NCBI GenBank assembly: GCA_045803545.1 | Contig: JBJMOW010000002.1 | Coordinates: 448,001-512,000 of the forward strand | DNA length: 64,000 nucleotides | DNA from: Gemmatimonadaceae bacterium | Lineage (GTDB): Bacteria > Gemmatimonadota > Gemmatimonadetes > Gemmatimonadales > Gemmatimonadaceae | Reading direction: 5' to 3' | The notes under the pieces: generated by a model | The model's database searches: none | Seen by the model: the letters and a program-made list of their open reading frames with translations, nothing else | Told to the model about the DNA's origin: nothing | Position numbers and translations under genes: made by a program | In this document: in pieces, positions 1-64,000 of the stretch | Layout of the letters: each line of letters begins with the position of its first letter | How positions within the stretch are numbered: the stretch's first letter is position 1

Positions 1-1
1 G

Positions 2-931
2 AAGATGATCGCCAACAAGGTCCGCAGCGCCGGTCTGGCGGACATACTTGGCGCGACAGCGCGAGAAAACGTTCAGGGAGAGACCCAGCAGAAGCTCGAC
101 GTCCTCGCCAACGAGATCATCATCAAGGCCGTCGATCACGGTGGTCGCCTCTGTGCGATGGCGTCGGAAGAGGAGCCGGGGATCATCGACATTCCCACCG
201 GATTCCGGTGCGGCAAATACTGCCTCCTCTTCGATCCGTTGGACGGTTCGTCCAACATCGATGTGAACGTGCCCGTCGGTACCATTTTCTCCGTGCTGAA
301 GAAGATCACGCGCGGCAGTCGCGGCGAGCTGGAAGACATGCTCCAGCCGGGCCGCCGCCAGGTCGCCGCAGGCTACGTGATCTACGGGTCAAGCACGATG
401 CTGGTCTACACGACTGGCCAGGGTGCGCACGGCTTTACGCTCGATCCGTCGCTGGGTGAGTTCCTGCTTTCGCATCCCAACATTCGCACGCCCGACGCGG
501 GTCGATACCTGTCCGTGAACGATTCTTACTACAGCCAGTGGGAGCCTGAAGTGCAGGGCTTGATGAATTACTACCGCGGCCAGGATGGTAATCGGCAACC
601 GATGAATACGCGGTACGTGGGCTCACTGGTCGCCGATTTCCATCGCAACCTGCTCGGAGGCGGATTGTTTGCCTATCCCGCAAATCGAAAGAACAAGCGG
701 GGCAAACTGAGACTGCTCTATGAAGCCAGCCCGTTGGCGTTCATCGTCGAACAAGCCGGTGGCGCGGCCTCAGACGGCCAGCAACGTGTTCTCGACATCC
801 ACCCAACCGAACTGCATCAGCGCACACCTCTGTTCATCGGCAGCACCAACGACGTCGACGCCGCCACGTCCATGCTGGGCGGTCACAAGCCATCCGAATC
901 ACTTTCGCCGGTCGGATCGGTAGGAGCGTGA
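2..931 (+). CDS. fbp: class 1 fructose-1,6-bisphosphatase (5' end outside window)
   Basis: Motifs [27 protein letters not shown] and GKLRLLYE; frame is open from the window edge. Confidence 0.95.
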
Positions 932-959
932 CGGGTCGCCGGCAGGGCGGCCGGCGCTC

Positions 960-2555
960 GTGAAGAAACGAGATTCCGGCGGGAAACTCTCGCCGTCCGG
1001 CATTCCGATCGAGAACGTCTATCGCCCTGAGAACGCTGCAGTCGAGTACGCGTCGGACCTGGGCGATCCCGGAAAGTGGCCGTACACCCGCGGCGTTCAG
1101 CCAACCATGTATCGCGGACGCTTGTGGACGATGCGCCAGTACGCGGGCTTCGGAAGCGCCAGAACCACCAACGAGCGATTCAAGCTTCTGCTGGATGCCG
1201 GTCAAAGCGGCCTTTCCGTTGCCTTTGATCTCCCGACGCAGATGGGGCTCGATTCCGATTCGCCTCGTTCGCTCGGCGAAGTTGGCAGAGCGGGAGTCGC
1301 GATCGACAGCGTCGAGGACATGCACGTTCTCCTCGACGGAATTCCGCTCGACAAGGTGTCGACTTCGATGACGATCAACGCTACAGCTGCGACCTTGCTG
1401 GCGATGTACATCGTTGTCGCCGAAGAACGCGGGCTTTGGCGCAACAAGATCAGCGGGACGATCCAGAATGATATTCTGAAAGAGTACATCGCGCGGGGGA
1501 CTTACATCTATCCGCCCGAGCCGAGCCTCGCGCTGATTGCGGAAGTATTCCGCTTTTGCGCCGACGAGGTGCCGAACTGGAATCCAATCTCCATTTCGGG
1601 ATATCACATTCGCGAAGCTGGTGCGACGGCCGTCCAGGAGCTCGCGTTCACGCTCGCCAATACCATTGAATACGTATCACGCGCGATTGGGGCGGGTTTG
1701 GCGGTCGACACGTTTGCACCGCGACTGTCGTTTTTCTTCGCCGCTCACAGTGACCTGCTGGAAGAGGTGGCCAAGTTCCGAGCGGCGCGCCGACTGTACG
1801 CGCGCATCATGCGCGATCGATTTCACGCTTCCGATGCGAGCGCTCGGCTCCGCTTTCACACCCAGACGGGGGGCGTCACTCTAACGGCGCAGCAGCCGCT
1901 GAACAATGTCGTGCGCGTTACCGTGCAATCGCTTGCGGCGACGCTTGGCGGGACTCAGTCCCTGCACACGAACGGATACGACGAAGCCCTGGCGCTACCG
2001 ACCGCTGAAGCGGCGACTCTGGCGCTCCGCACCCAACAGATCGTCGCACACGAGTCAGGTGTGGCGAATACCGCCGATCCACTGGCAGGCAGCTACTACG
2101 TCGAGAGCCTGACGAACGAGCTGGAGCTACGCGCCACGGAGCTCATTCGCAAAGTCGATGAGATTGGCGGCTCCGAGCAGGCGATCGCGACTGGATTTTT
2201 CCAGGAGGAGATCGCGCGCAGCGCCTATGAGCATCAGATGCGTGTCGAAGCGGGCGAAACCGTCATCGTCGGCGTCAATAGGTTTGTCGACGAGGCAGGA
2301 TCGCCGTCTGTACACGCACCCGACTACTCAAAACTCGAGAAAGCGCAGATCAAGGCGGTAAAAGCGGTCCGCAAGAAGCGAGATGCTGCGGCTGTAAAGA
2401 AAGGTCTCGCCGCTCTAAAGGAGGCGTCGCGAGATCCCGCGCAACCGTTGCACCTGATGCCGCTCATCATCGACGCGGTGCGCGCGCGCTCGACGGTTGG
2501 TGAAATCGCGGAGACTCTTGCCTCCAACTGGGGTTATTACCGGCCGACTGCATAG
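960..2555 (+). CDS. methylmalonyl-CoA mutase family, large (substrate-binding) subunit without B12-binding domain
   Basis: [42 protein letters not shown]; no DxHxxG domain. Confidence 0.92.
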
Positions 2556-2616
2556 TGCACGCGAAGCTTGAGACGCACTTTGGTGCAAACTAGCTTTCGT
2601 AAGCGATAACGACGAA

Positions 2617-2973
2617 ATGCCTACCTACGAGTTCCGTTGTCCCGACGGACACGACTTCGAAAAATTCTACCGATCCATAAGCGGCGCACCGACCGAGGTT
2701 GCGTGCCCCGTTTGCGGTAAGGTTGCCGAGCGCCAAATGTCGGGCGGAGGCGGGCTCGTCTTCAAAGGTTCGGGTTTCTACATCACCGACTACGGCAAGG
2801 ACGGCAAGAAGCCGCAGACTCCGCCCCCGGGTAGTGGTGATAAATCCAAAGGCAGCAGCGAAGCCTCAGCACCTAAGTCCGACAGCGCGGAGTCGCCGAA
2901 GAGCGACACCAAACCTGCCGAAGCCAAACCGGCTACCGGCGACAAATCCAAGGGATCGAAAGCCAGCGAATGA
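2617..2973 (+). CDS. FmdB family zinc-ribbon protein with low-complexity tail
   Basis: MPTYEFRC..GH, CPVCG, FKGSGFYITDY. Confidence 0.9.
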   Translation: MPTYEFRCPDGHDFEKFYRSISGAPTEVACPVCGKVAERQMSGGGGLVFKGSGFYITDYGKDGKKPQTPPPGSGDKSKGSSEASAPKSDSAESPKSDTKPAEAKPATGDKSKGSKASE

Positions 2974-4592
2974 CCGCAGCTGAGCAAATTCGCGCCGAGC
3001 TGATTCGCGCGGCGCGTGAAATGGGCGCGCCTGCGGACGTCGAGCCGGTGCTCGAGCGGCCGCGTGAGTCATCACACGGCGATTGGGCGACCAACCTCGC
3101 AATGGTGCTCGCCAAGCCGTTGCACTTGAAGCCGCGAGACATCGCAGAGCGTTTGCGCGGCGCTCTGAATCTCGGCGCCGCCGGTGTCGCTCGCATCGAC
3201 ATCGCGGGCCCGGGCTTCATGAATTTCTGGATCGATGCCGGCCGCACTGCTTCTGGTCTCCGCGATATCGTGCGCGCAAACGAAGCGTACGGTCACAACA
3301 ACAGTGGCGGTGGACACGTCGTCAACGTCGAGTTCGTCTCGGCGAATCCGACGGGACCATTGCACGTTGGCCACGGACGTCAGGCCGCGCTCGGCGATGC
3401 GATCGCAACTCTGCTCGAAGTCACCGGCTGGAAGGTTACGCGAGAGTACTACTACAACGATGCCGGAGTGCAAATCGACAACCTGGCGGCCAGTGTGCAG
3501 GCGCGGGTCGATGAGCTACACGGCAAGCCGCTGGAAATCCCCGAAGGTGGGTATCACGGTGAGTACATCCGCGAAATCGCCGAGCGTTATCTGAGTGAAG
3601 GAACGGGCATGTCGGTGCGCGAGTTCGCGATTCGAGAGCTGCGCAAGGAGCAGGATCTCGACTTGCAGGCCTTTGGCGTACGGTTCGATCATTACTTCCT
3701 GGAGTCGTCGCTGTACACCGACGGCATGGTGGAGAACACCGTGCGCCAGCTCGTGAGCTCAGGGAAGACATACGAGAATGAAGGCGCGCTCTGGCTGCGT
3801 ACGACCGAGTTCGGCGACGATAAGGATCGCGTCATGCGCAAGCGTGACGGGACCTACACCTACTTCCTTCCCGATGTCGCTTATCATGTCACGAAATGGC
3901 GTCGCGGCTTCCATCGCGCCATCGACGTCCAGGGAGCCGACCATCACAGCACTGTCACTCGCGTTCGCGCTGGATTGCAGGCGCTGAACATGGGCGTGAC
4001 CGAGGATTATCCGGAGTACGTGCTCCATCAGATGGTGACGGTCATGAAGCACGGCGAGGAAATAAAGATCTCGAAGCGCGCCGGAAGCTACGTCACCGTG
4101 CGCGATCTGATCAACGAAGTTGGTCGCGATGCCGTGCGCTACTTCTTTCTGATGCGGAAAAGTGATTCGCAGCTGATCTTCAACGTCGATCTGGCGGCGT
4201 CGCAGTCGGAGGAGAACCCGGTTTATTACATCCAGATGGGCCACGCACGGATGTGCGGCATCTTCCGCGTCGGCGGCATCGAACCGGAATCCATTTCGGT
4301 CGACGACGTCGATTTTGGCGTACTGGCGGAACCGGAGGAGAAGGAGCTGGTCAAGGCGCTGCTCGATTTTCCCGCTCTCGTTGCCGGCGCGGCCGAAGCG
4401 CTGGAGCCACATCGCATCGCCAATTATTTGCTCGAGACCGCCCGGCTCGCGCACCTGTGGTACCACAAGCATCACGTGCTCGAGCAACCGGAGGAGATCA
4501 CGCGGGCCCGCCTGGTGCTCGCGCGCAGCGCTCAGATAGTCCTCCGCAACGGTCTGACTATCCTCGGTGTGACCGCGCCGGAGCGGATGTAG
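2970..4592 (+). CDS. argS: arginyl-tRNA synthetase
   Basis: VEFVSANPTGPLHVGH (HIGH motif), KISKR, ENPVYYIQ, C-terminal APERM. Confidence 0.97.
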   Translation: MTAAEQIRAELIRAAREMGAPADVEPVLERPRESSHGDWATNLAMVLAKPLHLKPRDIAERLRGALNLGAAGVARIDIAGPGFMNFWIDAGRTASGLRDIVRANEAYGHNNSGGGHVVNVEFVSANPTGPLHVGHGRQAALGDAIATLLEVTGWKVTREYYYNDAGVQIDNLAASVQARVDELHGKPLEIPEGGYHGEYIREIAERYLSEGTGMSVREFAIRELRKEQDLDLQAFGVRFDHYFLESSLYTDGMVENTVRQLVSSGKTYENEGALWLRTTEFGDDKDRVMRKRDGTYTYFLPDVAYHVTKWRRGFHRAIDVQGADHHSTVTRVRAGLQALNMGVTEDYPEYVLHQMVTVMKHGEEIKISKRAGSYVTVRDLINEVGRDAVRYFFLMRKSDSQLIFNVDLAASQSEENPVYYIQMGHARMCGIFRVGGIEPESISVDDVDFGVLAEPEEKELVKALLDFPALVAGAAEALEPHRIANYLLETARLAHLWYHKHHVLEQPEEITRARLVLARSAQIVLRNGLTILGVTAPERM

Positions 4593-4650
4593 TTGCCCAC
4601 GTCTCTGGGGCGGTTACCATTACTTCGACTCAACCCACAACTCTGATCAG

Positions 4651-5568
4651 ATGTCCGTACTGGTTGTCGGCTCTGTTGCGCTCGATTCAGTAGAGACGCC
4701 GTTCGGCAAAGCCGACGACGTGCTCGGCGGTTCAGCCAACTTCTTTTCAGCTTCGGCTAGTCTTCTCACCAAGGTGAGCGTCGTCGGAGTCATCGGCTCT
4801 GATTACCCGGTGGAGAAGTTGGAGCCGCTCAGAAAGCGTGGCGTCGACTACAGCGGTCTGGAGAAAGCGGAGGGACAATCATTCCGGTGGCGTGGGCGTT
4901 ATCGCCACGATCTGAATTCGGCGGAGACCCTTGAGACCCACCTCGGTGTATTCTCGCACTTCAGTCCGAAAATCCCGGACAAGCTCCGCGATTCGCCGTT
5001 CGTGTTCCTCGCCAACATCGATCCGCGCCTCCAGCTGGATGTGCTGGAACAGGTCAAGAAACCGAAGCTCGTGGCCTGCGATACGATGAATTTCTGGATC
5101 CAGAGCAGGCGTCCCGATTTGCTCAAGCTGCTCTCTCGAGTGGATCTCGTCACGCTCAACGATGCCGAGGCGCGGCAGCTGACCGAGAAATTCAATCTCG
5201 TGCAGGCGGCGCAGTGGATCATGGCGATGGGCCCGCGTCACGTCATCATCAAGAAGGGTGAACACGGCGCGTTCATGTTCACTCAGAACTCGATCTTTTT
5301 CGCGCCGGCCTTTCCGCTGGAGAGCGTATTCGATCCGACCGGCGCCGGTGATTCATTCGCAGGTGGATTCATCGGTTACCTGTCAGAGACCGGTGATCTG
5401 AGCGAAGCCAACATGCGCCGCGCGGTCATCTATGGCTCCGTGATGGGATCGTTTGCAGTCGAGAAATTCTCCATTGAGCGTCTACTCACTCTGACCCGCG
5501 CTGAAATCGATCAACGGGTGCGCGACATGCGCCGGCTCGTGACGTTCGAGGAGGAGCTTCCCGCGTGA
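4651..5568 (+). CDS. PfkB family carbohydrate/nucleoside kinase
   Basis: VGSVALD, LGGSA, DPTGAGDSFAGG. Confidence 0.92.
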   Translation: MSVLVVGSVALDSVETPFGKADDVLGGSANFFSASASLLTKVSVVGVIGSDYPVEKLEPLRKRGVDYSGLEKAEGQSFRWRGRYRHDLNSAETLETHLGVFSHFSPKIPDKLRDSPFVFLANIDPRLQLDVLEQVKKPKLVACDTMNFWIQSRRPDLLKLLSRVDLVTLNDAEARQLTEKFNLVQAAQWIMAMGPRHVIIKKGEHGAFMFTQNSIFFAPAFPLESVFDPTGAGDSFAGGFIGYLSETGDLSEANMRRAVIYGSVMGSFAVEKFSIERLLTLTRAEIDQRVRDMRRLVTFEEELPA

Positions 5569-6593
5569 GCGACGACGCGCTTCGTTACGGAAGCGCCGGG
5601 GTCGACATCGACGTCTCGAATGCGGCCAAGCGAGGCATTCGACAACTGGTCGAATCGACGTTTACGACTGGAGTCGTGGGAGGCTTTGGCGGATTCGGAG
5701 GCATGTTCAGACTCCCCTCCGGGCTCGACAAACCCGTGCTCGTATCGAGCGCTGATGGCGTCGGCACTAAAATCAAAGTTGCGATCGATGCGAATCGACA
5801 CGGCACCATCGGACGCGATCTCGTCAACCATTGCGTCAACGACATTCTCGTCCAGGGTGCGCTGCCGGCGTTCTTTTTGGACTATGTAGCATTCGGTAAG
5901 CTGGTTCCCGCAGTCGCCGAAGCGGTCGTGGCCGGCATTGCAGCCGGCTGTCGCGAGAATGGTTGTGCCCTCGTAGGCGGGGAAACGGCTGAAATGCCCG
6001 GCTTGTACACGCCTCCGGATTACGACCTCGCCGGCTTCATCGTCGGATATGTGGAAGAGGATGCGATTCTAGGTGCAAGTCGAGTAAGAGCCGATGACGT
6101 GCTGATCGGACTTCCGAGCTCGGGATTGCACACCAACGGTTACTCGCTGGCGCGGAAAATCGTAGCTGATCGACTGAAGCTGCGAGTCACCGATGCTTTT
6201 CCGGGCGGTGGTGGTACGGTCGCCGATGTGTTGCTCGCAGAGCATAAGTCGTATCTGCCCGCGTTGAAGCCGGTCCTCGACCGGATTCACGCAATGGCCC
6301 ATATCACGGGCGGTGGCTTGGTCGAGAACCTCGATCGCGCTCTGCCGCCTGATCTGGACGCAGTGATCGACACGGGAAGCTGGAGGGTTCCGGGCGTATT
6401 CGGGGTCCTAATGGAAGCAGGAAAGGTTGAACGATCCGAGATGTATCGGACGTTCAACATGGGTGTAGGAATGGTGGTCATGTGCGCGCCGACTGATGTC
6501 AAATCTGTGTTGTCGGCGGCGGAGCAAGCGGGTGTCAAAGGTTGGCGCGTCGGATCACTCCAACCGGGCTCGGGCTCCGTAATACTCAATTGA
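5565..6593 (+). CDS. purM: phosphoribosylaminoimidazole synthetase
   Basis: Y..AGVDI, DGVGTK, GGETAEMPG, HTNGYSL, HITGGG, TFNMGVG. Confidence 0.96.
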   Translation: MSDDALRYGSAGVDIDVSNAAKRGIRQLVESTFTTGVVGGFGGFGGMFRLPSGLDKPVLVSSADGVGTKIKVAIDANRHGTIGRDLVNHCVNDILVQGALPAFFLDYVAFGKLVPAVAEAVVAGIAAGCRENGCALVGGETAEMPGLYTPPDYDLAGFIVGYVEEDAILGASRVRADDVLIGLPSSGLHTNGYSLARKIVADRLKLRVTDAFPGGGGTVADVLLAEHKSYLPALKPVLDRIHAMAHITGGGLVENLDRALPPDLDAVIDTGSWRVPGVFGVLMEAGKVERSEMYRTFNMGVGMVVMCAPTDVKSVLSAAEQAGVKGWRVGSLQPGSGSVILN

Positions 6594-6605
6594 GGAACCA
6601 AATCG

Positions 6606-7631
6606 ATGCTGAATCGCTTGTTCGTTTCGTTTGCCGCAGTAACGCTTGCCGCGACTTCGGTCAGCGCGCAGGCAGTTGACGCTCAGCGCTGCCCGCCGGG
6701 CACGGTGAATGGTTTCGGTGTGGCCGATCAACAGCGTGCGTCGCAGGACGCATGTCAAAAGGCGATCGACTTGTTTCAATACATGGCTCCGCAGCTCGGC
6801 ACCATGATCGCCGGCGGTAACCCCACTCTCGGTCAAGGCAGCACGCTGGGCGGACTGGGCCATTTCTCCGCTGGCATCCGTGTGAATGTCTTGCAGGGAA
6901 GCCTGCCGCAAGTGCAGAACGTCACGCCAGCGGTTACCGGCGCGACCAGCACGCGCTTTGATACCAAAGACCAGTACCTGCCCATGCCCACTGCTGATCT
7001 CGCGATCGGCGTGTTCAAAGGGATTCCGCTGCCGTTGACGAATGTTGGCGGTGTCGATCTACTCGTCAGCGCGTCGTACGTGCCGGAGTTCGACAACAGC
7101 GGTGTGAGCGTGAAAGTTCCGAACGGATCGCTCAAGCTTGGCTACGGCGCCCGTGTTGGAATCATTCAGGAGTCGTTGCTGACGCCCGGCGTAGCGGTGA
7201 GCTATCTCGTGCGTGATTTGCCAACACTCAACATTGCGGGCAGCAACGGCGGCGACTCGTTGTACGTCAACAATCTCAGCCTCAAGACCAAGGCGTGGCG
7301 TCTAACGGCCAGCAAGAGCCTCGTGTTCTTCAGCCTTGCCGCCGGTGTTGGTCAGGACAAGTACGACGCGTCGACCGATGTAGGAGCACACGTTGCGGCA
7401 CGCGCAGTGCCCCCAACCTCCGCCGTGAACGCCACTCCGGTCTCGATTTCGCAGAACCTCACACGGACCAACATTTTCGGCGACCTGTCGATGAACCTTT
7501 TGCTTTTCAAGCTCAACGCCGAAATTGGACAGGTCTCCGGCGGTACGATCAACACTTACAACACCTTTAGTGGCAAACAACCAGCCGATTCAAGACTCTA
7601 CGGATCGGTCGGAGTTCGATTCGGATTCTAA
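6606..7631 (+). CDS. exported protein, probable outer-membrane beta-barrel
   Basis: Signal peptide (VSA-QA), amphipathic beta strands, C-terminal GVRFGF ending in Phe. Confidence 0.65.
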   Translation: MLNRLFVSFAAVTLAATSVSAQAVDAQRCPPGTVNGFGVADQQRASQDACQKAIDLFQYMAPQLGTMIAGGNPTLGQGSTLGGLGHFSAGIRVNVLQGSLPQVQNVTPAVTGATSTRFDTKDQYLPMPTADLAIGVFKGIPLPLTNVGGVDLLVSASYVPEFDNSGVSVKVPNGSLKLGYGARVGIIQESLLTPGVAVSYLVRDLPTLNIAGSNGGDSLYVNNLSLKTKAWRLTASKSLVFFSLAAGVGQDKYDASTDVGAHVAARAVPPTSAVNATPVSISQNLTRTNIFGDLSMNLLLFKLNAEIGQVSGGTINTYNTFSGKQPADSRLYGSVGVRFGF

Positions 7632-7653
7632 CGACGCCCGCGACGCGGAGTTC

Positions 7654-8712
7654 ATGCGTCGCGCGCTCGCCCTCGCCCTGCAAGGCTGGGGTCAAACAGC
7701 GCCGAACCCTATGGTCGGCGCTGTTGTCGTTCGCGACGGTGCGATTGTCGGCGAAGGACAACACGCGCGCTACGGCGATGCGCATGCCGAGGCGATTGCA
7801 CTAAGGGCTGCCGGCGACAAGGCGCGCGGCGCGACGATGTACGTGACGCTCGAGCCGTGCAATCATTACGGCAAACAGCCACCGTGCACTGAAGCGATTC
7901 TGGAGTCGCGAATCAAGCGCGTGGTCATCGCGAGTGCGGATCCGACTGCGCTCGCGGGCGGCGGTGCGCGCCATCTTTCCGACTATGGCGTCGAGATCAG
8001 GTTCGGCGTCGAAGAGGCGGCCGCCCTGGAATTGAACGCTCCATTCTTCTTTGCGGCAAAAGAGACGGGACGCCCGTGGGTTACACTCAAGCTCGCCCTT
8101 TCCCGCAACGGGAAGATGAACGATCCATCCGGAGAGCGCCGCTGGATTTCAAATGAACAATCGCGTGTGGAAGTGCACCGCCTTCGCGCCAACGTCGACG
8201 CGATCGCAGTCGGCATCGGTACCGTGCGCGCCGACAATCCAGAACTGACAGTCCGCGGCGCGGCGAAACCGCGAGTGGCTCCGATGCGCGTCATCTTCGA
8301 TCGCAACGCCGACACACCGCTACAGTCAAAGGTCGTTGCCACCGCGCGCGAGACTCCCACCATCGTCTTCGCCCATCGCCCTCCGGTTACTCGATTGGCC
8401 GCGCTCCATAACGCAGGCGTCGAGGTCTTCGAAGCCGAAGGTCTTCGACAGGCGCTCGAGGCCCTGCGCGGGTTTGACGTGCAGCACCTGTTCGTCGAGG
8501 GTGGTCCCACGCTCGCAGCAGCATTTCTGGAGCAAAAGCTGGTGGACCGACTGATTATCTTTCAGTCACCCACCGATCTCGACGACAGCGCAAGGAGCCC
8601 ATTTGCAAGCCTCAACGGTGACTACCGCGACTGGCTTTCACGTCTACCGGCTGTGCGACGAGTCGAGTTCGGCGAAGACGTAATGTCCACGTATGCGCTG
8701 AACGAGGCCTGA
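7654..8712 (+). CDS. ribD: riboflavin biosynthesis deaminase/reductase
   Basis: PNPMVGAV, HAE, TLEPC..PPC, VEGG; start placed at ATG 7654. Confidence 0.95.
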   Translation: MRRALALALQGWGQTAPNPMVGAVVVRDGAIVGEGQHARYGDAHAEAIALRAAGDKARGATMYVTLEPCNHYGKQPPCTEAILESRIKRVVIASADPTALAGGGARHLSDYGVEIRFGVEEAAALELNAPFFFAAKETGRPWVTLKLALSRNGKMNDPSGERRWISNEQSRVEVHRLRANVDAIAVGIGTVRADNPELTVRGAAKPRVAPMRVIFDRNADTPLQSKVVATARETPTIVFAHRPPVTRLAALHNAGVEVFEAEGLRQALEALRGFDVQHLFVEGGPTLAAAFLEQKLVDRLIIFQSPTDLDDSARSPFASLNGDYRDWLSRLPAVRRVEFGEDVMSTYALNEA

Positions 8713-9348
8713 TTGTTCACCGGACTGATCGAGCAGGTTGGAGAAGTAGTTAGCGTTCGGCAGACTGATGCCGGTCGCGAGCTGCGCATCCGCTCGCCGT
8801 ATTCCGATCTGGCTGAGGGGGAGAGCATTGCCGTCAACGGCGCCTGCCTCACTGTGCGCGAGCATGGCGACGATTGGTTCATAACTGCGGCCGTGACAAC
8901 GACCCTCGAGCGCACCACTATCGGAGACTGGAAGCAAGGCACACGAGTCAATCTCGAGCGTTCTCTGCGCGCATCCGATCGGCTCGGCGGCCACATCGTC
9001 CAGGGGCACGTCGATTTCGTCGCGCGTGTAACCGCGGTGGATCGCGCGGGCGATGCGCTGCTGATCGATCTCGATATTCCGCGCGGCTTCGAACCCTTGT
9101 TCGTGCTGCACGGGTCGGTCGCCGTCGATGGTGTCAGTCTTACGGTCAACGAGCTAGTGCCGCACGGATTACAACTGTCTTTGATCGAATACACCCTGCG
9201 GCGCACAACGCTGGGTGACCTTGCACCGGGTGCCCGGGTCCACGTAGAGGCAGACATTGTCGCGAAACACGTGCGCAGATTGCTCGAACCCTTTCTGGCC
9301 GAGCGGTCGCCGCTAGATTCACTGAACAACTTCTCGCTGGAGCACTGA
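8713..9348 (+). CDS. ribE: riboflavin synthase (alpha chain)
   Basis: MFTGLIE N-terminus (TTG start), NGACLTV, GGHIVQGHVD. Confidence 0.95.
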   Translation: MFTGLIEQVGEVVSVRQTDAGRELRIRSPYSDLAEGESIAVNGACLTVREHGDDWFITAAVTTTLERTTIGDWKQGTRVNLERSLRASDRLGGHIVQGHVDFVARVTAVDRAGDALLIDLDIPRGFEPLFVLHGSVAVDGVSLTVNELVPHGLQLSLIEYTLRRTTLGDLAPGARVHVEADIVAKHVRRLLEPFLAERSPLDSLNNFSLEH

Positions 9349-9355
9349 AGCAGTT

Positions 9356-10561
9356 ATGAAGTTTGGCACCGTTGAACAGGCGATCGCCGACATGAAAGCC
9401 GGCAAGATGATCATCGTCGCAGATGACGAGGACCGCGAAAACGAGGGCGACCTCATTTGCGCTGCGGAGCTCGTCACGCCGGAGTTGATCAACTTCATGA
9501 TCCGGAAGGCAGGTGGTTGGATCTGCCTCGCTTTGACAAATGGGCGCGCCGACCATCTGCAGCTCGATCCGCAGAGCGAGGTCAGCACCGACGAATACCG
9601 CACCGCGTTCACGATCAGCATCGATGCCGACGAGCGTTTCGGCGTCACGACCGGTGTCAGTGCGCAGGATCGTGCAAAGACGATTCGCGTAGCAGTCGAT
9701 CCCAAAGCTGTGCCTTCGGATCTACGTCGCCCCGGACACGTTCCTCCACTGCGCGCGCGGGATGGGGGCGTGTTGCAGCGGGTGGGCCATACTGAAACGG
9801 CCGTCGATCTCGCCCGGCTCGCCGGGCTTACTCCAGCCGGCGTCATCTGTGAGATCCTCAACGAGGACGGTACCAGCGCTCGTCGTCCTCAGCTCGAAAA
9901 ATTCGCAGAGGAATACGGTCTCACCTTCATAACCGTCGCCCAGGTGGTCGCGCATCGACTTCAGACCGAGCGCCTGGTTCATCGAGTTGCGGAGGCGAGG
10001 CTGCCGACCGAGCTCGGCGCCTGGAAAGTCGTCGGGTATAGCAACGACGTCGACAAGCACGAGCACATCGCCCTCGTCTTTGGCGACGTCGGACCCGACG
10101 AGAGCATTCTCGTGCGCATGCACTCGAAGTGCCTTACCGGCGATGTGTTTCACTCGCTGCGCTGCGATTGTGGCTGGCAGCTCGATACCGCGATGAAGTT
10201 GATCGCCAAGGAAGGAAAGGGTGTGGTCGTCTATCTCGACCAGGAAGGACGCGGCATCGGCCTGCTCAACAAGCTCAAAGCCTACGAGCTGCAGGACGAC
10301 GGAATCGACACCGTTGAAGCCAACGAGCGACTTGGCTTCAAACCGGATCTCCGCAACTACGGTATCGGTGCGCAAATCCTCCTCGATCTTGGTCTGAAGA
10401 AGATTCGGCCCATCACCAACAACCCGCGCAAGCTGGTTGGACTCGAGGGTTACGGCCTCACGATCGACGAGCGTGTGCCGATCATTTCGATTGCGCACGA
10501 CGAAAACTCAAGCTACCTGGAAGCCAAGCGCGCAAAGCTCGGACACCTGTTCGCTTCCTAA
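9356..10561 (+). CDS. ribBA: bifunctional DHBP synthase / GTP cyclohydrolase II
   Basis: DDEDRENEGD, RVGHTE, RMHSKCLTGD, CDCG, QEGRGIGL. Confidence 0.96.
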   Translation: MKFGTVEQAIADMKAGKMIIVADDEDRENEGDLICAAELVTPELINFMIRKAGGWICLALTNGRADHLQLDPQSEVSTDEYRTAFTISIDADERFGVTTGVSAQDRAKTIRVAVDPKAVPSDLRRPGHVPPLRARDGGVLQRVGHTETAVDLARLAGLTPAGVICEILNEDGTSARRPQLEKFAEEYGLTFITVAQVVAHRLQTERLVHRVAEARLPTELGAWKVVGYSNDVDKHEHIALVFGDVGPDESILVRMHSKCLTGDVFHSLRCDCGWQLDTAMKLIAKEGKGVVVYLDQEGRGIGLLNKLKAYELQDDGIDTVEANERLGFKPDLRNYGIGAQILLDLGLKKIRPITNNPRKLVGLEGYGLTIDERVPIISIAHDENSSYLEAKRAKLGHLFAS

Positions 10562-10591
10562 ACCCGCTTCTCTCCTCCCGCCTCCCCGCAG

Positions 10592-11071
10592 ATGGCTGAG
10601 TTTCATGGTTCGCCTAGCGGCGTCGGACGACGGATGGTCGTACTCGCCAGCCGCTTCAACGAGCCCATCGTAAAGAAGCTCGTCGATGGCGCCCTCGAAG
10701 CGCTCGTCAAGCACGGAGTCGCGTTCGATGACATCGATGTCGTTTGGGTCCCGGGCGCGTGGGAGCTTCCCATTGCCGCGCGATGGCTGCTCGGCAGCGA
10801 GCGATATGACGGGCTGGTCGCCTGCGGCGCCGTCATTCGCGGAGAGACTGCACACTTCGATTACATCGCGGGAGAGGCGTCGCGTGGGCTCGCCGACGCC
10901 AGCGCGGATCTCGAAACTCCGATCGGCTTCGGCGTTTTGACCTGCGAAACCGATGAACAGGCTGAAGCTCGCGCCGGCGGTGAGCACGGCAACAAGGGAT
11001 TCGATGCGGCGGTTGCAACACTGGAAATGATGGATCTTCTGAACCGGTTGGACCCGGACGATGCGGATTGA
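10592..11071 (+). CDS. ribH: lumazine synthase
   Basis: SRFN, VPGAWELP, IRGETAHFD, NKG. Confidence 0.96.
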   Translation: MAEFHGSPSGVGRRMVVLASRFNEPIVKKLVDGALEALVKHGVAFDDIDVVWVPGAWELPIAARWLLGSERYDGLVACGAVIRGETAHFDYIAGEASRGLADASADLETPIGFGVLTCETDEQAEARAGGEHGNKGFDAAVATLEMMDLLNRLDPDDAD

Positions 11072-11471
11072 GTCGCGCGCCCGCGCGCGCGCACTGCAGG
11101 CGCTTTACGCGTGGGAGATGCGAGGCGAGCAAAATCTGGATCGTGTCGCCACGCAGGTTTGGGATGATCTGGCAGTAACTCCCGAAGAGCGTCGTATCGC
11201 GGGACTCCTCGTCCGGGAAGTGGTCAAGGCCGGCAGCGAGCTCGATTCGCGTCTTGCTGACGTCACCACCAATTGGCGACTCGAGCGCCTCGGCGCGATC
11301 GAGCGTTCGGTCCTCCGACTCGGCGCGGCAGAATTGCTCAAAGGCGAAACTCCGCCTCGCGTAGCCATCCAGGAGGCGGTGAGGCTCGCCGAGCGATTCG
11401 GCACATCGGCGAGCGCCAAGTTCGTCAACGGAGTCCTCGATGCCTTCGCCAGACAGGCCGGCATGATCTAG
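11061..11471 (+). CDS. nusB: transcription antitermination factor NusB
   Basis: RARARALQALY, NWRLERL, FVNGVLD; follows ribH. Confidence 0.94.
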   Translation: MRIESRARARALQALYAWEMRGEQNLDRVATQVWDDLAVTPEERRIAGLLVREVVKAGSELDSRLADVTTNWRLERLGAIERSVLRLGAAELLKGETPPRVAIQEAVRLAERFGTSASAKFVNGVLDAFARQAGMI

Positions 11472-12571
11472 TGCGGATACTCGTTCTGAACTGGCAGGAT
11501 TCGGGGAACCCCCAGGCCGGTGGCGCCGAACTTCACCTACAACAGATCTTCAGTCGAATAGTCGCCCGTGGACATAGCGTCGATCTGCTGTGCAGTGGCT
11601 GGGCGAAGGTCCCGGCCAGAACTGAGCTCGAAGGAATCGATGTTTATCGAGTGGGGACGCGACACACCTATCCCTTTCTGGCCAAGCGCTTTTACAGCCG
11701 CCATCTAGCCCAAAAAGGCTACGACGTCGTGATCGAGGATCTGAACAAGGTCCCGCTATATACCCCACTGTGGGACGCAAAAAAGCTCGTGGCTCTGGTG
11801 CACCATCTTTTCGGCAGCACCGTTTTTCGCGAGGCATCGGCGCCATTGGCGGCCGCGGTCTGGCTGTCGGAACGCCCGCTCGGACTTCTCTACCGCAAAA
11901 TCCCCTTCCAAGCGGTGAGTAAGAGCACGGCAGACGATCTTGTGCGCCGAGGCATCCCACGGACTTCCATCCGCGTCATCTATAACGGGGTCGACTCTCA
12001 GACACTGACGCCCGATTCGTCGGAGCGCGCCGAGAAGCCGGTGTTCGTCTATCTGGGGCGACTAAAGAGATACAAGCGGGTCGATACCGTGATTCGCGCA
12101 TTCGCGAGCCTGAATCTCGACGACGCGACTTTGGAGATCGCCGGCACCGGCGACTATCGAGCACCCCTCGAAGGGCTGGCGCAATCGCTCCATCTGGGCG
12201 ACAGAGTGAAGTTTCTCGGTTTTGTACCCGAGACTCAGAAGGCGCACCTGCTCCGCCGCGCCTGGGCATCGGTCCTGGCTTCACCCAAAGAAGGGTGGGG
12301 GATCAGCAACCTCGAGGCTGCGGCATGCGGAACGCCCGTCATTGCGGCAAATTCTCCTGGTATCCGCGAGTCCGTGATAGATGGCGAGACAGGATTCCTC
12401 GTTCCGCAGGATGATCCCGAGGCCATGGCTGCCGCGATGAGAGGTTTGGTGCAGTCTCCCGATCTGGTAAACGTGCTCGGAGCGGCAGGCAGAAGGTTCG
12501 CGCAAACATTCACATGGGATCGCTCTGCCAATGAAACACTCGCGCATTTGGAGGAAGTGGTTTCAAAATGA
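11471..12571 (+). CDS. glycosyltransferase family 4
   Basis: AGGAE, YLGRLKRYKR, EGWGISNLEAAACGTPV; GTG start overlaps nusB stop. Confidence 0.9.
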   Translation: MRILVLNWQDSGNPQAGGAELHLQQIFSRIVARGHSVDLLCSGWAKVPARTELEGIDVYRVGTRHTYPFLAKRFYSRHLAQKGYDVVIEDLNKVPLYTPLWDAKKLVALVHHLFGSTVFREASAPLAAAVWLSERPLGLLYRKIPFQAVSKSTADDLVRRGIPRTSIRVIYNGVDSQTLTPDSSERAEKPVFVYLGRLKRYKRVDTVIRAFASLNLDDATLEIAGTGDYRAPLEGLAQSLHLGDRVKFLGFVPETQKAHLLRRAWASVLASPKEGWGISNLEAAACGTPVIAANSPGIRESVIDGETGFLVPQDDPEAMAAAMRGLVQSPDLVNVLGAAGRRFAQTFTWDRSANETLAHLEEVVSK

Positions 12572-12590
12572 TTGACACACGCGCACGCTG

Positions 12591-13571
12591 ATGCCGCCAG
12601 CCAAAGTCACTGTCGGGCAGCTACTCGACCGGCTGCGCGGCTCACTTCAGTTGGAGGAGCTCGAGCCCGGAACCGGCCACGATCGCTCGGTTGGTAACGC
12701 CGAAGTATCCAGTCCCGGACTCGTACTCGCCGGATACGTGAAGCGCTTTTCGGCCCAGCGACTGCAGGTGCTCGGAGAAACAGAGATCACCTACCTCGCG
12801 TCACTCAGCCCCTCTGCCCGGCGCGAGATTCTCGACCTGTTTTTCTCCTTCCCCATTCCCGCCGTTTTCATAACGAAGGGTCAGCGCCTCCCGCTCGGAC
12901 TGAAAGAGTTCGCCGCCAATGCGGGCGTTCCGCTCATTCGCACCAAGCTCAAGACCGCGGAGTTTTACCGGCGCATCAAGCCCGTGCTGGAAATGGAGTT
13001 TGCGCCGACTGTCTCTCTCCATGGATCCCTCGCCGACGTTTTTGGCGTCGGACTTTTCTTTACGGGGAAAAGCGGGATCGGAAAGTCGGAGTGCGTTCTC
13101 GATCTGGTCGAGCGCGGCCACCGCCTGGTGGCGGACGATCTTGTCGTCACCAGCAAGCGCGGCAACGACGTTTTGATCGGGCGCGGTCACGAGATGCAGC
13201 GTCACTACATGGAGATCCGTGGCGTCGGACTCATCGATATTCCAGCCATTTTCGGGATTCGGGCTGTGCGTCAGCAGAAGCGGCTCGAAGTAGTCGTACA
13301 GCTCGAGGAATGGGATCAACATGCAGTCGTTGATCGAACGGGCCTCGATGTCGAGACTGCCAGCATTCTGGATGTAGACCTGCCGAAAATCACGGTGTTC
13401 CTGAATCCGGGTAAGAACATCACGGTGATCGCCGAGGTAATCGCGCTGAATCACCTCCTCCGCTATTCAGGCATTAACGCTGCGGAGCAATTCAACGAGC
13501 GCCTCATGCGGCGGATGGAGCGGGCAGCGGCGTCCAACATTAAGGAATACCTACAGGAAGATCATGAGTGA
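12591..13571 (+). CDS. hprK: HPr kinase/phosphorylase
   Basis: GKSGIGKSE, LVADD, MEIRGVG, PGKN. Confidence 0.96.
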   Translation: MPPAKVTVGQLLDRLRGSLQLEELEPGTGHDRSVGNAEVSSPGLVLAGYVKRFSAQRLQVLGETEITYLASLSPSARREILDLFFSFPIPAVFITKGQRLPLGLKEFAANAGVPLIRTKLKTAEFYRRIKPVLEMEFAPTVSLHGSLADVFGVGLFFTGKSGIGKSECVLDLVERGHRLVADDLVVTSKRGNDVLIGRGHEMQRHYMEIRGVGLIDIPAIFGIRAVRQQKRLEVVVQLEEWDQHAVVDRTGLDVETASILDVDLPKITVFLNPGKNITVIAEVIALNHLLRYSGINAAEQFNERLMRRMERAAASNIKEYLQEDHE

Positions 13572-13968
13572 GATGAAGGAAGGCGAGGCAGAGCAACCGC
13601 GCGCGGTCGTAATCGGACACGGCGAATTCGCCGCCGGGCTTGTGTCGGCCGTCGGGCAGATCTGCGGAATGGGCGACAAGCTGGTTGTGCTATCGATGAT
13701 GGGCATGACGCCGGAGGAAATTGAGTCGACCATCCGCGAGCAGCTCGATCGCACCGGAGCGCGCGTGATATTCACCGATTTGCCAGCCGGGAGCGCAACT
13801 ATCGCAGCCCGTCGCATCGTGAAAGATGAGCCGGGAATCGTTCTCGTCAGCGGCGTAAACCTGGCGACACTTCTCGATTTCGTATTCAACAATACGGTCT
13901 CACCGACAGAAGCGGCGCGGACGGCCGCCGAGCGAGGGAAAGCTTCCCTGATCGTGGTCGGTCGCTGA
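13564..13968 (+). CDS. PTS mannose/fructose-family EIIA
   Basis: IGHGEFA, TDLPAGS, GVNL. Confidence 0.88.
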   Translation: MSEMKEGEAEQPRAVVIGHGEFAAGLVSAVGQICGMGDKLVVLSMMGMTPEEIESTIREQLDRTGARVIFTDLPAGSATIAARRIVKDEPGIVLVSGVNLATLLDFVFNNTVSPTEAARTAAERGKASLIVVGR

Positions 13969-14456
13969 TGGCGATCCAGCTCTACCGAATCGATGACCGT
14001 CTGATTCACGGACAGGTCGTCGTCGGTTGGGGCCAGCCGCTTAACATCCGTTTTCTCGTGCTCGTCGACGATCTGGTGGCGTCGAGCGACTGGGAACAGG
14101 ATCTCTACCGGATGGCAGTGCCGCCGGAGATGGAGATCATTTTCAATGATGTCGGAACCGCCATCCGCGAACACTCACGATACGCAACCGATCCACGCCC
14201 CGGGCTGCTCATCACAGGCGACATCGCCGGCATGTACCGGCTGGCAAAAGGGGTAAAGGCAATCGGCAACGTCAATCTCGGCGGCATCCATCATCGTGCT
14301 GGCCGCAATGAGAAGCTCCGCTACGTGTATCTCACTCCGGACGAGGAAACGCAGCTGCGGGATCTCGAGGCGGCAGGCGTCGAGGTCACAGCCCAGGATG
14401 TGCCCTCATCGCGACCGGTGCCGCTGGTTGAAGTTCTGGAGGGGGCGACGCGATGA
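13968..14456 (+). CDS. PTS mannose/sorbose-family EIIB
   Basis: RIDDRLIHGQV signature. Confidence 0.93.
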   Translation: MAIQLYRIDDRLIHGQVVVGWGQPLNIRFLVLVDDLVASSDWEQDLYRMAVPPEMEIIFNDVGTAIREHSRYATDPRPGLLITGDIAGMYRLAKGVKAIGNVNLGGIHHRAGRNEKLRYVYLTPDEETQLRDLEAAGVEVTAQDVPSSRPVPLVEVLEGATR

Positions 14457-15136
14457 CATTGCTCGAAACGCTCCCACTTGCGCTGCTCGGCGGACTGTTC
14501 GGACTCGACGTCGTCAGTTTCCCGCAGATAATGATCTCGCGACCGATCGTCGCGGCCACAGCGGCGGGCGCGTTCATCGGCAATCCACCAGCGGGACTAC
14601 TCATTGGAGTTGTCCTCGAGATGATCGCGCTGGACACGTTGCCGTTCGGTGCCGCCCGATATCCGGAGTGGGGATCAGCAGGCGTCGTTGGAGGCGCGCT
14701 GTTCGCCTCTCAGCCCGCTGGCATGCCGGGCGCGCTCCCCGCGTCCGTTCTCGCAGCCTTGCTCACCGCCAGCATCAGTGGTTGGAGCATGGTGGTGCTG
14801 CGGCGGTTGATCGCTTGGCGTCTTGAGCACCTCCGAGATCAGCTGGAGGAAGGATCACGCTACGCGCTGATGTCATTCCACCTGTCCGGCATGACCATGG
14901 ATTTGTTGCGCGCTGCGTTGGTTACGACGCTCGCGATGGTGATATTCGCGCCGATCGTGAAAGCAATCGTGGCTGTCTGGGGCAGTGAATCGGCAACTTC
15001 ACGCGCGGTGGTGGTGGTTGTGGTCGCAATCGTTGCCGGCGCCGCGCTTTGGAAGGTGTTCCACTCGGTGCGCTACGTACTGTGGTTTCTCCTGGCCGGC
15101 CTCATAGCGTGGACCTTTATCCTGGTGACGCGATGA
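14453..15136 (+). CDS. PTS mannose-family EIIC
   Basis: Hydrophobic, SRPIV, LE...GAA; position in operon. Confidence 0.85.
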   Translation: MTLLETLPLALLGGLFGLDVVSFPQIMISRPIVAATAAGAFIGNPPAGLLIGVVLEMIALDTLPFGAARYPEWGSAGVVGGALFASQPAGMPGALPASVLAALLTASISGWSMVVLRRLIAWRLEHLRDQLEEGSRYALMSFHLSGMTMDLLRAALVTTLAMVIFAPIVKAIVAVWGSESATSRAVVVVVVAIVAGAALWKVFHSVRYVLWFLLAGLIAWTFILVTR

Positions 15137-15903
15137 CCGCGCAGGTCGAGTCGACTTTCGCGCTACCGCTGCGCATCAAGGCGGCGATGTTCTTTCGCCT
15201 GCTCGCGCTACAGGGCTCGTGGAATTATGAGACACTCAACGGGACCGGGCTTGGCTTCGCGATGGAGCCGGCATTGACCAGACTTCCCGGTGGCCGCGAC
15301 GGACCGGCGTATCGCGCCGCTCTGGCGCGCCAGTCGCGCTACTTCAACACGCACCCATACCTGGCTGGCGTGGCGGTTGGGGCACTCTCCCGCGCCGAGC
15401 TCGAGGGAGTGGACCCGACTCGCATTGAGCGCTTCCGAACCGCGCTGCCCGGGCCGCTTGGAAGTGTGGGTGACCGCCTGGTCTGGGCCAGCTGGCTGCC
15501 ATTGTGCTCGCTGGTGGCGTTAGGGGTGTACGGCGTGGGCGGGTCGCCTTTGGCAGTCGTTGGTACATTTCTGTTGCTGTACAACGCCGGCCATTTCGCG
15601 CTCAGGGCATGGGCACTTCACGTCGGACTTTCTCGGGGTCTCAACGTCGCAACAGCGCTGGGGAATCCGGTGCTGCGCCGCGGGCCCCAGTACATCGCGT
15701 GCGCAGCTGCGCTGGTTGCCGGCATTGCGTTGCCGTTGGCGCTCCAGCGCATAACTGGTCCGGGACGGGCGCTGGCGGGCGGTATTGTCGCGGCATCGCT
15801 CATTGGAATTCTGATTCTGGCCGGATTGCGAGAGCGCGCCGAGGGTTGGCGCATTGCACTCGGCGTATTGGCGGTTTTCGTTCTCTACTCGGTGCTGACC
15901 TAA
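15133..15903 (+). CDS. PTS mannose-family EIID
   Basis: QGSWNYE, YFNTHPY, GPLGSVGD; ATG at 15133. Confidence 0.9.
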   Translation: MTAQVESTFALPLRIKAAMFFRLLALQGSWNYETLNGTGLGFAMEPALTRLPGGRDGPAYRAALARQSRYFNTHPYLAGVAVGALSRAELEGVDPTRIERFRTALPGPLGSVGDRLVWASWLPLCSLVALGVYGVGGSPLAVVGTFLLLYNAGHFALRAWALHVGLSRGLNVATALGNPVLRRGPQYIACAAALVAGIALPLALQRITGPGRALAGGIVAASLIGILILAGLRERAEGWRIALGVLAVFVLYSVLT

Positions 15904-16169
15904 TGCCAGAGCGCGAAGTAAAGATCGTCAACAAGCTGGGGATTCACGCGCGGCCCGCCGCGGAAATCGTGAAAACCGCCGGGAAGTTCCGCAGCAACAT
16001 CACCATCGTGCGCGACGATCTCGAAGTCAACGCAAAAAGCATTATGGGGGTGATGATGCTTGCCGCCGAGTTTGGCGCGACGATAGTGCTGCGCGCCGTC
16101 GGTGAAGATGCCGAAGCTGCGCTCGATGCGCTGTCGACTGTGATCGCCAACAAGTTCGGGGAGAGCTAG
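15903..16169 (+). CDS. ptsH: phosphocarrier protein HPr
   Basis: GIHARPAA (His15) and NAKSIMG (Ser46); ATG at 15903. Confidence 0.96.
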   Translation: MPEREVKIVNKLGIHARPAAEIVKTAGKFRSNITIVRDDLEVNAKSIMGVMMLAAEFGATIVLRAVGEDAEAALDALSTVIANKFGES

Positions 16170-17995
16170 TGGCCAAAGGGATCGCCGGAATGCCGGCGTC
16201 GCCGGGAATCGTGGACGGCCAGGTGCACCTGCTGCGCTGGGAAGTTCCCGATGTCCGGCATCGCATCATCAGCGACGAGGCGATCCCTGGTGAGCTAAAG
16301 CGCTTTCACGCTGCGCTGGAAAAGGCTCGCGAGAGATTGCGGCAGATCCGCGCACGGGCCGAGAAGCATGCCGGTCCAGACGAGGCGGCGATTTTCGACG
16401 TCCAGATCTCCATCCTCGAGGACGGCGAGCTCGTTCGGCAGGTCGAGGAGCTCATTCATCAGAACCTTGGCGCTGAAAAAGCTTTCGACCTGGTGATGTT
16501 CGAATGGCGCCAGCAGTTCGCGCACCACGCGCGCCCGCTGGTGCGCGAAAGAGTCGGGGATTTGATCGACGTCCACATTCGCGTCCTGTCGATACTCCTC
16601 GGGCTGCCGGATCACGATCCGGTCGATTTGCCAAAGGGGTCGAACAAGATTCTCGTTACACACGATCTGACCCCGAGCCTGACGGTGCAGCTCGATCGCG
16701 AGGCGATCGTCGGCATCGCCACCGATGCAGGCACTCGCACGTCTCACGTGGCAATTCTCGCGCGGTCACTTGGTCTGCCGGCGGTGGTTGGATTGCGCAA
16801 TGCGACCGAGCAATTGACAGGCAGTGAGCACGTGATTCTCGACGGCACTTCGGGTGTTCTCGTCGTCAATCCAACGCCCAGTCAGATCAAGAAATACCGT
16901 GAGCGTCGTGCCGTCGAAGCGCTGGAGGACAAAGAGCTGCAGGCGCTGGCCGCAGCCGAGTCGGTCACCCTCGATGGTCACTGGGTGACGCTGCGCGCAA
17001 ATGTCGATTTGCCCGAGGAAGCAGAGTTTGCAGCACACAGCGGCGCCGAGGGAGTCGGACTCATGCGGACCGAATTCCTCGTTGTCGGCAGGGCAACGAT
17101 GCCCGACGAGGAAGAGCAGTACCGCGCCTATCGCCACGTGGTCGAGGCGTTCGGAGGGCGCCCAGTGGTCATTCGAACCTTCGACGTGGGCGGCGACAAG
17201 CTGCCGGTCGGAGGCTATCCGACTGATCCAAATCCATTCCTCGGCTGGCGCGCAATCAGGATGTGCCTCGACGAGCCCGAGCTGTTCAAAACCCAGCTGC
17301 GCGCGTTGCTGCGCGCGGCGATGCACGGCGACGTCAGAATCATGTTCCCGCTCGTGATCACGCTGGATGAGGTAAAGCAGGCGAAGCATCTGCTCAACGA
17401 AGCCGCGCGTGAGCTCGACGCCAGGGGCGTCCAATATCGCCATGACCTGCCGCTCGGCGTGATGGTTGAAACGCCGGCCGCGGCGATTTCCGTGCACACC
17501 CTCGTCGATGATGTTTCCTTCTTCAGCATCGGCACCAACGATCTGGTGCAATACACGCTGGCAGTCGATCGCGGGAGCGCCAACCTCGCCTCGCGCTTCA
17601 CGCCGTTGCACCCTGCAGTGCTGACGCTGATCAAGCGCATCGTCGACGTCGGCGTTGCTCACCGCCTCGAAGTCGCGGTGTGCGGCGAGATGGCTTCCCA
17701 GCCGTTGATGGCCTTCGCGCTGATCGGACTTGGCGTTCGCTCGCTTAGTGTCGCCGGGCGCGCCGTCCCGCTCGTTAAGCGAATCGTCCGCGGCGTCAGC
17801 GTCGGCGTCGCGGCCGAGGCGGCCAGCGCCGCGCTCGAGTCCCGTACCGCTCGCGAGGCGGAGGGCGAGCTCCGTCGCCGGCTAATGAGCGCATTCGGAG
17901 ACGCCTCATTCCTGCGTGCCGGGTTGCCCGACGTCGTCGACGGGAATATCTTCGAAAGCTCCGGTGGAATGAAAACATCCTCGGCGCGGGAATAG
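16169..17995 (+). CDS. ptsI: PTS enzyme I
   Basis: TSHVAILARS, GLMRTEF, NPFLGWRAIR, SIGTNDL, CGE. Confidence 0.96.
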   Translation: MAKGIAGMPASPGIVDGQVHLLRWEVPDVRHRIISDEAIPGELKRFHAALEKARERLRQIRARAEKHAGPDEAAIFDVQISILEDGELVRQVEELIHQNLGAEKAFDLVMFEWRQQFAHHARPLVRERVGDLIDVHIRVLSILLGLPDHDPVDLPKGSNKILVTHDLTPSLTVQLDREAIVGIATDAGTRTSHVAILARSLGLPAVVGLRNATEQLTGSEHVILDGTSGVLVVNPTPSQIKKYRERRAVEALEDKELQALAAAESVTLDGHWVTLRANVDLPEEAEFAAHSGAEGVGLMRTEFLVVGRATMPDEEEQYRAYRHVVEAFGGRPVVIRTFDVGGDKLPVGGYPTDPNPFLGWRAIRMCLDEPELFKTQLRALLRAAMHGDVRIMFPLVITLDEVKQAKHLLNEAARELDARGVQYRHDLPLGVMVETPAAAISVHTLVDDVSFFSIGTNDLVQYTLAVDRGSANLASRFTPLHPAVLTLIKRIVDVGVAHRLEVAVCGEMASQPLMAFALIGLGVRSLSVAGRAVPLVKRIVRGVSVGVAAEAASAALESRTAREAEGELRRRLMSAFGDASFLRAGLPDVVDGNIFESSGGMKTSSARE

Positions 17996-18049
17996 TACGG
18001 CCCGACGACCGTTGCCACCGATCATCCTCAGTTCGCTAAAAGGAACTTC

Positions 18050-19216
18050 GTGCTCGATCGACATCTATTCACCTCGGAGTCCGTTACCGAGGGCCATCCG
18101 GACAAGGTCGCTGACGCGATCTCCGATGCCATCCTCGATGCCATCCTCAGAGACGATCCCGCTGCTCGCGTAGCCTGCGAAACGCTTGTCACTACAGGCC
18201 TCGCCTGCGTTGCCGGTGAGATCACTACCAAAACGTACGTCAACGTGCCGGAGATCGTCCGCTCGACGATCCATCGCATCGGCTACAACGATGCCGGTTA
18301 CGGATTCGACTCTAAGACGTGCGCAGTAATCAGCACCATCGACAAGCAGTCGCCCGACATCGCGCAGGGAGTGGACACCGGTGGCGCCGGCGACCAGGGC
18401 ATGATGTTCGGTTACGCGACCGATGAGACGCCCGAGCTGATGCCAATGCCAATTCAGATCGCACATCGCCTCACCGAGCGTCTCGCGGAGTTTCGACGCT
18501 CAAAGGACGGGGGCTGGGTGCGGCCCGATGGGAAGGCACAGGTCACTGTTCTTTACGAAGATGCATTGCCCGTTGGTGTCGAAACGGTCGTTGTCTCGAC
18601 CCAGCACGCTGAAGACATCTCGACCAAGAAGATCCGCGAGGCGGTAATTGCGGAAGTCATCGAGCCGGTGATCCCGAAAGAACTGCGCGACAAGAACGTC
18701 AAATACCACATCAATCCGACGGGGCGCTTCGTAATCGGCGGGCCTCAGGGCGACGCGGGTTTGACTGGCCGCAAGATCATCGTCGACACTTACGGCGGTA
18801 TGGCCCGTCACGGCGGTGGCGCGTTCAGCGGCAAAGATCCATCGAAGGTCGATCGCTCGGCGTGCTACGCTGCGCGGTGGGTGGCGAAGAACATCGTCGG
18901 CGCCAAGCTCGCCCGACGGTGCGAGGTTCAGGTCGCGTACGCTATCGGCGTCGCCGAGCCTGTTTCTGTGAACGTCGACACTTTCGGCACTAATACAGTG
19001 CCGGAGACTGCAATCATGAAGGCGATCAAGAAGGTTTTCAATCTGACGCCTAAGGGGATCATCGAAGCGCTCGATCTCCGCAAACCGATCTACAGCCCGA
19101 CGTCGGCATATGGGCATTTCGGCAGAGAACCGAAGAAGAACGGCAAGGGAACGCTGTTCACCTGGGAACGCCTCGATCGCGTGTCGGACCTCAAGAAAGC
19201 CGTCGAAACACGGTAA
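18050..19216 (+). CDS. metK: S-adenosylmethionine synthetase
   Basis: [28 protein letters not shown]. Confidence 0.98.
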
Positions 19217-19239
19217 CGAGGCGTAGCCGAGAGTGTATT

Positions 19240-19272
19240 AAAGCTGACCGCCGAAACCGCGGTCAGCTTTTC
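19240..19272 (+). terminator. intrinsic terminator after metK
   Basis: Stem AAAGCTGACCG / CGGTCAGCTTT running into a T tract. Confidence 0.75.
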
Positions 19273-19303
19273 TACTTTCGGGGCACAACGTTATCTTGTC
19301 TTC

Positions 19304-19819
19304 ATGCAGCTAGTCGAAGTCGAAGTGATGCGGCTCGGCCTTGACCGGTCGACCAACTCCTACGTTGTCATCCTGCAGGAGAAGGGTGGCGCGAGACTGC
19401 TGCCAATCTGGATCGGCCAGCCCGAGGCAGAGTCGATCGTCATCGAGATGAACAAGCTCAAACGAGAGCGACCCCTCACCCACGATCTTTGCAAGAACCT
19501 CATCATCGGCATGGGCGGGAAGCTGCGCCGCGTGAACATCACCAAAGTCGAGAATCGGACTTTCTACGCAGAGCTTCACATCGCGCGTGACTCTGGGGCG
19601 GTTCACATCGACGCCCGCCCGTCTGACAGCATCGCGATTGCTCTCAGATTCGAGGCGCCGATCTTTGCGCAGGAAAGTCTTCTCACTGCGCTCCTCCTCG
19701 AAGACGGCCAGACCACACCCGAAACTCTCGCGGAGCCGTCGGACGAGATGTCAGCGGAGCAGCTGAAGGAATACCTCGAGAACCTGCGTCCGGAAGACTT
19801 TGGGAAGTTCAACATGTAG
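19304..19819 (+). CDS. bifunctional nuclease family protein (DUF151)
   Basis: LPIWIG..EA, RPLTHDL, DARPSDSIA. Confidence 0.92.
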   Translation: MQLVEVEVMRLGLDRSTNSYVVILQEKGGARLLPIWIGQPEAESIVIEMNKLKRERPLTHDLCKNLIIGMGGKLRRVNITKVENRTFYAELHIARDSGAVHIDARPSDSIAIALRFEAPIFAQESLLTALLLEDGQTTPETLAEPSDEMSAEQLKEYLENLRPEDFGKFNM

Positions 19820-20762
19820 TCTCGCGGGCCTGCTGTTGTTGTTGCAGGTCGCGCTCCCTTCAGCTCCGCAACAAGTCTCCGGGCGAATCGTTCGTCCCGG
19901 ATCGAAGCACATGGATCCAGTCAGCGGGGCGTGGGTCGTCCTGCACCGGGTCGGTCCCGATCGCGCCGGCCCGCTCGACTCCGTTCAATCAGATGCGCGT
20001 GGACGGTACTCGTTCAACTACACGCGTACCGGCAGCGAGGACGCTGTGTATTTCGTGTCGGCGTTTTACGACGGCATCGCTTACTTCACACCACCATTGA
20101 CCGAAGGCAAAGTCAGCGGCGACGATGGAGAGATCTCCGTGTTCGATACCACGTCAGGTCACGTACCACTGAGTCTTCGCGGGCATCACGTTGTCGTCTC
20201 CGCCGCTGATGCCAATGCGCACCGATCGATCGTCGAAGTCTACGATCTTTCGAATGATTCTTCGGTGACGAGAGTGGCGGCGGGCGACAGTCCAGCAGCT
20301 GCAACGTGGTCAACGCACATCGCTCCCGCGGCGACTGACTTCAAAGTCGGGCAGGGAGACATCTCCGGACAGGCTGTGTCGTTCAAGGACGGAGTTGTTA
20401 GCGTCTTCGCGCCACTCGCCCCCGGTATCAAACAGCTTTCTTTCTCTTACTCACTTCCCGCGAGCTCATTTCCGTTGAAGCTCCCGCTCGAGAAAGAGAC
20501 CGGCGTTTACGAGATAATGATCGAAGACAAAACCGGAGAGGTCAGCGGGCCACACCTACGCGAAGTGGATCCAGTTACTGTCGATGAGCGGAATTACAGA
20601 CGATTCCTAGCCAGCGACATGCCTGAGAACTCTGTTGCAGTGATCGATCTTCCTGCTCCGCCGTCGACCCGCACGGTCGATCCGCGTTATCTGCTGGCAA
20701 TAACTCTTGTCATCGGCGCGTCGATGGTCGTCGCGCTTGCGCAGGCGTTGCGACGTAGATAG
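19800..20762 (+). CDS. exported protein with C-terminal membrane anchor
   Basis: N-terminal hydrophobic signal, beta-rich body (SDARGRYSF), C-terminal TM followed by RRR; start uncertain. Confidence 0.7.
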   Translation: MGSSTCSLAGLLLLLQVALPSAPQQVSGRIVRPGSKHMDPVSGAWVVLHRVGPDRAGPLDSVQSDARGRYSFNYTRTGSEDAVYFVSAFYDGIAYFTPPLTEGKVSGDDGEISVFDTTSGHVPLSLRGHHVVVSAADANAHRSIVEVYDLSNDSSVTRVAAGDSPAAATWSTHIAPAATDFKVGQGDISGQAVSFKDGVVSVFAPLAPGIKQLSFSYSLPASSFPLKLPLEKETGVYEIMIEDKTGEVSGPHLREVDPVTVDERNYRRFLASDMPENSVAVIDLPAPPSTRTVDPRYLLAITLVIGASMVVALAQALRRR

Positions 20763-20781
20763 CTTCGCCATCACAATCGAT

Positions 20782-20933
20782 CGCGGACGGAAGCCACGGA
20801 AACCGGTTTGATGCCGGTGCGGCCCCGCCACTGTATCGGGCAGTTGAACGCCTACTCGTTGACACCACTGGCTGATTCGCAGCTGGGAAGGTGAGTGAGG
20901 CGGCCCGGAGCCAGGAGACGACTTTCGTCCGCG
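20782..20933 (+). ncRNA. cobalamin riboswitch
   Basis: CCGGTGCGGCCCCGCCACTGT, CCACTG..GGGAAGG, GAGCCAGGAGAC; closing stem 20782-20793 / 20922-20933; directly upstream of btu genes. Confidence 0.92.
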
Positions 20934-21027
20934 CCACGTTGCAGAACCTCGGGGGAGGTCCTGGTGGCGGTCAGGCGTCTTATGGCGCGTGCTCGTTGCG
21001 GGCATTCCTCTGGGAGGAGTGTCCGTT

Positions 21028-21915
21028 TTGTTTTTTCGCGCTCGCTACATCTCGATCCTGATCGCAGTTGCCACGCTCGCGGCTTGCCAGCGCAGTGAAA
21101 CGCGCTCGTCACTGCTTCGCGATGATTTCGGCAACGCGATTCATATCCCTGCTGCCTCTCCATCGCGCATCGTCTCGCTCAATCCAGCGACCACCGAGAC
21201 GTTCTTTGCGCTCGGTGCAGGGAATCGCCTGATCGGCCGAACGCAATTCGATTTGTGGCCTGACTCGGCCCGGTTCGTCCCCGACCTCGGCAACGGCATC
21301 AACCCGAACGTCGAAGCAATTCTCGGTGCGCGTCCTGATCTCGTCGTTCTTTACGCCAGCGAAGACAATCGAGCTGCGGCCACTCGGCTCATTGCGAGTG
21401 GTGTCAATACGGTTTCTCTCAAGAACGACCACATCTCCGACTTCGCGCGAACGACCATGCTGCTCGGCGCGATTCTGCACGACACTGCGCGTGCGGTCAC
21501 TGTGCGTGATTCTGTGGAGCGTACGCTGCGCGGTGTCGAGGCAAAGACCCGCGCTGTCACCAGACCGACGGTTTTCTGGCACATCTGGGACGCGCCGCTG
21601 ATCACTGTTGGGAGCGGCAGTTTCATGGACGAGCTAGTGAACATCGCCGGCGCAACCAACGCCTACCGCGACATCCATGGCCCCTCGGGTGAAATCACGC
21701 TCGAGGATGTCGCGAAAAGAAATCCGGACTTCATTCTCGCCGGGCCGATTGGAGCGCACGCCATCGAGTCGGATCCGCGCTGGAAAATCGTTCGAGCCGC
21801 GCGCAATGGGAAAATCCTGGTCGTGGATACGACGCTCGTCGCGCGGCCTGCCGTGCGGTTGGGAGAGGCAGCTGTGTCGCTCGCCAGACTCATTCATCCG
21901 GACGTGATGAAGTGA
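21028..21915 (+). CDS. btuF: cobalamin ABC transporter substrate-binding lipoprotein
   Basis: Lipobox LAAC, RIVSLNP, PNVEAIL..RPDLV; TTG start chosen after GGAGGA, start uncertain. Confidence 0.85.
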   Translation: MFFRARYISILIAVATLAACQRSETRSSLLRDDFGNAIHIPAASPSRIVSLNPATTETFFALGAGNRLIGRTQFDLWPDSARFVPDLGNGINPNVEAILGARPDLVVLYASEDNRAAATRLIASGVNTVSLKNDHISDFARTTMLLGAILHDTARAVTVRDSVERTLRGVEAKTRAVTRPTVFWHIWDAPLITVGSGSFMDELVNIAGATNAYRDIHGPSGEITLEDVAKRNPDFILAGPIGAHAIESDPRWKIVRAARNGKILVVDTTLVARPAVRLGEAAVSLARLIHPDVMK

Positions 21916-22901
21916 GGACTTTCCGCTCCTCGTACTGGGTTGTGCTCGCGATCGTGCTGATCGCGGTGGCGATGATTGCGATCGCCAACGGACCGGTGTC
22001 GGTCCCTATCCTCTCCGTATTGGATGCGCTGCGCAGCCAGGGGGACCCGACGGCGATCGCTATTGTGCGCGACCTTCGGTTACCGCGCGTCATCCTCGGC
22101 GCACTTGTGGGAGCGGGTCTCGGAGCGAGTGGCGCGATGTTGCAGGGCACGCTGCGCAATCCGTTGGCCGAGCCGTACCTGCTTGGTGTCTCCGGCGGGG
22201 CAGCCGTCGGCGCAGTGATGGCATTTGCACTCGGCGCTACGGGCGAAGCCGTGATCACTCTCGCTGCATTTGCGGGAAGCGTCGTCGCTGTCTTTGTCAC
22301 GCTGGCCGTAGGTCGCACGGGAGGACGCGCCACTCGCAGTGATTTGCGCACGCTGTTGATCGCGGGCGTGATCGTCGGCGCGTTCGCGAATGCAGTCATC
22401 ATGGTGGCGCTGGCCAGCGCTGAACCCAATCGAATTCGAGGCGCGTTGTGGTGGATGATGGGGTCTGCTACCGACGCGACGTGGTCGCGCGTCGCGTGGC
22501 TCGCCGCGAGCGTGTTGATCGTCGGCGGTGCAGTCGTGTACTGGGCTCGGGAAATCGACGTGCTCGCGCTTGGCGAAGACACCGCTGTTTCACTTGGCGT
22601 CGACGGCGAGCGCGCCGGACGGCGGGCGTTCATTCTGGCCGCAATTCTCGCTGCTGCAACGGTTGCGGCGGCGGGCCTGGTGGGATTTGTCGGGCTCGTG
22701 GTTCCTCACATTGCGCGAGCGATGGGCTTGAGAGCACACCGGCCGCTGATCGTCGCAGCGGGTTTGATTGGCGGCACGCTCGTGGTCGCCGCTGATCTGG
22801 CGGCGCGGACCCTTGCGTCGCCGATTGAATTGCCTCTCGGCGCAATAACAGCGCTTCTCGGCGTTCCGTTCTTCCTCGTCCAGCTACGAAGGGCTGCATG
22901 A
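21912..22901 (+). CDS. btuC: cobalamin ABC transporter permease (FecCD family)
   Basis: LRLPR, RNPLAEPYLLGVS, GFVGLVVPH. Confidence 0.88.
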   Translation: MRTFRSSYWVVLAIVLIAVAMIAIANGPVSVPILSVLDALRSQGDPTAIAIVRDLRLPRVILGALVGAGLGASGAMLQGTLRNPLAEPYLLGVSGGAAVGAVMAFALGATGEAVITLAAFAGSVVAVFVTLAVGRTGGRATRSDLRTLLIAGVIVGAFANAVIMVALASAEPNRIRGALWWMMGSATDATWSRVAWLAASVLIVGGAVVYWAREIDVLALGEDTAVSLGVDGERAGRRAFILAAILAAATVAAAGLVGFVGLVVPHIARAMGLRAHRPLIVAAGLIGGTLVVAADLAARTLASPIELPLGAITALLGVPFFLVQLRRAA

Positions 22902-23686
22902 TAGCGGTCGAGGATCTGGTGGTGGCGTATCCGAACGCTCGAGCGAACGCGGTCGACGGCGTCAGCTTCCAGGGTCCGGACGGACAGATAACAGCACTTG
23001 CCGGCCCCAACGGGTCAGGAAAGAGCACCATCGTCCGCGCACTGCTCGGCCGAGTCGATGTCAAAAACGGACATGCGAGCATTGACGGTAACAACGCGCG
23101 AGCGCTGACGCCAAATGCGCTCGCGCTGAAGATGGCAGTCGTTCCACAGCGTGAAGAAACGACGTTTCCGATGCGCGTGCGCGACTACGTCGCACTCGGC
23201 CGTTACCCACACCTCGGGCTCTGGCGGTCACCTGACTCGGCGGATAACGAAGCCGTCGATGATGCCCTCGATCAGTCGGGTGTTTCCGATCTCGCCGACA
23301 GAACTACGGATGCGCTCTCTGGCGGAGAGTGGCAACGCGTCAGGATCGCTCGAGCGCTCGCTCAGCGAGCGCCCGCGCTTGTGCTGGATGAGCCAACGAC
23401 ATTTCTCGATGTCGCGCACGAGATGGCCATTTTCGAGCTGCTGTCATCGCAGGCGCGGGCCGGCCTCACCGTCCTGCTGGTCAGTCACCAGCTCAATCTT
23501 CTCGCGCGCTTTGCCGACACAATCGTACTGCTCGATCACGGAAAGGTCGCCGTCAGCGGGCGTCCGAACGACGTGATGAAAGCTGACCGGCTTGAATCGA
23601 TCTACGGCTGGCCGGTTGTGATTACCCGTGACCCGGCGATTGGCGCGCCGGCGCTAGTTCCACTTCGCCGCCCCTTACGGACATGA
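22898..23686 (+). CDS. btuD: cobalamin ABC transporter ATPase
   Basis: GPNGSGKST, LSGGE, LDEPT. Confidence 0.88.
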   Translation: MIAVEDLVVAYPNARANAVDGVSFQGPDGQITALAGPNGSGKSTIVRALLGRVDVKNGHASIDGNNARALTPNALALKMAVVPQREETTFPMRVRDYVALGRYPHLGLWRSPDSADNEAVDDALDQSGVSDLADRTTDALSGGEWQRVRIARALAQRAPALVLDEPTTFLDVAHEMAIFELLSSQARAGLTVLLVSHQLNLLARFADTIVLLDHGKVAVSGRPNDVMKADRLESIYGWPVVITRDPAIGAPALVPLRRPLRT

Positions 23687-23708
23687 ACAGTTCATCAGAG
23701 AGAGACAA

Positions 23709-25664
23709 ATGATGAAGGCCACAATCGCGTTACTCGGGACTGCGCTCTCAGTAGCCACCCGCAACCTTCGCGCGCAGAGCCCCGATACCACCACCCTCGA
23801 GCCTGTGATCGTCTCGGCGTCGACCCAACCGCGGAAAGCCGACGCCCTGTCCCAGGCGGTGACGGTTTTGTCAGGTGATGATCTCCGTGCGCGCGGAGTT
23901 ACCCGGGTCACCGACGCTTTGCGCGAGGTGCCTGGCGCCCAACTCGTGCAGAGCGGCTCGTTCGGCTCGCTTACATCGTTATTCCTCCGTGGCGGAGAAA
24001 GCAGGTACACCAAAGTTCTCATCGATGGTGTACCGGTGAATTCCGCAGGTGGTGCGTTTGACTTCGGTCATCTCACCACGGACAACATCGACCGCATCGA
24101 GATCGTGCGCGGGCCGGCAAGCGTTCTATATGGCGCGGACGCCGTCACGGGCGTCGTCCAGATCTTCACGCGGCGCGGAACCACCAGTCCGTCCGCATCG
24201 CTGTCCGCACGCGGTGGGACATATGGAACCGTCGACGTCGACGGTAACACGGCGGGGTCCATCGGAGTGGCGAGCTACTCGCTGGGCGCCGGCCACCATT
24301 CGAGTGATGGCATTCTGCAGTTCAATAACGAGTATCGGAATGGGACGTTGAGCAGCTCTGTTGGCATCGGTAACGGCGAACTTGGAGAAGCGCGCGTGTC
24401 GGCGCGCTACACGACGGCGGAGTTTCACTACCCCACCGATTTCACCGGGCAGCCGGTCGACACGAACTCGTATCGCGTTCAACACCGCCTGACGATCGGT
24501 TTGGACGCGAACCGCAATCTTGGCGCGCGCGCGCAGGCGCGACTGCTCGCCGGTACTAACGACGTCTACGACCTCAGCGAAGACATCTCCGTCCCATTTG
24601 GCTCGCCTGCGCCTGAGCACTCCGCTTTCCGGTCGCGAGGCTACCGTCGAAACGTCGAGGGGCGTCTCGCGTTTTTCCTTCCCAGGAACAACGCGTTGAC
24701 GATCGGCGCGGTGCTGGAGCAGGAACATGAGAACAGCGCAACCGGTTCCGGAGCAGTTGGATCACCGACGACGCAGACAGATGCCTTCGATGCCAGCCGT
24801 CACAACGTCGCGTACTACACGGAGCTGCTGGGAAATCCGGTCGATCGATTGTCCTTCACAGTGAGCGGGCGAGTCGACGACAACTCCGACTATGCGCGTT
24901 ACCCGACATACCGGTTGGGAGGTAACCTGGGAATCATTAGCGGTCTGCGTCTAAGAGCCTCGCTCAGTAGCGCCTTCAATGCGCCCGCGTTCAACGAGCT
25001 GCGTCCAACGCTGTACACTATCGGCAGCCCCGATCTCCGGCCGGAGAAAATTCGTTCAGCTGAACTCGGTGTCGTCGGATCGCTCCTTGGAGATGCCGTG
25101 CGCCTCACCGCCAGCTATTTCACTCAGCGCTTCGCTGACTTGATCCAGTACATCAACGGCGGGCCACCAGATTTCAAGGGAAGCTATGCGAATCTCAATG
25201 CCGCGGTGTCGAACGGATACGAAGCGGAGGTCCAGGCGTTGCTGGGCGCCGGCTGGCGTGGGAATGCCAGCTTCACAGTCGTGAATCCGCGGGTAGAGGC
25301 GGTGGACGTGGGCTATCAGGGTGGGGACCGCGCCGGCGACGCGCTTCTGCGGCGTCCCAGCCATTCAGGAACGTTGGGGCTGTCGTATTTCGATAAGCGC
25401 GGATTCAACGCAAGTACCACCGCGGTATATGTGGGACAGCGACCAGATCTCGACTTCTCGCAGTTCCCGTCGCCGAGAGTCTCCCTGCCGGCATACACAC
25501 GAGTCGACATTTCGGGAGAGCTCCCGCTACTGAAACAGGTTACAAGGCTGACGCTCACAGCGCGCGTCGAGAATCTCTTTGACCGACGCTACGAGGAGGT
25601 TCTGCACTTTGCAGCGCCAGGGCGAACGATTCTGATCGGCGGCAGAGCAGCGGCGATATTCTGA
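23709..25664 (+). CDS. btuB: TonB-dependent cobalamin receptor
   Basis: Plug motifs LRGG, VLIDGV, IEIVRGPASVLYG; ENLFD; C-terminal Phe; riboswitch context. Confidence 0.85.
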   Translation: MMKATIALLGTALSVATRNLRAQSPDTTTLEPVIVSASTQPRKADALSQAVTVLSGDDLRARGVTRVTDALREVPGAQLVQSGSFGSLTSLFLRGGESRYTKVLIDGVPVNSAGGAFDFGHLTTDNIDRIEIVRGPASVLYGADAVTGVVQIFTRRGTTSPSASLSARGGTYGTVDVDGNTAGSIGVASYSLGAGHHSSDGILQFNNEYRNGTLSSSVGIGNGELGEARVSARYTTAEFHYPTDFTGQPVDTNSYRVQHRLTIGLDANRNLGARAQARLLAGTNDVYDLSEDISVPFGSPAPEHSAFRSRGYRRNVEGRLAFFLPRNNALTIGAVLEQEHENSATGSGAVGSPTTQTDAFDASRHNVAYYTELLGNPVDRLSFTVSGRVDDNSDYARYPTYRLGGNLGIISGLRLRASLSSAFNAPAFNELRPTLYTIGSPDLRPEKIRSAELGVVGSLLGDAVRLTASYFTQRFADLIQYINGGPPDFKGSYANLNAAVSNGYEAEVQALLGAGWRGNASFTVVNPRVEAVDVGYQGGDRAGDALLRRPSHSGTLGLSYFDKRGFNASTTAVYVGQRPDLDFSQFPSPRVSLPAYTRVDISGELPLLKQVTRLTLTARVENLFDRRYEEVLHFAAPGRTILIGGRAAAIF

Positions 25665-25700
25665 CGTGCGAGCGGTTTGTCCCACGTTTACATTCTTTGA

Positions 25701-26492
25701 ATGTCGCTGCTGGTTACCGACGCGATCGTCCTTCACGCGTTCGATTATCTCGAAAGCTCACGTATCATCCGGCTACTGACGCGCGACGCCGGTGTGCAGT
25801 CCGTGCTCGCCCGCGGCGCGCGTAAATCCCGGGGTCGTTACGGCTCGGCGCTGGATCTATTCGCAGAAGGCGCCGCCCAGCTGTACATCAAGCCGAATCG
25901 CGAGCTGCATAACCTGTCGTCGTTCGAGGTATCGCGCGCGCGCAGCGAGCTCGCGTTCGACATCGGTCGTTTCACGGCCGCATCAGCGATCGCTGAGCTG
26001 GCGCTCCGCTTTGGTGGGGAGGAAGCAAACCCTCTACTGTTTGAGACCGTAGCAGACACTCTCGACACGCTCACCAACGCCACGCCTGGAGCCACCGTCG
26101 AGGACGGCCTGGCGGGCTGCTGGCGAATCATCTCGGTGCTGGGATTCACACCAGAGTTGTCGAGCTGCGCGCTCTGTCACGCGCCGTTACGGGACGTAGA
26201 TGATGCGACATTTTCGCACACGGCGGGCGGGATCGTATGTCCTTCGTGCAGCAGGCTCGCACCAATCGGGCGGCGCATTCCATCGAGTGCGCGAAATACG
26301 ATCCGCAGCTGGCTCGAAGAGGAGATGCCGATGCATGACGGAGTTCGTGCAGATGCACCGCCTCCGCTCGGCGAGAACGAAGGTCGGTCGCATCAGCGCT
26401 TGCTTCGCGAGTTCATCGGCGCACACGTCGGTGACGATCGACCGTTGCGGGCATTCGCGGTGTGGGAGCACGAGCGCTGGAGCGCCGCGTGA
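25701..26492 (+). CDS. recO: DNA repair protein RecO
   Basis: ESSRII.LLT, ARGAR, zinc finger CxxC...CxxC. Confidence 0.93.
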   Translation: MSLLVTDAIVLHAFDYLESSRIIRLLTRDAGVQSVLARGARKSRGRYGSALDLFAEGAAQLYIKPNRELHNLSSFEVSRARSELAFDIGRFTAASAIAELALRFGGEEANPLLFETVADTLDTLTNATPGATVEDGLAGCWRIISVLGFTPELSSCALCHAPLRDVDDATFSHTAGGIVCPSCSRLAPIGRRIPSSARNTIRSWLEEEMPMHDGVRADAPPPLGENEGRSHQRLLREFIGAHVGDDRPLRAFAVWEHERWSAA

Positions 26493-28375
26493 TCATCGGT
26501 ACTGCGGGTCATATCGATCACGGCAAAACTGCACTCGTCAAAGCCCTGACGGGCGTAGATACAGACCGGCTCCCGGAAGAAAAGCGGCGCGGGATTACGA
26601 TCGATCTCGGGTTCGCGTCCCTGGCGCTCGACGGTGTTGGAACCGTCGGTGTCATCGATGTGCCGGGTCACGAGGATTTCGTGCGCAGCATGGTGGTCGG
26701 TGCCAGCGGGATCGACCTCGGTCTGCTCGTCATCGCTGCTGACGAGGGCGTGATGCCGCAGACTGTCGAACACCTCTCCATCCTCCAGCTCCTGGACATT
26801 CCTCTGATTGCAGTTGCAATCACGAAGTCTGATCTCGTCGATTCCGACTGGGTCGCAATGGTGCAGCAGGATGTGCTCAGACTTTTCACGCAGAAGCAGC
26901 TGCGCGAACCAGCCATCATGGTGTGCTCGGCGCGCACGGGTGCTGGCATCGATGCCCTTCGTGCCACTCTGTCGCGCCTTCTCGCGAACGTCGTCAGTCG
27001 TCGTGCCGGCGATGTGTTTCGGCTTCCGGTCGACCGGTGTTTCACGATAAAGGGCACGGGAACAGTGGTTACGGGAACGGTCTGGAGCGGAGAGCTGGAC
27101 GTAGACGCGAATGTCTTCATCTTGCCGACGCAGCGCGCTGCTCGGGTGCGTCGATTGGAGCAGCACGGCAAAATGTCGTCGCAGATCGAAGCCGGCTCGC
27201 GAGCCGCTATCGCGCTAGCGGGCGTCGAGGTGAACGAAGCACCGCGCGGGTCCGTCGTCGTGCGCGATGAGAGCTGGAAAGCAACATCGTTGTTCGAAGC
27301 AGTAGTGCGTATTGACCGCGGCTCGGTGCAGGCGTTGACACCGAGAACGCGCTTGCGGCTGCATGCTGGCGCGACAGAAGTCGGCGCGCAGCTGACGCGC
27401 GGTGGTGTCCAGCGAACCACGGGAGATGCGCTTGCGCGGCTCGTCACCGATGCTCCGATCGTCCTGCGTGGTGGTGACCGTTTCGTGCTGCGGCTTCCGG
27501 CGCCATTGCGCACCATCGGAGGCGGAGTTGTCATCGACCCATACGCGCGTCGGCGACGACTTCCTGCATGGGGCGACCGGCTCGCGCTTCTATCCCGCGA
27601 TGCGACCACGCGTCTCCGGTACATTCTCGAAACGCAGGCAACACACGGCTTGCACAAGCGAGACGTTCCGATACGCGTCGGCTGTACACCGGCGGAGGTT
27701 GGGGCGATAGCAGGCGCCAGCGGAGCCTACGTCGCCACGCACAACCTTTTCCTGCCCGCAGCTGTCGAACAAGTAATGGCAAGCGTTAGAAGAATCGTCG
27801 CGGAATTCGAGATCAAATCTCCATTGGCGGTCGGCATTCCCACGCGGACCGTGCGCGAGAGCCTGCGCGTCAACGAGGAGCTCGCTGACGTGGCGATCTC
27901 AGGCCTGCAGCAGTTGGGCGAGGTCGAAGCTGCGGGCCCGCTCCTGCGTCGTGTCGGCTGGACGCCATCGCCGACCGCGCGTGATCTCGAAGCGACAAAC
28001 CGCGTGGCGCATGATATTTGCGCTGCGGAGCAGGAGCCGCCAAGCGTGAGCGAGTTGGTCACGCGTTATGGCAGCTCGGTGCCTGCTTTGCTTCGCATGT
28101 TGGAGCGGCAGGGGCGAGTCGTTCAGGTGGAGCGAGATCGCTACTACGACCGGATTGCTCTTGATGCGATGATCGCGCAGCTCAAGGAGACGTTGAAACC
28201 TGGCGAGGTTTACGCCCCCGCCCAGCTTCGGGACGTCTTGGGATCGTCACGAAAGTTTCTGATCCCGTTCCTCGAGTTTTGCGATCGGCGCGGGGTTACT
28301 GAACGGCGTGGCGATGGGAGGGTATTAAAGGAAACCCCCGAGGTTTTGCTTGACACCTCAACCACGCGTTCATAA
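26489..28375 (+). CDS. selB: selenocysteine-specific elongation factor
   Basis: [28 protein letters not shown]-terminal winged helix [16 protein letters not shown] at 26489. Confidence 0.95.
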
Positions 28376-28378
28376 GTT
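28350..28378 (+). promoter_or_regulatory. sigma70-type promoter candidate for the 28452 gene
   Basis: TTGACA (28350-28355), 17 bp spacer, TAAGTT (28373-28378). Confidence 0.5.
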
Positions 28379-28451
28379 CGCGCCAGAGAACACATGTCCA
28401 CCTTGGTAGGAGTTAGCGTCTAAAGACCCTTTTTCGTCAGTTGGAGACAAC

Positions 28452-28916
28452 ATGAAGCAGCTGTGTCGGGCGCTGTTCCTGGTGCTCGTAATCGGCGCGT
28501 TCATGCCAAGTCGTTCGGCGGCTCAGGGTATTCAGACCCAAAACCCCGGAGGACAAGGCGCCGGGTTGCAGTTGAAGCAGAATTACCCAAACCCGGTCAC
28601 CCAAGACACCCATATCGAGTTTGTAGTAGGCGATGCGCAGGGATGCTCGGATCCGGGTCGTCAACACCGCGTCACACTGAAAGTGTACAACCTGCTGGCT
28701 CAGCAGATCGCTGTGCCGGTTTTGCAAGGCGGTGTGGGGAATGCGGCTGGTGGTGAGGCGTTGGAGAACCAGCTTTTGACTTGCGGTTCTTACCTCGCAT
28801 ACTGGGACGGGAAGTACTCACAGACTGGAGATGACGTTGCTTCCGGGATCTACCTTTTTCGGCTCGAAGTCGACGGAAAGGTCCTCGTGAAGAAGATGAT
28901 CGTAAGGAAGCAGTAG
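28452..28916 (+). CDS. exported small protein, FlgD-Ig / T9SS C-terminal-domain-like
   Basis: Signal peptide, QNYPNP, LKVYNL, WDGK, SGIYLFRL, KKMIV. Confidence 0.75.
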   Translation: MKQLCRALFLVLVIGAFMPSRSAAQGIQTQNPGGQGAGLQLKQNYPNPVTQDTHIEFVVGDAQGCSDPGRQHRVTLKVYNLLAQQIAVPVLQGGVGNAAGGEALENQLLTCGSYLAYWDGKYSQTGDDVASGIYLFRLEVDGKVLVKKMIVRKQ

Positions 28917-28932
28917 TCCGCCATTTTCTCAT

Positions 28933-28970
28933 GCGCGCTCTGGCAGAAATGCCAGAGCGCGCTTCTTTTT
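28933..28970 (+). terminator. intrinsic terminator
   Basis: Perfect 13 bp stem GCGCGCTCTGGCA-GAAA-TGCCAGAGCGCGC followed by TTCTTTTT. Confidence 0.85.
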
Positions 28971-29060
28971 GGGACATGATCTACGCCAACTTGGCGGGTT
29001 TTATGCGGCATCCGCGTTGCACTTTTCCCAAGCTCTGCGCCGAACTGCCTCTGACAAACG

Positions 29061-31673
29061 ATGATCAGTCCTGACCGACTTACCGTAAAAGCAACCGAAG
29101 CGCTGAATGAAGCCGTAGATCTCGCGCGGCGCACGGGCAACCCGCTCGTCTACGATCTGCATCTCCTGACGGCGCTGCTGGATCAGGATGAGGGAATCGT
29201 CGTTCCCGTCCTTCAGAAGCTCGGTGTCAGTGTCGCGCAGCTCCGCGAAGCAGTGGGTCGAGAGATGGCGCGTTATCCCAAGCAGTCCAAAGCGCAGCCA
29301 ACGCTTTCGCGCGAGATCAACCAGGTATTTGACAAGGCTGAAGCCGATGCGCGTAAGCTGGGCGACGACTTCGTCTCGACCGAGCATTTCCTGCTCGCCC
29401 TCTCGGACGTAAAAGGCACTGAAAGCCGAACGCTCCTCAGCGAAGTCGGCGCCGGGCACGACGAGCTGCTCGAGGCCCTGGAGCAGGTTCGTGGTTCACA
29501 TCGCGTCACTGACCAAACTCCGGAGAACCAATACCAGGCGCTGCAGCGCTACACGCGCGATCTCACTGAAGTCGCTCGCAAGGGAAAGCTCGATCCCGTC
29601 ATCGGACGCGATGAGGAGATTCGTCGCGTCGTACAGGTTCTCTCACGCCGTACCAAGAACAATCCGGTTCTGATCGGCGAGCCGGGTGTGGGCAAAACCG
29701 CCATCGCTGAGGGCCTCGCTCAGCGCATCGCCAACGGCGACGTCCCGGAAGGTCTCCGCAACAAGCGCCTTGTCTCGCTCGACCTTGGCGCACTGATCGC
29801 AGGGGCGAAATTCCGCGGCGAGTTCGAGGAGCGGTTGAAGGCTGTTCTCAAAGAAATCACCGAGGGCGAAGGCAGGTTCATCGTCTTCATCGACGAGTTG
29901 CACACCATTGTCGGCGCCGGCAAGGCGGAAGGCTCGATGGATGCCGGCAACATGCTGAAGCCGATGCTCGCGCGCGGCGAGCTACGAGTTGTCGGCGCCA
30001 CCACCCTCGACGAGTATCGGAAGAACATCGAGAAAGACGCTGCACTAGAGCGGCGATTCCAGCCTGTTTACGTCGGCGAACCGACCGTCGAGAATACGAT
30101 CGCGATCCTGCGCGGTCTCAAGGAGCGCTACGAGTCTCATCACGGCGTGCGCATCACCGACGGCGCGATCGTAGCCGCTGCCACGCTCTCCAACAGGTAC
30201 ATCGGCGATCGCTTTCTGCCCGACAAGGCAATCGATTTGATCGACGAGGCGGCGTCTCGCCTGCGCATCGAGATAGATTCGATGCCGCAGGAGATCGACG
30301 AAGTCGAGCGCCGCATCACTCAGCTCGAGATCGAGCGTCAGGCGCTGCAAAAAGAAAAAGACAAAGCTTCACGGGAGCGACTGAGCGCCCTCGAACGCGA
30401 TCTCGCCGAACTGCGCGAGAAATCCGCAGGGATGAAGGCGCAGTGGCAGCAGGAGAAAGAGACACTGGGCGCAGTCGGCAAGATCACCCAACAAATCGAG
30501 CAGGCGCGCATGGAAGCCGAGCGCGTTACTCGCGCAGGTGATCTCCAAAAGGCCGCAGAGATCACCTATGGTCAGATTCCCCAGCTCGAGCGCCAGATGC
30601 GGGAAGCGGAGCAGAAGCTGGCCAGCAGGCAGGGCGGGGGAGCTCGCTTCCTCAAAGAGGAAGTTACCGCTGAGGACGTGGCCGAGATCGTCTCGAAATG
30701 GACTGGCATTCCCGTCGCGAAGATGATGGAAGGGGAGCGCGAGCGCCTAACCAAGCTGGAGAATGAGCTGGCACAGCGAGTGATCGGTCAGGAAGAAGCC
30801 GTCGCGGCTGTAGCAAACGCGGTCCGCCGGTCGAGGGCTGGTCTGCAGGATCCCAACCGCCCTATCGGCTCGTTCATCTTCCTCGGTCCCACGGGTGTCG
30901 GGAAAACCGAGACTGCTCGCGCGCTGGCCGAATTCCTGTTCGACAACGAGCACGCGATGGTGCGCATCGACATGTCCGAGTACATGGAGAAGCATGCCGT
31001 TGCGCGATTGATCGGCGCGCCGCCCGGTTACGTCGGATTCGAGGAGGGTGGCCAACTTACCGAAGCGATTCGTCGCCGCCCGTATTCGGTAGTGCTGTTC
31101 GATGAAATAGAGAAAGCGCATCCAGACGTGTTCAACATCCTGCTGCAAATCCTGGATGACGGGCGCCTCACCGACTCACAGGGTCGAACCGTCGATTTCA
31201 GGAATACCGTCATAATCATGACGTCGAACATCGGCAGCACCTACATCCTCGAGCACACCGGTGACGATCGTGCCGTGGTCGAAGCACAGGTGTTGAGCGC
31301 GTTGCGTCAACACTTCCGTCCCGAGTTTCTCAACCGCGTTGATGACATCATCATCTTCCGTCCGCTCGGCAAGGAGCAGATCGAGCACATCATCGACCTG
31401 CAGCTCAAGCGGCTCGAGCAGCTGCTCGCAGAGCGAAAGCTCACGTTCGAGCTGACACCGGGAGCGAGGGAGGTGCTCGCAACCGAGGGTTACGATCCTG
31501 CGTTCGGTGCTCGGCCGCTCAAGCGCGCGATCCAGCGCTTGTTGCAGAACCCCCTGGCGCTGGCGGTGCTCGAGGGTCGTTTTTCGGAAGGTGATCACAT
31601 CATCGTCGATCGTGATTCCCGGGGAGAGCTGACGTTCCGCAAGACAAACGAGCCTGCGCTTGCAGGCAGATAG
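29061..31673 (+). CDS. clpB: ATP-dependent disaggregase ClpB
   Basis: Two AAA+ modules ([16 protein letters not shown]), long middle coiled coil, GAPPGYVG, 870 aa. Confidence 0.97.
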
Positions 31674-32163
31674 CGCTCGCGAACAGTCATTCGGTGCCTC
31701 GTCGCTTACGAACGACGAGCAATACATTCGTAACGCGCTCGATGTTGCCCGCGAGGCTGCGCGCAGAAATGAAGTCCCCGTTGGGGCGGTGATCGTTCGC
31801 GAGGGATCGATCATCGCCGCCGCCTCGAACCGCACGCTTCGCGATCAGGATCCGACCGCACACGCGGAAGTGCTGGCGATTCGCGAAGCGTCAGCGAAGC
31901 TGGAACGCTGGCGCCTCGAGGACTGCACGCTGTTCGTGACCGTAGAGCCTTGCGCGATGTGCGCCGGAGCAATCGTGCTCTCCCGACTCAAGCGCGTCGT
32001 ATTCGGCGCCTGGGATGAAAAGGCAGGCATGGTCGGATCGGTCGAAGACCTGCTCAGGCATCCTCGGCTCAATCACCGGCCCGAGGTGCGCGCGGGTGTG
32101 CTCGCTGAAGATTGCGCGCGGTTGATCGAGGATTTCTTCACGAATCAGCGCACTGCCGTTTGA
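31660..32163 (+). CDS. tadA: tRNA adenosine(34) deaminase
   Basis: [25 protein letters not shown]; true start may be slightly downstream. Confidence 0.93.
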
Positions 32164-32262
32164 TGGCCCTTCATCTGTACGGCGGCCGAAAGCCTGACTA
32201 AACACTTGATGGAACCGGGCCGAACTTTGCAGTAGACCCTACCGACGCCTTCGTGAGTTTGT

Positions 32263-34044
32263 ATGCGCCGGTTAGTCTTTCTTCTGCTCTCGGTCATCGC
32301 CTGCCAAGCCGACCGTCTCGCCCCCCGACCAGCGATTAGTCGAGATCTCGAAACGACCGTCGCCAACGATGACGGACCGCCGTCGTCGTTTCCTTCCGGT
32401 TCGGACACCTATAGAACAGGGCTTTTCACCGGAACTGGCCGTCACGCCCTGGATTGCTCACCGACAAGCGATGGTGGGCGGGTATGCAACGGCTACCTCA
32501 GAAGTGATGTCGACAAGACGTTGCTCGACACTCGTCTCGAGCTTCCCGCCGGCGCAGGGCCATTCCCGCTGGTTGCACTCATTCACGGGTACGGCGGTAG
32601 CAAAACCAGCTCGGGAGACATCGCAGCGCGATTGCGCGCTGATGGATACGCGATTCTTCGCTACTCGACTCGCGGATTCGGAGATTCATGGGGTCAGGTC
32701 AATCTCGCGGATTTGCACGCCGAGATCGGCGATCTAAGAAGCATGATCGGACAGGTGGTGGACGAGAAGGATTTCGCCTTGAATCCGGATGCCGTTGCGG
32801 TGACGGGCGCGTCTTACGGCGGAGGACATTCCTGGCTCGCGCTCGTTGCGCCCACCTTCGTAACGCAAAAGAAAAACACGGTCCGCATCCGAGCCGTGAT
32901 TCCCATAGCTCCTTGGAGCGACCTCTTGTACTCGCTCCTGCCCAATGGTAGACCACACAACTCGCTCGATGGCCTCGGCGCGCTCAAACTGAGTTATGTA
33001 AATGGGCTCTACGGCTCCGGGATAAGGCAGAATCCCGCGCGACCATATCCGAACTATCCGGACTATTTCATCGCCTGGCACGCGTACGTCAACGCGACCG
33101 AACCCAGCAGCATTGATCCGGTCTGGCAATCGATTACCGACGGCTTCACCATCGGTCGCTCGATCTGGTGGCAGCAAGCCTTCTGGCAAAGTGTGAGCGG
33201 CGGATCTCGGGTTCCGGTTTTTCAGGTGCAAGGCTTTACGGACGATCTCTTTCCGCTGCCGGAAGCGAAACGAATGCTGCTCGCCCTGCAAACTGTCGCG
33301 CCTGATTATCCGATCACGTCCTATTTCGGCGACCTCGGCCATCCCCGAGCTCGCAATCAGGCCGCGGAAGTCGACTATGTGCTGGGCCTGATCGAGCCGT
33401 GGCTTGCGTATTACCTCAAAGGCGAAGGGCCGGCGCCTACACCGTCGATCTACGCTTCGCGAACGGACGAGGCGTTCAATCCGGATCACGTGATTCGAGT
33501 GAATGACTGGTCCGGCCTCTCGACGGCCGAAATAACCGAGGACTGGAACGGCACACCGACGCCGCTGGTCAATCCCGCCACCTGCATTGCGAGTGGAGTG
33601 TTCTGGGATCCGTTCGTCGGAATCGCTGACGGCGAGCTGCAGCCCTATCTAACCCCGCCACCACCGTCCGACACCGGCGCCTGCAGTCTGTCGACGTTTT
33701 CCTTTACTCCGACCTCGGACCTGACTATCTCCGGCCAACCGACCGTAACGCTCGACGCTGTCGTTGCTGGTCATCGAGTGCAGCTGAATGTCCGGCTGAT
33801 CGATGTGAACGGAACGAGCGAGCGCCTGATCACGCGTGGAACGATCACGCTCGACGCTGGCCTCGGTGTGAACATTGGAGCCACGCAGATCCTGATTCCG
33901 ACCTATGGAAATCTCTGGCTGGTGCCAGCGGGTCATACGATCAGGCTAGAGATCTCCAATGTCGACAGTCCCTACATGACGCCGAGCCGGGAACCTTCGA
34001 CCACTATCATCAGCGCCGTGCATCTCAGAGTCCCGACGAGATAA
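32263..34044 (+). CDS. CocE/NonD (peptidase S15-like) alpha/beta hydrolase lipoprotein
   Basis: Lipobox VIAC, HGYGG, RGFGDS, nucleophile GASYGG, C-terminal beta domain. Confidence 0.8.
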   Translation: MRRLVFLLLSVIACQADRLAPRPAISRDLETTVANDDGPPSSFPSGSDTYRTGLFTGTGRHALDCSPTSDGGRVCNGYLRSDVDKTLLDTRLELPAGAGPFPLVALIHGYGGSKTSSGDIAARLRADGYAILRYSTRGFGDSWGQVNLADLHAEIGDLRSMIGQVVDEKDFALNPDAVAVTGASYGGGHSWLALVAPTFVTQKKNTVRIRAVIPIAPWSDLLYSLLPNGRPHNSLDGLGALKLSYVNGLYGSGIRQNPARPYPNYPDYFIAWHAYVNATEPSSIDPVWQSITDGFTIGRSIWWQQAFWQSVSGGSRVPVFQVQGFTDDLFPLPEAKRMLLALQTVAPDYPITSYFGDLGHPRARNQAAEVDYVLGLIEPWLAYYLKGEGPAPTPSIYASRTDEAFNPDHVIRVNDWSGLSTAEITEDWNGTPTPLVNPATCIASGVFWDPFVGIADGELQPYLTPPPPSDTGACSLSTFSFTPTSDLTISGQPTVTLDAVVAGHRVQLNVRLIDVNGTSERLITRGTITLDAGLGVNIGATQILIPTYGNLWLVPAGHTIRLEISNVDSPYMTPSREPSTTIISAVHLRVPTR

Positions 34045-34120
34045 TCGGTCCAGGCGAGAGAGAAATTCACTCTCGTTGGGTTGAAGAAGTCGATTTTTCC
34101 CGATAACTTCGGTGGCTCCA

Positions 34121-34210
34121 GGACAGGTGGCCGAGTGGTTGAAGGCACCGGTCTCGAAAACCGGCATACCGGTGAACCCGGTATCGAGAGTTCGAATCTC
34201 TCCCTGTCCG
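34121..34210 (+). tRNA. tRNA-Ser(CGA)
   Basis: Acceptor GGACAGG/CCTGTCC, anticodon arm CCGGT-CTCGAAA-ACCGG, long variable arm, GTTCGAATC; CCA not encoded. Confidence 0.95.
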
Positions 34211-34236
34211 TAGTTTCCTCCCGAAAAAATCTGTCA

Positions 34237-34324
34237 GGACGGGTGGCCGAGTGGTTTAAGGCGCACGCCTGGAAAGTGTGTGTACGTTCATAGCGTACCG
34301 TGGGTTCGAATCCCACCCCGTCCG
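34237..34324 (+). tRNA. tRNA-Ser(GGA); probable prophage integration target
   Basis: Acceptor GGACGGG/CCCGTCC, anticodon arm CACGC-CTGGAAA-GTGTG, long variable arm, GTTCGAATC; integrase ends 86 bp downstream. Confidence 0.95.
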
Positions 34325-34410
34325 TTAACTCGTTGCGACCTAGCAGGTTGCGAAAAGCGCCGTATGCAGCGTCAAGCCAACGGGTTAGAACTGCATACGA
34401 AACGTATACG

Positions 34411-35976
34411 TTAAGCCGCATTTGACCCTCCAGTCTGTGATGGCTTTTTCCCCCCGATCAGGGCCGTAATTGCGCTGTCCGCAGCTGGCGAGCGCTCCTC
34501 GAATACGGGGCTCAGCTCACTCCTGGCGGCCAGATCTTCCGCTATTACCTCATTGGCCCCATCCACCCTTGCGAAGGCTTCCGCCGGCGACTCCGGACCA
34601 GTGTCCACTTCCGGACGTTCGTTCTCGCCGCGCAGCTTGGCCTTGAAGTCGCGCGCTGCACGCCGGCCGATCCGGTTCTCGCGCTCCGCGTATACGCCCT
34701 TCGGAACGGTCGTCGAGCTCCACCCGCCCAACGCCTTCAATCCTTGCTCGCCCAGCTCCTCCTCGAGCGCCAGGTCGACCGGTAACCGGCGGAGACCGTA
34801 CGCGCCCATTCCCTTTACGTAAGCGATGCCTGCCTTCGCGCGGACCGCGTGAAAGGTCTTGATCACCCACTGCCTCGAGACGTGCTCGTCGGGTCGCATC
34901 TTCTTCCCGAGGCGATGATCGACGCCGTGTTTCCGGCCGAAGATCCTGCCCGCCGGGAAAAGCGGATAATCTTTGCCGGCCGTCAGATACTGCTCCTCGA
35001 GCGGGCCCAGGAATCCCGTCAGATACGCATCGACGACGATCCGCATCCCCTTTGTCAGCTCGACGATCTCTCCACTCTTGTGGCCGGCGCCGTGCACGTG
35101 CAGCTCGCCGAACTCGGCCTTGTCCAACTTGAGATCGCTCCGCATCGCGCGCGATGTCTGACCCAGGCGGAGCTCCGCGGTCACGTAGATCAGGATCGCG
35201 ATGCGAGGATCGACGAACGGTGCCGCCTTCACGATCTTCCGCATCTGCTCGAGCGTGAAGCGTGGCTGATACGGCTCCGGATCTCGCTTGGCTCCGGTCA
35301 AGCCGCGACGGAACGCGCGCAGGTCGTCCTTCCATTTGACGGTGCCCGAAGCGGTCCTCTCAGTATCGATCTGCGCCGCGTGCAGCGGAATGAGTTTCTT
35401 CTTTCGCAGCCAGTTGATTGCTGTGATGAGTCTCGACACGGTGGTGTCGGCCGAGCGTGAAGTCTTGTGACCTCGACGCACGAGATCAGACACACGAGCG
35501 CGAATGAGCTTAGTCCACATCGAGTCGTCGATCGAATCGACCGGCGTGTCCGCTCCCCACACACTGACGGCGAAGCGCAGCGATCTCACGAGCTCGTCGC
35601 GGAACGGGAATTTGTTTGGATACTTTCCCGTTTCCTTATCGGTGATCAGCGTCTCGACCTCGCCGATGGTCACGCGCTTCGCCTGCGGTCCGGATACTGG
35701 CAGCGTCCCTGACAGCTGCTGCGACTTCCGCATCGCCTGCTCGACAGCCCACTGCGCGACGTCCGGATTCACGGAGCCGTCCGCATTCCGGAGTGGCTTA
35801 CCGAGCTTGTTGTTCTTCAAGCTCTCGCCGCCCCAATTCTCGACGCCGGTCCGCCACCACCGCAAATAAATTCCTCCTTGCCGGTGGGGATTTTCCTCGA
35901 CGACAACTTTGTTCGGGAACACCCCGACCTCGGCCGACCACTTCTTCGGCGCCGCAGATTTTCTCGCGCGCGTCAT
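34411..35976 (-). CDS. tyrosine recombinase (prophage integrase)
   Basis: Catalytic-like series ELRLGQ, GHKSG, YGLRR, GGW, KGVY; adjacent to tRNA 3' end; ATG 35976 overlaps the upstream stop. Confidence 0.85.
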   Translation of the reverse strand: MTRARKSAAPKKWSAEVGVFPNKVVVEENPHRQGGIYLRWWRTGVENWGGESLKNNKLGKPLRNADGSVNPDVAQWAVEQAMRKSQQLSGTLPVSGPQAKRVTIGEVETLITDKETGKYPNKFPFRDELVRSLRFAVSVWGADTPVDSIDDSMWTKLIRARVSDLVRRGHKTSRSADTTVSRLITAINWLRKKKLIPLHAAQIDTERTASGTVKWKDDLRAFRRGLTGAKRDPEPYQPRFTLEQMRKIVKAAPFVDPRIAILIYVTAELRLGQTSRAMRSDLKLDKAEFGELHVHGAGHKSGEIVELTKGMRIVVDAYLTGFLGPLEEQYLTAGKDYPLFPAGRIFGRKHGVDHRLGKKMRPDEHVSRQWVIKTFHAVRAKAGIAYVKGMGAYGLRRLPVDLALEEELGEQGLKALGGWSSTTVPKGVYAERENRIGRRAARDFKAKLRGENERPEVDTGPESPAEAFARVDGANEVIAEDLAARSELSPVFEERSPAADSAITALIGGKKPSQTGGSNAA

Positions 35977-36446
35977 GCGGATCTCCGCTGGCGATCGCGC
36001 TTGCACGCCAGGCACACACGACTGCGCCGGCCCTTCCGAACGCGGATGCTTGTGTTCGCCGGCGTGTACTCGTGACCGCTCGAGCAACTGGAGCGGCCGC
36101 GCCAGAAGTTGTTGTCGCGCCCTTTGGCGTTGCGATCGCGCATGTTCGCCAGCTGGGTACCGAGGAAGAAATGCTCGGGGTTGAAGCAGGGCGGATTATC
36201 GCAGCTGTGTAAAACGGACTTGCCGTCGGGAATCGGCCCAATGAATTCCTGGTACGCCATTCTGTGCACGGACTGCGTCTTGTTGCCGACGGTGATCTGC
36301 CCGTAGCCGAAGTCGTCGCAGCCGCGCGTCCACTCCCAGCATCCCGATGGTGTGATCCGCCGATGCTTTAGGAGTCTCGCGCGCACCGATGGTGGCGAGC
36401 AGGGAAGGCACCTGCAGCCGGGCTTGTGACCAGGTGGACGCTTCAT
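35973..36446 (-). CDS. HNH homing-type endonuclease
   Basis: CWEW, GYG, HRMAY, LHSCDNPPCFNPEH, C-terminal C..GH...CxxC. Confidence 0.9.
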   Translation of the reverse strand: MKRPPGHKPGCRCLPCSPPSVRARLLKHRRITPSGCWEWTRGCDDFGYGQITVGNKTQSVHRMAYQEFIGPIPDGKSVLHSCDNPPCFNPEHFFLGTQLANMRDRNAKGRDNNFWRGRSSCSSGHEYTPANTSIRVRKGRRSRVCLACKRDRQRRSA

Positions 36447-36655
36447 CCGCGGCTCCCGTTCGCCAACATCGCGCGGCCAATGCCTGCGCGAATGTCCTCG
36501 ACCGGCACGACGTAGCTCTCGTGCGGACCGACGTGAATTGCGCAGAGCGCCATCCAACCGCCACCCATTGCGGGATAACCGCCCACAGTCGGTAGGCCGC
36601 ACTGTTTCACGATACCGACTTCGCAAGTCGGAGAGATCTCGCAGGTGTCGTTCAC
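36443..36655 (-). CDS. small Cys/His-containing phage protein
   Basis: GTG start; both ends overlap neighbours by 4 bp; 70 aa. Confidence 0.55.
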   Translation of the reverse strand: MNDTCEISPTCEVGIVKQCGLPTVGGYPAMGGGWMALCAIHVGPHESYVVPVEDIRAGIGRAMLANGSRG

Positions 36656-36978
36656 GCGGTTCTCCTCTTGCGCTTCCGGACCGCGGTCCGCGGGATCTCC
36701 CAATCGCCGGCGCCGTTTTTCGTCGCCTCGAGCTCGCCGGCCTCGATCCATTTCCGGACTGTGCCGTCTTGGACGTGATGGATGCGCGCGTACTCTCTCG
36801 TGGAGAAAGTTTTTGTCAACTGCTCGATGGACGCGATCGTCTCCTCGAGCTCGCGTACGCAAGTCAACGTGATGTACGCGCGCGGATCATCGGGCCAATC
36901 CTCGCGCAGCTCGTTGACTTTCTTTCTCCACGAGGCAGCGAGCTTCTTGAGATCGGGATGCACCAAAGCGATCGACAT
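36652..36978 (-). CDS. excisionase-like winged-HTH protein
   Basis: FSTREYARIHHVQDGTVRKWIEAGELEATKNGAGDWEIP resembles MerR-like/Xis HTH; near the integrase. Confidence 0.75.
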   Translation of the reverse strand: MSIALVHPDLKKLAASWRKKVNELREDWPDDPRAYITLTCVRELEETIASIEQLTKTFSTREYARIHHVQDGTVRKWIEAGELEATKNGAGDWEIPRTAVRKRKRRTA

Positions 36979-36983
36979 CGTGC

Positions 36984-37211
36984 TTATCGCTGGTCTGGAA
37001 GTTTGAGATCTGTCCATTGCCACGCATCGCAGGTCCGGTCCGGATCTAGGCGGATCGCGGCAGCGATCATTCCATCGCGCTCGCGCTCGAGACGCTCCGC
37101 ATCTTCGACATGTCTGATGCCGCGCAGCGATCTCGCGAAGCGAGCTCCGGCGTTCTTGTGCTCGGCGTCGTGGAGCAGCCGGTCGACGCGACTCTCGAGT
37201 GTATCAGTCAT
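36984..37211 (-). CDS. hypothetical phage protein
   Basis: Fills the operon, ATG 37211, 75 aa. Confidence 0.55.
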   Translation of the reverse strand: MTDTLESRVDRLLHDAEHKNAGARFARSLRGIRHVEDAERLERERDGMIAAAIRLDPDRTCDAWQWTDLKLPDQR

Positions 37212-37377
37212 GCTTCCACTGATTCGCGGATTGGATAATCGAGCCAGGGAACGGTTTCGTCGCACCGCACGCGCACCGGCAGTGTCCGCGGCTTGAGCAC
37301 ACGTCATCCTCGCGGTCCACGCACTCGTGCAGATGAACGGCGGGCTCCGGAAAGCGATTAACTGTCGACGCGCTCAT
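37204..37377 (-). CDS. 57 aa Cys/His-rich peptide (not in ORF track)
   Basis: Hand-translated MSASTVNRFPEPAVHLHECVDREDDVCSSRGHCRCACGATKPF...WKHD; ATG overlaps the upstream stop. Confidence 0.55.
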   Translation of the reverse strand: MSASTVNRFPEPAVHLHECVDREDDVCSSRGHCRCACGATKPFPGSIIQSANQWKHD

Positions 37378-37643
37378 GCTGGATCGTCGTCGACGTGGAG
37401 AGCTGCACGTCCCTTGGCCGTCAGCTCATAGCGTTCCTCGGCCGGCACCAGGGCGCGCTCGCAGGACATCGTCCGATCGCAGTGCGACGGCCAGCCATTG
37501 CGCAAGCAGGAGGCGGCTTGCTGCGCGGTGATGCGTTCCTGGTGTCGGCACACGACGCACTTGAGAATCGCGCCGTGTGGCCAAAGCGTGCTGCCGATCT
37601 CCTCGTGAACCTTGCCCAGCTGCTCGAGCTTCTCGGCATTCAT
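37374..37643 (-). CDS. small zinc-finger phage protein
   Basis: CVVC...GWPSHC; overlaps neighbours. Confidence 0.65.
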   Translation of the reverse strand: MNAEKLEQLGKVHEEIGSTLWPHGAILKCVVCRHQERITAQQAASCLRNGWPSHCDRTMSCERALVPAEERYELTAKGRAALHVDDDPA

Positions 37644-38104
37644 TTCTGAAACCTCCGTTCGAAGAAGCGGCGGTCCTGGTAGCGGCGAATACAGCCGGCA
37701 TTAACACACGTGCGGCATGCACGGCCGTTCGGCCGGTTGATCGTATTCTCGGGCGTGAACTCGTGGCCGCGCTTGCAGTGGGTCTTGAACGCGTTCGGAG
37801 AAACAGCGCGACCCTTCGCCACCATATCGTCCATGTTGTCCTGCAGCGTCCCCAGGAACAGGTGATCGGGATTCACGCAGTCACGCACATCGCAGCGATG
37901 CAGAACGAACAGTCCCGGCGGCACCGGACCGCGCGCGAGCTCCCAGGAGAACCGGTGCGCGAGGACCTTCCGATTGTTGATGCGTATTCGCGCATAGCCG
38001 CCGGAGGGGCGCGTGCGCGCTTTCTGCCGCCAAATCCAGCAGCCGTCTGGTCGACGCAGCACTGCGCGCTCGAAACGGACCTGCGCACTGAGGTTGAGAG
38101 TCAC
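37640..38104 (-). CDS. HNH homing-type endonuclease (second copy)
   Basis: CWIW, GYA, AHRFSW, LHRCDVRDCVNPDHL, HCKRGH...CRTC. Confidence 0.9.
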   Translation of the reverse strand: MTLNLSAQVRFERAVLRRPDGCWIWRQKARTRPSGGYARIRINNRKVLAHRFSWELARGPVPPGLFVLHRCDVRDCVNPDHLFLGTLQDNMDDMVAKGRAVSPNAFKTHCKRGHEFTPENTINRPNGRACRTCVNAGCIRRYQDRRFFERRFQK

Positions 38105-38412
38105 CGCAGCCTCCTGTGCCGATCAGCGTGCTCGCAGTCGGCGAAATGCGTAATGCCTTCTCCGAACGTCGTCGACGTCGGGTGAACAGCGTGGACGTGC
38201 CTCATCGACACGACATGCGGCCGCTTCGTCGACGGGTGTATTCCCCAGTAAACGAACGCTCCGCAGCTGCACTGGAATTGCCGCGTGCCCGGCGGGATCG
38301 GAATCATGACAGTCCAGCGCGCGATCGCGACGTTCGTTCGCAAGCGCGCCGGCGGCAGCTCGTCATCCGGGATGAGCGGCAACGTCTCGGGATCCGCGTG
38401 GAGCAGCTTCAC
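38101..38412 (-). CDS. zinc-binding phage protein
   Basis: CSCGAFVYW...HFADC. Confidence 0.65.
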   Translation of the reverse strand: MKLLHADPETLPLIPDDELPPARLRTNVAIARWTVMIPIPPGTRQFQCSCGAFVYWGIHPSTKRPHVVSMRHVHAVHPTSTTFGEGITHFADCEHADRHRRLR

Positions 38413-38927
38413 GCCGGCGGCACCGGTTTGCCGTTGCCAGGTACGAACACCGTAACGGCGGGCGCTGGCTCCTTATTACTCAGGACGCCGGCGACAGCCC
38501 GAGCGATCTGCTTCTGCAGTGCGGTGTTGAAGTCCTCCTGCGCAATTGACTGCTCGACCGATGCAACAGCCTCCGTAGTGAGCTGCTCATCGCCCTCTCC
38601 GTCACGCCAGCGGCGTTTAATAACTCTCGTGGTCGCGTTGCCATGAAGGTCGCCAGTCAGACTGAGCACGGCGGCCGCGAAACGGATCTCCTCCAACTCG
38701 TGGAGTGCTAGGCGGTCCATGACAACGCCGGCCCGCGAACTAATGTCATCACCTTGAGACTTTAGCTGCGCTACATCGCCGAGCGGCAGCTGCGTGCTCT
38801 CGATTGCGAGCGCGTTCAAATCGCTCCACGCGACTTGCGCGGCCGCGCTCTTGATCCCCAGCTGCGGCGCATGCTCGCTCAGGAATAGTGCGATGTCAGC
38901 TTTGCGCTTAGCGCAGATGTCGCACAT
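38409..38927 (-). CDS. hypothetical phage protein
   Basis: 172 aa ORF coupled to neighbours; N-terminal CDIC. Confidence 0.65.
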   Translation of the reverse strand: MCDICAKRKADIALFLSEHAPQLGIKSAAAQVAWSDLNALAIESTQLPLGDVAQLKSQGDDISSRAGVVMDRLALHELEEIRFAAAVLSLTGDLHGNATTRVIKRRWRDGEGDEQLTTEAVASVEQSIAQEDFNTALQKQIARAVAGVLSNKEPAPAVTVFVPGNGKPVPPA

Positions 38928-39973
38928 CAGCGGGCCCCCGCGCCGGCCAGCGGCAGTTCATCGCCCTCAGCCTCGAGCTTTGTGCGGATCTCGAGCTCCA
39001 ACGCCGCGATCCACTTGTCAGCGAGTCCATACTTGACGCCAACTTTCAGGCGACGCTCAACGCGATCGCGAACGTCCTGCCCGACGTGCTCGTCGGCGAT
39101 CAGCTCGAGCAGCCGTGCGATTTGCGCTTCGGTTGCCGGCGTGTCGTCGGCCGGTCTCGCAGCTGCAGCGGCCGTGACAGGCGCAGGCGCATCGGCAGCT
39201 GCGCGAGCCGTGACGGTCTCCGGCGCCGGTGCAACGATCTCGTACTCGGCCTCGGGAATGTCCTCGGCGTCGAACTGTTGAATGACGCCGGCGAGCTTCC
39301 GATTCTTTGGAAGCGCTTTCGTGATCTGGTGGATGAGGGTCTTGCGCGCGTACCAGCCGGGCATCTCGCCTTGCTTCCACGATTTCGATTTCTCCTGGCG
39401 GATCTTGTCAATTTCCTCGACCGACATCACGACGACCTTCATCGGCTGTCGCTGGCTGATGAGCGCCCAGGCGTAGGCGCCAAGCATCTTGCCGCGCGCG
39501 GCCGGGTCGACGATCGGATGATGCTCGATGAAAGGCGACGTGCCTTGGTGATAGATGAAGTGCTCCTTCTCGTAGAAGCACTGCGCGTCGACGTCGCGCG
39601 CTGCGCCGGAGCCCTTCACCAGCTCGATGTCACCCTTCCAATCGCGAAGTGCCTTGGCGCGCTTCTCCCACCGATCGGGCTCGCCCTTCTTCGATACCTT
39701 CACGTTGAAGGGAACCAGGTGAATCGTCTCGCCGAACTCGAGATCCTGTTTCACACCCTTGCCAACGGCCATGATGATGGACGCCGGCGTGCACTCGAGG
39801 ATCTCCGGATTCTCGGCCACGACCTGGTGGATCGTTGAGACGACCCGCTCGAGCGAGACGCCATGCGGCAACAGCGGGATGATCTGCCGCTTCGCGTCGT
39901 CGCTCAAAAGAATCGATGATAGCTGCTGTCGCGCGAGTGCCATCGAATTAGTTGCCTGTCCTGGTGCGCTCAT
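38927..39973 (-). CDS. recT: RecT-family single-strand annealing protein
   Basis: NPEILECTPASI, HLVPF, WKGDIELV, GAYAWA, MSVEEI..IR, ARKT...KALP; ATG 39973. Confidence 0.85.
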   Translation of the reverse strand: MSAPGQATNSMALARQQLSSILLSDDAKRQIIPLLPHGVSLERVVSTIHQVVAENPEILECTPASIIMAVGKGVKQDLEFGETIHLVPFNVKVSKKGEPDRWEKRAKALRDWKGDIELVKGSGAARDVDAQCFYEKEHFIYHQGTSPFIEHHPIVDPAARGKMLGAYAWALISQRQPMKVVVMSVEEIDKIRQEKSKSWKQGEMPGWYARKTLIHQITKALPKNRKLAGVIQQFDAEDIPEAEYEIVAPAPETVTARAAADAPAPVTAAAAARPADDTPATEAQIARLLELIADEHVGQDVRDRVERRLKVGVKYGLADKWIAALELEIRTKLEAEGDELPLAGAGAR

Positions 39974-40293
39974 TCCTCGCCACCTCCGATCGCCATCTCG
40001 GCGTATTGTTCCGGCGTCAACGCTCTCACTTCCGTCTCGGCCGACTTGGTCCACAGCCTGTGCTTCGCCTCGTCGATCATGTCCTCGGTCTCCGAGATCA
40101 TCGCCTGGAGGATCACGGTGTGATGCCTGACCGCTTTCTCGAAGCGATCGCGCTCCTCATCGGAGAGCGACTGCGTTTCGTTCCTTCGCTGTGCCTCCTC
40201 GAGATCTTGGAGGCCGATCCGCAACCGCCTGATCTTCTGCGTCAACTGCATCGCCACTTGGTAAAAGGCCTCGAGCAACTCCTTCATTTGCAT
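39970..40293 (-). CDS. hypothetical coiled-coil phage protein
   Basis: 107 aa helical ORF coupled to recT. Confidence 0.65.
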   Translation of the reverse strand: MQMKELLEAFYQVAMQLTQKIRRLRIGLQDLEEAQRRNETQSLSDEERDRFEKAVRHHTVILQAMISETEDMIDEAKHRLWTKSAETEVRALTPEQYAEMAIGGGEE

Positions 40294-40359
40294 TCATCCC
40301 CGAGCGGCCCTTACCTTTAGCGACGACAGGGCGGCCGCGAGTCCCCGTGTCTCTCCAGT

Positions 40360-40407
40360 AGCTGCCGAGTGCTGCGCCCCCAAGGCCTTCGCACTCGGCA
40401 GCTTTTT
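40360..40407 (+). terminator. hairpin / + strand terminator inside the early operon
   Basis: AGCTGCCGAGTGC / GCACTCGGCAGCT inverted repeat followed by TTTT. Confidence 0.6.
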
Positions 40408-40921
40408 CTATCCTGCCCTCCGCTCCGCTCCCCGAACAACGGCACCTGTCGTTTTGCGATGGACAGCTCCGTGATGCCGCGTGCAGAGCCATCTCACTTG
40501 CAACGGCTTGCCGTAATCCTCGTGATGCGCGTGCGCCCGCGACGCGCCGCACACTTCCGTCAAAACTGCTCTGCGCAACGGAACTATGCAGAAGCAGCCG
40601 TGCGAGATTACGCGCTCGCAGCTTTTCGGGATCGCGGACGTACTTCGGTGACCGCGCGTAGCGCTCACGCCTGCGCGCGAGCGCTGCCAATGTCGGCGGC
40701 TGATACTGGGAAGGGTGGTGGCCGAGCTCGTGCCAGCATTCGCGGCACATGCTTCGGCGTTTGCCCTTGCCCTTCGACGGAAACTCCGCGAGTGGCAATT
40801 CCCAGTGACACTGGCTACACACCTTCGTCGCCAGGGTAAAGCGGGGCGCGGGAGTCGAACCCGCAGCCTCCAGGTTGGCTACCTGGCGTTCAACCATTTG
40901 AACTTCCCCCGCAGGTTGCAT
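40408..40921 (-). pseudogene. frameshifted zinc-finger/HNH-like phage gene
   Basis: KVCSQC...MCREC...RARNLAR in one frame; EVCGA..HAHHEDYGKPLQVRWLCTRHH in another frame. Confidence 0.6.
40840..40912 (-). tRNA. degenerate tRNA-Gly(GCC)-like element
   Basis: GCGGGGG-AA-GTTC AAATGGTT GAAC-G-CCAGG TAGCCAA CCTGG-AGGCT-GCGGG TTCGACT CCCGC-GCCCCGC-T; A8, A33 and G7:G66 are non-canonical. Confidence 0.65.
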
Positions 40922-41402
40922 CTGCCACCTGCTGCACTTCTTTCACTGCAGCCGCTCTGATCTCGAGCAGCACTGCGACGATTTGATCGATCGCGGTGAT
41001 CAGGCGAATGAGCATGGGCGTCGACCGATCACCTTGGGCGATCGCCATCTGGATGACGTTGAGCTCGCCTTCCTCCTTGGTCTCGATCTCAAAGAGCTCC
41101 TTGAGTAGGCGAACTGCGCCCTGTGTGCGAGCCGAGAAAAAGTCACCGATCGCGTTTACAAACTGCTCGCAGATCTCGGCACGGCCATTGTTGAACGCAT
41201 GCACGAGGAGCTGCGATAGCGTGGCGTGAACTCTGTTGAAACCCTTTCTGATGTCATGCTTGCGATCGATCACTTTCTGATCGCCGGCGGAAGGGACTTG
41301 AAGGAGAACGCGCTGAATGTCCTCCTGGAGGCGATCGCGCTCCCCGCCAGTTATCAGCTGGGGGTGTGTCGCCGGCGTCGACTGCAGCAGTTGTGTGCTC
41401 AC
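40890..41402 (-). CDS. CII-like phage regulatory protein (positional call)
   Basis: Directly follows cro; helical, 170 aa; GTG start after AGGTG. Confidence 0.55.
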   Translation of the reverse strand: MSTQLLQSTPATHPQLITGGERDRLQEDIQRVLLQVPSAGDQKVIDRKHDIRKGFNRVHATLSQLLVHAFNNGRAEICEQFVNAIGDFFSARTQGAVRLLKELFEIETKEEGELNVIQMAIAQGDRSTPMLIRLITAIDQIVAVLLEIRAAAVKEVQQVADATCGGSSNG

Positions 41403-41406
41403 GATG

Positions 41407-41658
41407 TCAACGCACCTGCGCCATAACTTCGGCGCCCCAGAAATCCTCGGGGTCCATCTCGACGTAAGCCGCGACGTTGGTCGCCAGCTCCTTGCTGGGG
41501 GTGCGCTTACCCTCGAAGCACTCCCGGAGGTGAGTCCACGAGGAGTCGAGGTCCTCCAGGGCTGCGACGCCACTCGCTTTGTCTCGGAGGGTCGCGGCTT
41601 TGGCGAACTCCGCTTTGCGCTGGAGTGGGGTCATAGATACTTTGGTGGCAGGTCTCAT
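41407..41658 (-). CDS. Cro-like HTH regulator
   Basis: Small XRE-like fold (HLRECFEGKRTPSKELATNVA); divergent from the repressor. Confidence 0.8.
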   Translation of the reverse strand: MRPATKVSMTPLQRKAEFAKAATLRDKASGVAALEDLDSSWTHLRECFEGKRTPSKELATNVAAYVEMDPEDFWGAEVMAQVR

Positions 41659-41721
41659 TTAGCCCGTCTAAAGGGGACGGGCTAATTATTAGCCTCTATT
41701 GGCTAAATGTCAAGCTTAGCC
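41659..41721. promoter_or_regulatory. lysis/lysogeny switch: leftward promoter and operator repeats
   Basis: Minus strand TTGACA (41713-41708), 17 bp, AATAAT (41690-41685); inverted repeats TTAGCCCGTC/GACGGGCTAA and TTAGCC/GGCTAA; extra TTAGCC half-site. Confidence 0.8.
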
Positions 41722-42255
41722 TTAATGCCACCTGAGAAACCAAGGTCCGAGGACTGGGGCGCGATCCTGGAAGCGAGCCTCGGAGAACGACTTAGGCGCG
41801 CCAAACGTGGCGCGAAGAAGAGCAACAAGGAAATCGCGAAGGTCGCCGGCGTTCACCCGGTGACTGTGAGCGAATGGTTCCGAGGCCAGCGACCGCGAGA
41901 CGATACACTCGAGAAGGTCGCCGATTTCCTAGGCGTCGATCGTAACTGGCTAATAAACGGTCAGCGTCCGCCTGAACTCTCCAATGACTTCACGCCGAGC
42001 ACGAATCTGAGAAAGCGCCTGCGCCCGGCGCCGTATGCTCGCGTCTACGAACACATCGAGAAGATGCAGAGGGCGGGCTGCTCGGTCGATCAGATCGAGC
42101 TGGCCGAGCGCACGATGATCGACAGTGCGTTCAATCAGTTAAACAAGCGCGACGTCCGAGATCGGACCGATGAGGATATGATCATGGACATCGACTCCGC
42201 TTGGCAGTGGATCAAGGAAGTGCTCAGCCGATCGGGCGTGAGCGGTCTCGAGTAA
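41707..42255 (+). CDS. CI/ImmR-like XRE repressor without S24 peptidase domain
   Basis: LGERLRRA...EIAKVAGVHPVTVSEWFRG..P...LEKVADFLGV..NWL; helical C-terminus; alternative ATG at 41725. Confidence 0.88.
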   Translation: MSSLALMPPEKPRSEDWGAILEASLGERLRRAKRGAKKSNKEIAKVAGVHPVTVSEWFRGQRPRDDTLEKVADFLGVDRNWLINGQRPPELSNDFTPSTNLRKRLRPAPYARVYEHIEKMQRAGCSVDQIELAERTMIDSAFNQLNKRDVRDRTDEDMIMDIDSAWQWIKEVLSRSGVSGLE

Positions 42256-43014
42256 ATGAAGCCACTGTCAGTCGTCGCCTTCGCGCGGTCTCTCTACGCG
42301 ACTCACCCCGAGCTGATGGGCCCGGTTCGGTGGCAGGGCTTCCTTCGCATGGCGGAACGGTCCGGCATCGCAGTACGCGTCGTGCCGCTGTCGCGGCCAG
42401 CGCGATTAATCCGCTACGGTCAAGCACTTTGCATCCAGATCCAGCGCGAGCTCAATCACCATCTGCGGACGTTGTATGGCATGCATGAACTCTGTCACGC
42501 CTGGCGCGACGAGCTCGGCATGGAATGCATTTACGCGGATGAGGAAACGGTAATGACAGATCCGAAGGAAGATTTTGCGGACCTGTTCGCCTGGTATGTC
42601 ACGTCGGAAGCGCGGATCTTCCACGAGCCACTTGAAGCGCAGCTCAAGTCGGACTTATCGCCCGTTCGCGTCGATGGCGATGGCAGATTTGCCATGCCAG
42701 TTGTAGGCGAATCGTTCTGCGAAGGGGCGTTCCTTGAGATCTGTGGACCCCGTCGACCAGAAGGCTATGACGTTGTAGTCGCCGCGGCTCTGGTCCCAGA
42801 GAATGACAATCGTGCAGATCCAAAGGCCGTCCGCGTCGAAGTCAGCGGGAAAAAAGTAGGCTACCTCTCGCGCTCAATGGCCAGGCGTTACCGAATGCGA
42901 TTTGCGCGCCGAACTGTGTACTGCAAGGCACGCATCACTGGCGGCTGGAATCGCGGAGGAACTGACACTGGAAACTTTGGTGTGAGACTCGATCTCACAG
43001 GAGGGGCAGGATGA
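42256..43014 (+). CDS. ImmA/IrrE-type metallopeptidase fused to a HIRAN-like domain
   Basis: HELCH (HExxH) plus EDFADLFA; C-terminal VVGESF...LVPENDNRADPKAVRV..GKKVGYLSR. Confidence 0.8.
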   Translation: MKPLSVVAFARSLYATHPELMGPVRWQGFLRMAERSGIAVRVVPLSRPARLIRYGQALCIQIQRELNHHLRTLYGMHELCHAWRDELGMECIYADEETVMTDPKEDFADLFAWYVTSEARIFHEPLEAQLKSDLSPVRVDGDGRFAMPVVGESFCEGAFLEICGPRRPEGYDVVVAAALVPENDNRADPKAVRVEVSGKKVGYLSRSMARRYRMRFARRTVYCKARITGGWNRGGTDTGNFGVRLDLTGGAG

Positions 43015-43349
43015 AGCGGTTTTTTCTTGCGGCATGTACGCTCGGAGTTATGGCGTGCGGCTCGGATTCGTCCGGGCCTAGGCCGGTAACAGGGCGGTAC
43101 ACGTCCGCAGACGGCGGCAGCCTGTTCATCGACTCTCGGAGCTACACGGTCTCGTTCAATCAGCAGCTCGTGGAGGTCGGCTCCTGGACGCAGGATGGCA
43201 CTCAACTGATACTGAACGCTGAACCATGTAGTCAGAGCGGCGGAATTCAGCCTTGTTCGAACGATGTGTCGAGCCTGCGGATTGGCGCCGGCACGCTCGA
43301 TGGAACGATCGCAGGCCGGAACGAGCATTTCACCCGGATTAGTGCGTAG
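43011..43349 (+). CDS. prophage lipoprotein
   Basis: MKRFFLAACTLGVMAC lipobox; beta-rich. Confidence 0.75.
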   Translation: MKRFFLAACTLGVMACGSDSSGPRPVTGRYTSADGGSLFIDSRSYTVSFNQQLVEVGSWTQDGTQLILNAEPCSQSGGIQPCSNDVSSLRIGAGTLDGTIAGRNEHFTRISA

Positions 43350-43362
43350 GCTGCGACCATTC

Positions 43363-43629
43363 ATGCGAGTTAGCGCGGTGATCCTAGCCTTGATTCTCCT
43401 CTCGGCGTGCGAGTCGAGCGAGAGGAAGGCGGCGCGGTTGCGCAGCGAGGCCGCGCTTGCGTGTCTCGAGGCACGTCCCGGCAACGCAGATCAGGTTGCG
43501 CACGACGCGGACCCAAACTACAAGGAGAGCCCAGCTGAGAGAGAGGCGAGCGTGGCGAGGATAGCCGTCGAGCTCCAAGCCAAATGCGATGTTGCGACGC
43601 GAAACTTTAACAGGTTCATGGGACGGTGA
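43363..43629 (+). CDS. small prophage lipoprotein
   Basis: MRVSAVILALILLSAC lipobox; ATG 43363. Confidence 0.7.
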   Translation: MRVSAVILALILLSACESSERKAARLRSEAALACLEARPGNADQVAHDADPNYKESPAEREASVARIAVELQAKCDVATRNFNRFMGR

Positions 43630-43916
43630 GCTCGCAAGCGATAGGCGCGATTATGATTATGCTCGGCGCGTTCGTGATTGCCGCTCTGGTGATTCGGGCA
43701 GCGGGGCAAAAGCACGCGGCTACAGTCTCCGCCGCGAAGTCAGCGGATACCCCTTCGCCGAACGAGGACACCGAACGGCTTGTGAGAGTGCTCCGGACCA
43801 TCGACAAAAATCAGGCGGCGCGATTTGCGGACTTAAAGCTCTTTCTGTTTTTCCTACCGCTGATCTGGGGAGTGATCAGCGGGATTCTGTATGCGATTCT
43901 TTTGGCGCTTCGCTAA
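43626..43916 (+). CDS. two-TM membrane protein
   Basis: Hydrophobic N- and C-terminal segments; GTGA overlap with upstream gene. Confidence 0.7.
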   Translation: MSSQAIGAIMIMLGAFVIAALVIRAAGQKHAATVSAAKSADTPSPNEDTERLVRVLRTIDKNQAARFADLKLFLFFLPLIWGVISGILYAILLALR

Positions 43917-44433
43917 GACGTTTGCGTGGCGGCGTTCGGAATTCCTTGAATCCCCAGAACGTGAGTGCATTCCGATCGCACTGAAGTACTCCGAAGGCCT
44001 GATCTTCCTGGAGCAGTAGCCGGACGTCTTGCGGGCTCGGCTCGCATTGATATGCGAGCTCTCCGCCGAATCTGCATTTTCCCTTCGCGTCGCAGGTCGT
44101 TGGCGGATGCACGTGTACACGCACCACGTTAGGCATCGCCGGACATTCATAGACGACGCTCTGTGGATCCGCTGCTGTCGATTTCATCGGCATGAGCAGC
44201 CGCAGCGTATAAGTGCGGTACGCGACGCCCTGGTAGGGATCGAAGTCTGTCGAGTCGACTGTGAACACGGCGCAGAACCCGCGCTCGACCTGGTCGACGT
44301 TCGCAGTGTCCCACCGCGCGGCAAGGAATTCTCTCACCGAGCTGTCCGCCATACCCCACGGCCATTTGACAGCCTGCGCTTGCGAGCTCGAGCTCCCGAT
44401 CGCGAATGCGAAAGCAACGAGAACCCTTCTCAT
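43876..44433 (-). CDS. exported JAB/MPN-motif protein
   Basis: Signal peptide MRRVLVAFAFAIGSSSSQAQA; VERGFC, HVHP, PSPQD; ATG 44433. Confidence 0.6.
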   Translation of the reverse strand: MRRVLVAFAFAIGSSSSQAQAVKWPWGMADSSVREFLAARWDTANVDQVERGFCAVFTVDSTDFDPYQGVAYRTYTLRLLMPMKSTAADPQSVVYECPAMPNVVRVHVHPPTTCDAKGKCRFGGELAYQCEPSPQDVRLLLQEDQAFGVLQCDRNALTFWGFKEFRTPPRKRLSEAPKESHTESR

Positions 44434-44672
44434 GCGGTCGCCCTGCATTCCGGGCAAGCCTCTGTGCGAGGACCAGCGACAAATGTCCGACAGTGGACAC
44501 AGAGCCGACCGGGTGAGCTGAGTGAGGAATCGTATTTCCGGTCGGGCCGCTCCGGCTGATCGAGCCAGGCGAAGTTGTCTTTGCGGCCGCCGTAGTTCCG
44601 CGGTGGGCGCACCTTGGGCGGCGCGTGCAGCTTCTCGAGGATGTCGGAGACTCGGTCGACGTAGCACCTCAC
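44430..44672 (-). CDS. small zinc-ribbon protein
   Basis: CVHC...CPEC; 4 bp overlaps at both ends. Confidence 0.6.
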   Translation of the reverse strand: MRCYVDRVSDILEKLHAPPKVRPPRNYGGRKDNFAWLDQPERPDRKYDSSLSSPGRLCVHCRTFVAGPRTEACPECRATA

Positions 44673-45256
44673 GTCTGGCTGTCTCCGCAAGGCTCGAGAC
44701 GACCCTCGGTAAGAAAACCGTGATAGCGCGGGCTGCGAATGCTTGCGCGCACTGTGAGCGTTTCGGGCTTCCGGGGATCGCCCGTGCGCGTCCAACGGCC
44801 GTCGTCGACCATCCAATCACAGCCATCCGGCAGCATCACCATTAGCGTGATGCCGTCGGGATTATCGGCTGGCCACCAGCGCGCATTCCACATCGCACCG
44901 GCTGGAGCACGCCGATGCGGGTAAAGCTTTCCGTCAGGTGCTCCTGAGTAGAGTGTGTAGCAGTTGACCTGCCAGTCATCGTCGACCTGGAACGGCTCGC
45001 CGCACTGATCACACGTCGCTGGCCATCGCGGATCTTCCTGCGAGACCAGATCATCGCGATTCCGCTCGTAACCTTCCGGCGCGTCTTCGATCCAGGCACT
45101 CCGCAGTGCCTTCTCGAGGATCACGATCGACGCATTGTGGCCGCCGCCGTAGCTCGAGCTGCGACACTTCTTGTCTTTCTCGAAAGTGAAGCGGCGCAGT
45201 TGCACCTCGCAGAACTCCGTCGGCTCCATCCAGAAGCATTGCACGATTCCGCTCAT
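44669..45256 (-). CDS. zinc-binding protein with DUF6527-like C-terminus
   Basis: CDQCG; WTRTGD..P.TLTVRASI....YHGFLTEG.L..C.DS. Confidence 0.55.
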   Translation of the reverse strand: MSGIVQCFWMEPTEFCEVQLRRFTFEKDKKCRSSSYGGGHNASIVILEKALRSAWIEDAPEGYERNRDDLVSQEDPRWPATCDQCGEPFQVDDDWQVNCYTLYSGAPDGKLYPHRRAPAGAMWNARWWPADNPDGITLMVMLPDGCDWMVDDGRWTRTGDPRKPETLTVRASIRSPRYHGFLTEGRLEPCGDSQT

Positions 45257-45272
45257 GCGAGCACGACTCTGA

Positions 45273-45830
45273 TCATCGTTTTGCGACCGCAGCGATGATC
45301 TTGATCACGCGATAGGTGATGTAAACCGCGACCGTCGTTCCTACGACGCCGATCACTACTCCGGTCTTCGTGCCGAACCGCGGTTCTTTCTTTTGCTCGA
45401 GGAGGTCGACGTGATCGTTGAGCGTTCCGACCAGGAGATTCTGCAGAGTATCCTTCGCGGCCTCTTTGACGACTGTCGGCGGGACCTGAATGCTCAGACT
45501 GTCTGCCTTTACGAGTGCCGCAACAACGGACGGCAATTCGACGCGCTTCCCGTCAGCGATTACAGAGTCGCCCTTTGTCTCAACCTTCGATCGCGCCGCG
45601 CGATAGTCACTGTCCTTCGCGACAAGCTTCTGCGTCTCGACATCGGCTGACTCATTAGCCGCAGCGAGTGCCGCCTCGAGCTGCTTTGCCTTCTCAGCCG
45701 TCGCGGCGATCTTTTCGCCGAGCTCGCCTGCCTTGACCCCATCGCGCCGGATGCACCAGCCACAAGCAGCGAGGATGATGATCGCGGCGACGCCGGCGAT
45801 GATCTTGTTCCGAAGGGAGAAGACGTTCAT
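45273..45830 (-). CDS. spanin-like protein
   Basis: N-terminal hydrophobic segment with LAAC, coiled coil, C-terminal TM; in lysis cassette; ATG 45830. Confidence 0.6.
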   Translation of the reverse strand: MNVFSLRNKIIAGVAAIIILAACGWCIRRDGVKAGELGEKIAATAEKAKQLEAALAAANESADVETQKLVAKDSDYRAARSKVETKGDSVIADGKRVELPSVVAALVKADSLSIQVPPTVVKEAAKDTLQNLLVGTLNDHVDLLEQKKEPRFGTKTGVVIGVVGTTVAVYITYRVIKIIAAVAKR

Positions 45831-45940
45831 CGGAACAGCGTGCCGTTCTTGTAGCGTTTGACCGTATCGACCACTGCGTAGGCGACGTATGCGAGCCACG
45901 GGAGCGAGCCGACCACAGCGCCGGCGAAAAATGCTTTCAT
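45827..45940 (-). CDS. 37 aa single-TM peptide
   Basis: MKAFFAGAVVGSLPWLAYVAYAVV...; RBS GAGG; overlaps the next start. Confidence 0.55.
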   Translation of the reverse strand: MKAFFAGAVVGSLPWLAYVAYAVVDTVKRYKNGTLFR

Positions 45941-45965
45941 AGTTTCCTCTGTTTCAACAACGCGA

Positions 45966-46892
45966 TCATGCGGCGAGCGCCTCGCTAATTCCCTGCATCG
46001 TGTCGTCGTTGTAGTCCTCAGCTCCCGGGATCTCGGCGTTCCAGACCGCGCCACAGATGCCCGCTTCTGCCTGGAGACGGAACGATCTCTCCATCCACTC
46101 GCTCCGGAGTGACGGATCCGGAGGAACCAGCGCGAACTCGGTGTTCCAGATCGGCTTGTCGACCCCGTGCATCAGCATGACAGATCGGAGCGTCGCGATC
46201 TCGAGCGGCAATTCGTCCGGCGTCTGCGGGTAGCTGTGAAAGGCGATCACATCGCAGGAGTTGCCGCCGCCGGCGGACAGATAGCGATCGGCGAACTGGA
46301 CCCCGCGACTCAACCCCAGCTCCGTCATCGAGGGAGAGAGGACGATCGCGCCCGGCTCGATCTCTTTGATGATCTGGTACGCGACAGCGGACTGCGCTGC
46401 GAGCTGCTCGACTGTGCCGCTCCAGTAGCCGGCGACACCGGGCTCGTTCCACAGCTCCCAGTATTTGATGCGGCCGGCCGACTGGGTGACGACGTCCCGC
46501 ACGAACTGAGTCCACGCCGCGGCAAGAGGGACTTTCGAATTCGGATAGCACGCAGTAGATGGCGGCTCCCCGAACGTGAACATCACCTGCGCGCCGACTC
46601 GCTCCGCATATCTGAGATTCGCCTCGAGCGCGGCCGCGTCGGCGACCATCTTCCACCACACCGCACGACTATCCCACAGACGCAGTAGTCCGAAGTAGCA
46701 GGTGACCGGGCAGCACAGCGAGCCATCGTCGAGTACCCAATCGCCTTGGACCATGTGACCGAAGAACGTCGGCCCGATCGACTTCGACCGGAGCTCGCGT
46801 GGCCAATCCAGCTTCTCCGCCTTACAAGCCATTAGGATGAACGCAGCTGCAGCGCGGCCGCACTCGAGGAGAAACTTCCGCCGCTCACTCAT
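45966..46892 (-). CDS. clan GH-A glycoside hydrolase (GH39/GH5-like), putative Tat lipoprotein
   Basis: WELWNEP, AFHSY, IWNTEF; N-terminus SERRKFL...LMAC; ATG 46892. Confidence 0.78.
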   Translation of the reverse strand: MSERRKFLLECGRAAAAFILMACKAEKLDWPRELRSKSIGPTFFGHMVQGDWVLDDGSLCCPVTCYFGLLRLWDSRAVWWKMVADAAALEANLRYAERVGAQVMFTFGEPPSTACYPNSKVPLAAAWTQFVRDVVTQSAGRIKYWELWNEPGVAGYWSGTVEQLAAQSAVAYQIIKEIEPGAIVLSPSMTELGLSRGVQFADRYLSAGGGNSCDVIAFHSYPQTPDELPLEIATLRSVMLMHGVDKPIWNTEFALVPPDPSLRSEWMERSFRLQAEAGICGAVWNAEIPGAEDYNDDTMQGISEALAA

Positions 46893-47434
46893 GCGTCTGC
46901 CCGGATGTCGAGGAGATACTCGATCCTCGCCATGCCGTAGAAAGCCATCTCCGCTTTCCACAGATTCTTGAATTCTTCGTACTGATCCGGCCAAACTGTC
47001 TGGCAACCGAGACTCCCAGTCGACGTATAGCCGCCCTGGTGGATCTCGATGTCGAACATCCCAGTCTCGCGGATTCCGTTGTCACGCAGTACGGTCACCG
47101 GCTCGGCTTGGATCAGGCATGGATACTCGTGCGGCGTGCCGGCGTGATGCGTCCACGGCTTCATTGTCCAGACGCCAGGCTCGAGGACCGCCAGGCGGTC
47201 GCCTTGCTTCGACGGATCGGTGTTCGCGTTAAAAGTCTTGAACACTCGAGGGGAGAGAACGATGATCGCGTCATCGTATTGGCCGCGATCGTTCTTGCCG
47301 GCGAGGCCCATCGAGTCGCGGAAGTAGCCGCGCTGCCCAATGATGATGGTTTGATCGGTGACGCCGTATGCAGCGAGGATCTTCCGCGCGTCAACGATCG
47401 AGAGCTGCGGCCGCGCAGGCGGGATCATGCTCAC
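46889..47434 (-). CDS. putative endolysin (Cys/His peptidase, YkuD-like motif)
   Basis: YDDA, NTDPS, IHQGG...SLGCQT; follows the holin. Confidence 0.65.
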   Translation of the reverse strand: MSMIPPARPQLSIVDARKILAAYGVTDQTIIIGQRGYFRDSMGLAGKNDRGQYDDAIIVLSPRVFKTFNANTDPSKQGDRLAVLEPGVWTMKPWTHHAGTPHEYPCLIQAEPVTVLRDNGIRETGMFDIEIHQGGYTSTGSLGCQTVWPDQYEEFKNLWKAEMAFYGMARIEYLLDIRADA

Positions 47435-47667
47435 GGCGCCGACGTTCCATTGCCGCCGATTTTGAACGACGGAATAAGAGAAGCGAGATTCTTGAGCGCG
47501 GCGAAGACGGGATCGAAATCGATCACCATGCCGGACACGAGAAGGAGGCCGCCGGCGAAGTAGACGAGATGGAGATCGATCGGCCGCTGATGAAGTGCTA
47601 CCCAGCCGGTGTAGAACGCCGCGGCTGCGATCGCCAAGCCGACAATCGCGCGGAGTACGAGCTTCAC
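47431..47667 (-). CDS. putative holin
   Basis: 78 aa, two TM segments, upstream of the lysin. Confidence 0.65.
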   Translation of the reverse strand: MKLVLRAIVGLAIAAAAFYTGWVALHQRPIDLHLVYFAGGLLLVSGMVIDFDPVFAALKNLASLIPSFKIGGNGTSAP

Positions 47668-47981
47668 TTGCAGCTCCGCGGGAGAATTACTCTAGGCTGA
47701 TTCCGTTTCGTCTGCTCGCAGACGAGGTACGCGATGTCATCGAGCCGCGTCGTGATGAACTCGTTCTGACGCTGGAGTCTTGCGATCGAGCTGTCCTGGA
47801 CGGTGTCCGTTTTGTGGATCTCAGCGATTGCATCCCCGGATCCGCTCACCTTGTAGCCAAGACTTGCGAAAAGCGCGGCGACGATTCCGCCAACGATTAC
47901 GGCCAGACTGGCAGCTTGGCCGATCTGCCCGAGCGTGTGCTTTGCGGAGTGGAACCACGGCCGGCCGTGTGAGACTTCCAT
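47664..47981 (-). CDS. single-TM coiled-coil lysis-module protein (holin/antiholin-like)
   Basis: TM LAVIVGGIVAALFASLG, coiled coil, two Cys; first gene of the cassette; ATG 47981. Confidence 0.55.
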   Translation of the reverse strand: MEVSHGRPWFHSAKHTLGQIGQAASLAVIVGGIVAALFASLGYKVSGSGDAIAEIHKTDTVQDSSIARLQRQNEFITTRLDDIAYLVCEQTKRNQPRVILPRSCK

Positions 47982-48003
47982 CTGCGTTGCTGTGGGGGAA
48001 AAC

Positions 48004-48043
48004 AAAAAAAACGGCCGCGGGCTCTTTTCAGAGCTGCGGCCGT
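48004..48043 (-). terminator. leader terminator before the lysis cassette
   Basis: Minus strand ACGGCCGCAGCTC...GAGCCCGCGGCCGT followed by a T run. Confidence 0.7.
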
Positions 48044-48115
48044 GGTGAGCGGTCGAATGAATTTTGGTGCTTCTAACTCAGTTTACAGCCCGTCACAGGG
48101 CGACGCCACTCCTCG

Positions 48116-48658
48116 CTAGACCGAGTGCGGATCCGCAATACCGCGGGGGAACTTAGGGGTTCGGAGCAGCTCTTCTCTAGCCGCGCGCTTAACTGGAAAA
48201 CTGTCGAACACCGAGAGCGCCTGTTTCCGGTTGGCGATACGTTCAGCCATTATAGCGGTCATCAGATCAATGACGTCCGCCACGTCGATGGCCTCGGGGC
48301 CGACAAGTGTATGGTGTGGAATGGAATGCGTTCCGGTCGCCGCCCTGAGCCCGGTTGGGGCACCTGTCTCATCGACCTCCCAGCAATCGGCATGCAGCAC
48401 TGCGTAGTGATCCGCGTCCAGCACCTTTTCCTCGATCGCGACTACGACGTGCATTCCATGATCGGGCAAATGAAAAACCCGATGGTGCGCCTCGGTCGCA
48501 GCGGTGACAACATCGCCCGTCTCCACGCGAACATGCTTGGTAGTCGGGAATAACTGTCGCGCTGACCCGCCGTCTTTCTCGGCCGGGATCGCTTCGTCGG
48601 CGCCTAGATTCTGCGCGGCTCGCTGGACTTCTTCTGCGCTTCCTTTGGGCAGTGGCAT
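48116..48658 (-). CDS. hypothetical protein downstream of the tail-tip gene
   Basis: 180 aa ORF, ATG 48658 just after the tail gene stop. Confidence 0.65.
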   Translation of the reverse strand: MPLPKGSAEEVQRAAQNLGADEAIPAEKDGGSARQLFPTTKHVRVETGDVVTAATEAHHRVFHLPDHGMHVVVAIEEKVLDADHYAVLHADCWEVDETGAPTGLRAATGTHSIPHHTLVGPEAIDVADVIDLMTAIMAERIANRKQALSVFDSFPVKRAAREELLRTPKFPRGIADPHSV

Positions 48659-48660
48659 CG

Positions 48661-51600
48661 TTAGACTGGTTTGATGTTGTGATTCAGAATGCCGGCCGCA
48701 ATGAACGTCTGCGCTTTCTCGACGGTCAGCTTGACGACCGGTCCTAAGTCCCACGACCTGATGACGTGCTCCACACGCGCGCGCGGGCTGCCCATCAGCA
48801 CCTGTCCGGGGAAAAGCGTTTGCGCCTGACGCCAGGCATCAGCCCCTGCGAGTTTTAAGCGATGCTTGGCCGAGCATACGATGTGACGGCCGTCTTCGAA
48901 CCAGATTTTCGTTCGCGCTTCCATGAGGTAGGCGGATGCCGCCTTGACTCTGAAAGCCCCGAAATGGTCCTGCCGGAATTCCGGAATGGTCCAGACGTAG
49001 TCGCCGACCTCGATCTGGTCGGCGCGCTTCTCGTGGAGATGCTTCCCGTGCCGGTCGCAGACAAGAATCAGCGTCTCCGGCGCGACGCACGTGGGACCGC
49101 CAGTGCCCGAGCCTGTTCCACTTCCTCCGGACGTTACGATTTGCCCGACGTAAAGGTGAGCCTGTTGGTTAGGTAAGTAATTGGGCTCGATCAGCGCGAA
49201 GTAGGTCGGCGATCCACCCCCGGCGATAGTTATATCATCTGTGTAGATGTAATTCTTGCCGGTAGCGTTTTGCGTACATGTCCCCGACCCATAGTCGACG
49301 ACCTTTTCGTTGTTCCCCGTGTCCCCGACTACGAGGCTCCAAGCGCCGATGCTGATTGTCGTGCCGCTTGAACTGACCGGAGTGGGCGAGCCGCGGTTCG
49401 CATTACTTATGACCTGCGCCGACCACGCGCCCGCTATTGCGGACGGGGCGTGCCGGAATGCACCGTCGAGGTAGCCGCTACTATGGAGCTGCGTGAAGCC
49501 ACGACTGCCGCCCGTTTTTTCGTTGGCTGTTGTGCGTTTGTACGTCGAGCCCTCGGGCACATCGTCAAAGATGTGGTGGCTAGTATTGAAGTGCGTGTTT
49601 AGAGCGTAGCCGCGCGAATCGACGTGCGACGAGTGTGATGTCAGTCCATCGTTTGTGGTGGATCTGCCGCCGTAATCGCCGTCGTCGAAAGGTCGCCCGC
49701 GTTTCACATGACCGGTGGTATCGATTTCCTGCCTCTGCGACGGAACGCTCGTGTGTATTTCGCTGAAGAGACCGGTGATCGTATCGGTGACGCGAAAGCG
49801 AATGAGCTTTGTACTTCTCAAATCCCGATTAACGACCTGGGCATAAGCGAAGGACGTCCCATCGCCGCTGTTGAGGAGCGTCTCTGCGGAGTTACTGATC
49901 TTGACGTAGATGGCCCATGTCAGGTTCGTTCCACCTCCGCCGGATCCTGCCACCGCGTTGAGCGTCAACGTTCGAGTTGTATCATCGGCTTCGGTGGCGC
50001 TCGGTGTGATGGTCGGAACCGGCGGTTTGAACACCACAGGCATTCCCGTCGTTGATACGGCTCCGCTCTGACCGACCCCAGAGATCGCGTCGAGGCCGCG
50101 AATCGCGACGATGAAATCCGTGCCCCAAAGATTCTTGCCCACTATGACGCCGACGGCCGAGACCCTGCCGGAGATCGGCATTCCGTTGTCGGTTAAGCCG
50201 TCGGCCGAGAATGAGAGGCGACGATCGGTGTACTGGTCGGTTAGGATCGTGACTGCGTCGCCCATTTTGAGCCACGGCCACATCAGGACGGTCTTCACCT
50301 TCCAGAGTCGGACTCCGGATTTCCATGCGCGCTGAAACTTGTCGGCCGAATAATTCGCCTCAGCCAGATCGTTCCACCTGCAGAAGTTGTCCGGGAACTC
50401 GAATACGTCGAACAGATTCGGCCGACCCCAGCCAGTGAGCTCGTCGAACGCCTCGTAGGTCGCTTGGTTCGTGAACTTTTGGGTGTCCGCCTGGTAGCCA
50501 TACTTCACGCGAACCGAAGGCATTCTCCGATCGGCGCCGATCGGAGTCTCGAGCGAAACGATATGGCGATCGTCCCATGTGGCGACGGAGACCTTATTCG
50601 GTGAGTAGATGTCGGCAAAATCGATTCGCCCTCTCTCCCACGTGATTATTCCGTCGGCGTGCAGGGCAACGTCCTGGATTATGTCGAGCGCTTTGACGCC
50701 GTCCGACGGCAGCGTGAAGGTGCCCGTGCGTCCCGTCGTCGGCGGCAGAATCCCGCGATACCGTGCTGGAACCGCCGACTGAACCCCGAGCAAATCGCTA
50801 TAGATCGCTGCGTAGTCCTGCCCCACATAAGCGGCACCCGTTCGCGTCGTTACGTCGGAGTGGATCTCGAAGGTGTCGCCGTTGACTGGCACCGTCTGGA
50901 GATTCGGATCCGCGTTGATGTCGAAGTGATCGTTGTTATTCGCAACGATGACGTAATCGATTCCGGCGGCGTTCCCAGTGACGCCGTGTGCACGGAAGCC
51001 GACCAGGCTCTGCCCGGTGAAAGGGTGTGATCCGCTCGTCGACGGAGTGACGCGATAGGTCGTGCCTGAGACTAGAGCGACGGTTGTCGCGGCCACTGTA
51101 CCCGACAGCGGATAGCGATACGTCTCGACAGCGGAGGGAATCTTTACACTCAGGCGATCGAAGCCCGAGACGAAGGTCATCTCCTCGGTGCCGTCCTGCG
51201 GATCCCGGTTCTCGAGTCGATAGCTATTCAAGAAAAGCCGCGTTCCGTCGCGTGTGTTGCGTGCGTAGACGTGCGCCTCGAGCGAGGAGGGCGCGTATGA
51301 CGATCCCAGGAGGGAAGCGAGATCTCGATAGTCTTTCCGGCCGGCCTTCAGGATCGGCAGCTTGAGCTCGCCGATCGAAGACTGTCCGGTCACGGGATCT
51401 GCGGTGACGGTCGAATCGAAATCCTTGAGATAGCGATACGTGTTGAGTGTCACGCGTTCGACCATCATCCACGCCTGAAGACTCGGCGTCGCGAACCGCG
51501 TGCCCGACGCCGGACCCGCAGTGAAGCTCGCGGTCAGGCGATACCAGATGAAATAGTTGCCGTTGACGAGGATAGTCCCGTCCTTTACTGCGCCGATGCT

Positions 51601-52776
51601 GGTCCACGGCCCGGCCGCAGAGACGTTAGAACCCTCGAGGGAGTAGGTGATCGACGTCCCGATCGGCTGCCAGTCGTCGAGGCGCACTTCGAGATCGTGC
51701 GTCGGCACTCCGCCCATGCTGAGAACGCCGACCCAGGAGCCGCTTGCCGCAAAGGTCTTCGCCTTCAGGTTGTGATAAGGCTGCTCCCACGTGCCGCCGG
51801 AATCCTGCGCGCGCTGTTTCGTCGTTGGCCGTCTGGCGATTCCCCACGAGCCGTTTGTAACCGCCTTCGCTCCATAGCCTGGCACGGCGCCCGCGATCAG
51901 GCGATCGTCGGGATTGTGGGTGAGATCGTTCGCGGCGAATGGCTGGAGCGTCGGGTTGTACGGGCCGCAGTTACGATTGGTGGCCCGACGATAGAACGCG
52001 GTCGTGTCGAACTGCGCGGCCGTAGCGTTGGCGACGCATCCGATCCACGCGCCCTGAAATCCGCGCCCCACAGGCTCGACCGAGATCGAGAGACCGCGAG
52101 GCATGTTGATGATGTGGCAAACACCCTTGCTGTCGATGTTGGGGTTTCTGAGCGCGGAGCCATCGTAACCCAAGCCGGTGTTCGTGTTCTGGAAGCCCGG
52201 GTGGATAATGAACCGTCGCTGTGTCTGCGAGGTGAAATCGATCGTGTATACGCCGCCGCCTGGCGTGATGCCGGCAGCGTTGGCTTTTACGTCGAACGGA
52301 TCCCCGATCGGAACGAGGTTCCAGTCGACGTCGTAGTAGCCGAGGCGCACTCGAAAGATTCCGTTCTTGTCGAACGTGAACGAGCTGCCGGTCGCTCCGA
52401 AAGTGGCGAGGTAGAGATCGATCGACGCGAGCTCGATCGCGACGCCCTGCGCGATATTGGGATTGAAGAAGAAATCGAGCGCGTATTCCTCGGATCCATC
52501 AACCGCATCGTGGAACGCGTGGCGGACCGTCGCCGTATTGGTCTGCGAGAAAATGGAGCTCGTCCCCGTCTGGGTTAAGGACAGCGCTCCGGAGTTTGCG
52601 TCCGCGGTGACATTCGTCTTGGTGCCCGCGTCCCAATCCGCTTTCGTCGACGCCTGTGCCGCTCGCGCCACGGCGAGGATGTCGACGTCGAGCTCCATGC
52701 ACGGGTTGAGGCGTTGGCATGCTCTAATGATCGAAGCGACTGAGCCCGCCGCCGGTATTCCTGGTAGAGTGGGCAT
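48661..52776 (-). CDS. large tail-tip / host-specificity protein with C-terminal Hint domain
   Basis: 1371 aa, beta-rich, two genes after the tape measure; ends GGPT-CVAPET...SAKH...TFIAAGILNHN-IKPV. Confidence 0.8.
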   Translation of the reverse strand: MPTLPGIPAAGSVASIIRACQRLNPCMELDVDILAVARAAQASTKADWDAGTKTNVTADANSGALSLTQTGTSSIFSQTNTATVRHAFHDAVDGSEEYALDFFFNPNIAQGVAIELASIDLYLATFGATGSSFTFDKNGIFRVRLGYYDVDWNLVPIGDPFDVKANAAGITPGGGVYTIDFTSQTQRRFIIHPGFQNTNTGLGYDGSALRNPNIDSKGVCHIINMPRGLSISVEPVGRGFQGAWIGCVANATAAQFDTTAFYRRATNRNCGPYNPTLQPFAANDLTHNPDDRLIAGAVPGYGAKAVTNGSWGIARRPTTKQRAQDSGGTWEQPYHNLKAKTFAASGSWVGVLSMGGVPTHDLEVRLDDWQPIGTSITYSLEGSNVSAAGPWTSIGAVKDGTILVNGNYFIWYRLTASFTAGPASGTRFATPSLQAWMMVERVTLNTYRYLKDFDSTVTADPVTGQSSIGELKLPILKAGRKDYRDLASLLGSSYAPSSLEAHVYARNTRDGTRLFLNSYRLENRDPQDGTEEMTFVSGFDRLSVKIPSAVETYRYPLSGTVAATTVALVSGTTYRVTPSTSGSHPFTGQSLVGFRAHGVTGNAAGIDYVIVANNNDHFDINADPNLQTVPVNGDTFEIHSDVTTRTGAAYVGQDYAAIYSDLLGVQSAVPARYRGILPPTTGRTGTFTLPSDGVKALDIIQDVALHADGIITWERGRIDFADIYSPNKVSVATWDDRHIVSLETPIGADRRMPSVRVKYGYQADTQKFTNQATYEAFDELTGWGRPNLFDVFEFPDNFCRWNDLAEANYSADKFQRAWKSGVRLWKVKTVLMWPWLKMGDAVTILTDQYTDRRLSFSADGLTDNGMPISGRVSAVGVIVGKNLWGTDFIVAIRGLDAISGVGQSGAVSTTGMPVVFKPPVPTITPSATEADDTTRTLTLNAVAGSGGGGTNLTWAIYVKISNSAETLLNSGDGTSFAYAQVVNRDLRSTKLIRFRVTDTITGLFSEIHTSVPSQRQEIDTTGHVKRGRPFDDGDYGGRSTTNDGLTSHSSHVDSRGYALNTHFNTSHHIFDDVPEGSTYKRTTANEKTGGSRGFTQLHSSGYLDGAFRHAPSAIAGAWSAQVISNANRGSPTPVSSSGTTISIGAWSLVVGDTGNNEKVVDYGSGTCTQNATGKNYIYTDDITIAGGGSPTYFALIEPNYLPNQQAHLYVGQIVTSGGSGTGSGTGGPTCVAPETLILVCDRHGKHLHEKRADQIEVGDYVWTIPEFRQDHFGAFRVKAASAYLMEARTKIWFEDGRHIVCSAKHRLKLAGADAWRQAQTLFPGQVLMGSPRARVEHVIRSWDLGPVVKLTVEKAQTFIAAGILNHNIKPV

Positions 52777-53643
52777 CTAGACGTAGAGCGTTGGCACGAC
52801 TTCCTCGAATTCGCCGCGGATCTCTCGGTGAACCGGATTCACCTTGGGATCGTAGAGGAGATCGCCGGGGAGTTGGAACATTCGCATCTGGCCCACGCCC
52901 GTCGTGTCCGAATCGTCGAACGCGAACCAGCAGGGCGCGTTGTAGCGGAGCATGCGACGGATTTCGGCATCGAACGGTGCGTAGTCAGTCGATTCGACTG
53001 AGACCGCGAAAGCCACCTTGTCGAAATTCATGGGCCGCGATTTTACTCTGACTGCGCCGCGCGAGAGCTCGTTTCGCTGATACTTGACCTGCGTGCCGTA
53101 GTCGTAGGCCCCCGGCGCGTCCATAAATTCCGAGAATCTGTAAGAGACTCCGAGATGAAGACCGGTAACTATCGGCGCGATACCGACACCCATGCCGATC
53201 GACTGGATCAACCACACCCTTTTTGCGGCGGTAGAGAACGTTTTCCACCAGACACCATCTGGCGTCAAACAGCCATTCGCATCAGATGGAAGGCCACCTG
53301 GGGTCGACGGAACCGTACAGGAGGCGTATTGGACGACTCCGACTGAGAGGGTCGAGTCGTCGCAGCCATAAACATTGAAGGCCTGCCCTTTGAAGTTGTG
53401 GCCGCGGTCGAGCACTACGGTGTTCGGGCTTTGAACCGACAGGCAGTCGACGTAGAGGTCGCGTGTGCCGTTCGTTCCTACCGTCGTCCAACTGGTCATG
53501 TCGCGGAGGTTGTCGGCAACGTGAAAGGGCTCGTGGCCGGGAGCATCGTCGGCCGTTCCCGAAAAATTCTGGACGACAAAACCCGGATGTAGCACGACGT
53601 TGTCGTAGAGGTTGTCGGTGAGGATGAGCGGTTTGTTGGACAT
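52777..53643 (-). CDS. minor tail protein (distal tail/hub-like)
   Basis: Lies between tape measure and tail tip; beta-rich. Confidence 0.65.
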   Translation of the reverse strand: MSNKPLILTDNLYDNVVLHPGFVVQNFSGTADDAPGHEPFHVADNLRDMTSWTTVGTNGTRDLYVDCLSVQSPNTVVLDRGHNFKGQAFNVYGCDDSTLSVGVVQYASCTVPSTPGGLPSDANGCLTPDGVWWKTFSTAAKRVWLIQSIGMGVGIAPIVTGLHLGVSYRFSEFMDAPGAYDYGTQVKYQRNELSRGAVRVKSRPMNFDKVAFAVSVESTDYAPFDAEIRRMLRYNAPCWFAFDDSDTTGVGQMRMFQLPGDLLYDPKVNPVHREIRGEFEEVVPTLYV

Positions 53644-55532
53644 CAGAGCGCGACTCGGATCGGCTGGTTGAGATTGGTGGCGCGGTCGATCTGCTGGCGC
53701 GTGCGCGCGATCTCGCGCCCAGACTGATCCTGGTGGATCAGGACGAACTCGAACTTGGTGATCTGGTCCGACTCACCCGCTCGGGCACCAGCTCCGAGCT
53801 GCGCCCCTGCCGGTCCACCACCGCCGCCGCCGCCGGATCCGGCACCCCCGCCGCCGCCGCCGCCGGCGATCCCGGCAACTACGCCCGCTTCGGTCGCGAA
53901 CACTGCACCAGCTTCGAGGTGCCGCGCGCCGCCGGCGAAGTTGAGGTCCGCGAAGTCGCCGGCGGCGAGTGCGAACTGTTTAGCAGCCAGGCCCTCGAGG
54001 AGCTTTACTTCCGGATCCAGTGCGGCCCGGAGAAGTTGGCGGCCGAGATCCTTCCGGCTGTGAATGAGCGCGTTGCTCATGTTCGTCTCGACCGAGTAGA
54101 TCAGGTCTGCCCGCTTCTTGATGACGTCGGCCTCTTTTTTCGCGTCCTTTTCTTTTTGCGTTAGCTGCTCCGCATCGAAGCGCTTGTTCTCAGCGCTGAT
54201 TCGTCGATTCAGGGCCTGGACCGCGGCGACTTCCTCATCATCGGCCTGTTTCTGCAAAGCCGCTTTGAGATCGTTCGAGATGTTCATCTCATCGATCTCC
54301 TTTCGCCTGACCTCGCGCTTTGCCTCAATGACTGCGAGCTGCGAGAGCGCACCTGCCGGCGACGCGACATCCATCGCAGATGCTTTGGTCTCGAGCGTCC
54401 GGACGTTCAGGACATCGAGATCGCGGCGGGCTTTCTCATCATCCTTCATGCGGCGATCGAGAGCTGCGATCGCGGCCGAGCCCATTCTCACCGCCTCGTG
54501 CAGCTGCGCGAGTTCGGCGCCCTCGAGACCTTTCTGTTGCTTCTCCTTCGGGAATAGCGCGCTATGGAGTTTGTCGATTTCGCTCCCCATACCAGCGCGG
54601 CCGGAGACATCCCATTTTGGAAGTTTGTCTAATGCTTCCTGGTCGGCCTTGAGTAGAGCGAGGCCGATGAGACGCTGCTCATGAGTGGCTTGGTGATGCG
54701 TTATGAGTGAGGCGAGGTCGGACGTGAAGGTCCGGTCCTGCGACTCTGTGCTCTTCGTGTAAAGAGCGTCGCGGTTCGCGATGGCAACGGCAAGGTCGTC
54801 GTTTGCCTTCGTCAAATTCGCCTTTAGAGTGTTCGTACTCCCCTGCGAGAACGGGTTGGCTAATGCTGCTTTCGCGCTCGCGACTTCCGCCTGCGCCGCC
54901 CCGACCGTCTGACCCTCAACGCCCCCGGCAAGTCTTTGGGCCTCCACCTCCCTCATCTTCTTGAGAAGGTCGTCTTGCGCCTTCTCCGCCTCGCGTGACG
55001 AGCTCGTAAATAGATCGTAGATCCCGACGACTGCATCGATGCCCGCCAGGATAGCCGTGATCTCGATCGAGCCAATCGCAAACTTTCCAAGGCTCGTGAC
55101 TAGGAGGCCGAGGGTCGAGTTGACGCCCAGCGTATGCTCGGCGAAGCTTGAGAGGCCCCGCTCCACGCGGCCCAGGGAAAGCGAGTGCTCTCCCAAGTGT
55201 CCGCTCGCTTCCGCGACCATCGCGGAAAAGAACCCCATGTTCTTGGTGCCGGCGACCGTCGCTACCGATTGTGATTTTATCCGGTCGTCGGTTCGGCTGA
55301 TCGCGACCTCGAGCTTCAGCTGCTGCTCATGCGTCGCTTTCGAAACGGTCAGATACTCGCGCGCTGCGTCCGCCGCTTTCTTCCACGTCTGGACGGCAAT
55401 GTCGTTCGTCGTGTCGATAGCTTGCCCGAGCAGGCTGACTTCTCGAATCGTCGCGTTTATCGAACGCGAAACGTCCTTCGCGTCAGCGATTAGATCGACC
55501 GCTACTTGGGCTGCCGCCCCCGACAAACTCAT
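53643..55532 (-). CDS. tape measure protein
   Basis: 629 aa, Ala-rich helical, after the chaperones; Gly-rich C-terminal region. Confidence 0.8.
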   Translation of the reverse strand: MSLSGAAAQVAVDLIADAKDVSRSINATIREVSLLGQAIDTTNDIAVQTWKKAADAAREYLTVSKATHEQQLKLEVAISRTDDRIKSQSVATVAGTKNMGFFSAMVAEASGHLGEHSLSLGRVERGLSSFAEHTLGVNSTLGLLVTSLGKFAIGSIEITAILAGIDAVVGIYDLFTSSSREAEKAQDDLLKKMREVEAQRLAGGVEGQTVGAAQAEVASAKAALANPFSQGSTNTLKANLTKANDDLAVAIANRDALYTKSTESQDRTFTSDLASLITHHQATHEQRLIGLALLKADQEALDKLPKWDVSGRAGMGSEIDKLHSALFPKEKQQKGLEGAELAQLHEAVRMGSAAIAALDRRMKDDEKARRDLDVLNVRTLETKASAMDVASPAGALSQLAVIEAKREVRRKEIDEMNISNDLKAALQKQADDEEVAAVQALNRRISAENKRFDAEQLTQKEKDAKKEADVIKKRADLIYSVETNMSNALIHSRKDLGRQLLRAALDPEVKLLEGLAAKQFALAAGDFADLNFAGGARHLEAGAVFATEAGVVAGIAGGGGGGGAGSGGGGGGGPAGAQLGAGARAGESDQITKFEFVLIHQDQSGREIARTRQQIDRATNLNQPIRVAL

Positions 55533-55918
55533 TTCCGCTCCTTTACCTTTTCCGCATCGATTCGGGCGTGCTCACTTGCGATTACGATCATGGCCTCGAG
55601 CAGCTGGGGATTTTCTCGGCCTGGCGGCCATTTACCCCAGCGTTCGACCACGCCATAGACGGTGAGCCACTGATTGATTTTCCTGTCCGCGAGCACCATG
55701 CTCCACGGGCAGCGCTTCGTTAGAAGCGGCCTTCTTTCCCGACCCAGTTCGATCCGATAGGTCGGGACTTTTTTTTCAGGACGCTCGTGACCCGCAATGC
55801 CGCAGGTGAGCTCGTCTCTTACTCGCTCGCTGCAGGTCCCGCAGTTGGGGGTGTATCGTCGTCCGTCCTTGGCTCCGATAGTGAAGCCTTGCCGTCCGAT
55901 CCTGACGGCGGCTCGGAG
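55529..55918 (-). CDS. tail assembly chaperone GT extension (-1 frameshift frame)
   Basis: 129-codon open frame with no early start, entered at A AAA AAC (55924-55918); stop overlaps tape measure ATG. Confidence 0.8.
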   Translation of the reverse strand, partial: LRAAVRIGRQGFTIGAKDGRRYTPNCGTCSERVRDELTCGIAGHERPEKKVPTYRIELGRERRPLLTKRCPWSMVLADRKINQWLTVYGVVERWGKWPPGRENPQLLEAMIVIASEHARIDAEKVKERK

Positions 55919-56259
55919 TTTTTTTCCTGTTCCCCCGAAACGTTTACTTCGCTCATGAGCCCGTTGTAGATCGCGTTCCGTATCCCGGGTGGAATCGATC
56001 GGAAGTGTCGCGGATCCGAGTGATCGTATGGCACTGGGCTACTGCCCTTCTGCCGCATCTGCATGCCTTCAATCCGAACGAGCTGCGCGCGAACGAGCTC
56101 CGTAGCGGCGGCGTTCTTTGCATCGTCGGTGGGAAAGGCATCGCGCCATTTGGACGCATCGACGATGTCGAGTGGCCGGACAACCGCGACCACGCCCGGA
56201 AATCCCGCTTCGTCGAGCGGGATCCGGAGCTCGTCCTCAAGTATTGGTAATGTGATCAT
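55819..56259 (-). CDS. tail assembly chaperone G
   Basis: Between tail tube and tape measure; contains EKN slippery codons. Confidence 0.8.
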   Translation of the reverse strand: MITLPILEDELRIPLDEAGFPGVVAVVRPLDIVDASKWRDAFPTDDAKNAAATELVRAQLVRIEGMQMRQKGSSPVPYDHSDPRHFRSIPPGIRNAIYNGLMSEVNVSGEQEKNSEPPSGSDGKASLSEPRTDDDTPPTAGPAASE

Positions 56260-56266
56260 CGAACCT

Positions 56267-57259
56267 CTAATTCAGGAGGAAGCTGAACGCATCATTGGCC
56301 GCCGGCGTTGAGTCGTAGAGACCGCCCGAAAGTTTGATCAGCTGCGTGCCGGCATCGTCACTCTTGGCAACGTCTTCGATGCGTGCATTCGGAGCCGACC
56401 ACGTGCACTTGTTGTATTGGGTGGCTCCGATCGTGAATGAGAGCGCGTTCACTGCATTCGTCAGCTGCAGGTTCTCGAAATCCTTGGTTCCGACGAGCTC
56501 ATCCTCGAGCACGATCTCGAACGTGATCTTGCGTGTCCGGATACGATGCGTGGCCAAACCGCCGGGGGCATTCGCATTCTTGCGCTGCGCGATTTGGTTT
56601 CCGGTTGACATTCTGAAGCTGCGGATGATTCCCGCCGAGAACCCGGCAATCGAGAGCGCAATGTTGTCAGCTACCGGTGGAACGGCAGTGCCGTAGCTCG
56701 ATGCAACGATGGTCGGGACTGCGGCGTCGGTCGGCGCCTGGTAGAGTCCAGTGCGCTTCAGTGAAGCGACGAGCGGACCGCCGGCGTCAAGCGCGAATTC
56801 GATCTCGGCCTTGGCGCCAAGAATCTTGTACAGCTTGCCGTCGACGTAGTAGTACTCGGTTGCACCGAGCAGCCCCGTCGAGGCCGGCTTGTATGTGTAT
56901 GACTCGGAGCCCCCGGTCGTGACCAGCGTCGACGAACAGCCGGCGGCGATCATGTAGGGGTGGAGCTCCGGCGTCGCAGCCGGGGTGGCTGCATAAGCGA
57001 TTGTCGTCCGATTCCCGCGGAAGTGAACCGTGTTCGGCCAGGTCGCCATTCTGCCTTTGGGCGAGAGCGGTGGCGAGGCTTGAATCGCGGCGCCGTCGAT
57101 CAGCTTGTCGCGCGGCGTCTTGAATGCGAACGAGCCGTTCGCTTCGAGCGGTTCCAGGATCTGGATCGCATCGTTCGCGACCACGGGGACAGCATCCGTT
57201 CCGTCGGTCGTCTCGGCTTTCGCCAGGAGTACGCCAATTACTGAATTGCGATCAGACAT
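56267..57259 (-). CDS. major tail tube protein
   Basis: LLAKAETTDGTD N-terminus, SYTYKP, YYYVDG; position in tail module. Confidence 0.82.
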   Translation of the reverse strand: MSDRNSVIGVLLAKAETTDGTDAVPVVANDAIQILEPLEANGSFAFKTPRDKLIDGAAIQASPPLSPKGRMATWPNTVHFRGNRTTIAYAATPAATPELHPYMIAAGCSSTLVTTGGSESYTYKPASTGLLGATEYYYVDGKLYKILGAKAEIEFALDAGGPLVASLKRTGLYQAPTDAAVPTIVASSYGTAVPPVADNIALSIAGFSAGIIRSFRMSTGNQIAQRKNANAPGGLATHRIRTRKITFEIVLEDELVGTKDFENLQLTNAVNALSFTIGATQYNKCTWSAPNARIEDVAKSDDAGTQLIKLSGGLYDSTPAANDAFSFLLN

Positions 57260-57452
57260 CGTTCGACTCGGTTATGACCGACTCCTCGTCGGTGTCAGGT
57301 TGTGGTGCTAGAATCGGGAGCCCTGCGGCTTCGCGTTGTGCGCCCGTTAGTTCGCTTTCATGGATCCGTCTACCATCACCGAAATCGATGAAGAGGCCGC
57401 CACGCGGATCTGCGGGATAATCCTTTGGTTTGTCGCTCACGGATTTCTTCAT
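57252..57452 (-). CDS. small hypothetical tail-module protein
   Basis: 66 aa, overlaps both neighbours. Confidence 0.55.
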   Translation of the reverse strand: MKKSVSDKPKDYPADPRGGLFIDFGDGRRIHESELTGAQREAAGLPILAPQPDTDEESVITESNDV

Positions 57453-57982
57453 GGCGCGAGATCTCTGACTGTGAGTGTGAATTCGACGGCGCCGGTCATG
57501 ACGCCGCTCGATTGCGGTTGATTGGTCGGCCCGTACTTAAGCGTCGACGATTTGAAGATCTTGAATCCGTTCCGAGAACCAGCCGTGTCGCGTTTGCCGG
57601 CGGCGAGCAATCCCCTGGCGATCGATCGGACGATTGCCCGTAGCGAGTAATCGGTATCGCGCTCATTTCTGAACACGTGGCCGGATTCGGTGACGTATGC
57701 GATGATCACATCGACGTCGAAATCCCGGATACCGCTCCATACCTGGCCCTGGGCACTGCCAGGCTTGGCGACGTCGACGACGACGAGCGGGAAAGACGTA
57801 TCGACTTCCCTCACTGTGGGATCGGTGTCGACCGCGTTTCGGACAGTGACGTGGCCGGGACGGTCGTCTGGCGAGGATCCGCCGTTTGGCGTATCCATCG
57901 CGAGCAGATCGATCTGCGCGTTCGCCCCGAGCGTAGCGTCGTTGAGCACGGCTTCGACCATGCGAAGAGTCTCGATGATCAT
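57449..57982 (-). CDS. tail terminator-like protein
   Basis: Upstream of tail tube; FPLVVV and C-terminal VEFTLTVR pattern. Confidence 0.65.
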   Translation of the reverse strand: MIIETLRMVEAVLNDATLGANAQIDLLAMDTPNGGSSPDDRPGHVTVRNAVDTDPTVREVDTSFPLVVVDVAKPGSAQGQVWSGIRDFDVDVIIAYVTESGHVFRNERDTDYSLRAIVRSIARGLLAAGKRDTAGSRNGFKIFKSSTLKYGPTNQPQSSGVMTGAVEFTLTVRDLAP

Positions 57983-59310
57983 TAGAAGGGCATCGGCGCT
58001 GCGATGGCTTGGTAGATCCGGTCGCCGAAATAGTCATCGCCAGACTGCGTCGGATGAATGCCGTCGCTACCCGTTAAGAGGTCGGCATTCCCACTTCCGG
58101 TCGTAGCACCGACCTTACCCGTACCGGTGATGAATCCCAGCGTGTTCGCAACCGCGCTTGCCGAGACAATGGGATCGATAAAGAGATTCGGCCCGTTTGG
58201 GTCGCCAGCTAGGAGCGCAGCCTTCAAAGCATCGCGCATCGAAACCTGAAACGACGTCGGTGTCCCCGACGCAATCAGGTCTCCGATCACAATGAGTTTG
58301 ACATAGGGAAGCGCTGCTCTGATCTGCGCATAGAGCGTCGTCGCTTCCGCCTGGATCTGCGCAGCACTAAAAGCGGAATCGTTGCCGCCGCCCTGAATAA
58401 CGACAATCTCGGGCGAGTTGTTGATGACGTCGGTGACGACGCGTGACCTGAACGTCGGCTGAGTGACATTGAGGTAGCCAGCCCCGCCGATGCCGGAAGT
58501 CCAGGCATCGCGTGACCAGCCGAGCAGTTTCGTCGCCCGATCGACGAAGCCACTGATCTGCGCCGTCGCTCCCGTGCCATTTGTCTTGGAGTCGCCCATC
58601 CAGATCGAGCGCGGACCATCAGGGAGACTCGATGGCCAGAGTGTGTCGTTGGGACCGACGTTGAAGCCGCGGAATCCGCACTGGTTCGTGAGCTCGATCC
58701 GGATACGGCGGACAGCGCGGACGCCGCTGAAGTCCACCTTCTGCCAGTAGAGCGCGCCATCACCCGGAGGGCCAATGGTCGGAGTCGATGAGACGTACTG
58801 GCCGTCAACGAGGATTCGGAATGCAGCGTTACCCGAGATGCCGCGGGTGCCGAACTCGAAGACCGATCCGTCGAACATGGACTCGACGAACATGTTGCCG
58901 CCAGCCAGCGCGTTACAGTTGAACGAGCAGACCGTGAGCAGCGCGTTCGCCGCCTGCGAGACGACGTCCACCTTTCCGCCGGAGTACTTCCACGGAACAG
59001 CGGTGTTCTTGATCCACGTGCCGCTGCTGTTAACCGTGGCAGCCGTTGCGACCGCGCTAGCAATTGTACTCGCCGCGTTCGCCGTTCCCTGCGTCACGGT
59101 CGGCGGGGTCGCCATCGCTGGCGGGAGCCCGATCAGCCGCTGCATCGCGGGGAACGGTTGCATCGTTCCGAACTTGCTCGTCGCGAGTCTCCGCACGTCG
59201 AGCGACACGATCATGTCGCGGAAATCCTGCGCCGAGATCGAGCCGTCGGCCTGGCCGTCCTGAAAGAGCTGCGAGAGCAGTACGGCGATCTCGCGAAGTG
59301 TGTCAGGCAT
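57982..59310 (-). CDS. SGNH/GDSL esterase-domain protein in the head-tail module
   Basis: WMGDS, GIGGAGY, QGGGND, DGIHP. Confidence 0.85.
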   Translation of the reverse strand: MPDTLREIAVLLSQLFQDGQADGSISAQDFRDMIVSLDVRRLATSKFGTMQPFPAMQRLIGLPPAMATPPTVTQGTANAASTIASAVATAATVNSSGTWIKNTAVPWKYSGGKVDVVSQAANALLTVCSFNCNALAGGNMFVESMFDGSVFEFGTRGISGNAAFRILVDGQYVSSTPTIGPPGDGALYWQKVDFSGVRAVRRIRIELTNQCGFRGFNVGPNDTLWPSSLPDGPRSIWMGDSKTNGTGATAQISGFVDRATKLLGWSRDAWTSGIGGAGYLNVTQPTFRSRVVTDVINNSPEIVVIQGGGNDSAFSAAQIQAEATTLYAQIRAALPYVKLIVIGDLIASGTPTSFQVSMRDALKAALLAGDPNGPNLFIDPIVSASAVANTLGFITGTGKVGATTGSGNADLLTGSDGIHPTQSGDDYFGDRIYQAIAAPMPF

Positions 59311-59648
59311 TATGCGAAGGCCGGACTAAAGGCCGAGGTGCAGATGTGCGGATACGGATACTTGACGAGGTAGAGCTGAACGATTCCGCCGTCGCCAATA
59401 ACTAGAGGATCGCGCACCTTCATCACTGCACCTGCGGCGGTGACTGTGTCGCCTCGCTTGGGCATTGGATTGAACGCGTTGTACGGGATCTCGAGCAGCG
59501 TGACGCGATCGACGACGTCGACGTAGCCCGCGGCGAGAGAATCTCTTTGATCGTAGGTGCTATCGATCGCCTTCACCGTGACCCCGTTGAAAACGAGATC
59601 CACGCCGAAGTCGCCGAAGAACGCAGAGAGATCCGAGTCGCCGAACAC
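59310..59648 (-). CDS. head-tail joining (head closure) protein
   Basis: FFGDFG, PKRGDTV, DGG; position after capsid genes. Confidence 0.7.
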   Translation of the reverse strand: MFGDSDLSAFFGDFGVDLVFNGVTVKAIDSTYDQRDSLAAGYVDVVDRVTLLEIPYNAFNPMPKRGDTVTAAGAVMKVRDPLVIGDGGIVQLYLVKYPYPHICTSAFSPAFA

Positions 59649-59655
59649 GATTCAT

Positions 59656-59922
59656 TTACCGACGTCGGATAGTGCGAGGGTCGCGCTGCTCGACTATCGG
59701 ATCTCGCTGCTCGGGTTGCGCGACGTCCTCGTCGAAGACAGGATCCGCACGATTGGTGTCGATCAGCTGCTGCGCGATCGCAACGGGCAGATCGTGCGGG
59801 CCGCCTTCGAGGTGGTTGCCGTCGGGACCCTGAACACCGAAGCCCGGCCGCAGCTTGACCTTCACCGTTCCGGTGATTTTCTCACCGCGAAGGTTCATCA
59901 CCGTGTATTGATGCTGACTCAC
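59656..59922 (-). CDS. small head-module protein (paralog B)
   Basis: VKVKLRPGFGV...DLPVAIAQQLIDTNRA. Confidence 0.65.
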   Translation of the reverse strand: MSQHQYTVMNLRGEKITGTVKVKLRPGFGVQGPDGNHLEGGPHDLPVAIAQQLIDTNRADPVFDEDVAQPEQRDPIVEQRDPRTIRRR

Positions 59923-60164
59923 GAATCCGCCTGGATCTCGGGTGAGACTTCTTTGCTCTCGGTGATCTCGGCGGGTGCCGGCGTCTCCGGACGAATGATC
60001 CGGACGCGGTTTCGGTGTTCCTCTTCGCGCGCGAGATCTTGGTCGAGCTCCGCTTCCTGGCCGCTTTCGTAGGTCTCGGTCACAAGCTCGCCTTCCTCGG
60101 AGACGTGCGTCACCTGGAAACCGAAGATCACCTTCACCTGAACTCTTTCTTTTACCTCTGACAT
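59919..60164 (-). CDS. small head-module protein (paralog A)
   Basis: VQVKVIFGFQV...ELDQDLAREEEHRNRV; RBS GGAG. Confidence 0.65.
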   Translation of the reverse strand: MSEVKERVQVKVIFGFQVTHVSEEGELVTETYESGQEAELDQDLAREEEHRNRVRIIRPETPAPAEITESKEVSPEIQADS

Positions 60165-60179
60165 CAGTTGCTCCGTGGT

Positions 60180-61265
60180 TTACGCCAGCGCGTCTTTGGA
60201 AATGGCGAAGGCCTGCGGGTGTCTCACAGCGACGTCGATCAGTTGATACGACGTGAATTCGATCATGCCCTGCTTCTTCAACCGGAACGGATCCGCGACG
60301 ATCTCGAACGCGCCCCAGAAGCCGATGATCACTTCCGACATCGCGCCGAAGATGATCGGGTGGCAGACGGCGCCCGAGGTGCCCTTGACGAGATTCTTCG
60401 GGAGTTGGTTCGAAACGAGGACCGGGTAGTCGTTGATCGACTGATCTCCGTCGAGGATGAACCAGCCAGAGGTCGTCTGGCGATCGGTGATGCGCCAGCG
60501 GTCGCGAATCTCCGGGGTCGTGACGTAAGCCATCGTGTCTAGGTCGACGTCACCGTCAGCGACAGCGACGGTCTTCTCGAACGACGTCGTCTGGGGCCAC
60601 GTCGCGATCTGCCCGTTCGTGCCGAGCGCGATCGGGTTCGTGTTGGCCTGATTGAGGAGCCCGGTCGGCTGACCCGAAGCGCCTGATCCGTTCAAGGCCG
60701 CGAGATCGATCGTTGATGCGTGGACGCGAACGAGATCATTTCTCACGAGCTCGTCGACGGACGTTGAGACTTGCGACTGAGCGAGCAGCTGACGGGAGAA
60801 CGAGGTCGTCCCGATTAACTCCTTTGGCGCCATCGCCACCGAGTTGAGCAAGAGATTCGTGTCGCTGACGTCGGCGCCCGGGTTCTGCGTGCTCCAGGAA
60901 GCGGTAGCGACGCCGTTCCCTCGCGGGATCGCGAGATCTCCGGTCAGGCCTTCGAGGACCGTAGCGCCCGCGCGAATCACGATCGCGCGCTTTCTCAGCG
61001 CGTCGATGAACGTCCTCGCCTGCGTGAACTTGAGCTCCTGACCTTTCGTCGACGTCGCCGTGTCCAGCCCTGCGCGCATCGACATCGAGTAAGGAACGAG
61101 GAGCCCGCCGTGCTGGGGAGTGCGAGTTTTGGCGAGCTCGTCGGACACCTCGAACGCGAGCCCTGACTTCGCCCGCTTCCGCTCCGGATCATCTGCGAGC
61201 TGAGCGAGCGCGTCACCTAGACGGTATTCGCGCTCTTCTCTCGCGTTCAGTGTGGTGTCCGACAT
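60180..61265 (-). CDS. second HK97-fold major capsid protein
   Basis: SRQLLAQ, DLAALNGSG...PTGLLN, DPF, DVAVRHPQAF. Confidence 0.88.
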   Translation of the reverse strand: MSDTTLNAREEREYRLGDALAQLADDPERKRAKSGLAFEVSDELAKTRTPQHGGLLVPYSMSMRAGLDTATSTKGQELKFTQARTFIDALRKRAIVIRAGATVLEGLTGDLAIPRGNGVATASWSTQNPGADVSDTNLLLNSVAMAPKELIGTTSFSRQLLAQSQVSTSVDELVRNDLVRVHASTIDLAALNGSGASGQPTGLLNQANTNPIALGTNGQIATWPQTTSFEKTVAVADGDVDLDTMAYVTTPEIRDRWRITDRQTTSGWFILDGDQSINDYPVLVSNQLPKNLVKGTSGAVCHPIIFGAMSEVIIGFWGAFEIVADPFRLKKQGMIEFTSYQLIDVAVRHPQAFAISKDALA

Positions 61266-61362
61266 GAAATCGTTGAGTGAGTAGTGAGGTGAAACGGCGT
61301 GGAACGGAGTGGGGATGCGGCGCGCCTCTTACCTCACGCCGCACCACTCACTCAGTTGGCGA

Positions 61363-63489
61363 CTAGGCCAGCGCGTCCTTCATCGCCGAGAACGCGGCGG
61401 CGTACTTGACGGCGATTCCGTACATGGCGAAGGAGGTCACTTCGATCATGCCCTGTTTCTTCAGGCGATACGGATCGACGATGAGCTCCATCATTCCCCA
61501 GTCACCGACGACGGCCTGACTCCAGGCGCCGAAGATGATCGCCAAGCAGATACCGCTCGACGAACCCTTGGTGAGGTTGTTGGGGACCTGGGCGGACACC
61601 CAGCCCGGGTAACCATTGATCTCGCCTGGAACGCGTGCGCCGAGACCCTGAACCGCTCCGGTTCCGAGAACGTTGGCGTCCGACTTCTGCCACACCGGAA
61701 TGCCAACGGTGTTGGAGAGCACCTGCGCTTTCTTGAACGTGCCGCGCGTGGTCGGGTGCACCATGTACGCGCACGGCCACTGATCAGCGTTCGCAGCTGC
61801 GACCTGAGTTTCCAGATCGACGAGGTGCGTGTACGCCGGCGTCAGGCCGTTCGTGCCGCCGGCGACGGAACCGATACCTGACGTATTCAGGATTCCGGTC
61901 GGCTGGTTCGACGCGCCGGAGCCGTTGATGACGGCGAGATCGAGCGCGATCGCGTTGACGCGCGCCAGATCGTTACGCACAATCGAATCGACGTCGACCA
62001 CCGCCTGCGCGAGCAGCTGCCTCGAGTAGGAGGTCGAAGCCTGGATCGACTTCGGGTTGAGCGCGATCTGAGTCAGCGTCAGGTTGGAATCCGCGACGTC
62101 AGATCCGGGGTTTTCAGCGACCCACGTTGCGGTTGCGGCACCGTTCTGGGCCGGGAAGGCAACCGGACCCTGGAGACCCGCCATCAGGGTGACGCCGGCG
62201 TCGAACGCTGCCATCTTGTTGCGCAGCAGCTCGAGGAAATCACCGGGCACCGTGAACTTGAGCTCGAGACCCTTGGTGGAAGTCGCCGAGTCCAATCCAG
62301 CGCGTTGCTCCATCGGCCAACCGTTCTGGCGAGCCATGATCTCCCGCGCTCTCGCTTCCGAGGTGAAGGTCGGAACGAGGATTCCGCCATTCCGCTTGAT
62401 TCCCTGTGGGACTTTCTTCTCCAGGTCCTGGGCGATCTCGCGCTCGAATGACGCATCGACTTTCTTGCCCATCACGTCTTCGGCGTGCGCGAGAATCGCC
62501 CGCTGGAAGGAGTATTGCTTCCGCTCCTTGTCGGTGAGCTCGACAGCCGGCTTCCCTGTCGGTGCGCTGGCATCGCCGCGCTCCTGGAGCTCGCCCAGGA
62601 TCGAAGCGGCCGCGGAGTCGAGCGTGCGTCCCTCTTCGATCCACGTCGCCACTTTCTCGGCGGGGATCTTGTGCTTGGTGGCGAGTGAGCGGATTTCGTT
62701 CACTCGCTTGCGCTCGGCTTTGACGGCCTCGTCGCGATCCGCGACGGTGATCGCGGAGGGTTTGGATTCGGCCCCGTTATTCTCGGTAGCCGCGTTTGCT
62801 CCTGACATCGGATTGCTCCTGGCGGTGGCCTTCGGGGCCGTGATTGTGAGGTGAGGGAAGTGCTTGCGGAGCGCGGCGATCGCTGTCTCCGTGTCTTCGG
62901 GCGGCGCGTCCCCCGCGCTCCTGCCCACGCCCACCGTGACATCGGCGGGAACTGCAACGCTCGAGGCTTCCATTGGGAGCCAGCGAGTGACGCGAACTTC
63001 GGGAACCTTGTTCTCGCCTTCGACTTCGCGCGTTTCCGTCTCGAGGCAGCGGTAGCCGACCGAGATCCGCTTTCGGATCCCGTCGAGCATATCGCGCCGG
63101 AGATCCTGCGCGGTCGTTCGTTGGCTATAGCGCACCATGCCGCGCATCACGCCGTCTTTGTCGACCGAGATGTCTTCGACGATTCCTTCCTGCTGTCTCG
63201 TGTCGTGGCCATCGAGGAAAGCCATTCCGTCCCTCGCATAGGAGAGATCGACGGCCTCCTTCGTGTGCACGAGCACTTCGTCGTAGAACTCGCCGTCCCA
63301 CCAGCTGTAGCGCCGGACCGGCGTCTCGCTCGAGATCGCGATCGGGACTCGCTCGTCGACGGTGCCGTCAGCCGCGCGAGTCGCAGCGACCTGGGCGAGC
63401 TTCTCCCGATCGACGACGAAAAGCATGTCGCGGTAGAAGACCTCGGCCTTTCTTTTCTCTTCGGATTTCTGTTCGGACTTTGAAGCCAT
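61363..63489 (-). CDS. prohead protease - scaffold - major capsid fusion
   Basis: Protease motifs AISSETPV, FLDGHD, ISVGY, EASSVAVPAD; coiled linker; HK97-type capsid domain. Confidence 0.92.
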   Translation of the reverse strand: MASKSEQKSEEKRKAEVFYRDMLFVVDREKLAQVAATRAADGTVDERVPIAISSETPVRRYSWWDGEFYDEVLVHTKEAVDLSYARDGMAFLDGHDTRQQEGIVEDISVDKDGVMRGMVRYSQRTTAQDLRRDMLDGIRKRISVGYRCLETETREVEGENKVPEVRVTRWLPMEASSVAVPADVTVGVGRSAGDAPPEDTETAIAALRKHFPHLTITAPKATARSNPMSGANAATENNGAESKPSAITVADRDEAVKAERKRVNEIRSLATKHKIPAEKVATWIEEGRTLDSAAASILGELQERGDASAPTGKPAVELTDKERKQYSFQRAILAHAEDVMGKKVDASFEREIAQDLEKKVPQGIKRNGGILVPTFTSEARAREIMARQNGWPMEQRAGLDSATSTKGLELKFTVPGDFLELLRNKMAAFDAGVTLMAGLQGPVAFPAQNGAATATWVAENPGSDVADSNLTLTQIALNPKSIQASTSYSRQLLAQAVVDVDSIVRNDLARVNAIALDLAVINGSGASNQPTGILNTSGIGSVAGGTNGLTPAYTHLVDLETQVAAANADQWPCAYMVHPTTRGTFKKAQVLSNTVGIPVWQKSDANVLGTGAVQGLGARVPGEINGYPGWVSAQVPNNLTKGSSSGICLAIIFGAWSQAVVGDWGMMELIVDPYRLKKQGMIEVTSFAMYGIAVKYAAAFSAMKDALA

Positions 63490-63500
63490 CCGATCCCCGG

Positions 63501-63547
63501 AAAACGAAAAGCGGCCCCCAGATCTCCGAAGAGATCCGAGAGCCGCT
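63501..63547 (-). terminator. leader terminator-like hairpin before the capsid gene
   Basis: Minus strand AGCGGCTCTCGGATCTC-TTCG-GAGATCTGGGGGCCGCT followed by TTTCGTTTT. Confidence 0.65.
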
Positions 63548-63642
63548 GTGAGCGGTGCTATGAGTTGTGGCGCTGCTTTGGTACTACCGACTGCTTACAA
63601 CTTCAGTGTACAACGGTGTCTGCGGACGCGCTACCGCCCGAA

Positions 63643-64000
63643 TCAGGAGGCTTGGAGCATCCTGGGCTTTTCTTTCTTCGGCGCCGGCGGCTGATTCCCG
63701 TTCTCATCGAGCGGTTCGGCATTGTCCTGCTTGGCGCCGATACCACCGATATAGACGCCGGCCTTCTCGGCGATTTCGTTCTCGCGTTTGAGATCGGCGA
63801 TCAGATCTTCGAAGTCGCGACCCATCTCGGCACAGAGCTGCTGCCGCGAGGTGAGACCCAGGGCGAGCATCATTTCGTTGGCCCTCGCATCATTGTAGGG
63901 ATCGACCCACTTCCAGCCGCGGCCCTTCCAGTCGACGTCGGTCCAGCGTTCGGCGATGCGCGATGGCAGCGAGAGGTAAGGCGTTAGGATCGCCATGTCG
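63643..64000 (-). CDS. lambda-family portal protein (C-terminal part)
   Basis: WKGRGWKWVDP..D...LGLTS......G.D. Confidence 0.88.
   Translation of the reverse strand, partial: DMAILTPYLSLPSRIAERWTDVDWKGRGWKWVDPYNDARANEMMLALGLTSRQQLCAEMGRDFEDLIADLKRENEIAEKAGVYIGGIGAKQDNAEPLDENGNQPPAPKKEKPRMLQAS

Follow-up and report, generated by a model that had tools for sequence, protein, structure and literature searches.

A zinc peptidase joined to a HIRAN domain in the immunity module of a Gemmatimonadaceae prophage: a candidate sensor of DNA 3′ ends

What switches on a prophage protease of the ImmA type when the repressor beside it lacks an autopeptidase domain? The window analysed here, a stretch of 64,000 nucleotides from a Gemmatimonadaceae bacterium (GCA_045803545.1, contig JBJMOW010000002.1, positions 448,001 to 512,000), raises this question by encoding a predicted zinc peptidase with a C-terminal HIRAN domain directly after an XRE repressor. 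The original prediction was that this protein detects free 3′ DNA ends and cleaves the repressor, and that it thereby induces the prophage independently of RecA.

The prophage, its switch region and the repressor

The features of the element in the window are as follows.
34266..34326, + strand: attachment core of 61 bp in tRNA-Ser(gga), left end of the prophage
34411..35973, - strand: probable integrase, adjoining attL
38927..39970, - strand: RecT-like annealing protein of the early operon (profile match)
41407..41658, - strand: putative Cro-like gene, first of the leftward early operon (named from its position)
41659..41721, no strand: switch region with five TTAGCC/GGCTAA half-sites
41689-41706, no strand: palindrome TTAGCC-N6-GGCTAA
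41713-41685, - strand: leftward promoter TTGACA-17-AATAAT (11/12 match; 0.8 sites expected in shuffles)
41725..42255, + strand: XRE repressor with an HTH and a three-helix C-terminal domain, without S24, in the frame 41707..42255 (Pfam HTH_3)
42145..42168, + strand: predicted cleavage region of the repressor, loop KRDVRDRT, residues 141-148 (model and analogy to DdrO and ImmR)
42256..43014, + strand: fusion of an M78-like zinc peptidase and a HIRAN domain, 252 aa
43011..43916, + strand: three short accessory frames after the fusion, overlapping it through ATGA at 43011
60180..63489, - strand: major head and head-protease genes (PHROG)

The prophage setting proposed for the module was borne out by a 41.5-kb element with the tRNA-Ser core, a RecT gene, HNH genes and major head genes; it is bounded by the 61-bp core and extends past the window. 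The integrase candidate gave no Pfam or PHROG match, loose threshold included, and was 37% identical to the corresponding gene of a second prophage (genome G511); this frame (34411-35973) would represent a divergent recombinase family. Contig C6 ends in an attP-type junction made up of a phage end, the core and an integrase end, and contig C3 ends in an attR junction. Two bases distinguish the two copies of the core (window 34266-34489; ends of C6 and C3). These junctions suggest excised or tandem prophage copies in the sampled population, a misjoin at the core being an alternative. Three HNH-type frames are present in the early region (35973-36425, 37640-38104 and 40408-40668) and might supply DNA ends when the lytic genes are on. 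The early operon also contains a tRNA-Gly(gcc) gene (40840-40912, - strand). Two further frames were recognised by eye and gave no PHROG match: a glycoside-hydrolase-like frame beside the lysis genes (45966-47006, - strand) and a 1371-aa tail-like protein with an intein-like end segment (48661-52776, - strand).

The palindrome occurs once in the genome and sits between the -35 and -10 boxes of the leftward promoter. The layout between the Cro-like gene and the repressor is that of a standard lysis-lysogeny switch. The Cro-like label is given by position because the product had no significant family match; a related repressor is flanked by a small divergent gene with 39% identity to this product. 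The accessory frames apparently encode lipoproteins or membrane proteins and probably share an operon with the fusion; two of them were scanned against Pfam and PHROG and gave no significant match.

Both open frames of the module (41707..43014) were found as originally described, and the second occupies 42256..43014 with a TAA-ATG junction that leaves no gap. The repressor start was amended: it is probably 41725, giving 176 aa, since the database call and the closest relative begin with MPPEKP and the -35 box of the divergent promoter shares bases with the ATG at 41707. Pfam HTH_3 matched the repressor (E 3e-12), and the HTH of its model resembled P22 c2 (Z 11.9) and ImmR (Z 11.4). The proposed lack of an S24 autopeptidase was corroborated, as no S24 match was obtained and the modelled C-terminal domain is all helix with three long helices; the genome has three S24/S26 matches, none of them within the prophage. 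In this respect the repressor differs from lambda cI and LexA, which carry the S24 autopeptidase. In DdrO and ImmR, cleavage falls in the loop joining the last two helices (accessible text of PMC6868357). By analogy, a cut in the window repressor, if any, is predicted to fall within residues 141-148. This candidate loop connects the final pair of long helices in the model, and its D143 and R147 are invariant in the alignment.

The peptidase half, its loop cysteine and the HIRAN half

Within the fusion, the following features were located.
42256..42630, + strand: peptidase domain, residues 1-125 (fold match Z 10.0 to PprI 8sln, 9.0 to CapP 7t5t)
42484-42498 and 42568-42570, + strand: zinc site H77-E78-H81 and third ligand E105 (motif HExxH...E)
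42526..42546, + strand: C91 and the acidic loop CIYADEE, a predicted CapP-type cysteine switch (from conservation; a low-confidence loop in the model)
42655..43011, + strand: HIRAN domain (Pfam PF08797, residues 178-226, 27.9 bits against a cut-off of 24.7)
42814-42816, + strand: A187, replacing the Tyr93-type aromatic (alignment)

The assignment as a protease joined to a HIRAN domain was upheld, since both halves gave fold matches and the HIRAN half also scored above the Pfam cut-off. The HELCH motif corresponds to residues 77-81, and EDFADLFA, whose E105 begins at 42568, was likewise confirmed; the VVGESF motif begins at ~42700. The AlphaFold model of the fusion had a pLDDT of 85 and a pTM of 0.49, with a linker below pLDDT 50 and no confident packing between the two halves. 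Peptidase, linker and HIRAN cover the 252 aa entirely, and the peptidase-HTH-GAF layout of CapP is absent. Residues 1-125 aligned with PprI over 101 residues (rmsd 3.4) and with CapP over 110 residues (rmsd 3.5). Two M. tuberculosis regulator entries also matched this half (Z 11.2 and 7.8), and the next-best different zinc peptidase reached only Z 4.6. The C-terminus does model as a HIRAN domain: residues 133-252 matched the bacterial HIRAN 3k2y (Z 8.0, rmsd 3.1, 97 aligned) and HLTF (Z 6.6, rmsd 3.2, 91 aligned), and this half had a TM of 0.84 to an Atlas HIRAN cluster. Foldseek put the same entries (PprI, CapP and HIRAN domains) on top for the fusion model.

Profile searches recovered one of the two expected domains. 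HIRAN was found, whereas the window protein gave no match to Peptidase_M78 (PF06114) at E≤1; that profile matched 18 of 35 aligned relatives at E≤0.01, and its cut-off was passed by two HTH-tailed relatives. H77, E78, H81 and E105 were nevertheless invariant in all 71 peptidases aligned. The fusion had no real match in a single-sequence search of the PDB, no match in NCBIfam, and only weak PHROG matches of its HIRAN part to families of unknown function. PADLOC gave no match for the fusion or for the two downstream frames scanned.

An assembly artefact or a chance fusion was ruled out, because the fusion exists in 38 clusters and public contigs span its junction. The spanning contigs come from two public runs and have 0 differing letters; both runs belong to one study, and the source sample may be among them.

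In the window protein, C91 is followed by D95-E96-E97 and then by E105. It is known that CapP is kept inactive by a cysteine that completes the zinc coordination until ssDNA shifts the loop, its switch residues being C114, D117/D118 and E128 (PMC13228613); this cysteine is present in one third of CapPs (accessible part of bioRxiv 2022.04.27.489752). C91 stands 14 residues before the Glu ligand, the same spacing as in E. coli CapP. For the clade-B profile, the best PDB match was CapP (E 0.006), whose cysteine sits in the same loop but three columns off. The fusion has no clear counterpart of the ssDNA-binding arginine of CapP. The loop cysteine was found in 58 of 58 tailed proteins (38/38 HIRAN fusions and 20/20 HTH-tailed forms) and in 9 of 19 tail-less forms (7/13 proteins and 2/6 loci). 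One clade-A subclade has Phe in its place and four clade-B loci have Val, which amounts to about two independent losses. That the cysteine tracks with the C-terminal domain is therefore suggestive and not statistical. The acidic loop residues are missing in 13 of the 38 fusions.

HLTF offers the reference for the HIRAN pocket, in which N91, H110 and K113 also have roles. The window protein keeps F154, N185, D188, Y203 and R206. Across the 38 fusions, D188, R206 and an aromatic at 154 are present in all, and N185 and Y203 in 37 each. D188 aligns with D94 of HLTF, the 3′-OH-binding Asp; F154 was set against Y72 of HLTF by motif and not by the printed alignment, because the profile alignments shift there. 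In the HIRAN subfamily of the fusion, an insertion follows the VGESF motif. The 3′-OH is bound in HLTF by D94, and the two terminal bases are pinched by Y72 and Y93, both of which are needed for this (accessible text of PMC5773155). Position 187 is aromatic in 36 of the 38 fusions, the window protein being one of the two exceptions. Ala at this position is unique to it among the fusions, was found in eight of 183 HIRAN-only proteins, and was also read in a public contig. Because of A187, the window copy may be a weaker sensor than the rest of its family.

We found no paper on an M78-HIRAN fusion, though subscription papers or supplements could list the architecture. Among the matches listed, the sole relevant paper with both terms describes separate genes, and the accessible portions of PMC11706625, PMC5512222 and PMC6222260 do not mention the fusion. 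The literature, as far as its text was accessible, likewise yielded no binding experiment on a bacterial HIRAN. The protein is thus a real and conserved domain combination on the known ImmA/IrrE/CapP chassis, and apparently an undescribed one.

Relatives, exchanged tails and paired repressors

A total of 269 proteins were retrieved: 38 with both domains, 24 with the peptidase and another tail, 13 with the peptidase alone, 183 with HIRAN only, and 11 repressors. Four of the 24 (two frameshift-like, one chimeric and one truncated) were left out of later counts. The peptidase-HIRAN fusion is a small family of 38 clusters, and the close relatives of the module come from Gemmatimonadetes or Gemmatimonadaceae. 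The other tail weakly resembles an XRE-type HTH (E 0.049 to MBF1, 0.058 to HTH_3). These HTH-tailed proteins (P0029-P0047, P0055, P0063, P0070 and P0149) form a sister family with the same peptidase, in which the loop cysteine is always present.

Searches elsewhere returned few fusions. Among 50,697 GenBank phage records and 72,556 PLSDB plasmids there was one match each, HIRAN-only in both cases; in BFVD and the Atlas, every match covered a single domain. Metagenome scans and first viral scans, made with HIRAN-dominated patterns, found no fusion; viral contigs scanned with clade-A peptidase patterns and with a DNA pattern gave nothing. No peptidase form of 350-2000 aa turned up in a search of that length range, a weak line of evidence; the range of 220-350 aa lay outside it. 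Four samples of 401 genomes contained one further fusion.

The two halves of the window protein appear to have different histories. The peptidase half falls beside two HTH-tailed forms (98/83), with which it shares 83-85% identity. The HIRAN half falls beside the HIRANs of 11 proteins (SH-aLRT 97, quick tree) and shares 71-78% identity with them, whereas the peptidases of those proteins are only 28-33% identical to that of the window. Third-position GC also differs between the HIRAN half (63/119) and the peptidase half (90/125; p 0.002). Judged from sequence comparison, the window copy is a recombinant of a peptidase lineage and a HIRAN lineage. In the wider family, the peptidase tree requires the fusion label to change at least four times. 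In a HIRAN tree that sampled 25 random domains of the 178 free ones, 34 fused domains stand apart (SH-aLRT 98) and four nest among free ones; on these trees the fusion arose at least twice, and it moves between peptidase clades. Five HIRAN-only proteins are truncated fusions; beyond these, the retrieved free domains reach no more than 54% identity to the window HIRAN. The same HIRAN subfamily also occurs joined to primase-type domains (PF01807, PF09250; P0100-P0102, P0110, P0113 and P0116). Many HIRAN proteins have apparent transmembrane segments (e.g. P0151, P0155, P0187, P0192 and P0134), and some have two or three HIRAN repeats (P0132, P0134 and P0136).

Ten relatives share the C-terminal domain of the repressor at 60-86% identity, with an HTH of 19-45% identity in eight of the ten. 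For eight of the ten, the longest contig is equally long for the repressor relative and a peptidase relative, which points indirectly to adjacency of the two genes; the partners would be seven HTH-tailed peptidases and one HIRAN fusion. An XRE-type gene lies directly before the peptidase at six further loci, as found by profile (L077, L112) or by inspection (L113, L121, L122, L123). The same arrangement is broken in L114, and L078 keeps only a remnant. L112 is a second prophage, in which a HIRAN fusion with a decayed HIRAN motif directly follows the XRE gene; with the window copy, it makes up the two fusions for which the genomic surroundings are known. One repressor, whose two domains are 91% and 86% identical to those of the window repressor, appears to pair with an HTH-tailed peptidase, so the HIRAN domain seems optional for the module.

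Free HIRAN genes were found directly after a repressor-type HTH gene at five of 11 viral loci (L002, L003, L005, L008 and L009) and at none of 35 assessable metagenome loci (of 53). None of these five viral loci matched the peptidase profile, and one of the repressors is, by inspection, S24-type at its C-terminus.

A homologue of the switch, a chromosomal pair with the same repressor C-terminal domain and a small divergent gene that shares 39% identity with the Cro-like gene, was present in 12 genomes (L097-L108), including 7/7 and 4/4 genomes of two genera. In three of three fetched cases it lies just after a typA/bipA-like gene (L115-L117; genomes G114, G277 and G370), with no peptidase within 1.5 kb. 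This pair may be a domesticated phage switch.

How the protease might be switched on

The analogy with ImmA, IrrE and CapP, originally drawn from the motif, holds in the HExxH...E signature, the PprI/CapP fold and the adjoining XRE repressor without S24. CapP-CapH of CBASS is a close case: it has an HExxH...E peptidase beside an XRE repressor and a cysteine with an acidic loop before the third ligand, and it was the best PADLOC match for a clade-B fusion as well as the best PDB profile match and a fold match at Z 9.0. However, CapP has its own HTH and GAF domains, depends on the GAF domain for its response to ssDNA and takes ssDNA along a groove, whereas the fusion has one HIRAN with a predicted end-binding pocket; its cysteine occupies another column of the same loop; and it controls an immune operon, whereas the fusion sits among the switch, early and late genes of a prophage. 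The fusion would work like CapP in outline, yet is not a CapP. IrrE/PprI-DdrO of Deinococcus shares the fold (Z 10.0), an SOS-independent, ssDNA-stimulated logic to which the fusion may be likened, and, as a likeness of layout only, a repressor with an XRE HTH and a three-helix C-terminal domain; IrrE differs in having no cysteine switch, in using a GAF domain and in controlling a chromosomal repair regulon. The HIRAN domain fills the slot that GAF holds in IrrE. According to the accessible text of PMC12828697 and PMC10904395, ssDNA stimulates IrrE through the required GAF domain, while ImmA, which has no such domain, is not stimulated.

In ImmA-ImmR (ICEBs1, phi105), pneumococcal ImmAR and Rir-Crh, an adjoining repressor-peptidase pair likewise forms the induction switch of a mobile element. 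ImmA has a single domain without ssDNA stimulation, and the tail-less relatives found here are its direct equivalents; Rir differs in that cleavage has not been seen despite its HExxH motif (accessible text of PMC6868357). Some pneumococcal ImmAR prophages induce without RecA, and pneumococcal ThaL is a membrane HIRAN protein in a C1-type lysogeny module (both from accessible sections of PMC12637031). HipL/HipN and ThaL are bacterial HIRANs of the same fold; by analogy, the partner in the fusion would be a peptidase of the repressor-cleaving type. For the HipL kinase-HIRAN fusion, switching-on by phage DNA ends has been proposed as a hypothesis only (PMC8262856). The HLTF HIRAN shares the fold and most pocket residues and differs from this copy, which has Ala at the Tyr93 site.

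In the proposed mechanism, the HIRAN pocket would capture free 3′ DNA ends, and this binding would free the predicted cysteine lock (C91) from the zinc. The released protease would cut the adjacent repressor, and loss of the repressor would free the lytic promoter and induce the prophage. The parts of this chain differ in likelihood. The peptidase very probably cleaves the repressor, with the loop before the last helix as the probable site, and it is likely that the HIRAN domain of the family binds DNA ends. That end binding is coupled to activity through C91 is somewhat favoured. For the trigger as a whole, in which DNA 3′ ends unlock the protease and the protease cuts the repressor, the balance is even. 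The sensor idea is partly supported by the conservation of the HIRAN pocket across the family and by the CapP-like cysteine that tracks the C-terminal domain, as far as alignments can tell. It is weakened by three observations: the HIRAN domain is optional, this copy lacks the Tyr93-equivalent aromatic, and free HIRANs follow phage repressors without a protease.

A bolder account, which we rate as less likely than not, is that temperate phages of this soil phylum use a plug-in switch, a cysteine-locked repressor protease with exchangeable DNA-reading tails, whose HIRAN form would fire on 3′ ends without RecA; the triggers might be breaks, collapsed forks, or restriction-cut or incoming phage DNA. 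Somewhat unlikely, in our judgement, is an ImmA-type antirepressor that answers to a host signal (a RecA filament, zinc or redox state, or stabilisation) and uses HIRAN as a tether or for local concentration. ImmA responds through RecA or RapI in the portions of the literature accessible. The host encodes recA and two lexA genes, HIRAN and HTH tails interchange on 83-87% identical peptidases as a generic DNA tether would allow, and the model has no fixed interdomain packing. However, the cysteine is lost in tail-less forms, which would use the same signal. A candidate LexA box, TTCG-N6-GTTCG, was found upstream of lexA, recA and a third, uvrA-like gene that we take to be uvrA (C4:165393, 356497, 693356). 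Inspection of its 51 sites genome-wide placed none upstream of the immunity module, the sole prophage site being far from the switch; the second lexA (C6) is preceded by a different motif, GTAC-N6-GTAC. The HIRAN domain might instead be cargo of the lysogeny region, serving end guarding or a superinfection block and fused by adjacency without coupling, which we consider improbable. The five of 11 viral loci with free HIRAN genes after repressor genes, ThaL in its lysogeny module, the apparent membrane anchors of many free relatives and the different third-position GC of the HIRAN half would fit such cargo. Nevertheless, 34 of 38 fused HIRANs are separate from the 25 free ones sampled, all retrieved free HIRANs are at most 54% identical to the window HIRAN, and the HIRAN lineage moves between peptidases only ~30% alike yet stays fused.

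Two further readings concern the active site and the pocket of this copy. A Rir-like protein would break repressor dimers by binding, without cleavage, with C91 either sensing redox state or permanently bound as the fourth zinc ligand; the HExxH motif of Rir without observed cleavage and the invariance of C91 in all tailed forms are compatible with this. All 71 peptidases keep the catalytic glutamate, however, and ten tail-less relatives have lost the cysteine, which is therefore not structurally required, so that we hold such a protein to be quite improbable. It is more improbable still, and scarcely credible, that the family senses DNA ends while the window copy, as a recent recombinant with a sensor attenuated or dead through A187, acts like a tail-less ImmA. 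A187 is unique among the 38 fusions and matched by a public contig, and the motif has decayed in another fusion (L112). On the other hand, the remaining pocket residues are intact, Ala occurs in eight of 183 HIRAN-only proteins, and the attP-type junction suggests that the prophage still excises.

The finding bears on how ImmA-type prophage proteases are switched on. One protease exists in three natural versions, with a HIRAN tail, with an HTH tail and without a tail, and the first two have a near-identical substrate; the roles of the sensor domain and of the cysteine lock are therefore directly testable. If the trigger by DNA 3′ ends proves true, it would be the first function shown for a bacterial HIRAN, the presumed ancestor of the fork-reversal module of HLTF/Rad5, and would provide a compact DNA-break-gated protease. 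It would also constitute a new induction signal, in which a prophage reads DNA ends rather than RecA filaments.

Follow-up and report, generated by a model that had tools for sequence, protein, structure and literature searches.

Within the window, by which we mean the whole 64,000-nucleotide stretch of Gemmatimonadaceae DNA analysed, a 151-bp left att repeat (34266..34416) overlaps a tRNA-Ser GGA gene and delimits a prophage of 41.5 kb, the right att copy lying 41,539 bases further on, outside the window (G000:C6). Integrase-, terminase-, portal- and capsid-like genes were recognized by eye in the ORF translations, and Pfam added a tail-tube match. The repeat at this tRNA-Ser(GGA) is unusually long, and the prophage looks complete. 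Its early region holds a tRNA-Gly(GCC) gene (40840-40912, minus strand; ARAGORN), and its tail proteins have Gly-rich ends. Also on the minus strand are tandem capsid-like ORFs (60180-61265 and 61363-63489), a 361-aa copy and a 708-aa protease-capsid-like fusion, the copy sharing motifs with the C-terminal half of the fusion as judged by eye; a GDSL/SGNH hydrolase-domain protein amid the head-tail genes (57985-59310; PHROG 9703, "head decoration"); a glycosyl hydrolase domain gene within the lysis region (PF11790; 45969-47006), the N-terminal stretch of which appears by eye to be possibly twin-arginine/lipoprotein-like; and a probable endolysin, called by position, whose sole match is PHROG 3000, function unknown (46892-47434).

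The tail module is closed, after a tape-measure-like gene and a 288-aa gene, by an ORF for a 1371-aa tail-tip or baseplate-hub protein (48661..52776, minus strand, as are all of its features given below). The original prediction had named it a tail-tip protein, and residues 30-897 (50086..52689) bear this out with a baseplate-hub fold that resembles T5 pb3, lambda gpJ and Mu gp44; Foldseek matched the region to the T5 tail tip (7ZHJ, E 2.7e-13), and VIA-align matched it to 9G8S (Z 18.3, rmsd 3.5, 289 residues aligned). An FN3/Ig-like domain follows (residues 916-1014, 49735..50031), with middling Z scores of 8.8-9.1 to FN3/PKD domains; a gp27-like hub fold and then FN3-like domains is the order of gpJ-like tail tips. 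The protein belonged to no PHROGs family, a single-sequence PDB search gave no real match, and three queries of annotated phage genomes yielded no match and no cultured model phage. Scans of genome contigs gave no match, and no locus came out of single-protein scans of viral sequences. Residues 1092-1215 (49132..49503) form a mobile tip domain, after which a Gly-rich stretch or another domain always comes; it had no Pfam or PDB sequence match and no strong Atlas match, and its predicted structure has a pLDDT under 50.

The terminal Hint domain

The tip domain runs into a Gly/Ser/Thr linker (49090..49131), the last residue of which, Thr1229, is the -1 residue of a 138-aa Hint domain (48676..49089). 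The domain begins at Cys1230 (A1; codon 49089-49087) and ends at His1366-Asn1367 (Asn codon 48678-48676). Directly after Asn1367 stand the four residues IKPV (48664..48675; computed residue mass 437.6 Da) and a TAA stop; Lys1369 at +2 (codon 48672-48670) is the acceptor proposed below. The coordinates and the architecture agree with the original prediction, and the linker, the CSAKH motif and VVKLTVEKAQTFIAAG occur in the ORF translation as it had written them; it was also correct that +1 is Ile and that there is no endonuclease, for which 138 aa leave no space. The remaining diagnostic positions are Ser1302 (B7), His1305 (B10), Lys1349 rather than Asp at F4, and Gln1356 rather than His at F13.

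The profile and structure checks suggested with that prediction came out in favor of a Hint fold. An AlphaFold2 model built from a 60-row alignment had a mean pLDDT of 91.8, and its best Foldseek match was Tetrahymena BIL2 (6Y75, E 1.4e-10, TM 0.75-0.77), followed by DnaB mini-inteins and the C. thermocellum BIL 2LWY; the horseshoe beta fold of the Hint superfamily was recovered with TM scores of 0.75-0.86 to BIL and mini-intein structures. The family profile matched 4O1R (9.9e-15) and 2LWY (6.9e-13) in PDB. On its own the sequence scored 28 bits for Pfam Intein_splicing, where the cut-off is 35.8, and matched neither PT-HINT nor Hint_2 in Pfam at E 0.1; PT-HINT was matched by 14 of the 60 alignment members at E 0.01.

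That this 1371-aa prophage tail-tip protein carries a real C-terminal Hint domain is confirmed. An assembly artefact was ruled out by the homologs and by run X1, possibly the source sample, where one 850-base contig covers 48459-49308, including the domain and both junctions, with zero differences. Four DNA runs of patchy coverage showed neither a Hint-less variant nor a joint. Recent foreign insertion is not supported: GC and GC3 are 0.60 and 0.76 in the domain versus 0.60 and 0.73 in the remainder of the gene, and the closest Hints by tree (P0004, P0005 and P0006; support 99) sit on the closest tips. Across 401 genomes of the phylum, matches occurred only in G000, where no second Hint was found, and in G072.

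Conserved residues and the C-flanking lysine

With the last 312 aa as query, 367 cluster representatives were found at E 0.001, and the best 150 of the 367 were examined. Among 151 stored proteins, 142 matched the Hint profile in 154 rows; we kept 139 complete domains and left out 15 rows (8 records whose start lies within the domain, 6 rows in which 3 domains were hit in pieces, and 1 cut-off record). Cys1 and a His/Ser-Asn end belonged to the filter, and no left-out row was a whole domain lacking them. Domains with a tail of 15 residues or less were counted as terminal (101 of 139) and the other 38 as internal.

The complete domains have His at B10 without exception (139/139), Ser/Thr at B7 in 127, and a His-Asn end in 138, the remaining one having Ser-Asn; in most, few residues only follow the His-Asn. 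A Cys, Ser or Thr at +1 is present in just 13. F4 is Lys/Arg in 100, with Asp absent from its common residues, and F13 is His in 100 versus Gln in this prophage copy. The -1 residue, Thr here, is Gly in only 41, and the 12 residues ahead of Cys1 have a median Gly content of 58%. Some proteins of uncultured phages bear database names like "Hint domain containing protein". Nine low-complexity proteins (P0010, P0012, P0017, P0023, P0047, P0059, P0070, P0102 and P0152) have 2-3 tandem Hint copies, with Lys at +1 after most of them.

Lys stands within +1 to +3 in 131 of the 139 relatives versus the 7% expected from host composition, a count to be read with the bias toward matches with Lys at +2 that comes of a query containing IKPV. 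At other His-Asn sites in the same proteins, Lys is next in 2 of 52. Internal copies have it at +1, the nucleophile's own position, in 24 of 38. When 29 domains of other subfamilies reached via the tip domain were added to the 101 terminal ones, the resulting 130 tails comprised 116 with Lys, none with Arg alone and 14 with neither; all 14 contain Ser, Thr or Cys (9.0 expected), although most come from one related group and the count is not independent. The 20 Gly tails of Hint-less proteins divide otherwise, with Lys in 7, Arg alone in 7 and neither in 6. Because Arg alone is found in 7 of 20 Hint-less tails versus 0 of 130 Hint tails, charge alone does not explain the Lys; in the sequences compared, basic residues are frequent at such ends, yet the one that follows a Hint domain is Lys. 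A weaker control partly opposes this signal: Lys is among the last five residues in 28 of 76 other retrieved proteins, 8 of them truncated Hint records, a sign that C-termini are Lys-rich anyway.

Tips with and without the Hint domain

Eighteen orthologs of the N-terminal part were compared, and P0157 alone bears a Hint; it is of PT-HINT type, occupies the equivalent site and precedes TKLV. The ortholog nearest in sequence (83% over 1012 aa) carries a different tip and no Hint. The Hint-less ortholog P0156 ends YVGQI-17 aa-IKPQ, where the prophage protein has YVGQI-16 aa-Hint-IKPV, and its end (...GGSA-IKPQ) matches the predicted rejoined end, GGPT-IKPV. It fits an empty allele with equal flanks, whereas other Hint-less ends differ; it may be a remnant of Hint deletion, as P0184 and P0185, which end SHNYP, suggest by their sequences. 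These two and L013:3391-6414 are Hint-less tips that end in a Gly-rich stretch, His-Asn and 2 residues, like imprecise Hint deletions.

The 66 distinct relatives of the tip domain (71 before duplicate removal) include 39 that end in a Hint, 17 that end in a bare Gly tail and 10 that end otherwise, including 1 with a cut-off Hint; since the search profile A7 contained part of a Hint, 39 of 66 should not be read as a frequency. On a tip tree of 105 columns, on which subfamily labels are crude, the Hint-less label needs 11 changes, 5 of them forced by well-supported branches, and several Hint subfamilies occupy one site behind the tip domain. In G072, tip and Hint are joined to a different N-terminal part. 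By these sequence comparisons the Hint is optional in such tail-tip proteins, and we infer that a tip-plus-Hint cassette moves by C-terminal module exchange. The tip domain also occurs on short proteins (L009:3837-4541 and L019-L022), most often followed by a small gene that is translationally coupled to it; the L009 copy lies ahead of ejection-protein-like genes.

A 180-aa gene (48116..48658, minus strand) starts 2 bases past the tail-tip stop, and Pfam, PHROGs and a further search found no family for its product. Small genes are coupled behind the tip gene at six Hint-less loci and in G072, and the product showed no significant likeness to the G072 neighbor or to the small coupled genes of the other loci. 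Because such genes also occur in Hint-less loci, the product need not be a Hint partner, and it is the tip domain, rather than the Hint, that the gene probably accompanies.

Relation to known Hint domains and proposed fate of the tail tip

As defined in PMC4031507, type A BILs such as 2LWY share with the prophage domain the Hint fold, Cys1, a block B Thr/Ser-x-x-His (here Ser1302 and His1305), a terminal His-Asn, and the absence of a +1 nucleophile (here Ile) and of an endonuclease. The prophage copy differs in lying on a virion protein, in its 4-residue C-flank with a conserved Lys, in Lys/Arg at F4, and in scoring under the Pfam cut-offs. Type B BILs, as defined in the same source, and Hedgehog Hints lack the block G His-Asn, which is present here, and class 3 inteins have Cys at F4 and no Cys1, whereas here F4 is Lys and Cys1 is present. 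Class 1 mini-inteins (Npu/Ssp DnaB, gp41-1) are alike in size, fold and blocks A, B and G, and P0156 would be a Hint-less allele with matching flanks unless it is a deletion remnant; unlike them, the prophage Hint has neither a +1 Cys/Ser/Thr nor an F4 Asp, and it lies in a low-complexity protein end rather than a conserved enzyme core (for terminase and reductase inteins, see PMC3556154 and PMC5259590). To the PT-HINT domains of polymorphic/umbrella toxins (PF07591, 8W20) it is linked by a profile match (2.2e-12) and by the PT-HINT-type domain at the P0157 site, but no toxin or other domain lies behind it.

The BIL2 domain of Tetrahymena BUBL1 (6Y75, 6TMM), the best fold match, also has no +1 nucleophile, although among Hints of about 18% identity the rank of a predicted fold says little on mechanism. 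BIL2 is zinc-activated, its acceptor Lys is in a folded ubiquitin-like domain, and according to PMC9200820 it sits between ubiquitin-like domains and after an RGG motif. The prophage Hint shares an acceptor candidate in the C-flank (Lys1369), but this is in a short tail; the -2/-1 residues are Pro-Thr rather than Gly-Gly, and no ubiquitin-like domain was seen. A search of the open literature found no description of a Hint ending a phage tail protein. The Hint on this phage tail tip is a type-A-BIL-like variant in a setting that this literature does not describe.

The original prediction had called the domain non-splicing, which is not established: in the account of PMC4031507, type A BILs with His-Asn can splice, though cleavage dominates, and PMC8616854 reports that BIL2 splices through a Lys isopeptide. 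Its thioester chemistry at the N-junction fits catalytic residues that appear intact in the sequence, but the conserved +2 Lys and the His-Asn before a tiny tail had been overlooked. The fold, the residues, their conservation, the optional presence and the match to the end of P0156 are observed. From these sequences, the model and the BIL2 analogy, we tentatively propose, at slightly under even likelihood, that the tail Lys captures the thioester, Asn cyclization drops the Hint and an isopeptide-capped tip remains. Cys1230, helped by Ser1302 and His1305, would convert the Thr1229-Cys1230 bond into a thioester; attack on it by the Lys1369 side-chain amine would give a stable branched isopeptide; and cyclization at His1366-Asn1367 would release the 15.7-kDa Hint, to which the tip would stay branch-tied until then. 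The mature tip would be a Gly linker capped by a 4-residue peptide, near the end of Hint-less alleles. The Hint would thus be a type-A BIL-like module inserted in a Gly-rich tip end, with the tail Lys standing in for the absent +1 Cys/Ser/Thr, and an optional, self-erasing passenger that accompanies the tip domain in exchanges of C-terminal modules between phages; a benefit might be, for example, shielding of the tip until assembly. Capture by Lys would account together for the Lys, the His-Asn and the short tail. Branch formation is stated in PMC4031507 to make Asn cyclization tenfold faster in Mxe GyrA. Gln at F13 in this copy counts against capture, although the same source describes F13 His as dispensable in some inteins, as does the predominance of cleavage among BILs.

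It is conceivable, though somewhat less likely than not, that a widespread phage virion Hint family without endonuclease splices via a nucleophile moved from its usual place, with Lys at +1 to +3 (Ser/Thr/Cys in side branches) accepting the N-part, and so makes up a further mechanistic intein class that would mark tail tips with isopeptide scars and could hitchhike in Gly-rich ends. If true, this would place the BIL domains, a long-standing puzzle, in a concrete context; phage tail maturation would gain a self-processing step alongside the S74 chaperones, and protein splicing with a Lys acceptor would extend beyond ciliates. A domain of 138 aa that forms site-specific isopeptide bonds with no need of ATP would then also be a useful ligation tool.

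An unlikely but serious alternative is that the domain only cleaves, the thioester being hydrolysed and the Asn cyclizing separately, so that the tip would end at Thr1229 and the Lys would be structural or tune a pKa. Reviews describe mostly cleavage products from BILs (PMC4031507, PMC7664689), and 6 of the 20 Hint-less tails do without a basic residue, which argues that a capped end is not needed. However, removal of the Hint requires the N-junction only, so the retention of His-Asn before four residues wants a reason, and Arg never substitutes for Lys in the 130 terminal tails. Distinctly unlikely is the proposal made for type A BILs in PMC4031507, in which Asn would cyclize first and the freed alpha-amine of Ile1368 would attack the thioester to give a seamless GGPT-IKPV, the Lys holding or activating the peptide. 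This would explain both the His-Asn and the match to P0156, the possible empty allele, but a freed tetrapeptide would tend to diffuse off, and neither the preference for Lys over Arg nor the Ser, Thr or Cys of Lys-less tails is explained. Capture by Lys, cleavage alone and this aminolysis all leave a mature tip without the Hint.

Conjugation in trans, in which the activated Gly-rich end would pass to a different virion protein, to a small molecule or to an amine on the host surface, had been raised in the original prediction as covalent attachment to the host or a partner, and we consider it improbable. The end concerned lies outermost on the tail tip, the Gly-rich N-flank recalls ubiquitin activation, and BIL2 is reported in PMC8616854 to conjugate to other proteins; but the tethered Lys would compete and is left unexplained, His-Asn would not be needed, Hint-less siblings exist, and the -1 residue is Thr here and mostly not Gly in the relatives. 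A cyclic trimer cross-linked via the tail Lys was dropped by reasoning, since every chain would then terminate on a peptide that is released.

That the domain is a folding chaperone, or inert cargo that stays on, is very improbable. Its position equals that of peptidase S74 domains, which detach from tail fibers and spikes and help them fold (PMC7824862), and like S74 it would be a C-terminal self-detaching domain on a tail protein; but S74 has another fold and Ser-Lys chemistry, Pfam found no S74 match in this protein, and the Hint is optional. Of the self-removing chaperone originally suggested, self-removal is likely from the residues, whereas an essential chaperone role is weakened by the 17 of 66 distinct tips without a Hint, the single Hint among 18 N-terminal-part orthologs, a label that changes at least five times on well-supported branches, unrelated Hint subfamilies at one site, and the 38 internal family copies within other proteins. 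Against inert cargo speak the invariant catalytic residues.
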